The notes under the pieces were generated by a model. That model saw only the letters and a program-made list of their open reading frames with translations, was not told the origin of the DNA and ran no database searches. From IMG/VR virus record IMGVR_UViG_3300027806_000037, positions 64,001-83,939 of that record: a stretch of DNA of 19,939 nucleotides; one strand, given 5' to 3'. Below, piece by piece: positions 1 to 19,939 of this stretch. The position numbers were made by a program, and so were the translations under genes. Numbering within the stretch: position 1 is the stretch's first letter; every line of letters starts with the position of its first letter. The stretch is from a virus. Lineage: Duplodnaviria > Heunggongvirae > Uroviricota > Caudoviricetes.

Positions 1-285
1 GAAGTTTTATCAGCATATGAGGATTACGGTACTGTTGAAACCGTATCATGGGATAAAATTAAATTAATAGTTGATTTATCTGACCATATTTTAAGTATGG
101 ATGAAGAAGATTTTAACAATTATTTAAATAATTGTTCAGTTGACTTAGAGTGTTGGTTTAACGAAATGAAGGGGAATGAAATAGATATGCCTAGATTTAG
201 TCCTGATGACAGATATACACCAACGCCAGATAAAAAGGAGTTTAATTTAATATTAGCTGACAGATTATCAGAGATAGACTATTAA
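1..285 (+). CDS. Hypothetical acidic protein, 5'-truncated (frame open from base 1)
   Basis: Frame 1 reads EVLSAYEDYGTVETVSWDKIKLIVDLSDHILS with no stop into the listed ATG at 97, ending at TAA 283-285. Confidence 0.7.
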   Translation, partial: EVLSAYEDYGTVETVSWDKIKLIVDLSDHILSMDEEDFNNYLNNCSVDLECWFNEMKGNEIDMPRFSPDDRYTPTPDKKEFNLILADRLSEIDY

Positions 286-707
286 TTAATTTCTAAAACT
301 TCAAGTTCAAAAATTAATTTTTTACCCGCTAACGGATGATTAGCGTCTAGAGTAACGGTTTTCTCATTAACTGAAATAACACTAACATTAACTGGACCGG
401 CATTAGTCATTGACTGTAGCATATCACCGACTTTAGCTCCTTTAGGAACGTTATCAATTGGTACCTCAACAATCATATCTTCACTAACTAAACCATAAGC
501 ATCCTTAGGTTCTATTTCAATAGTTTTACTTTCACCAATAGTCATCCCAACAAGACCAGCTTCAAATCCTCTAATTAATTTACCCATACCCAATTTTGCG
601 ATTAATGGTTCACGACCTTCATTTAATGAAGAATCAAAAATATCACCGTTTTCCAATTTTCCGGTGTAATTTACTTTAACGGTACTATTAGCTGTAACTG
701 TATTCAT
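282..707 (-). CDS. FKBP-type peptidyl-prolyl cis-trans isomerase with insert-in-flap domain (SlyD/SlpA-like, no His-rich tail)
   Basis: Motifs VKVNYTGKLENGDIFDSS, GMGKLIRGFEAGLVGM, IEPKDAYG and LDANHPLAGKKLIFELEV are typical of the SlyD/SlpA family. Confidence 0.95.
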   Translation of the reverse strand: MNTVTANSTVKVNYTGKLENGDIFDSSLNEGREPLIAKLGMGKLIRGFEAGLVGMTIGESKTIEIEPKDAYGLVSEDMIVEVPIDNVPKGAKVGDMLQSMTNAGPVNVSVISVNEKTVTLDANHPLAGKKLIFELEVLEIN

Positions 708-720
708 TTTTTTGTTTTTA

Positions 721-751
721 TAAATCTAATCAAATCTTTTTAAAAACTCAA
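721..751 (-). promoter_or_regulatory. Possible Bacteroidota-type promoter variant (TTG-N20-TAGATTTA) for the FKBP gene
   Basis: Minus strand TTG at 751-749, 20-nt spacer, TAGATTTA at 728-721. One mismatch to the TAnnTTTG consensus. Confidence 0.4.
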
Positions 752-780
752 CAGAAAAAGTTTTTTTTTTAAAATCATGG

Positions 781-787
781 TATTTAT
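781..787 (+). promoter_or_regulatory. Putative late-promoter motif TATTTAT
   Basis: GTATTTATA shortly upstream of ATG 805. The same heptamer precedes seven other genes in the window. Confidence 0.5.
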
Positions 788-804
788 AGAAAAAAAACAA
801 CACA

Positions 805-1638
805 ATGAAAAAATTTATCATTACAGAATCGGAAAGGAGTGAAATTTTAAAAATGCATAAAAATGCTATTTTATCGGAAAGAAATTCACTAATAAATGAA
901 GAATCGATTGTTACAAAAGCCGCGTTAGACCAACTAAATGCAGGTAAAGTTTTATATGATTGGGAAATAACTTTTGATGGTGCTGATGGTAACTATACAA
1001 AAATATATTCATTACCGCTACAAAATAATGATGAATTTTATAGTGGTAATGATGCTAAATTTTATGAACCAACAGATCAAGGTTTAAGTATTGTTGGTCA
1101 CAAAGTTATCGGTCCTACTAAAATGAGTCAAAATCAGCAAGACGGTAAATTATCGGCTCCGGTAGCAAAAGCACCAATTGTTTGTGCGAAATCAGAACAG
1201 GATTTATCCAAAAAAATATACTTAAGAAAAGGTTGTAAAAATGATTTTGTAAAACAACTCCAAATGTTATTGGATGTTAAAGGATATGGCACTACTTTAG
1301 GTAAGGCAAGCATTGATGGTAATTTTGGTGATGCAACAAAAAATGCTGTAATGAAATTCCAAAAAGAAAATAATTTAAAAGTTGATGGTATTGTTGGTAT
1401 GCAAACTTGGAGGACATTACAAGCTCTTGAGTCAGTACAAAGTAAAACGGTTGAACCGCAAAGAGTTGTACCAACCGCTCAACAACCCACACCTAAACAA
1501 CCTGTTGCACCACAACAACCTGCAACACCTGAACCAGCACCAACAAGAAGAGATCAAACAAGAGAAAGACAAGATTTAAGAAGGAGTCAAAGAAGAGATA
1601 GACAAGACCAAAGAGCACGACAAAGAGCGCAAAGATAA
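805..1638 (+). CDS. Peptidoglycan-binding-domain protein with ITESE-type leader, Pro/Gln linker and Arg/Gln/Asp-rich tail
   Basis: aa ~140-205 (LRKGCKNDFVKQLQMLL...IDGNFGDATKNAVMKFQKENNLKVDGIVGMQTWRTL) match the PG_binding_1 three-helix pattern. No catalytic domain recognised. Confidence 0.85.
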   Translation: MKKFIITESERSEILKMHKNAILSERNSLINEESIVTKAALDQLNAGKVLYDWEITFDGADGNYTKIYSLPLQNNDEFYSGNDAKFYEPTDQGLSIVGHKVIGPTKMSQNQQDGKLSAPVAKAPIVCAKSEQDLSKKIYLRKGCKNDFVKQLQMLLDVKGYGTTLGKASIDGNFGDATKNAVMKFQKENNLKVDGIVGMQTWRTLQALESVQSKTVEPQRVVPTAQQPTPKQPVAPQQPATPEPAPTRRDQTRERQDLRRSQRRDRQDQRARQRAQR

Positions 1639-1652
1639 TTTTATTTAAAAAT

Positions 1653-1683
1653 TTTGTATAATCTTATCTTTTTAGTACCTTTG
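1653..1683 (+). promoter_or_regulatory. Bacteroidota primary-sigma-type promoter
   Basis: TTTG 1653-1656, 19-nt spacer, TACCTTTG 1676-1683, ATG at 1688. Confidence 0.75.
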
Positions 1684-1687
1684 TGGT

Positions 1688-2179
1688 ATGAATATCTTTT
1701 ATCTAGAACATAACACAAAAAAATGCGCAGAACAACATGTTGATAGACATGCTGTTAAGATGTGTGTGGAATATGCTCAACTTCTATGTTCCGCTCATTG
1801 GATGAGTGGCGGAAATGCACCATATAAACTAGCACATAAAAATCATCCATGTTCAATTTGGGTTAGACAAAGTATTAACAATTATCGTTGGCTTTGTGAG
1901 TTGGGTTTGGCGATTTGTAATGAATTCTCATATCGTTACGGTAAAGTACATAAATCTTGTGATGTTATTTGGTGGTGTATTGAAAATGAACCAAATCTAC
2001 CTGATATTGAGTTTACCGAACCCCCACAAGCAATGCCTGATGAGTTTAAAGTTCTTAACGACTCAATTACCGCATATAGAAAATATTATGCGTTAGGTAA
2101 AAAACATCTTCACTCTTGGAAGGGAAGAGAAATACCTGAATGGTTGGATATTTATGGGTATGTCACATCTGATATCTAA
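1688..2179 (+). CDS. Pyrimidine-dimer DNA glycosylase (DenV/endonuclease V-like family)
   Basis: N-terminal MNIFYL..., HAVKMCVEYAQLLCSAH, YKLAHKNHPCSIWVRQS..NYRWL, EFSYRYGKVH, PPQAMPDE and AYRKYY are characteristic of this phage family. Confidence 0.85.
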   Translation: MNIFYLEHNTKKCAEQHVDRHAVKMCVEYAQLLCSAHWMSGGNAPYKLAHKNHPCSIWVRQSINNYRWLCELGLAICNEFSYRYGKVHKSCDVIWWCIENEPNLPDIEFTEPPQAMPDEFKVLNDSITAYRKYYALGKKHLHSWKGREIPEWLDIYGYVTSDI

Positions 2180-2807
2180 TATTCCCCCAATACAATGTTT
2201 TATTAGAAAAGAATTTTTATATGACTTTAAAAGTCATGAAAAAGAATTAGAACCATGTTATTGGGTTTCCGTTAAATCAATAAAGGGTAGAGCTTTTTAT
2301 TTTGAATCATTATTAACGAATTATGGTGCTTTATATGATAAACTACCAATATCCGCTTATGTGTGGAAAGAAGATGTAAATTATGATGAGTTATTACCGT
2401 TAGACTATCTACAAATATGGGATTGTTTATCGTATGATATTTCCATATTAGAAAAATCCCTATTAAAAGGTCTCAGATGTAAAGTCTTTATGAAAAACAA
2501 GAAATTTTATGAGGGTAACTACATACTTACAATAGATAATTGTTATTCAAATCCGAATGAATTTAATAATACATTATCTGAAACACCAAATGAACATAAA
2601 AGCTTTAATCTCATTAAATTAGATAACGGTCAGTTTACGTTACAACCAAATAATAGGGTTTTATTTTATGATCAATCTTTAATAGCATCAGGTGTTAAAA
2701 TACCTGATTTTAAAGTATCAACAAAAGAATTTTCTTGTGAAAATGGTAGTAAGTGGAGTGCTGGTGATGATGATAAGTTTTTTTATGACATAAAAAAAGT
2801 TGATTGA
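2160..2807 (+). CDS. Conserved-looking phage hypothetical protein (start probably ATG 2160)
   Basis: Long ORF with plausible composition. Segments YGALYDKLPISAYVW and QLWD/QIWDC-type resemble from memory an uncharacterised family in aquatic T4-like phages (not verified). Confidence 0.7.
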   Translation: MSHLISNIPPIQCFIRKEFLYDFKSHEKELEPCYWVSVKSIKGRAFYFESLLTNYGALYDKLPISAYVWKEDVNYDELLPLDYLQIWDCLSYDISILEKSLLKGLRCKVFMKNKKFYEGNYILTIDNCYSNPNEFNNTLSETPNEHKSFNLIKLDNGQFTLQPNNRVLFYDQSLIASGVKIPDFKVSTKEFSCENGSKWSAGDDDKFFYDIKKVD

Positions 2808-2809
2808 TG

Positions 2810-2839
2810 TTGCGGATTCAAAAACTTTCATTATCTTTG
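2810..2839 (+). promoter_or_regulatory. Bacteroidota primary-sigma-type promoter
   Basis: TTG 2810-2812, 19-nt spacer, TATCTTTG 2832-2839, ATG at 2852. Confidence 0.7.
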
Positions 2840-2851
2840 TAAAAAAAGATA

Positions 2852-3076
2852 ATGGACTACATTTTTGTTACGGTTAAAGAATATCTTGATAGTGGTGCGG
2901 AATTAGATTTAGGTCAAGAAATATTTGTTAAAAAACAAAATAAACTTGATTTTATTGGTATAGTTTATGATAAAAATAAAAATAAATTAACAATTAAATC
3001 TAATAATAATACAATTATTAAATCACAAGAAGAGTGTTACTTAAAGTTTAATATTATTAAAATTAAAAGACAATGA
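2852..3076 (+). CDS. Hypothetical protein
   Basis: 74-aa ORF downstream of a promoter match, with an ATGA overlap into the next gene. Confidence 0.7.
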   Translation: MDYIFVTVKEYLDSGAELDLGQEIFVKKQNKLDFIGIVYDKNKNKLTIKSNNNTIIKSQEECYLKFNIIKIKRQ

Positions 3077-3813
3077 AAAACTTAACAATCATTTTTATTC
3101 TTATCACAAATCTTTGTTTCTCACAAACAAGAACCGAAAGTGCTCAAAAATTAAATGGTAAAGTACATGTTATGGTTGTTTTTTCATCAAATTATAATGA
3201 TGAATGGAAAGATTTTGAAAAAAATGAAAAACTAAAGTTGGTGGAAGAAAATATGCGTTGGCTTCAAAAAGAAGCTAGTAAGTATAATCAGACATTTAGT
3301 TTTGAAGTTAAAAAATATGGTGGAGATTACGACGAGGAAATTGAGTATGATGGAACCGATGTTTTATTAGTTGAAAAGGGGATTCATAATATTGTTAAAA
3401 CAGTTGTTAATGAAACCCATAATACCCCTCAAGAGTTATATAAAAGTATTGGCGCTAATAATTTAATTTGTGTTGTTTTCCATAAAGACAATGGAAGAGC
3501 TTTTGCTAATCCAACTTATATGTCAAATTACTTTTTGGAATATTGCGTAATTTATGAACACCATAGGAATGGTGTTTCATGTGCTAATTCTGTTGTTTCT
3601 CATGAAATTTTACACTTGTTTGGTGCAATTGATTTATATTTAGATAATAACGATTTAAATTTTAAAAATTTGGTAAACAAATATTGCAAAGACGATATCA
3701 TGAGTAAAACTGGTGATTTGAGCGGGTTAAAAATAACAGAGTTTACCGCATATAAATTAAATTGGACAACTGAATACAAAAATTATTTTTCGGATATTCT
3801 AGTTTTTAAATAA
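3073..3813 (+). CDS. Secreted zinc metalloprotease (metzincin-like, HExxHxxGxxD)
   Basis: Signal peptide MKNLTIIFILITNLCFS followed by Q, HEILHLFGAID zinc motif, and downstream DIM as a probable Met-turn. Confidence 0.8.
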   Translation: MKNLTIIFILITNLCFSQTRTESAQKLNGKVHVMVVFSSNYNDEWKDFEKNEKLKLVEENMRWLQKEASKYNQTFSFEVKKYGGDYDEEIEYDGTDVLLVEKGIHNIVKTVVNETHNTPQELYKSIGANNLICVVFHKDNGRAFANPTYMSNYFLEYCVIYEHHRNGVSCANSVVSHEILHLFGAIDLYLDNNDLNFKNLVNKYCKDDIMSKTGDLSGLKITEFTAYKLNWTTEYKNYFSDILVFK

Positions 3814-3825
3814 AAAATATACCAC

Positions 3826-4206
3826 ATGAAAAAATTACTTATTCTTTTTATTGTGTTTTTCACTTCTTGTTATGACGCACCAATAACACCATCAACACAT
3901 ATATTATTAACAAGAAACGCTTGGAGAGTTGAAACATTTATCGACTCAAACATAGACAGAACATCGTTTTTTACGAATCAAAGACTTTATTTTTATGGTA
4001 ATAATATCTCAACGCTAAATTATCATTATGGTAGTTGGTATCTTAGATATAATGGAATTAGAGAAGAAATTCTCTTATTGTTTACTTTATACCCATATAA
4101 TTTGCTTAGTAACGATTGGGAAATTATTCGCAAATCAAATAACAGAATAGAAATGATTAATAGAAATAATTATCCATATGATTATTTGACAATTGTGAGA
4201 TTCTGA
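3826..4206 (+). CDS. Putative lipoprotein (possible lipocalin-like beta fold)
   Basis: MKKLLILFIVFFTSC lipobox-type signal, an early LLTRNAWRV segment, and an aromatic beta-rich body. Confidence 0.65.
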   Translation: MKKLLILFIVFFTSCYDAPITPSTHILLTRNAWRVETFIDSNIDRTSFFTNQRLYFYGNNISTLNYHYGSWYLRYNGIREEILLLFTLYPYNLLSNDWEIIRKSNNRIEMINRNNYPYDYLTIVRF

Positions 4207-4213
4207 TATTTAT
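4207..4213 (+). promoter_or_regulatory. Putative late-promoter motif TATTTAT
   Basis: GATATTTAT 4 nt upstream of ATG 4218. Confidence 0.45.
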
Positions 4214-4217
4214 CGGT

Positions 4218-4430
4218 ATGACACTACCAATATCAATAAAAGAATTTTTTAAAGACCCAATAAAGGGTATTTTATTTTTGTCATTAAGTGCTATTATGTA
4301 TCTTTATATTGACAATAGAATGGTATACACATCTCAAATTGAGCGACAAGAAAGGAGAATTGAGGTTCTTGAGAAACAGGTTGAGGATTTACAAAACAAG
4401 TTATTAGATACAGTAAAAAAAATACAATAA
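4218..4430 (+). CDS. Single-pass membrane protein with C-terminal coiled coil (i-spanin-like candidate)
   Basis: Hydrophobic GILFLSLSAIMYLYI followed by heptad-rich QIERQERRIEVLEKQVEDLQNKL. Confidence 0.6.
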   Translation: MTLPISIKEFFKDPIKGILFLSLSAIMYLYIDNRMVYTSQIERQERRIEVLEKQVEDLQNKLLDTVKKIQ

Positions 4431-4738
4431 TGAAACATATTTTTTTAGTTTTTTGTGTTGTTTTATCGTGTAATGCTCCTTATAGTGAGGAAGTAATTAC
4501 TCAAGATGAACTTATTAGTAAGACCGATTCTATTATTATGGTAGTTGATGATAAATTAATTGAAGTTGAAAAAGAAAAACAACATAAAGAATTTGTTTTG
4601 GATTCTTTAAAAAAAGAACTTGAGTTAAAAACTGAATTGCGTGAAAAATTACTAACAACATCAAATAAGCAAAAAGTGATTAAGACGATTTATTATGACA
4701 CTGTGACATTTCATGTTGATAGTACATATAAAAAATAA
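4430..4738 (+). CDS. Lipoprotein with coiled coil (o-spanin-like candidate)
   Basis: MKHIFLVFCVVLSC lipoprotein signal, charged helical body, and TAATG coupling to the previous gene. Confidence 0.6.
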   Translation: MKHIFLVFCVVLSCNAPYSEEVITQDELISKTDSIIMVVDDKLIEVEKEKQHKEFVLDSLKKELELKTELREKLLTTSNKQKVIKTIYYDTVTFHVDSTYKK

Positions 4739-4771
4739 TCCCCCTTTCTAAATTAAAGAAAGAGGGATTTT
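4737..4771. terminator. Bidirectional intrinsic terminator between convergent genes
   Basis: AATCCCCCTTTCT / AGAAAGAGGGATT stem (12 of 13 paired), with T-runs available on both strands. Confidence 0.8.
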
Positions 4772-4772
4772 G

Positions 4773-4785
4773 AAACCTTGTGATT
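4773..4785 (+). repeat. Left copy of 13-bp inverted repeat AAACCTTGTGATT
   Basis: Exact reverse complement of AATCACAAGGTTT at 5672-5684. Confidence 0.9.
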
Positions 4786-4794
4786 AATTGATTG

Positions 4795-5577
4795 TTATTT
4801 TAATGCTGTTCCGCAGTTATAACAAAATTTATGTGAGGATTTTTTAATTCTTGTACCGCACTCTGTGCAGTATTTTTTAAAATCACTAACCTCATATGGT
4901 TTTTGAGATTGTGGAAGAATTTTCCATCCACTTGAATAACTATAGTAGTTATTAAATGTCTTATTATCATAAACAAACGATTGATTACTATGAGAACCGG
5001 ATTCAACCCTACCTGTTTCTATTCCAGCATTAGTGCTATAAGAAACATTGTTAGAAGCATATGTCCCAACGTTCGATGCGTATGTTGTGTTTGCAACAGT
5101 ATAGGTAATATCTCCAGTCATACCAGCACTTAATGTGGGTTCCCAAGGACTTCCAGCATAAGCTCCACCAGTAGTTGTACCCCAAACAGAACCACTACTA
5201 ATTATGTAAGAGGGATAATAAGAGATTTGATTTTCCAAATAAAATTCAACAAACAAGTCACCATTTAATAAAATAGCATTTCTTGTTTGGTTATTATCGT
5301 CAACCGTATAAGTTTCAAATTTGAATTTATTTGTTTTATCGAAATATCTTTCTAAAAAAACTCGCTGACCCGGTTTTAAAATTAAACCATTTTGTGAAAT
5401 ATATTCACCATTTAATTTAAGTTTAGCTAAAACCGTTCTTTGTAATGGATTTGAGAGTTCTATTTCAAACTCATCACCATTATTTAAATAAACATTTGTA
5501 CCGTATTGTTTAACTCGCTGCTTATTTTTTGTTATAAAAGCAGTTGGTACTGAGTTAATTGAATAATTTTTACTCAT
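4795..5577 (-). CDS. Hypothetical protein with beta-rich N-domain, S/T/G/Y-rich linker and C-terminal zinc ribbon
   Basis: C-terminus YCTECGTRIKKSSHKFCYNCGT has two CxxC motifs. Confidence 0.85.
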   Translation of the reverse strand: MSKNYSINSVPTAFITKNKQRVKQYGTNVYLNNGDEFEIELSNPLQRTVLAKLKLNGEYISQNGLILKPGQRVFLERYFDKTNKFKFETYTVDDNNQTRNAILLNGDLFVEFYLENQISYYPSYIISSGSVWGTTTGGAYAGSPWEPTLSAGMTGDITYTVANTTYASNVGTYASNNVSYSTNAGIETGRVESGSHSNQSFVYDNKTFNNYYSYSSGWKILPQSQKPYEVSDFKKYCTECGTRIKKSSHKFCYNCGTALK

Positions 5578-5686
5578 AATTTTACCTTATTTTTTTTATT
5601 TATGTTATTTGAGATTTCCTTTGTTGGGTGTTTAGTCCAACTCAAATGTCCAATTCGAACACGGAAATACCAATCACAAGGTTTTC
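5578..5686 (-). promoter_or_regulatory. Long, potentially structured 5' leader of the zinc-ribbon gene
   Basis: About 110-nt non-coding stretch, more GC-rich than other intergenic DNA, with several complementary blocks and two copies of GTCCAA (5635-5640, 5648-5653). TATAAT-like hexamers lie just upstream on the minus strand. Confidence 0.5.
5672..5684 (-). repeat. Right copy of 13-bp inverted repeat
   Basis: AATCACAAGGTTT, the reverse complement of 4773-4785. Confidence 0.9.
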
Positions 5687-5724
5687 AGTAATAATTATAT
5701 ATTATAATAAAAATTTGTGAAGTC

Positions 5725-5756
5725 TTTGGTAATTTGAGTATTGTTTACTACCTTTG
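5725..5756 (+). promoter_or_regulatory. Bacteroidota primary-sigma-type promoter
   Basis: TTTG 5725-5728, 20-nt spacer, TACCTTTG 5749-5756. Implies the true start is ATG 5776, not TTG 5734. Confidence 0.75.
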
Positions 5757-5775
5757 TTATCTAACAAAAAATATC

Positions 5776-6087
5776 ATGGACAATTTAAACCCCTATCCCG
5801 GAACTTTAAAGTTTATCAAGTTGGATACGACTTTACCTTTTCCAGCATTCGTTAATAATAGTGATGAGTATGTTGATTGGGAAAGTCAAAATAGATTGAA
5901 AGAAATTAATAACCATCTTCATAATTACATTAAGGAATTAATTAAAAACGCTAGAACTAAAGATGTTGAGAGGATTGAAGAATTAGAATCTATTTTACAA
6001 AAATTATATGATTCTTATGTATCAACAGAACCTCTAGCATATGAGATTGGTTTGTGGGATAAAGTTAAAAACATTCTTAAAAAATGA
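5776..6087 (+). CDS. Hypothetical protein (start revised to ATG 5776)
   Basis: The promoter match lies inside the listed TTG-start extension. ATGA overlap with the next gene. Confidence 0.7.
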   Translation: MDNLNPYPGTLKFIKLDTTLPFPAFVNNSDEYVDWESQNRLKEINNHLHNYIKELIKNARTKDVERIEELESILQKLYDSYVSTEPLAYEIGLWDKVKNILKK

Positions 6088-6494
6088 ACGAAGAACCAAA
6101 ATACATGGATTTAGATGATAATATTATTCTATTTTGTGCATTTAGATATGCGTTAGGTAGAAGAACATATGTTGTTAGTACTGTGATTAGGCGATTAATT
6201 GATCAATATCTTAATATCCACCCAGTGGATAGGGAAAAATATGTGGAAGAAATTGATAAAGCAGATAAAGAAAATGATTTGGGTTCATCTTATGATAGAG
6301 AAGATTGGATGAAGGTTAAAGCATTATTTACCGAAGAAAATCATTGCTTTGTTGACACATATTTAAATCAAGAAGATTTGGAAAATAATAAACTTTATGG
6401 TACTTTTGCTGCGGTTAAACATGATGGGAAATATTTCTCATTAGATATGAAATCACATTATCATACTTGTAAAGAAATTAAAAATGAAAAATAA
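6084..6494 (+). CDS. Hypothetical phage protein (AFRYALGRRTY motif)
   Basis: 136-aa ORF translationally coupled on both sides. Confidence 0.75.
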   Translation: MNEEPKYMDLDDNIILFCAFRYALGRRTYVVSTVIRRLIDQYLNIHPVDREKYVEEIDKADKENDLGSSYDREDWMKVKALFTEENHCFVDTYLNQEDLENNKLYGTFAAVKHDGKYFSLDMKSHYHTCKEIKNEK

Positions 6495-6909
6495 TTTTAC
6501 CAAACGTCTTATTTGTTTACGCGGAATTCCGGGTTCGGGTAAAAGCACATTTGCAAGAATGATATGGAGTGATTATGTAATTCACGAAGCTGATAAGTTT
6601 TTTGAACAAAATGGTGAATATAAATTCGACCCCACCAAAATTAAAGATGCTCATGAATGGTGTCGGAATAATGTTGAGCAACAAATGAAGGATAATGAAC
6701 TAAATTCACAATATTATCCAGAAATTGTTGTAGCAAACACCTTTACCCAAGAATGGGAAATGAAACCCTATATGGAGTTAGCTGATAAATATGGATACAC
6801 GTTCGTTTCTTTGGTGGTGGAAAATCGTCACGGAAACCAAAGTATTCATAATGTTCCCGCTGAAACAATTAAAAAAATGATAGATAGGTTTGAAATTAAG
6901 TTGATTTAA
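6484..6909 (+). CDS. P-loop kinase (AAA_33 / polynucleotide-kinase-like)
   Basis: Walker A LRGIPGSGKST, HEAD, AHEWC, VVANTFTQEWEMKPY and HNVPAETIKKM lid-like segment. Confidence 0.85.
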   Translation: MKNNFTKRLICLRGIPGSGKSTFARMIWSDYVIHEADKFFEQNGEYKFDPTKIKDAHEWCRNNVEQQMKDNELNSQYYPEIVVANTFTQEWEMKPYMELADKYGYTFVSLVVENRHGNQSIHNVPAETIKKMIDRFEIKLI

Positions 6910-6911
6910 AA

Positions 6912-7568
6912 ATGGGATACTTTCAGAAATATACAACAAAAGGTGAAATCTTCTTCTCTTCGGATATTCATTTTTCTCACAAAAATATAGTGAGGGGAAC
7001 AACATCTTGGAGAAACGAAGATGATTCAATTCCAATGGATTCTGTTCGAGATTTTGATACAATTGAAGATATGAATGAAGCAATTATCAAAAATTTTAAC
7101 GATAAAGTTGGACAAGATGATTTATTGTTTCTTCTTGGTGATATTGCATTTGGTGGTTATCAAAACATTCAAAAGTTTCTTGACCGTTTGGTTTGTAAGA
7201 ATGTTTCATTGATTTACGGTAATCATGATCAAAACATTAAAAAAGATGTTGATAATATTCAAAGCATGTTTTTAGGTTGCGTTGATTATCGTGAAATTAA
7301 TCTTGCTGACCAAGATTTTGTTTTGTGTCATTATCCCCTCTCAAGCTGGAATAAAATGAATAAAGGTACTATTCATCTTCATGGTCATGTACACTTACCA
7401 AAAACGCATAAATTTGGTCGCGGTAAGAAGATGGATTGTGGTTTGGATGGTAATGATTTAAAACCATATCATGTTGATGAGCTAATTCAATTAATGAAGA
7501 ATCGACCAATTATGTCGGATATGGATATTGACCATCATTTGGACCGTGTTAAAGGTGTTATAGGTTAA
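6912..7568 (+). CDS. Calcineurin-like metallophosphoesterase
   Basis: All five motifs are present: SDIH, LGD, GNHD, CHYP, GHVH. Confidence 0.92.
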   Translation: MGYFQKYTTKGEIFFSSDIHFSHKNIVRGTTSWRNEDDSIPMDSVRDFDTIEDMNEAIIKNFNDKVGQDDLLFLLGDIAFGGYQNIQKFLDRLVCKNVSLIYGNHDQNIKKDVDNIQSMFLGCVDYREINLADQDFVLCHYPLSSWNKMNKGTIHLHGHVHLPKTHKFGRGKKMDCGLDGNDLKPYHVDELIQLMKNRPIMSDMDIDHHLDRVKGVIG

Positions 7569-7587
7569 TTTCATTCCTCTAATAAAG

Positions 7588-7618
7588 AAATCCCTCAGAA
7601 AAAAATCTGGGGGATTTT
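7588..7618 (+). terminator. Intrinsic terminator
   Basis: AAATCCCTCAGA-AAAAAA-TCTGGGGGATTT: 12-bp stem with one G-U, followed by a T-rich run. Confidence 0.85.
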
Positions 7619-7640
7619 AATTATTTTAATATTTTTTTGA

Positions 7641-7647
7641 TATTTAT
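7641..7647 (+). promoter_or_regulatory. Putative late-promoter motif TATTTAT
   Basis: GATATTTATA between the terminator and ATG 7693. Confidence 0.5.
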
Positions 7648-7692
7648 ATATGATGTTAAAAACATCACTTAACCAAACCAAAATAACCAAAA

Positions 7693-9009
<1,317 letters not shown>

Positions 9010-9034
9010 TCAACTTATCTATGATTTCTAATTA

Positions 9035-9520
9035 TCAAAAGTTTTTAAGATATTTTTTGAGCATTGAGTGGTTTATACCAATAATACCATGCTCAGTTAC
9101 TAGTCCACCATTCTCAATTAGTTCGATAAAATCAATAGCATCTAATTCATCACGACTTCCAGCCCTAATTTCGGGGTTATTTGATTTACCAAATGTAATA
9201 AGATATCTATCACTAACACCCTCACCACCAATATTAAAAACATGTGTTCTTGAATATGAAACGTTTACTGGTGTTTTATAGAGTTTAATTTCATGTGGAA
9301 TAGGATTATCTAAATTAGATAATGTGGTTGTAAAAAACATAGGTAAATCACATGTTAAAAGATAACCCAAATTGTTAATTCTATTAACAATATCCTCAAC
9401 TAGATTGATATTTTTTGTGGTAAATTCAACATATTCTTGAAATGTTTTATTACTTACATGAATATCATTGTCATTCATCCAATCTAGGGCGTTATCTATT
9501 CTTTCTTGTACAGTTTTCAT
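9035..9520 (-). CDS. Hypothetical protein
   Basis: 161-aa ORF coupled by ATGA overlap to the upstream 42-aa ORF. Confidence 0.75.
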   Translation of the reverse strand: MKTVQERIDNALDWMNDNDIHVSNKTFQEYVEFTTKNINLVEDIVNRINNLGYLLTCDLPMFFTTTLSNLDNPIPHEIKLYKTPVNVSYSRTHVFNIGGEGVSDRYLITFGKSNNPEIRAGSRDELDAIDFIELIENGGLVTEHGIIGINHSMLKKYLKNF

Positions 9521-9645
9521 CTCCCTTGACCTTTATATTCTTTTGGTTTGGGGGAGTGTTTATTATATTTTTTCTTTGCAATTCCTTTTTTCTTTTTTCC
9601 GAATGAATCGGGTTTTGTTGATTGTCCAGATTTTCCTTTCGCCAT
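9517..9645 (-). CDS. Small highly basic protein, 42 aa, missing from the ORF track
   Basis: Hand translation MAKGKSGQSTKPDSFGKKKKGIAKKKYNKHSPKPKEYKGQGR*. Its TGA overlaps the ATG of the next gene, and a TATTTAT motif lies upstream. Confidence 0.8.
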   Translation of the reverse strand: MAKGKSGQSTKPDSFGKKKKGIAKKKYNKHSPKPKEYKGQGR

Positions 9646-9650
9646 TTTAG

Positions 9651-9697
9651 GTCCAATATTGTGATTTATTTTTTACAATAAATACACAATATTGGAC
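9651..9697 (-). promoter_or_regulatory. 20-bp hairpin containing the putative late motif, ending 5 nt before ATG 9645
   Basis: GTCCAATATTGTG (9651-9663) / CACAATATTGGAC (9685-9697), plus ATTTATT (9664-9670) / AATAAAT (9677-9683), with a 1-nt bulge and 6-nt loop. Confidence 0.8.
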
Positions 9698-9720
9698 TTT
9701 TTATGGTTTTCTATTTACTT

Positions 9721-11592
9721 TTAATTTTTTACTTCTTCAAACACAACATCTTCTGTGTTTTGAGTTTGTTCAGATTGTTGTGTGGACTGGTACATTTCCA
9801 TACTAATATCCGCCCAAGTTTTGTTCATATTCTCAATTGATTGTTTGATTTTATCAATATCTTTTGATTCATGCGCTGCTTTTAATTCAGTTAACGAATC
9901 GACTAGTTTTGATTTATTTGTCTCCGAAAGTTTATCATCAAATTCTTTAATTTGTTTTTCAGTTTGGAAAATCATTGCGTCAGATTGATTGATAATATCA
10001 ATTCTTTCTTTTTCACGCTTATCAGATTCAGAATATAATTCAGCTTCCTTTTTCATCTTATCAATTTCTTCTTTCGAAAGCTGAGAACCACCCTCAATTC
10101 TGATTTTATTTTCCTTACCCGTTGCATTATCTTTTGCATGAACAGAAAGAATACCATTAGCATCGATATCAAAAGTTACCTCAATTTGAGGAATACCTCT
10201 AGGTGCTGGCATGATACCATCAAGATGGAACCTACCTAAGCTTCTATTATCCTTTGCTAGAGGACGTTCACCTTGCAACACATGAATTTCTACACCCGGT
10301 TGATTATCAATCGCAGTAGAGAATGTTTCGCTCTTTTTAGATGGGATTGTTGTATTCGCTTCAATTAGTCTTGTCATAACACCACCCATTGTTTCAATAC
10401 CAAGTGAGAGAGGTGTTACATCCAAGAGAAGAACGTCCTTAATGTCACCAACAAGTGCTGAACCCTGAATTGCAGCACCAAGAGCAACAACTTCATCAGG
10501 GTTAACCGATTTATTTGGTTTTTTACCAAAAAGATTCTCAACAGCAATTTGAAGCATCGGAATCCTTGTTGATCCACCAACTAAGATAATTTCGTCAATT
10601 TCTGATGGTTTCATTTTAGCATTTGATAGTGCTGATTTACAAGAATTAATTGCCCTATCGACCAAATCAGAAATCATTGATTCAAATTTTGCTTTAGTTA
10701 GTTGTCTAACAAAGTGAAGTGGTTGACCATCTTTTGCTGTAATATAGGGAAGATTAATATCTGTTTGACTAGTTGAGGATAATTCAATTTTTGCTTTTTC
10801 AGCCGCTTCCTTTAGACGCTGAAATGACATAGCATCTTTTTTCAAATCAATACCATGTTCATTCTTGAATTCATCAACCATCCAATCAATAATTTTATTA
10901 TCGAAATCATCACCACCAAGATGGGTATCACCATCAGTTGATTTAACCTCAAAGACACCATCACCAATTTCTAACACTGAAACGTCATGAGTGCCGCCGC
11001 CCGTATCAAAAACAACGATTTTTGCATCTTTGTTTTTCTTATCCAAACCATATGCTAGTGCTGCTGCGGTTGGTTCATTAATAATTCTAAGAACCTCAAG
11101 ACCCGCAATTTTACCAGCTTCAATAGTTGCTGTTCTTTCCGCATCACCAAAATAAGCGGGTACGGTAATAACCGCTTTAGTAACTTCTTGACCAAGATAA
11201 TCTTCAGCGGTCTTCTTCATCTTTTGAAGAATCATTGCAGAAATTTCTTGAGGTGTATAAAGTCTGTCACCAATTCTAACACCGGGAATATTACCCCCAA
11301 CCTTGTCAACTTTATATGGTACCTTTTTACTTTCTTCTTTTACATATGGAGAAGAAAAATCCTTACCAATAAATCGTTTAATCGAATAAATTGTTTGTGT
11401 TGGATTTGTTACCGCTTGTCTTTTTGCGGAATCACCAATTTTTCTATCATCACCATTAAACCCAACAATGGAGGGTGTGGTTCTTCTACCTTCACTATTT
11501 GCTATGATTTGAGGTTCACCCCCCTCAACAATAGCAACTGCGGAATTTGTGGTTCCCAAATCAATACCTAATACATATTCTTTTTTACTCAT
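9721..11592 (-). CDS. dnaK: Hsp70 chaperone DnaK, full length
   Basis: [87 protein letters not shown] and C-terminal FEEVK. Confidence 0.98.
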
Positions 11593-11599
11593 AATTTTA

Positions 11600-11623
11600 T
11601 TTATTTAAAAGTTTATTTAAAAG
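11600..11623. repeat. Tandem 12-bp direct repeat TTTATTTAAAAG x2 upstream of dnaK
   Basis: Exact copies at 11600-11611 and 11612-11623. Confidence 0.7.
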
Positions 11624-11667
11624 CTGTTTATCAATCAACATACCATTTCATTTTTTATGACAATATG

Positions 11668-12249
11668 TCAACCTTCTTGTGACATTTGGTCATATCCTAT
11701 GCAAGTACCGGAACAATATTTGTGTTTTTCTTTAACCGACATTCTAAACCTTCGACAAAAAATTTCACCCTCAATTAACTTATCATTAGGTGTTTGTTTT
11801 CCACAATATTTACATGGGGAATATCCTTCTCTTGCCGCATACTTTTCAGCTAATTCTTTTTGAATTTGAAATAAATCTTCTTTATTAAGAGACATTCTTT
11901 CATTTTCAAAAATTTCATCTAATTTGTAACGACCATTAATAGTAAAAAAATCAGAATTTAGTGGTGCTGAATAATCAATAAAAATAGTTTTATCATCGGT
12001 ATCGAAAGTTAATAGGTACTCTTTAATACGCTCAATATCTGTAGTCTTAATATTTTTTGTGTTATTATAGGGTTCTTTTTTTCCTCTAACTAAAATTTTA
12101 TTAATATTATATTCAACGATTGAAGAAATATCGGCACGATAAAACTTTGTGGGTTTATCTTCACCGAATACATGATTAATGTATTCAGTTTTTTTAGTAT
12201 CTAAAAGCATTAAAGCTTCATCATACTTAATTTTATTGGTTTTTCTCAT
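11668..12249 (-). CDS. Hypothetical protein with C-terminal Cys cluster (TRASH/MYM-like zinc-binding)
   Basis: PCKYCGK...YCSGTC near the C-terminus. ATGA overlap with the GMP reductase-like gene. Confidence 0.7.
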   Translation of the reverse strand: MRKTNKIKYDEALMLLDTKKTEYINHVFGEDKPTKFYRADISSIVEYNINKILVRGKKEPYNNTKNIKTTDIERIKEYLLTFDTDDKTIFIDYSAPLNSDFFTINGRYKLDEIFENERMSLNKEDLFQIQKELAEKYAAREGYSPCKYCGKQTPNDKLIEGEIFCRRFRMSVKEKHKYCSGTCIGYDQMSQEG

Positions 12250-13256
12250 TTATTAAATCTTTTAAACGCATTTTGTGTAATCATTTCGACATGACAACCC
12301 CTAAATTCATCCAAAGTTTTCGCATCAACATATGACATTGCACTTTTTAAGTAATCTGTCAAATTTTCACTCCACTTATACAAATCATATTCAACACAAT
12401 TCCATTTTGAAATACCTTCAGCGGTTTTTAATGTGGTGTTACCCCATTTTTTCTGAACTTCTTTTGTGGACATTCCACGATACTTCTTATATAGTTTAAA
12501 CTTTTTTTGGAACAACCAACTTGCTAGTTTTTTATTCCTAATTCTAAATAATTTCCAAAGATAAGGGTCAGAACAACTTTGAAGTGATTTATTAAGTAGC
12601 GAACCAATCATTACAATGTCAGCACCTAATGCTACCGCTTTAATAATATCTGAAAACTTTCTGGTTCCACCATCAGAAATAATTTTGGTTTTAAAGTCAA
12701 AACGTGTTTTAATTTTATAACATTCTTCAATAAGAGAAGCATAAGGATAATGAACACCAGTATTTGCGCTAGTTGTGCAACCAGCACCAGCACCAATACC
12801 AATTCGCACACCCCAAACACCATATCTTGCAAAATCCGCAAAACTATCTGGATTTGCAATATTACCAACAATTAATTTAATATTTGGACAATTTTTATTA
12901 AATAATTCAATAACATTACGCAATCTTGGCATATGTCCATTTGCCATATCAATACAAATATAACGTTCCTCATCCGTACCAATTGATGCTAAGTTTTCCG
13001 CATCGGTTAATGAAATACTAATAAAAAAATAATCGCATGTATAATCGCTATTATAATCAGAACTACAGCGTGGCATACAAATATTAATTCTATTATTTAT
13101 ATAATCATGTGAGTTATTTTTATCAACAACGGTATCCATAGGAGATGTCATAATTGGAAGCATGTGGTTTTCATCATAGCAATTCACCTCACTTCTTGAA
13201 TTAATTCGGGTATAATTTTTTGGTACAATAACAATGTCATCAAAGTCGTACTTCAT
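12246..13256 (-). CDS. guaC: GMP reductase-like enzyme (IMPDH/GMPR family, no CBS domains)
   Basis: YDFDDIVIVP, SPMDTV, IDMANGH, GNIA, RIGIGAGAGCTT catalytic Cys loop, DGG, KAVALGADIVMIGS, YRGMS and EG. The flap is short and lacks the IMPDH Arg-Tyr dyad, favouring GMPR. Confidence 0.75.
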   Translation of the reverse strand: MKYDFDDIVIVPKNYTRINSRSEVNCYDENHMLPIMTSPMDTVVDKNNSHDYINNRINICMPRCSSDYNSDYTCDYFFISISLTDAENLASIGTDEERYICIDMANGHMPRLRNVIELFNKNCPNIKLIVGNIANPDSFADFARYGVWGVRIGIGAGAGCTTSANTGVHYPYASLIEECYKIKTRFDFKTKIISDGGTRKFSDIIKAVALGADIVMIGSLLNKSLQSCSDPYLWKLFRIRNKKLASWLFQKKFKLYKKYRGMSTKEVQKKWGNTTLKTAEGISKWNCVEYDLYKWSENLTDYLKSAMSYVDAKTLDEFRGCHVEMITQNAFKRFNK

Positions 13257-13287
13257 TCTTTAAAATGTTTTAGTTGTTAATTTGATA

Positions 13288-13319
13288 CAAATCTATGAAA
13301 TGTTTTCGACAAAGACAAA
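13288..13319 (-). promoter_or_regulatory. Bacteroidota primary-sigma-type promoter for the guaC-dnaK run
   Basis: Minus strand TTTG 13319-13316, 20-nt spacer, TAGATTTG 13295-13288. Confidence 0.7.
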
Positions 13320-13326
13320 TATTTAT
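13320..13326 (+). promoter_or_regulatory. Putative late-promoter motif TATTTAT
   Basis: AATATTTAT just before ATG 13331, back-to-back with the divergent host-type promoter. Confidence 0.5.
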
Positions 13327-13330
13327 GGTT

Positions 13331-14449
13331 ATGAAAAAGATAAAATTAACAGAATCAGATTTATATAGGATAATTAAACAAGTTCTTTTTGAACAGGAGG
13401 AAGAAAAGAGAAGTTTTACATTTTCTCCGGGAGCATTTGCATCTTTTATAACATCATCATCAGGTGAAAGATTTGTTAAACATCTTAATAACAAATATGA
13501 TGAGATTGTTGTTAATGGGGGTTTGGATTTACAAGGAACACCAATTCAATCCTTACCGGATAATCTTAAAGTTGGGGGATGGTTGGATTTACGAGGAACA
13601 CCAATTCAATCCTTACCGGATAATCTTCATGTTGGGGGAAATTTGGAGTTAGATGAAACACAAATTCAATCCTTACCGGATAATCTTTATGTTGGGGGAA
13701 ATTTGGAGTTAGATGGAATACCAATTCAATACTTAGGGAATAATATTCATGTTAAGGGAAATTTGGAGTTAGATGGAATACCAATTCAATACTTAGGGAA
13801 TAATATTCATGTTGGGGGAAATTTGTATTTATATGGAACACAAATTCAATCCTTAGGGGATAATCTTCATGTTGGGGGAAATTTGGATTTATATGGAACA
13901 CCAATTCAATCCTTACCGGATAATCTTCGTGTTGGGGGATGGTTGGATTTAAAAAGAGCACCAATTCAATCCTTACCGGATAATCTTCATGTTGGGGGAG
14001 ATTTGTTTTTAAGTAAAACACCAATTCAATCCTTACCGAATAATCTTCATGTTGGGGGAAGTTTGTATTTACAAGGAACACCAATTCAATCCTTACCGGA
14101 TAATCTTTATGTTGGGAGAAATTTGGATTTAAGAGGAACACCAATTCAATCCTTACCGGATAATCTTCGTGTTGGGGGAGATTTGTGGTTAAATGGAACA
14201 CCAATTAAATCCTTAGGGGATAATCTTTATGTTGGGGGAAGTTTGTGGTTAAATGGAACACCAATTCAATACTTACCGGATAATCTTCATGTTGAGGGAA
14301 GTTTGGATTTAAGAGGAACACCAATTCAATCCTTACCGGATAATCTTCATGTTCCAAAAATTATTTTAATTAAAACCACGCCATTAAGTGATAATTATGA
14401 ATTGGTTCAGACATATAGTGAAAAATATAAAATTAATAGTACTTTTTAA
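13331..14449 (+). CDS. Short-type (20-residue) leucine-rich-repeat-like solenoid protein with LTESD-type leader (start revised to ATG 13331)
   Basis: MKKIKLTESDLYRIIKQVLFEQ leader, then 14 repeats of consensus VGGxLxLxGTPIQSLPDNLx. Confidence 0.85.
   Translation: MKKIKLTESDLYRIIKQVLFEQEEEKRSFTFSPGAFASFITSSSGERFVKHLNNKYDEIVVNGGLDLQGTPIQSLPDNLKVGGWLDLRGTPIQSLPDNLHVGGNLELDETQIQSLPDNLYVGGNLELDGIPIQYLGNNIHVKGNLELDGIPIQYLGNNIHVGGNLYLYGTQIQSLGDNLHVGGNLDLYGTPIQSLPDNLRVGGWLDLKRAPIQSLPDNLHVGGDLFLSKTPIQSLPNNLHVGGSLYLQGTPIQSLPDNLYVGRNLDLRGTPIQSLPDNLRVGGDLWLNGTPIKSLGDNLYVGGSLWLNGTPIQYLPDNLHVEGSLDLRGTPIQSLPDNLHVPKIILIKTTPLSDNYELVQTYSEKYKINSTF
13511..14350 (+). repeat. Tandem array of 14 in-frame 60-bp units
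   Basis: Units start at 13511, 13571, ... 14291. Consensus GTTGGGGGAnnnTTGnnnTTAnnnGGAACACCAATTCAATCCTTACCGGATAATCTTnnn. Confidence 0.97.
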
Positions 14450-14458
14450 TTATAAAAA

Positions 14459-14971
14459 ATGGAAAAAAAAGTTCCAATAACTAGAATAGGAAAATTTTTT
14501 GGAGGTGAAGATTTCGCTTTAGATATTTCTATGGGTGAAGAATGGTTAGTAGGTGATATGAATTTTAAGTTAATTCTTTATAGAATAGATAAATATAAAA
14601 CAAAAAATGATGATGTTTATGGTGAAGCGGTAAAAGATGGAATAAAATTTTTACCGCCAATTGAATTTAATGCGTATGTTAAAGTTGTTCAGCCAGAAAA
14701 TAAATTTCTTGGTCAGTCGATGGTATCACAAACCGAACCGGGTAATATGACGTTTTCTGTTTATCAAAAAACACTAGATGAACTTGGAATTGAAATTAAT
14801 TTTGGTGATTATATTGGTTATTATGAAACCGAAACCAGAGTTAGATACTATACAGTTAATAATGATGGTCGTATTGTATCTGATAATAAACATACATATG
14901 GTGGATATAAGCCGTTTTATAGGACTTATGTTGCGTCACCAGTAACAAATAATGAATTTAGAGGACTATAA
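14459..14971 (+). CDS. Probable virion neck/head-tail adaptor protein (T4 gp14-like by position)
   Basis: 170 aa, upstream of the tail-completion-like and sheath genes, containing a DDVYGE motif. The homology is inferred, not searched. Confidence 0.5.
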   Translation: MEKKVPITRIGKFFGGEDFALDISMGEEWLVGDMNFKLILYRIDKYKTKNDDVYGEAVKDGIKFLPPIEFNAYVKVVQPENKFLGQSMVSQTEPGNMTFSVYQKTLDELGIEINFGDYIGYYETETRVRYYTVNNDGRIVSDNKHTYGGYKPFYRTYVASPVTNNEFRGL

Positions 14972-16017
14972 TGGGTTTACCAAAAAAAATAAAAAAAGAT
15001 TTAAACCTTACGCCAGAAAAAATTCTTCTTGAGAGAAGAGAAGAGTTATTGGAATATATTAATGAGGATGGAACTTATTTACCAAAATCAATTTTACATG
15101 CTGATTTAGATAGAGGGTTTTTAGATTTTGTTAAAGATAAACTCAGAACCGTTGTTGAGGGAAAAGAAGTTCCAATGATTGATGTTATCATTACAACACA
15201 AAATTGGGCGCAGTTTACCGAAACTTGGAAATTCCAAAATATGGATGATAATCCGGAACCTCCGTTCATTACTGTTGTTAGAAAAAAGGAAACAAAATTT
15301 GGAACAAATCCCGCATTAAAATATAACATACCAAATAGAAGACAATATTTTTACGCTGCGGTACCAACATGGACTGGAACAAGAAAGGGGGTTGATATAT
15401 ACACAATACCCCAACCAATTCCCGTCGATATTAATTACAGCATAAAAATAGTTTGTAATAGGATGAGGGAATTAAATGAATTTAATAAAAATGTTTTAAG
15501 AGAGTTTGCATCCAGACAAGCATATACAACAGTTAAAGGTCATTATATCCCAATTATAATGGATAATATTAGTGATGAATCGGTTAATGAATTAGAGAAA
15601 AGAAGATATTATATGCAAAATTATGATTTTACTTTATTGGGTTTCTTAATAGATGAAGATGAATTTGAGGTAAAACCAGCAATTTCTAGATCACTTGCTC
15701 TAATTGAAACGGATAGTTCGTTACCCAAAAAATCTAATGGTAAAATAAATCAAAGACTTGATTATGGTAATCAAATGATTTTTAATAGTGGTGTTACTGA
15801 ATTAACACAAGTTTTCTATTCTCAAACTAATATATCATTACAACAAACATCAAATGTTGATTCATATGATGTTTATATAAATAATGATTTATATGGTAGT
15901 GATATTCAAAAATTATTATTAAATAGTGGTGATGTTTTAAGAATTGTCATCACAAAAACAGACAACGGACAAAAAGGAATAATTAATTTTCAAACTGAAA
16001 TTAACTATTCACCGTAA
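14971..16017 (+). CDS. Probable tail completion/sheath terminator protein (T4 gp15-like by position) with C-terminal extension
   Basis: PFITVVR and IPQPIPVDINYSIKIVCNRMRELNEF resemble tail-terminator folds. It lies directly before the sheath gene. Confidence 0.5.
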   Translation: MGLPKKIKKDLNLTPEKILLERREELLEYINEDGTYLPKSILHADLDRGFLDFVKDKLRTVVEGKEVPMIDVIITTQNWAQFTETWKFQNMDDNPEPPFITVVRKKETKFGTNPALKYNIPNRRQYFYAAVPTWTGTRKGVDIYTIPQPIPVDINYSIKIVCNRMRELNEFNKNVLREFASRQAYTTVKGHYIPIIMDNISDESVNELEKRRYYMQNYDFTLLGFLIDEDEFEVKPAISRSLALIETDSSLPKKSNGKINQRLDYGNQMIFNSGVTELTQVFYSQTNISLQQTSNVDSYDVYINNDLYGSDIQKLLLNSGDVLRIVITKTDNGQKGIINFQTEINYSP

Positions 16018-16163
16018 ACATCTTTTTTTTCTTTACACTTTTCAATAATTAAAGATTCCAAAAATTTATAAATTTTGTAACCTTTTTTATCGCAATATCT
16101 TTTTAAGATATCGTGTACTTCTGGGTCAATTTTTAAGTTTTTAATTTTTTTGTTATTTGGCAT
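16005..16163 (-). CDS. Small ribbon-helix-helix-like DNA-binding protein, 52 aa, missing from the ORF track
   Basis: Hand translation MPNNKKIKNLKIDPEVHDILKRYCDKKGYKIYKFLESLIIEKCKEKKDVYGE*. Alternating strand KNLKID followed by two helices. Confidence 0.75.
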   Translation of the reverse strand: MPNNKKIKNLKIDPEVHDILKRYCDKKGYKIYKFLESLIIEKCKEKKDVYGE

Positions 16164-16197
16164 GGTAGAAAAAAGGAAGAATTTTTTCTTCCCATAT

Positions 16198-16248
16198 TAT
16201 AAATATATTGACTTTTTGCTGATTTTTAATAAAAACGTAGATATTTAT
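16198..16248. promoter_or_regulatory. Divergent pair of TATTTAT motifs (minus 16205-16199 toward the RHH gene, plus 16242-16248 toward the sheath)
   Basis: Plus-strand TATAAATA at 16198-16205 and GATATTTATT at 16240-16249. Confidence 0.5.
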
Positions 16249-16280
16249 TGAAAAATAAATTAAAAAGAAAATTTTAAAAA

Positions 16281-19200
16281 ATGGCAACATCCAATAAAGT
16301 CTTTGTATCTCCGGGGGTTTACACTTCAGAGCGAGACTTAAGTTTTGTGGCACAAAGTGTAGGTGTCACAACCTTAGGTATTGCTGGTGAAACTCAAAAA
16401 GGTCCGGCTTTCGAACCTATATTCATCACAAGTTACGATGAATTTGAAACTTATTTTGGTGGAACATCACCAGAAAAGTTTATAAACACACAAATTCCAA
16501 AATATGAAGCTGCTTACATAGCAAAATCTTATTTACAGCAATCAAACCAATTGTTTGTATCAAGAATTCTTGGTCTTTCTGGTTATGATGCTGGTCCTTC
16601 ATGGTCAATTAAGATTAATGCTAATATGAATCCAGCAACGGTTTCATTATCTAGCTGCACAACTTATTGCTCCGCTGGTGAATATTTAACAAGCGGTTGC
16701 ACCGTAGAAGCACCAATTACATTTACAATTAATTTTACAGGTAATACTTGTTCACTTAGCAGTATTGTAATTAGTGGTGATTCAAATTACAACAGCATTA
16801 TTGGTCAATATGCTACAAGTGAATATGAGCAGTTTAATGGAAGTATTTCAACATTAGAAGAAGATTTAAAAGAGCAAATCTTTGGTGTTATGAGTTCAAC
16901 CGGTACAAGCGGAAGCTCAGTTTATTACTTCGGTTCTATTCCCGCTTCAGCAACAACTGTATCACCCTTAAGTGCTTACACAGCATCAACAAATGCGGTT
17001 AACGTATTTAGTGTAGCTGACCCGGTTAGCTTGAATCAATTAACATCAAGATTAAACGATTCTTGGTACTTTGCAACATTCAATCAATTTGCACCTAATG
17101 TAACGGTACTACCTAACGGTGAATCGGTAACACCTAACTACTCAGGTATTTCATTCTATAGTGTTGTTAATAGTTTAGTGTTCTCAGGTCAGGTATGTAC
17201 AACAGCATCTACGTCAACTACAACATCGACAACAACAGATCCTTGCGCTGCTCCAGTACCCTCACAAACACCTGTTGCTCCGGTGGTTACATGCTGCAAT
17301 TACTTTACAGGAACATTAACGGGTACAATTTACACATTATTTGGTAAACAATTTAATGATTACCAAGATTTGGTTGTTGCAACTCTAAGATCTAGAGGTG
17401 TTGTTGATTATGTGTCAAGTAATGGACCTGTTTATGAAATCTCAACATTAAATTATGTTGGTCTCGATTGTACCACAGATTCTTATGAATTAGTACAAAA
17501 AAATCCTTTTATGTCATTTGCAATTACTGGTTTTACAGATGCGGGTCAATACTTTAACTTCAAAACCTCAATGAGTAACACCGATAAGAACTTCATTGAT
17601 AGAGTTCTTGGTTCGGGTAACTTTAGCAAACCAAAAACCGAAGTTCCTTTATTTGTTGAAGAAAATTATTCAAACTTATTAACTTATGGTTGGAATAAGG
17701 GTTATGTAAGAGGTTTACAATGTAACTTATTGGCTTTAGATAGTGCGAGAAGTAATGATGGAAATTCTATCGGTTGGTATCTTGATAGATATCAAACACC
17801 AATTACTCCGTTTATTGTGTCTGAATTAAGAGGTAATAAAGTATTTAAGCTCTTTAAATTCCATAGTATTTCAGATGGTACAAATGCAAATACTGAAATT
17901 AAGATTTCAATCGCTAATATTTCATTTGCAAATGGAACATTTGATATCTTGGTAAGAGATTATAATGATACTGATCAAAATCCGGTTGTAATTGAGAAGT
18001 TCTCAAACTGTAGCATGAATCCTTCTCTTAATAACTTCGTTGCTAAGAGAATTGGTACTGTTGATGGGGAATATGAACTTAAGTCAAAGTATGTTATGGT
18101 TGAATTAAGTGATGAATATCCTACTGATGCATTACCTTGCGGTTTCGAGGGTTACTTAATGAGAGAATATGATAATGAAACATCTCCGTTCGTTGTCTAC
18201 AAAACAAAATATGATTTTCCGGGTGAAGTTATCTACAATCCTCCATTTGGTACATTAGCTGGTGCTGAAGATTCAATCACAAGTAGCGGCGATAGAGTAA
18301 GAAATACTTACTTAGGTATTTCTTCAGAAATTCCGGTTGATTCAGATTTCTTCTACTACAAAGGTAAGAAAAATGTTTCATCAGTTGAGCTTTGCACAAG
18401 TGAAACATCAGATTCTTGGTTGTATTTAACAAAAGGTTTCCACATGGATTCTGGTGCTAGCGTTGTAAAGATTTCTTCTGATTATGTAACATCAGGTAAA
18501 CCTGCGTTTGATGTTGGTGTAACTTCATTCAGGAGTGAACCCACATCAGCAAATAATCCTTACTACAAATTACAATCTCGTAAGTTTACTCTCTACTTAC
18601 AAAATGGTTTCGACGGTTGGGACATTTATACAGAATCAAGAACAAATACTGATAGATTCCAATTAGGTGGTTCCGGTTACCAAAATGGTGCTTGTCCTTC
18701 AGTTAGATATCCTGATGCAACCGGTGTTGGATTGTTAAAACAAATCTCTGTAAATGACACATTTACCGATTATGCTAACACTGACTTCTACGCTTACTTG
18801 TATGGTATCAGACAATTTGCAAATCCTGAAGCAACAACAATTAACGTTCTTGTAACTCCGGGTATTGATTTTGTAAATAACTTACAATTAATTGAGGATA
18901 CAATTACAATGGTTGAACAAGAAAGAGCGGATTCACTTTATGTCATGACAACTCCTGACATGAATATGTTTGTTCCAACAGCTTCAGATCCTGCTGATTT
19001 CTACACACCAACAGATATTGTTGATCAGTTAGAAGCTGCAAATATTGACACAAACTACACAGCAACTTACTATCCTTGGATTCTTGTTAAGGACACGGTA
19101 AATAATACTCAGGTATATATTCCTTCTACGGGTGAAGTTTGCAGAAACTTCGCACTAACCGATAACATTGCATTCCCTTGGTTCGCAACCGCTGGTTACA

Positions 19201-19670
19201 CAAGAGGTATCGTAAATTCTGTTAAAGCAAGAAAGAAGCTCACTCAAGAGGATAGAGACACCTTGTATCAGGGTAGAATTAACCCGATTGCAACCTTCAG
19301 CGATGTTGGTACTGTAATTTGGGGTAATAAGACTCTACAAGTTGCTGAATCCGCTCTTGATAGAATCAACGTTAGAAGATTGTTGTTACAAACAAGAAAG
19401 TTAATTTCTGCTGTAGCTGTTAGATTGTTATTCGAACAAAATGATAGTAAGGTAAGACAAGACTTCTTGGATGCTGTTAATCCGATACTTGATTCGATTA
19501 GAAGAGATAGGGGTCTATACGACTTCAGAGTAACGCTCTCATCAAGTCCTGAGGATTTAGATAGAAATCAATTAGTTGGTAAAATTTACATTAAACCAAC
19601 AAAGTCGCTTGAGATAATTGATTTGGAATTCTTAATTACACCTACTGGTGCAAGTTTCGAAAATATCTAA
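16281..19670 (+). CDS. Contractile tail sheath protein (T4 gp18-like) with large insertions
   Basis: N-terminal FVSPGVYTSERDLS, GETQKGPAFEPIFITSYDEFETYFG, and C-terminal YYPWI, WFATAG.TRG, RDTLYQGRINPI, WGNKTL, RINVRRLL, FEQND and IKPTKSLEIIDLEF. Confidence 0.96.
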   Translation: MATSNKVFVSPGVYTSERDLSFVAQSVGVTTLGIAGETQKGPAFEPIFITSYDEFETYFGGTSPEKFINTQIPKYEAAYIAKSYLQQSNQLFVSRILGLSGYDAGPSWSIKINANMNPATVSLSSCTTYCSAGEYLTSGCTVEAPITFTINFTGNTCSLSSIVISGDSNYNSIIGQYATSEYEQFNGSISTLEEDLKEQIFGVMSSTGTSGSSVYYFGSIPASATTVSPLSAYTASTNAVNVFSVADPVSLNQLTSRLNDSWYFATFNQFAPNVTVLPNGESVTPNYSGISFYSVVNSLVFSGQVCTTASTSTTTSTTTDPCAAPVPSQTPVAPVVTCCNYFTGTLTGTIYTLFGKQFNDYQDLVVATLRSRGVVDYVSSNGPVYEISTLNYVGLDCTTDSYELVQKNPFMSFAITGFTDAGQYFNFKTSMSNTDKNFIDRVLGSGNFSKPKTEVPLFVEENYSNLLTYGWNKGYVRGLQCNLLALDSARSNDGNSIGWYLDRYQTPITPFIVSELRGNKVFKLFKFHSISDGTNANTEIKISIANISFANGTFDILVRDYNDTDQNPVVIEKFSNCSMNPSLNNFVAKRIGTVDGEYELKSKYVMVELSDEYPTDALPCGFEGYLMREYDNETSPFVVYKTKYDFPGEVIYNPPFGTLAGAEDSITSSGDRVRNTYLGISSEIPVDSDFFYYKGKKNVSSVELCTSETSDSWLYLTKGFHMDSGASVVKISSDYVTSGKPAFDVGVTSFRSEPTSANNPYYKLQSRKFTLYLQNGFDGWDIYTESRTNTDRFQLGGSGYQNGACPSVRYPDATGVGLLKQISVNDTFTDYANTDFYAYLYGIRQFANPEATTINVLVTPGIDFVNNLQLIEDTITMVEQERADSLYVMTTPDMNMFVPTASDPADFYTPTDIVDQLEAANIDTNYTATYYPWILVKDTVNNTQVYIPSTGEVCRNFALTDNIAFPWFATAGYTRGIVNSVKARKKLTQEDRDTLYQGRINPIATFSDVGTVIWGNKTLQVAESALDRINVRRLLLQTRKLISAVAVRLLFEQNDSKVRQDFLDAVNPILDSIRRDRGLYDFRVTLSSSPEDLDRNQLVGKIYIKPTKSLEIIDLEFLITPTGASFENI

Positions 19671-19685
19671 AATAAAATAACTAAG

Positions 19686-19720
19686 AAAAAACCCCCTTCA
19701 GAAATGAGTGGGGGTTTTTT
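19686..19720. terminator. Intrinsic terminator after the sheath gene (probably bidirectional)
   Basis: AAAAAACCCCC-TTCA-GAAA-TGAGT-GGGGG-TTTTTT hairpin with a GAAA loop. Confidence 0.9.
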
Positions 19721-19724
19721 ATTT

Positions 19725-19939
19725 TCATATCTTTAACTTAAAAATATGTCTATAATCAACATCGCAAAATAGTGTAAATTTAATCCAAATTAAATTAAGT
19801 GAAATATACCAATACCAAGGTTGAATACCACTTGTTGTTTTGATATATGTACCCTTTTTAAACTCTAAACCAAGTTGTTTTGGTAATAGTCTAATAGTTA
19901 TATCAGACCAAACTGATTTGACTCTAAATTTTAAATCAA
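19725..19939 (-). CDS. Hypothetical protein, truncated at the window end
   Basis: Open minus frame DLKFRVKSVWSDITIRLLPK...YRHIFKLKI* (70 codons) ending at TGA 19727-19725, converging on the terminator. Confidence 0.65.
   Translation of the reverse strand, partial: DLKFRVKSVWSDITIRLLPKQLGLEFKKGTYIKTTSGIQPWYWYISLNLIWIKFTLFCDVDYRHIFKLKI

Follow-up and report, generated by a model that had tools for sequence, protein, structure and literature searches.

Complementary mRNA ends and a three-way-junction leader at a zinc-ribbon gene of a jumbo phage

The locus and its features

The DNA analysed here, a stretch of 19,939 nucleotides that we call the window, forms the last part of a virus record of 83,939 bp. 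The record, estimated to be 27% complete, contains a tail sheath gene and is a jumbo-phage fragment. On the minus strand of the window, two complementary arms enclose a gene for a 260-aa protein with a predicted zinc ribbon, together with its leader (Table 1). An earlier note, made from the letters of this DNA, had described exactly one gene and its leader between the arms, with one arm at the likely transcript start and the other between the stop codon and a terminator hairpin, and this layout was confirmed: a single ORF lies between the arms, the predicted +1 (~5686) is 7 nt past the TATAAT hexamer of the region's best promoter-like site, the perfect 5' arm begins 9 nt past that hexamer, and the terminator-like hairpin follows just beyond the 3' arm, between the zinc-ribbon gene and a convergent gene whose end is at 4738. 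Within the unit, the best promoter-like matches on the other strand scored 9/12, which is the chance level.

Table 1. Features of the zinc-ribbon unit (window coordinates)
Feature	Position	Strand	Remark
Promoter-like site: -35 TTCACA 5721-5716, 16-nt spacer, -10 TATAAT 5699-5694	5694..5721	-	11/12, region's best
5' arm, predicted first mRNA bases; partner is the 3' arm or, alternatively, 5590-5584	5672..5684	-	
Three-way-junction leader RNA, k-junction-like core	5609..5673	-	Covariance model R1 match 5580-5695, E 1e-13 (copy in training set)
Leader helix P2	5673-5663 with 5619-5609	-	
Leader hairpin P3; linker UUGA	5662-5646; 5645-5642	-	
Leader hairpin P4; linker AAA	5641-5623; 5622-5620	-	
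Start-region element AUAAGGU, 7-13 nt before AUG	5584..5590	-	Predicted to pair with the 5' arm before the 3' end is made
ORF of the 260-aa protein	4795..5577	-	Only ORF between the arms
Zinc ribbon	4813..4869	-	Invariant C237, C240, C252, C255
3' arm, 9 nt past the stop codon	4773..4785	-	Directly before the terminator
Intrinsic-terminator-like hairpin (4769-4737) and U tract	4730..4769	-	Region's only terminator-like hairpin

A Shine-Dalgarno (SD)-like 4-mer was found at only 10 of 108 genes of this phage, whose start regions are rich in A, with maxima at -3 and -13. Bacteroidota lack SD sequences, and their starts rely on an A at -3 and on low structure (PMC6847099). The start pattern of the phage, poor in SD and A-rich, is that of Bacteroidota, from which we infer that its host probably belongs there. 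Homologs of the gene also occur in the Prevotella Lak phages and in other phages of 460-735 kb. Elsewhere on the plus strand of the window lie a polynucleotide-kinase-like ATPase gene paired with a phosphoesterase gene (6484-7568) and the gene for a 384-aa protein with 14-15 tandem 20-aa leucine-rich-like repeats and a 60-nt period (13295-14449); genes resembling purA, dnaK, IMP dehydrogenase/GMP reductase and an FKBP isomerase were recognised by eye in the window. On contig C1, the motif GTTATTAACA, possibly a regulator or origin box, occurs in several copies in both orientations at ~33,900-49,500, and long A-rich repeats lie at 5.9-13.4 kb.

End complementarity across homologous loci

The arms form a perfect 13-bp inverted repeat, and neither recurs elsewhere in the 84-kb contig. 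In the minus-strand transcript, three further pairs on its inner side (G-U, G-U and U-A) give the 16 bp that had been reported, and in the predicted ensemble of the whole transcript the pairs 5682-5670 have probabilities of 0.8-1.0. The earlier note had warned that 13-mers match by chance in DNA of this kind and that the argument rests on position. Indeed, 21 perfect inverted repeats in the window are 13 bp or longer (11.3 +/- 3.4 in triplet shuffles), so the length of the repeat alone proves nothing and the case is made by its position and by the homologs. With regard to position, a 13-bp match between fixed 25-nt and 30-nt windows of the genome arose 19 times in 100,000. The G-U extension, which had been taken as the sign of selection at the RNA level, is real but is not the best evidence for it, because its bases (5671-5669) are shared with the outer part of P2, a helix with covariation support of its own.

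For the homologs, 237 distinct flank pairs were collected from five locus searches and eight annotated phage records and were sorted by leader sequence into 27 classes. The longest cognate Watson-Crick helix reached at least 9 bp in 17 of the 27 class representatives (63%), compared with 6.4% when classes were mismatched; a helix between a gene's own ends reached 9 bp at 11 of the ~107 other genes of this phage. The partners are the first bases after the -10 box and a segment 6-15 nt past the stop codon. Among about a dozen lineages, which are separate branches of the protein tree in a quick tree, the arms are unrelated (for example, GACCUUGUG, AAAGCCUCGUGUGGC, GAAACACCCAUAAC, AAGUGGUGCCA and UUGAUGAUUAAC), and each has its own complement after the stop; both flanks thus covary, the comparison that the earlier note had proposed to make. 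A TATAHT box precedes the 5' arm by no more than 20 nt in 119 of 157 loci, most commonly by 5-7 nt, and an inward-facing hexamer lies downstream of the arm in 10 of 157, the loci having been retrieved by protein match and the orientation of the cassette checked by promoter position only. Internal mismatches read on the sense strand are G-U rather than A-C by 70:9 in the raw count and by 19:9 after repeated contexts are removed. Most of these helices measure 9-14 bp, and some lineages have helices of 20-24 bp interrupted by bulges. Among the homologous loci examined, a clear end contact was not found in class 4, the Lak phages, L313 and L318. On this comparative evidence we conclude that the end complementarity is real, conserved and selected at the RNA level. 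A 5'-3' closing stem in the RNA, one of the proposals of the earlier note, is accordingly upheld by the covariation across lineages, by the constant geometry relative to promoter and stop, and by the probable replacement of the stem with a loop-loop contact in one clade.

The families that neighbour the unit number 90 upstream and 78 downstream, in all orientations, so that the unit behaves as a self-contained cassette. In three loci (L382, L386 and L398) the 3' end of a tRNA-like sequence, and not a promoter, marks where the unit begins, and its 5' end may therefore come from tRNA processing; L388, a close relative, has a promoter at that place. At L395, an endonuclease-like ORF (1-900) ends where the leader is expected, and a 3' arm typical of the L381 lineage persists (1847-1865) without a 5' partner in the DNA fetched. 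The lineages of L200, L326, L337, L365 and L374 have a U-rich run after the long-range helix and no obvious local terminator hairpin, and there the clasp might itself serve as the terminator stem.

Leader folds, loop contacts and the start region

Although the end stem had been recognised in the earlier note, two further features had been overlooked: the leader is a conserved three-way junction, and the 5' arm can alternatively bind the start region. The leader model was built from an alignment of 34 diverse leaders, in which P2 encloses P3 and P4, P2 and P3 abut without a linker, and the remaining linkers read UNGA and RAW. Compensatory changes occur at 17 of the 18 junction pairs and 95% of cells are paired, a level reached by none of 500 shuffles (slid registers give ~40%). 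Judged by this covariation, the leader fold is a selected three-way junction. No Rfam 15 family matched the leader or the 3' end at the gathering threshold, only neighbouring tRNAs being matched. A hammerhead identity was rejected when the core was compared by eye, as there is no CUGANGA and no cleavage linker. The covariance model R1 recovered leaders outside its training set (L313, L314, L318, L377, L389 and L391). In seven genomes it found one copy each, to be read as at least one and a lower bound, because R1, run on whole genomes with strict filters, missed the known Lak, LR756508 and LR745206 leaders; the junction was found in Lak by a descriptor parse, and the leaders of LR756508 and LR745206 were found weakly by locus searches. 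A scan for the P4 hairpin as a DNA pattern was discarded as mostly chance: R1 scored 6 of 100 loci, of which five were contigs also known from the protein search and the sixth was L106.

The unpaired junction bases U, G and A are invariant. The junction resembles a k-junction, a motif that occurs in the TPP riboswitch and in the DUF-3268 RNA (Li et al. 2023, PMC10573300), in that P4 is closed by GA on one side and RA on the other, the third helix stands on the opposite, non-bulged strand, and the other two helices are contiguous. This sequence signature (UNGA and RA) flanks P4 in nearly all parsed leaders, and position 2n is A in about a third. However, the loop is one base shorter than in k-junctions, an extra base stands past the second A and the connector is on the other side, which makes the assignment ambiguous, and the leader gives no Rfam match to either DUF3268 or TPP. 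Because the loop and connector lengths differ, we call the leader k-junction-like only.

In one clade of 59 loci the junction is present and the 3' arm is absent. In all 59 the P4 loop UCACGG is the perfect 6-bp complement of the terminator loop CCGUGA, while the terminator stems vary. In L323, which belongs to an unrelated lineage, the P4 loop CUUGGG faces a terminator loop CCCAAG, a compensated pair. From this one invariant clade and one compensated case, the leader and terminator loops probably form a kissing loop, which would be a second way to close the message; CCGUGA could also be conserved for its own stability, since it contains a GNRA tetraloop.

A sister subfamily (L325; 958 proteins) shares 25% identity with the main family, and its phages do use SD sequences. 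Its leader differs, being a pseudoknot of two crossing helices in which 99% of cells are paired and 8 of 12 pairs are compensatory. Promoter-proximal bases again pair with a segment past the stop, here at 6-23 nt; the cognate duplex has a median of -17.0 kcal/mol, against -8.6 kcal/mol for non-cognate pairs, and an anchored helix was found in 30 of 63 loci. As end pairing is retained with another leader, closure spans a deeper split than either leader fold. About 29 of the 63 sister terminator hairpins (in L494, L497, L509, L512, L556, L564 and others, 30-80 nt past the stop) carry an inserted apical hairpin with a conserved loop motif like GAYRNAUGUAGCUY, for which there was no Rfam match.

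Without the 3' end, as in the nascent leader, the 5' arm is predicted to pair with 5590-5584 before the AUG at a probability of 0.82-0.98. These partners covary as well (CCUUGU/AUAAGG, CUCGU/ACGAG, UCUGG/CCAGA and CAUAGA/UCUAUG). The 5' arm of main-family loci can pair in this way with 5-7 nt directly ahead of the AUG. Of 12 lineages compared, 6 had the cognate combination in first place (permutation p 1.5e-5); the arms were defined automatically, and some of them reach past the predicted start on its upstream side. The partner of the 3' arm lies at -107 to -95 relative to the AUG, outside the ribosome-binding site. In the window, the predicted cost of opening the start region changes from 6.75 to 5.4 kcal/mol (median of other genes, 4.6); the gain in accessibility is small and varies by class, several classes being unchanged or worse. 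AAGG before the AUG is disfavoured as an SD site, because this phage seldom uses SD sequences and its starts are A-rich with an A at -3. The arm/start-region (anti-SD) pairing was not seen among the sister loci (mean z -0.27), and the loop-loop loci lack a 3' arm that could displace the lock, so a translation switch is not universal; the pairing is plausibly a secondary layer and not the common purpose.

The protein, the closed message and known systems

The 260-aa protein is predicted (pLDDT 78.6) to form an Ig-like beta-sandwich (residues ~10-116 and 186-222) that is interrupted by a disordered S/T/G-rich loop (129-181) and followed by a C-terminal CxxC-CxxC zinc ribbon, for which a Pfam Zn_Ribbon_1 match at E 1e-4 falls below the curated cut-off. 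It has 1,912 close relatives and 1,115 clusters at 50% identity with E < 1e-30, and the nearest Atlas clusters are almost all viral. A sequence search of solved structures gave no match, nor did Foldseek against the PDB at E 0.001; VIA-align returned generic Ig-like folds only (best Z 7.1), from which no function was inferred. An Atlas structure match (TM 0.58) leads to a bacterial cluster of which 13% of members carry DUF7918 (PF25534). The match is a structural lead to DUF7918-like proteins. The phage protein has an additional zinc ribbon and no Pfam PF25534 match at E 0.1; no functional literature on DUF7918-like proteins was found.

A link to a second gene comes from two related genomes. 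LR756501.1 carries a second, near-identical leader before a gene for a vWA-domain protein 107 kb away, and in the related contig L492 the same leader also precedes a vWA gene (L492:1883-2642). In LR756500.1, a vWA homolog is the next gene to the zinc-ribbon gene; such a homolog is absent from two near-complete smaller phages. A leader that is common to two genes points to one trans-acting factor for both, for which the zinc-ribbon protein would be the simplest candidate, and the junction is most likely a protein-bound operator, probably for the gene's own product. At neither leader copy of LR756501.1 was a clear end helix seen, which indicates that the junction and the clasp are separable. The vWA gene with its own three-way-junction leader and terminator (L484:851-1612, minus strand; L492:1883-2642) is that of a 735-kb phage. 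The vWA link and the probable RNA operator are the first functional hint for an unannotated family of >1,100 clusters at 50% identity.

For this unit we put at about an even chance the reading that the message is held by its ends, the full-length clasp protecting them and the junction acting as a protein operator. During transcription, the 5' arm would cover the start region as a weak lock; once the 3' end has been made, the longer 5'-3' helix would capture the arm and loosen the lock. The helix would also bury the 5' end beside the terminator hairpin, leaving the complete message protected at both ends and favoured for translation, and binding of the zinc-ribbon protein to the junction could provide feedback control together with co-regulation of the vWA partner gene. 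End protection, a preference for complete messages and autoregulation are all inferred here; stabilisation of the message by the clasp and autoregulation by the encoded protein, both of which the earlier note had listed, are plausible. It is a tentative and rather doubtful extension that an ancient zinc-ribbon gene makes closed-loop mRNAs throughout its family in large phages, in which a helix or kissing-loop clasp would license translation of complete messages or recycle ribosomes, while the protein reads a k-junction-like or pseudoknot operator that also controls the vWA partner.

Other purposes of closing the message are individually unlikely. The clasp could enhance translation by bringing the stop codon near the start region: ribosomes that terminate would be recycled to the same message, or would open the helix and in this way gate the next round. 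In both families the 3' arm lies almost always 6-15 nt past the stop, that is, inside or at the edge of the footprint of a terminating ribosome, and, to judge by the loop-loop clade, it is the proximity rather than the sequence that is conserved; the short distance may, however, merely reflect compact 3' UTRs. To our knowledge there is no bacterial precedent for an mRNA closed for ribosome recycling, our literature search likewise found no bacterial closed-loop translation enhancer, and we regard this purpose as unlikely. Still less probable is an RNase III-type stem that releases or destroys the message in the manner of icaR or the rRNA stalks. It would suit the lineages with interrupted helices of 20-24 bp and no local terminator, one of them directly behind a tRNA, but RNase III prefers about two helical turns, ~20 bp or more of near-continuous duplex, and most helices here are of 9-14 bp (13-16 bp in this phage). 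Moreover, with the helix at the predicted ends of the transcript, cleavage would take off only a few bases, and a loop-loop contact is not such a substrate; processing of this kind, which the earlier note had suggested, gained no positive evidence, and the loop-loop clade argues against it as the shared function.

Ranking below RNase III processing, and improbable in our view, is a riboswitch whose aptamer for a small molecule or ion is the leader and whose expression platform is the arm exchange. The invariant unpaired junction bases, the use of one leader by two genes and the presence of k-junctions in TPP riboswitches (PMC10573300) all speak for it; yet few bases are conserved for a ligand pocket, Rfam yields no match, and in the sister family the gene is retained with an altogether different leader fold. 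We consider it very unlikely that the clasp juxtaposes the ends for covalent circularisation or self-cleavage, as the substrate of a ribozyme or ligase. The ends are indeed side by side and a polynucleotide-kinase-like ATPase and a phosphoesterase are encoded nearby, but the neighbours of the unit are not conserved (90 upstream and 78 downstream families) and the junction lacks a hammerhead core and matches no ribozyme family; for circularisation, also raised in the earlier note, no positive evidence emerged. Hardly any weight is left for a DNA inversion or excision cassette or a chance repeat, in spite of the perfect 13-bp repeat, one of 21 in the window, and of the many genomic contexts of the unit. 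The arms differ completely between lineages and G-U is kept on the sense strand, the promoter and terminator lie outside the arms (119 of 157 loci with the hexamer upstream against 10 of 157 with an inward-facing one downstream), and no recombinase-like ORF was recognised in the window, in agreement with the earlier note, whose alternative of DNA inversion or excision is thus not supported.

Among known systems, the end-held message is most like that of Bacillus subtilis hbs (Braun, Durand, Condon 2017; PMC5737220). This monocistronic mRNA has a structured leader, and a 14-bp helix connects its 5' UTR with bases that closely precede the terminator; the helix limits cutting by RNase Y and stabilises the primary transcript. 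The phage message shares the long-range 5'/3'-UTR helix, the structured leader and a 3' arm directly before the terminator. However, the 5' partner in hbs is internal, past two hairpins, whereas in the phage it is the predicted first bases, and the phage contact is kept over hundreds of loci with sequence turnover, is apparently exchangeable for a loop-loop contact and is joined to a three-way junction. In Staphylococcus aureus icaR, pairing of the 3' UTR with the SD sequence represses translation and creates a substrate for RNase III (Ruiz de los Mozos et al. 2013; PMC3868564). This is likewise an intramolecular 5'-3' UTR pairing over a whole ORF, but the partner of the phage 3' arm lies 95-107 nt before the AUG, and the contact would release the start region rather than block it. 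In the type I toxin mRNAs hok and aapA, which combine a long-distance interaction with metastable hairpins, the start region is locked transiently and a 5'-3' helix takes over when transcription terminates (Masachis et al. 2019, PMC6733600). That final helix silences the mRNA until its 3' end is trimmed; these mRNAs encode small toxic peptides that are countered by an antisense antitoxin (PMC6733600). The predicted replacement of a transient local lock by a 5'-3' helix is similar in the phage, but its sign is opposite, because the final helix excludes the start region, and the product is a globular protein of 260 aa instead of a peptide of <~60 aa.

No description of the zinc-ribbon gene family or of its leader was found in the literature searched. 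In summary, the phage unit is a case of bacterial-type 5'-3' UTR pairing with two uncatalogued leader RNAs. In bacteria, such pairing has so far been described for a handful of single genes with little phylogenetic support, whereas in these phages it is kept over hundreds of loci and two subfamilies at 25% identity, with many natural compensatory variants. These variants, together with the apparent second solution of terminator-loop kissing, make directly testable the question of what closing a prokaryotic mRNA buys, for which end protection, full-length quality control and ribosome recycling are the candidate gains.

Follow-up and report, generated by a model that had tools for sequence, protein, structure and literature searches.

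An array of leucine-rich repeats with a frozen framework and a variable face in a lineage of large T4-type phages

A phage gene that carries 14 nearly identical repeat units, whose framework codons agree even at silent sites while a few codons in every unit vary widely, raises the questions of how such a pattern is kept and what the protein may do. The gene lies at 13331-14449 on the plus strand of the window (the whole stretch of 19,939 nucleotides analysed here, part of an 84-kb record that is a 27% complete genome fragment) and encodes 372 amino acids, the array included. We place the start codon at 13331, since the related contig L005 has no upstream ATG. Alignment places a ATATTTAT box, a candidate late-type promoter element, at 13319..13326 (+), 4 nt before the start codon, and it is at this box (~13316-13319, from the alignment and BLAST boundaries) that nucleotide homology to all paralogous loci starts. 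The first 21 codons (13331..13393, +) form a leader, MKKIKLTE...LFE, that may serve as a signal for capsid targeting or as a propeptide. Two (L/I)-x-E motifs lie in this leader on the same strand, LTE at 13346-13354 (residues 6-8) and LFE at 13385-13393 (residues 19-21), and its SDLYRIIKQVLFEQ stretch is predicted by AF2 to be helical. A linker and N-terminal cap domain of type A follow (13394..13510, +), with helix, strand and helix elements in the AF2 model (pLDDT 76-93); in paralogues and orthologous loci this cap is swapped for types B, C or D. Beyond the array, 14351..14449 (+) encodes a degenerate last repeat, a cap helix and the stop codon, with the motif TPL..N.ELV..Y..KY.I conserved in the paralogues.

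The array itself (13511..14350, +) consists of 14 in-frame units of 60 nt, or 20 residues, with the consensus V-G-G-x-L-x-L-x-G-T-P-I-Q-S-L-P-D-N-L-x. Tandem Repeats Finder reports 13.9 copies of period 60 nt at 13522-14353 (score 1097), and cutting in frame at 13511 gives the 14 units plus a degenerate 15th capping unit. Six codons are invariant in all 14 units: GTT at position 1, TTG at 5, TTA at 7, ATT at 12, TTA at 15 and AAT at 18. Multi-base variation is found at codons 4 (G/W/N/D/S), 6 (D/E/Y/F/W), 8 (Q/R/D/Y/K/S/N) and 20 (K/H/Y/R). Units 4 and 5 are only 2 nt apart; the variant CCG>GGG occurs in units 4, 5, 6 and 12, TCC>TAC in units 4, 5 and 13, TGG at codon 4 in units 2 and 8, and TGG at codon 6 in units 12 and 13. 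On all of these points, from the six silent-site-frozen codons to the residues listed and the distribution of each variant, the unit alignment agrees with the original prediction. The fixed positions include codons that are rare in the genome (TCC, 8% of Ser; CCG, 14% of Pro; GGG, 7% of Gly; TTG, 17% of Leu), so that codon bias cannot account for the frozen silent sites.

The AF2 model of the protein is a solenoid (pLDDT 88.6, pTM 0.77), and the top Foldseek matches, in the PDB (LIC11098, SHOC2, YopM, LRRTM2, SspH2) as among viral structures, are all leucine-rich-repeat (LRR) proteins. The sole solved sequence relative is FlrP of Vibrio (8z5u chain 0), found by phmmer with E 5.5e-28 over 162 residues. 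Pfam and PHROGs gave no confident family for the LRR protein, only a sub-threshold pAdhesive_15 and a weak PHROG. All 14 units carry the LRR segment L5-x-L7-x-x-T10-x-I12-x-x-L15-P16, with Thr in the Asn position and a spacing from V1 to L5 that is one residue longer than the canonical L1-x-x-L4. The predicted structure thus identifies the protein as an LRR solenoid, as had been proposed, and the array as the body of this 372-residue putative ligand-binding protein.

When 69 distinct units, taken from 13 genes, are compared, positions 8, 6, 4, 20, 9 and 2 have the highest entropy, and the variable positions alternate with conserved V1, G3, L5, L7 and L19. DSSP run on the AF2 model places strands at 19-20-1 and 5-6. 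Solvent exposure, as inferred from DSSP, the in/out periodicity and general knowledge of LRRs, supports the reading of positions 20, 2, 4, 6 and 8 as outward-facing residues of the predicted β-strand segment; D, N, Y and S are frequent among the outward-facing residues. The earlier assignment of the variable codons to a binding face is consistent with this placement.

The differences among units are nearly all non-synonymous, as the original prediction had stated. At least ~32 non-synonymous changes against 2 synonymous ones are needed by the codon table, where neutrality predicts 24% synonymous (binomial P = 0.005), and pooled among units pN is 0.198 and pS 0.028 (pN/pS ~7), these being pairwise values among units that are not phylogenetically independent. 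The four-gamete test is failed by 92 of the 231 informative site pairs, in keeping with the independent assortment of variants and the mosaic units described earlier. Between pairs of genes the framework pS is 0.015-0.07, against 0.11-0.22 for the N-terminal region in five of six pairs, and pN at the hypervariable positions reaches 0.40-0.49, values which support concerted homogenisation acting together with diversification.

The gene is one of a family. On related contigs there are at least 7-8 further loci, with 3-14 units each and several paralogues per contig, and their common layout is a promoter-like box, a leader of 21-22 residues, an exchangeable cap, 3-14 LRR units and, at the C-terminus, a second cap that is conserved. 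The same genome encodes a distant paralogue of 368 aa (G000:C1:63179-64285), whose 3' end occupies 1..285 (+) of the window; it has a leader of the same kind and 3-4 degenerate LRR units, and its C-terminal domain is an unrelated one. Paralogues have exact blocks of 93-123 nt in common, at different array positions. The 123-nt block from the end of unit 3 to unit 5 (13668..13790, +) is identical to part of the paralogue L004:794-1681, around which the 5' part and the 3' array are different; the block marks a joint made by recombination or else a point where the assembly may have crossed over. From unit 10.4 to unit 14.9 (14075..14347, +) three exact blocks are common to other loci, two to L007 (14075-14167 and 14229-14347) and one to L006 (14137-14233), all on the plus strand. 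Orthologous loci whose flanks are 99-100% identical carry different arrays, as in L004 and L006. L007 and L008 are collinear over 12 kb, with 2 differences in 12,240 nt, both non-synonymous, 19 nt apart and at unit positions 2 and 8. The shuffling of units and the exchange of sequence within a family, which had been suggested from the window's letters, are borne out by units and blocks that stand in different orders at several loci, and arrays change between phages with nearly the same flanks.

We therefore hold with considerable confidence to an evolutionary description in which the LRR genes of a lineage of large T4-type phages make up one multigene family, with members dispersed among eight or more loci, and are shaped by unit turnover, gene conversion and diversifying selection. 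Units would be gained and lost in the arrays; short-tract gene conversion or recombination between units and paralogues would keep the framework codons and their silent sites identical; and diversifying selection would act on 5-6 outward-facing residues per unit, at positions 20, 2, 4, 6, 8 and 9. General recombination is very active in T4-type phages. Ordinary recombination with selection is enough to explain the pattern, and a dedicated mutator is unnecessary.

What the protein may do is suggested mainly by its leader. The capsid-targeting sequence of T4 has 10 residues, of which the 8th and the 10th determine processing, and is found on diverse internal proteins (PMC9026906, PMC3012670). 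Compared by eye, the leader has no sequence similarity to it (MKTYQEF start), and what the two have in common is a format of an MK start, hydrophobic residues and (L/I)xE. In six records (G000-G005) the motif [IL]-T/S-E is found, in different codons, on at least 12 ORFs that are not LRR genes, whose products include small acidic proteins and a protein matching endolysin binding regions; one such unrelated cargo lies in the window itself at 805..1638 (+), starts MKKFIITE and has its matches in endolysin-family binding regions. Diverged relatives keep P3 and P1 in both motifs while P2 varies (LTE, ITE and ISE in the first; LFE, LLE, LVE, LIE and INE in the second). On related contigs the ATATTTAT box stands 13-21 nt upstream of the prohead protease, a putative scaffold and other leader-bearing genes, and two related contigs that carry paralogues have a Peptidase_S77 (gp21) protease (78.8 bits) and a head module in T4 order; a protease of the lineage is encoded at L024:13626-14348. 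Protease and capsid genes were not found on the window's own 84-kb record, which holds 27% of a genome.

From these analogies we propose that the leader would bring the LRR protein into the prohead core, as the T4 capsid-targeting sequence does for its cargo, that a gp21-type protease would remove it after the (L/I)xE motif, that the mature protein would be ejected into the host with the DNA, and that once inside it may bind a variable host protein such as a defence component. Delivery in the virion is plausible on the leader format, the gp21-type protease of related contigs and the promoter-like box of head genes, but we give loading into the capsid and injection somewhat less than an even chance. 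As an overall account, a recombining family of LRR binders whose leader acts like the T4 capsid-targeting sequence is the best explanation we have, and is moderately probable.

The alternative that survives best, and is still rather unlikely, is that the LRR proteins are not packaged at all and that, once synthesised during infection, they act in the cell as host-takeover or anti-defence binders. The shared N-terminal helix would then serve some other end, for instance docking to a phage partner or chaperone that the proteins have in common, oligomerisation, or control of translation or stability. The phage has an Hsp70 of its own, the leader is predicted to be helical and is conserved well past the first of its two (L/I)xE motifs, and paralogues have genes of replication and nucleotide metabolism and homing endonucleases as neighbours. 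By tblastn the only relatives in cultured phages are in Edwardsiella phage Edno5 and EBPR podovirus 1 (megablast of the region against cultured phage records gave no match), and that of Edno5, a temperate phage, is encoded in the early-left accessory operon between cI and exo/recT, a position which agrees with the wider superfamily acting inside the cell and not in the virion. The Edno5 protein, however, has no leader, and the drift of P2 between a constant P3 and P1 in both motifs, the gp21-type protease on related contigs, and the box common to the LRR gene and to the protease and putative scaffold genes also speak against this reading.

It is improbable that the mosaicism is largely an assembly artefact, in which short-read assemblers took wrong paths through paralogues with identical stretches of 100-190 nt, so that the 14-unit gene and some of the "recombinants" are not real as such. 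Eight related contigs end inside the gene, breaks within arrays are seen in many related contigs, and the join from 5' to 3' part across 13668-13790 is supported by the window's contig only. L005 and L010 both end inside this block, at the match of window position 13737, and L012, which begins at the gene start, has a different 5' part, of type B, on the same 3' part (100% identical over 13668-18108). Yet L012 also reproduces units 4-14 and 3.7 kb downstream without a difference, and L005 reproduces the sequence from the leader to unit 4 at 99.5%. The longest exact repeat within the array is only 58 nt, and the cross-locus blocks of 93-123 nt are shorter than the k of 141 given in the contig name of L004 and than the k of 127 that is assumed for the other assemblies from general practice. 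The frozen codons, the high pN/pS and the position-specific variability are present in every independent assembly, and the collinearity of L007 and L008 likewise speaks for real arrays.

We consider it more doubtful still that the protein serves as an adhesin on the virion surface or the tail, or as an accessory in receptor binding, so that its arrays track variation of the host surface. After a gap of 9 nt the gene is followed by two ORFs that run in the same direction (14459-14971 and 14971-16017, neither with a match in Pfam or PHROGs), and these by a tail sheath gene whose product is nearest gp18 of T4-like phages. Exposed residues rich in D, N, Y and S would suit such a role, and phage Goslar has host-recognition proteins with predicted LRR modules (bioRxiv 10.64898/2026.04.21.720040). 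Against it, all other paralogues lie away from tail genes, the protein has no attachment or trimerisation domain, and its leader is common to small acidic proteins and the protein resembling endolysin binding regions. The position ahead of the tail genes, which had been offered as a clue to function, is incidental: the paralogues adjoin RNR, exonuclease, thioredoxin and methylase genes, with homing endonucleases also nearby. The window's tail genes were not found in G001-G005 or L004, contigs that represent other genome regions.

Lastly, it is hardly credible that the changes at the variable codons are the work of a targeted mutator, be it a diversity-generating retroelement or a cassette copier like that of the VLRs: the variation is limited to few codons and both differences between L007 and L008 fall at adenines, but G, C and T sites also vary (GAT>TAT, CCG>GGG, TCC>TAC), many adenines are invariant (TTA, AAT, ATT, CAA), an RVT_1 search of the 84-kb record gave no match where control genomes were positive, and a DNA search of the record with the array returned the array itself and no template repeat. 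Silent partial cassettes were sought in the same record and none was found, the one hit being a single divergent paralogue; the possible donors seen are all complete paralogous genes at other loci. A retroelement was rejected on the missing RVT_1 domain and template repeat and on changes not restricted to adenine, and VLR-like assembly on the completeness of the gene and the want of partial cassettes in the 84 kb. The dedicated diversifying system of the original prediction, with neither reverse transcriptase, adenine bias nor silent partial cassettes in the record, is thus not upheld.

The preferred account, of a recombining binder family with a T4-like leader, can be set beside several known systems. 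FlrP has the same 20-residue unit (L-P-x-x-L-x-V-x-G-x-L-x-L-x-x-T-x-I) and is likewise a protein-binding β-solenoid, its partners being the flagellar rod and loops of FliF (bioRxiv 10.64898/2025.12.04.692373). Unlike the phage protein it has a Sec signal peptide, is periplasmic and serves the polar flagellar motor as a single structural spacer, with no multigene family reported, no hypervariable face and no phage context. The T4 internal proteins IPI, IPII and IPIII and Alt (PMC3012670, PMC9026906) also have a short N-terminal leader that starts with MK, ends in (L/I)-x-E and is common to otherwise unrelated, fast-changing proteins; a gp21-family prohead protease is present on related contigs of the lineage, and the genes occupy variable regions and take one another's place there. 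Here, however, the leader has an unrelated and longer sequence with two candidate sites, a repeat array makes up the cargo, and packaging, cleavage and injection are putative. LRR loci of Flavobacterium psychrophilum (Altae-Tran et al. 2020, PMC10392669) resemble the phage family in their many paralogues with 2-14 internal repeats, in a single hypervariable face and in recombination that makes strains differ in number, length and repeat content despite conserved flanks. They differ in encoding bacterial cell-surface proteins, with a signal peptide, a T9SS C-terminal domain and repeats of ~22 residues, at one tandem locus littered with gene fragments joined at microhomologies (PMC10392669).

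In the literature searched we found no paper describing the phage LRR family, nor any description of phage LRR families with T4-like leaders. Diversity in lamprey VLRs and plant NLR/RLP LRRs is concentrated at the x positions of the LxxLxLxx β-strand and units are shuffled, as here. In the lamprey, however, a dedicated and deaminase-linked process builds each VLR somatically out of silent cassettes, whereas the phage genes are complete, germline and evolve across populations, with no dedicated machinery found. Type III LRR effectors (YopM, IpaH, SspH, SlrP) have LP repeats of ~20 residues, are delivered into another cell and bind host proteins, by a different delivery route and often with an E3 ligase domain; their matches to the phage protein are structural (Foldseek), the sequence similarity not being significant.

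It is possible, though we would not expect it, that a lineage of huge T4-type phages keeps a heritable repertoire of LRR binders, diversified on one face by gene conversion and selection, loaded into the capsid by way of a portable (L/I)xE leader and injected with the DNA against variable host defence or surface-maintenance proteins. These phages would then have their own counterpart to an anticipatory receptor repertoire, one that they deliver in protein form. Phage proteins that accompany the DNA are at work ahead of all phage gene expression, and those of T4 are weapons against restriction. If the LRR proteins are packaged, a whole panel of tunable binders would be carried rather than a few fixed inhibitors, and the panel would mark which host proteins are under attack. 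Binder engineering would also gain a natural LRR scaffold of 20-residue units that is very regular and has its variable positions defined. Packaged or not, pairs of near-identical genomes that differ only inside their arrays offer a clean natural record of the rate of array change. The 20-residue repeat type itself is very common yet almost unstudied: 5,614 cluster representatives match it at E <=0.001, and FlrP is the only solved member found.

The gene lies in an IMG/VR virus record of 83.9 kb, of which the window forms the last 19.9 kb; the GC content is ~30% and CheckV puts completeness at 27%. Tandem Repeats Finder detects a repeat of period 60 nt at 13522–14353 (13.9 copies). Read in frame from 13511, it comprises 14 units, each of 20 residues, followed by a degenerate fifteenth, all within a single ORF whose stop ends at 14449. 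We have taken the ATG at 13331 (MKKIKL) as the start codon, giving a product of 372 aa, because the near-identical copy on a related viral contig, L005, has ATA ATT where the window has an upstream ATG GTT. Six framework codons are invariant in all units, silent third bases included, and all the counts of the original prediction were correct. The leucine codon is set by the position within the unit (TTG at 5, TTA at 7 and 15, CTT at 19), Ser14 is always TCC where serine is present, Pro16 is CCG and Gly2 is GGG. Codon bias is ruled out, since TCC, CCG and GGG are rare in the genome's long ORFs (8%, 14% and 7% of their codon families); the position-specific identity reflects common descent and homogenisation.

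The claim that nearly all differences between units are non-synonymous is borne out. The codon table requires a minimum of ~32 non-synonymous and 2 synonymous changes, against 24% synonymous expected from random mutation of the unit consensus (P = 0.005), and the pooled unit pairs have a pN of 0.198 and a pS of 0.028. All four gametes occur in 92 of 231 informative site pairs of the array, including the pair of CCG>GGG, a two-base change, and TCC>TAC, which do assort independently as proposed; recurrent mutation would hardly account for this.

Using the N-terminal 80 residues as query, 17 loci were found in viral contigs, and comparison of flanks distinguishes at least seven or eight loci besides the window's own. 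A single contig may carry several paralogues, the ENA contig L004 having three. Unit number in the family ranges from 3 to 14, and a 21-residue unit with the cysteine-containing G-C-x-N-L is scattered through most paralogues (L004:794–1681, L006, L011, L013, L016 and L021), with none among the window's 14 units. Homology to all of the paralogous loci sets in sharply at 13316–13319, a few bases 5' of the start codon. The leader-plus-cap pS is 0.11–0.22 in five of six gene pairs and 0.028 between the window's gene and L006, both with the A-type 5' part (one of several exchangeable cap types). Framework codons of the array have a pS of 0.015–0.07 between paralogues, though the units compared are non-orthologous, and hypervariable codons a pN of 0.40–0.49. 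Such low framework pS with high hypervariable pN is the hallmark of arrays that evolve in concert under diversifying selection.

The window's gene is mosaic, with blocks that recur exactly at other loci: 13343–13531 (189 nt) in L006 and in L004b, one of the L004 paralogues; 13668–13790 (123 nt) in another, L004a; 14075–14167 (93 nt) and 14229–14347 (119 nt) in L007; and 14137–14233 (97 nt) in L006. Orthologous loci can have flanks that are 99–100% identical and yet differ in the array or even the cap type (L004b against L006, L009 against L016/L017, and L011 against L019). Contigs L007 and L008, from different samples, show only two differences in 12,240 nt (positions 6491 and 6510); both are non-synonymous and lie 19 nt apart in a single LRR unit, at unit positions 2 and 8. 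In L007 this unit matches the window's unit 14 exactly. The pattern fits a short conversion tract, although none of the records compared contains a donor for the unit as it stands in L008. Mobile endonucleases cluster round these variable loci: ribonucleotide reductase genes with intein and LAGLIDADG domains (L004:1969–7389) adjoin one paralogue, and that of L006 is flanked by HNH endonucleases and a DNA methyltransferase.

Eight related contigs end within an LRR gene, and the assembly must be considered. Contig L012 shares 13668–18108 with the window at 100% identity and has a B-type 5' part instead, as in L010 and L004a; L005 matches 13329–13737 exactly (13318–13737 at 99.5%), with an unlike upstream flank. 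Both halves of the window's gene thus recur in independent contigs; the join across the 123-nt block is seen in the window's contig only. Either L012 or the window may be misassembled here, or natural recombination may have produced both. The longest exact repeat within the array measures 58 nt, so k-mers of the usual length can resolve the unit order of each half.

To call this a dedicated diversifying system, as originally proposed, is an overstatement, because the 84-kb record contains neither a reverse transcriptase nor any further DNA copy of the units, and changes among units are not confined to adenines. The diversity can be accounted for by homologous recombination between units and between paralogues alone.

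An AlphaFold2 model built with 77 aligned relatives (pLDDT 88.6, pTM 0.77) has an N-terminal helix over the leader and then a small cap domain; the solenoid is regular, its short strands falling at unit positions 19-20-1 and 5-6, and a cap helix closes the C-terminus. In a pool of 69 distinct units of 20 residues, drawn from 13 close family members, entropy is highest at positions 8 (3.39 bits), 6 (2.69), 4 (2.66), 20 (2.39), 9 (2.32) and 2 (2.20), interleaved with the nearly fixed L19, V1, G3, L5 and L7. In LRRs the x residues around LxL point to the concave surface. From this rule, the in/out alternation over ten residues and the DSSP strands of the model, the variable residues would all lie on one exposed face. 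Apart from Gly, D, N, Y, S, R, H, E and K are abundant at the exposed positions, which is the composition of a binding surface. Foldseek returned only LRR proteins as top PDB matches (Leptospira LIC11098, SHOC2, YopM, LRRTM2 and SspH2), and its viral-model matches are entries named 'Leucine-rich repeat [uncultured Caudovirales phage]'. The one solved structure matched by sequence, 8z5u chain 0 (E 5.5e-28), is FlrP, a beta-solenoid in the periplasm that belongs to the polar flagellar motor of Vibrio and binds both the rod and the FliF loops (bioRxiv 10.64898/2025.12.04.692373). Repeats of this type abound (5,614 matching cluster representatives at E <= 0.001, 378 at <= 1e-30), and many phage members have a PcfJ-like C-terminal domain in place of the leader.

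The leader consists of K-hydrophobic-hydrophobic-(I/L)-T-E-(S/K/Q) and then an amphipathic helix. In the six records examined it stands at the start of at least 12 ORFs whose bodies are unrelated; the codons used for it differ, so that it is the peptide that is conserved. Diverged LRR relatives have LTE, ITE or ISE as the first motif and LFE, LLE, LVE or LIE as the second (also INE in other cargo proteins), so that P3 and P1 are retained and P2 drifts. The capsid-targeting sequence of T4 has 10 residues, of which 8 and 10 determine processing; it serves to load a variety of internal proteins that counter host restriction (PMC9026906, PMC3012670). Our leader is close to it in format, without sequence similarity, and we infer that it may serve in capsid loading. 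Two related contigs with paralogues encode a Peptidase_S77 (T4 gp21) protease (78.8 bits), in a head module that follows the T4 order: terminase, portal, protease, a 515-aa protein and a gp23-like capsid protein. The 515-aa protein lacks annotation, has (L/I)xE motifs at high density and is a putative scaffold. No head genes occur on the window's own fragment, whose sheath is nearest gp18 of T4-like phages. Against capsid loading, the Edno5 relative is leaderless and sits in an early accessory operon. The portal gene of one related contig (L024:9199–12339) encodes 1046 aa with HNH-endonuclease matches at residues 448–579, probably an intein or inserted homing endonuclease. In the window, 805–1638 encodes another leader-bearing protein, with matches to endolysin families in their binding regions (PHROG E 9e-17); the leader would then carry a cargo of a second kind.

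A ATATTTAT box (window 13319–13326; L024 13600–14700; many ORFs in the six records) precedes ~20% of ORFs. It stands 13–21 nt upstream in a class including the protease, putative scaffold and leader-bearing genes, and at 4 nt in a second class including the LRR genes. It may be the lineage's late promoter, the 4-nt class possibly giving near-leaderless mRNAs.

Lamprey VLRs and plant NLRs are well-known hypervariable LRR families. Such multigene families are also known from F. psychrophilum loci (PMC10392669). The leader-tagged, polymorphic internal proteins of T4 are known too, and uncultured-phage proteins have been annotated automatically as LRR; our literature search found no published description of a phage LRR family with a T4-style leader.

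The window's copy ends 9 nt before two unannotated ORFs, which are followed by the sheath gene. This place beside tail genes is not a family trait, since other paralogues adjoin genes for RNR, exonuclease, thioredoxin, methyltransferase and HNH endonucleases. Elsewhere in the window, at 7954–8967 (-) and 12246–13256 (-), a short adenylosuccinate-synthetase homologue (337 aa) lies near a GMP reductase/IMPDH-family gene; it matches the PHROG '2-aminooxy adenylosuccinate synthetase', and its short PurA-like form presumably recalls PurZ of phages with 2-aminoadenine genomes. A full-length phage Hsp70/DnaK of 623 aa (Pfam HSP70, 838 bits) is encoded at 9721–11592 (-).
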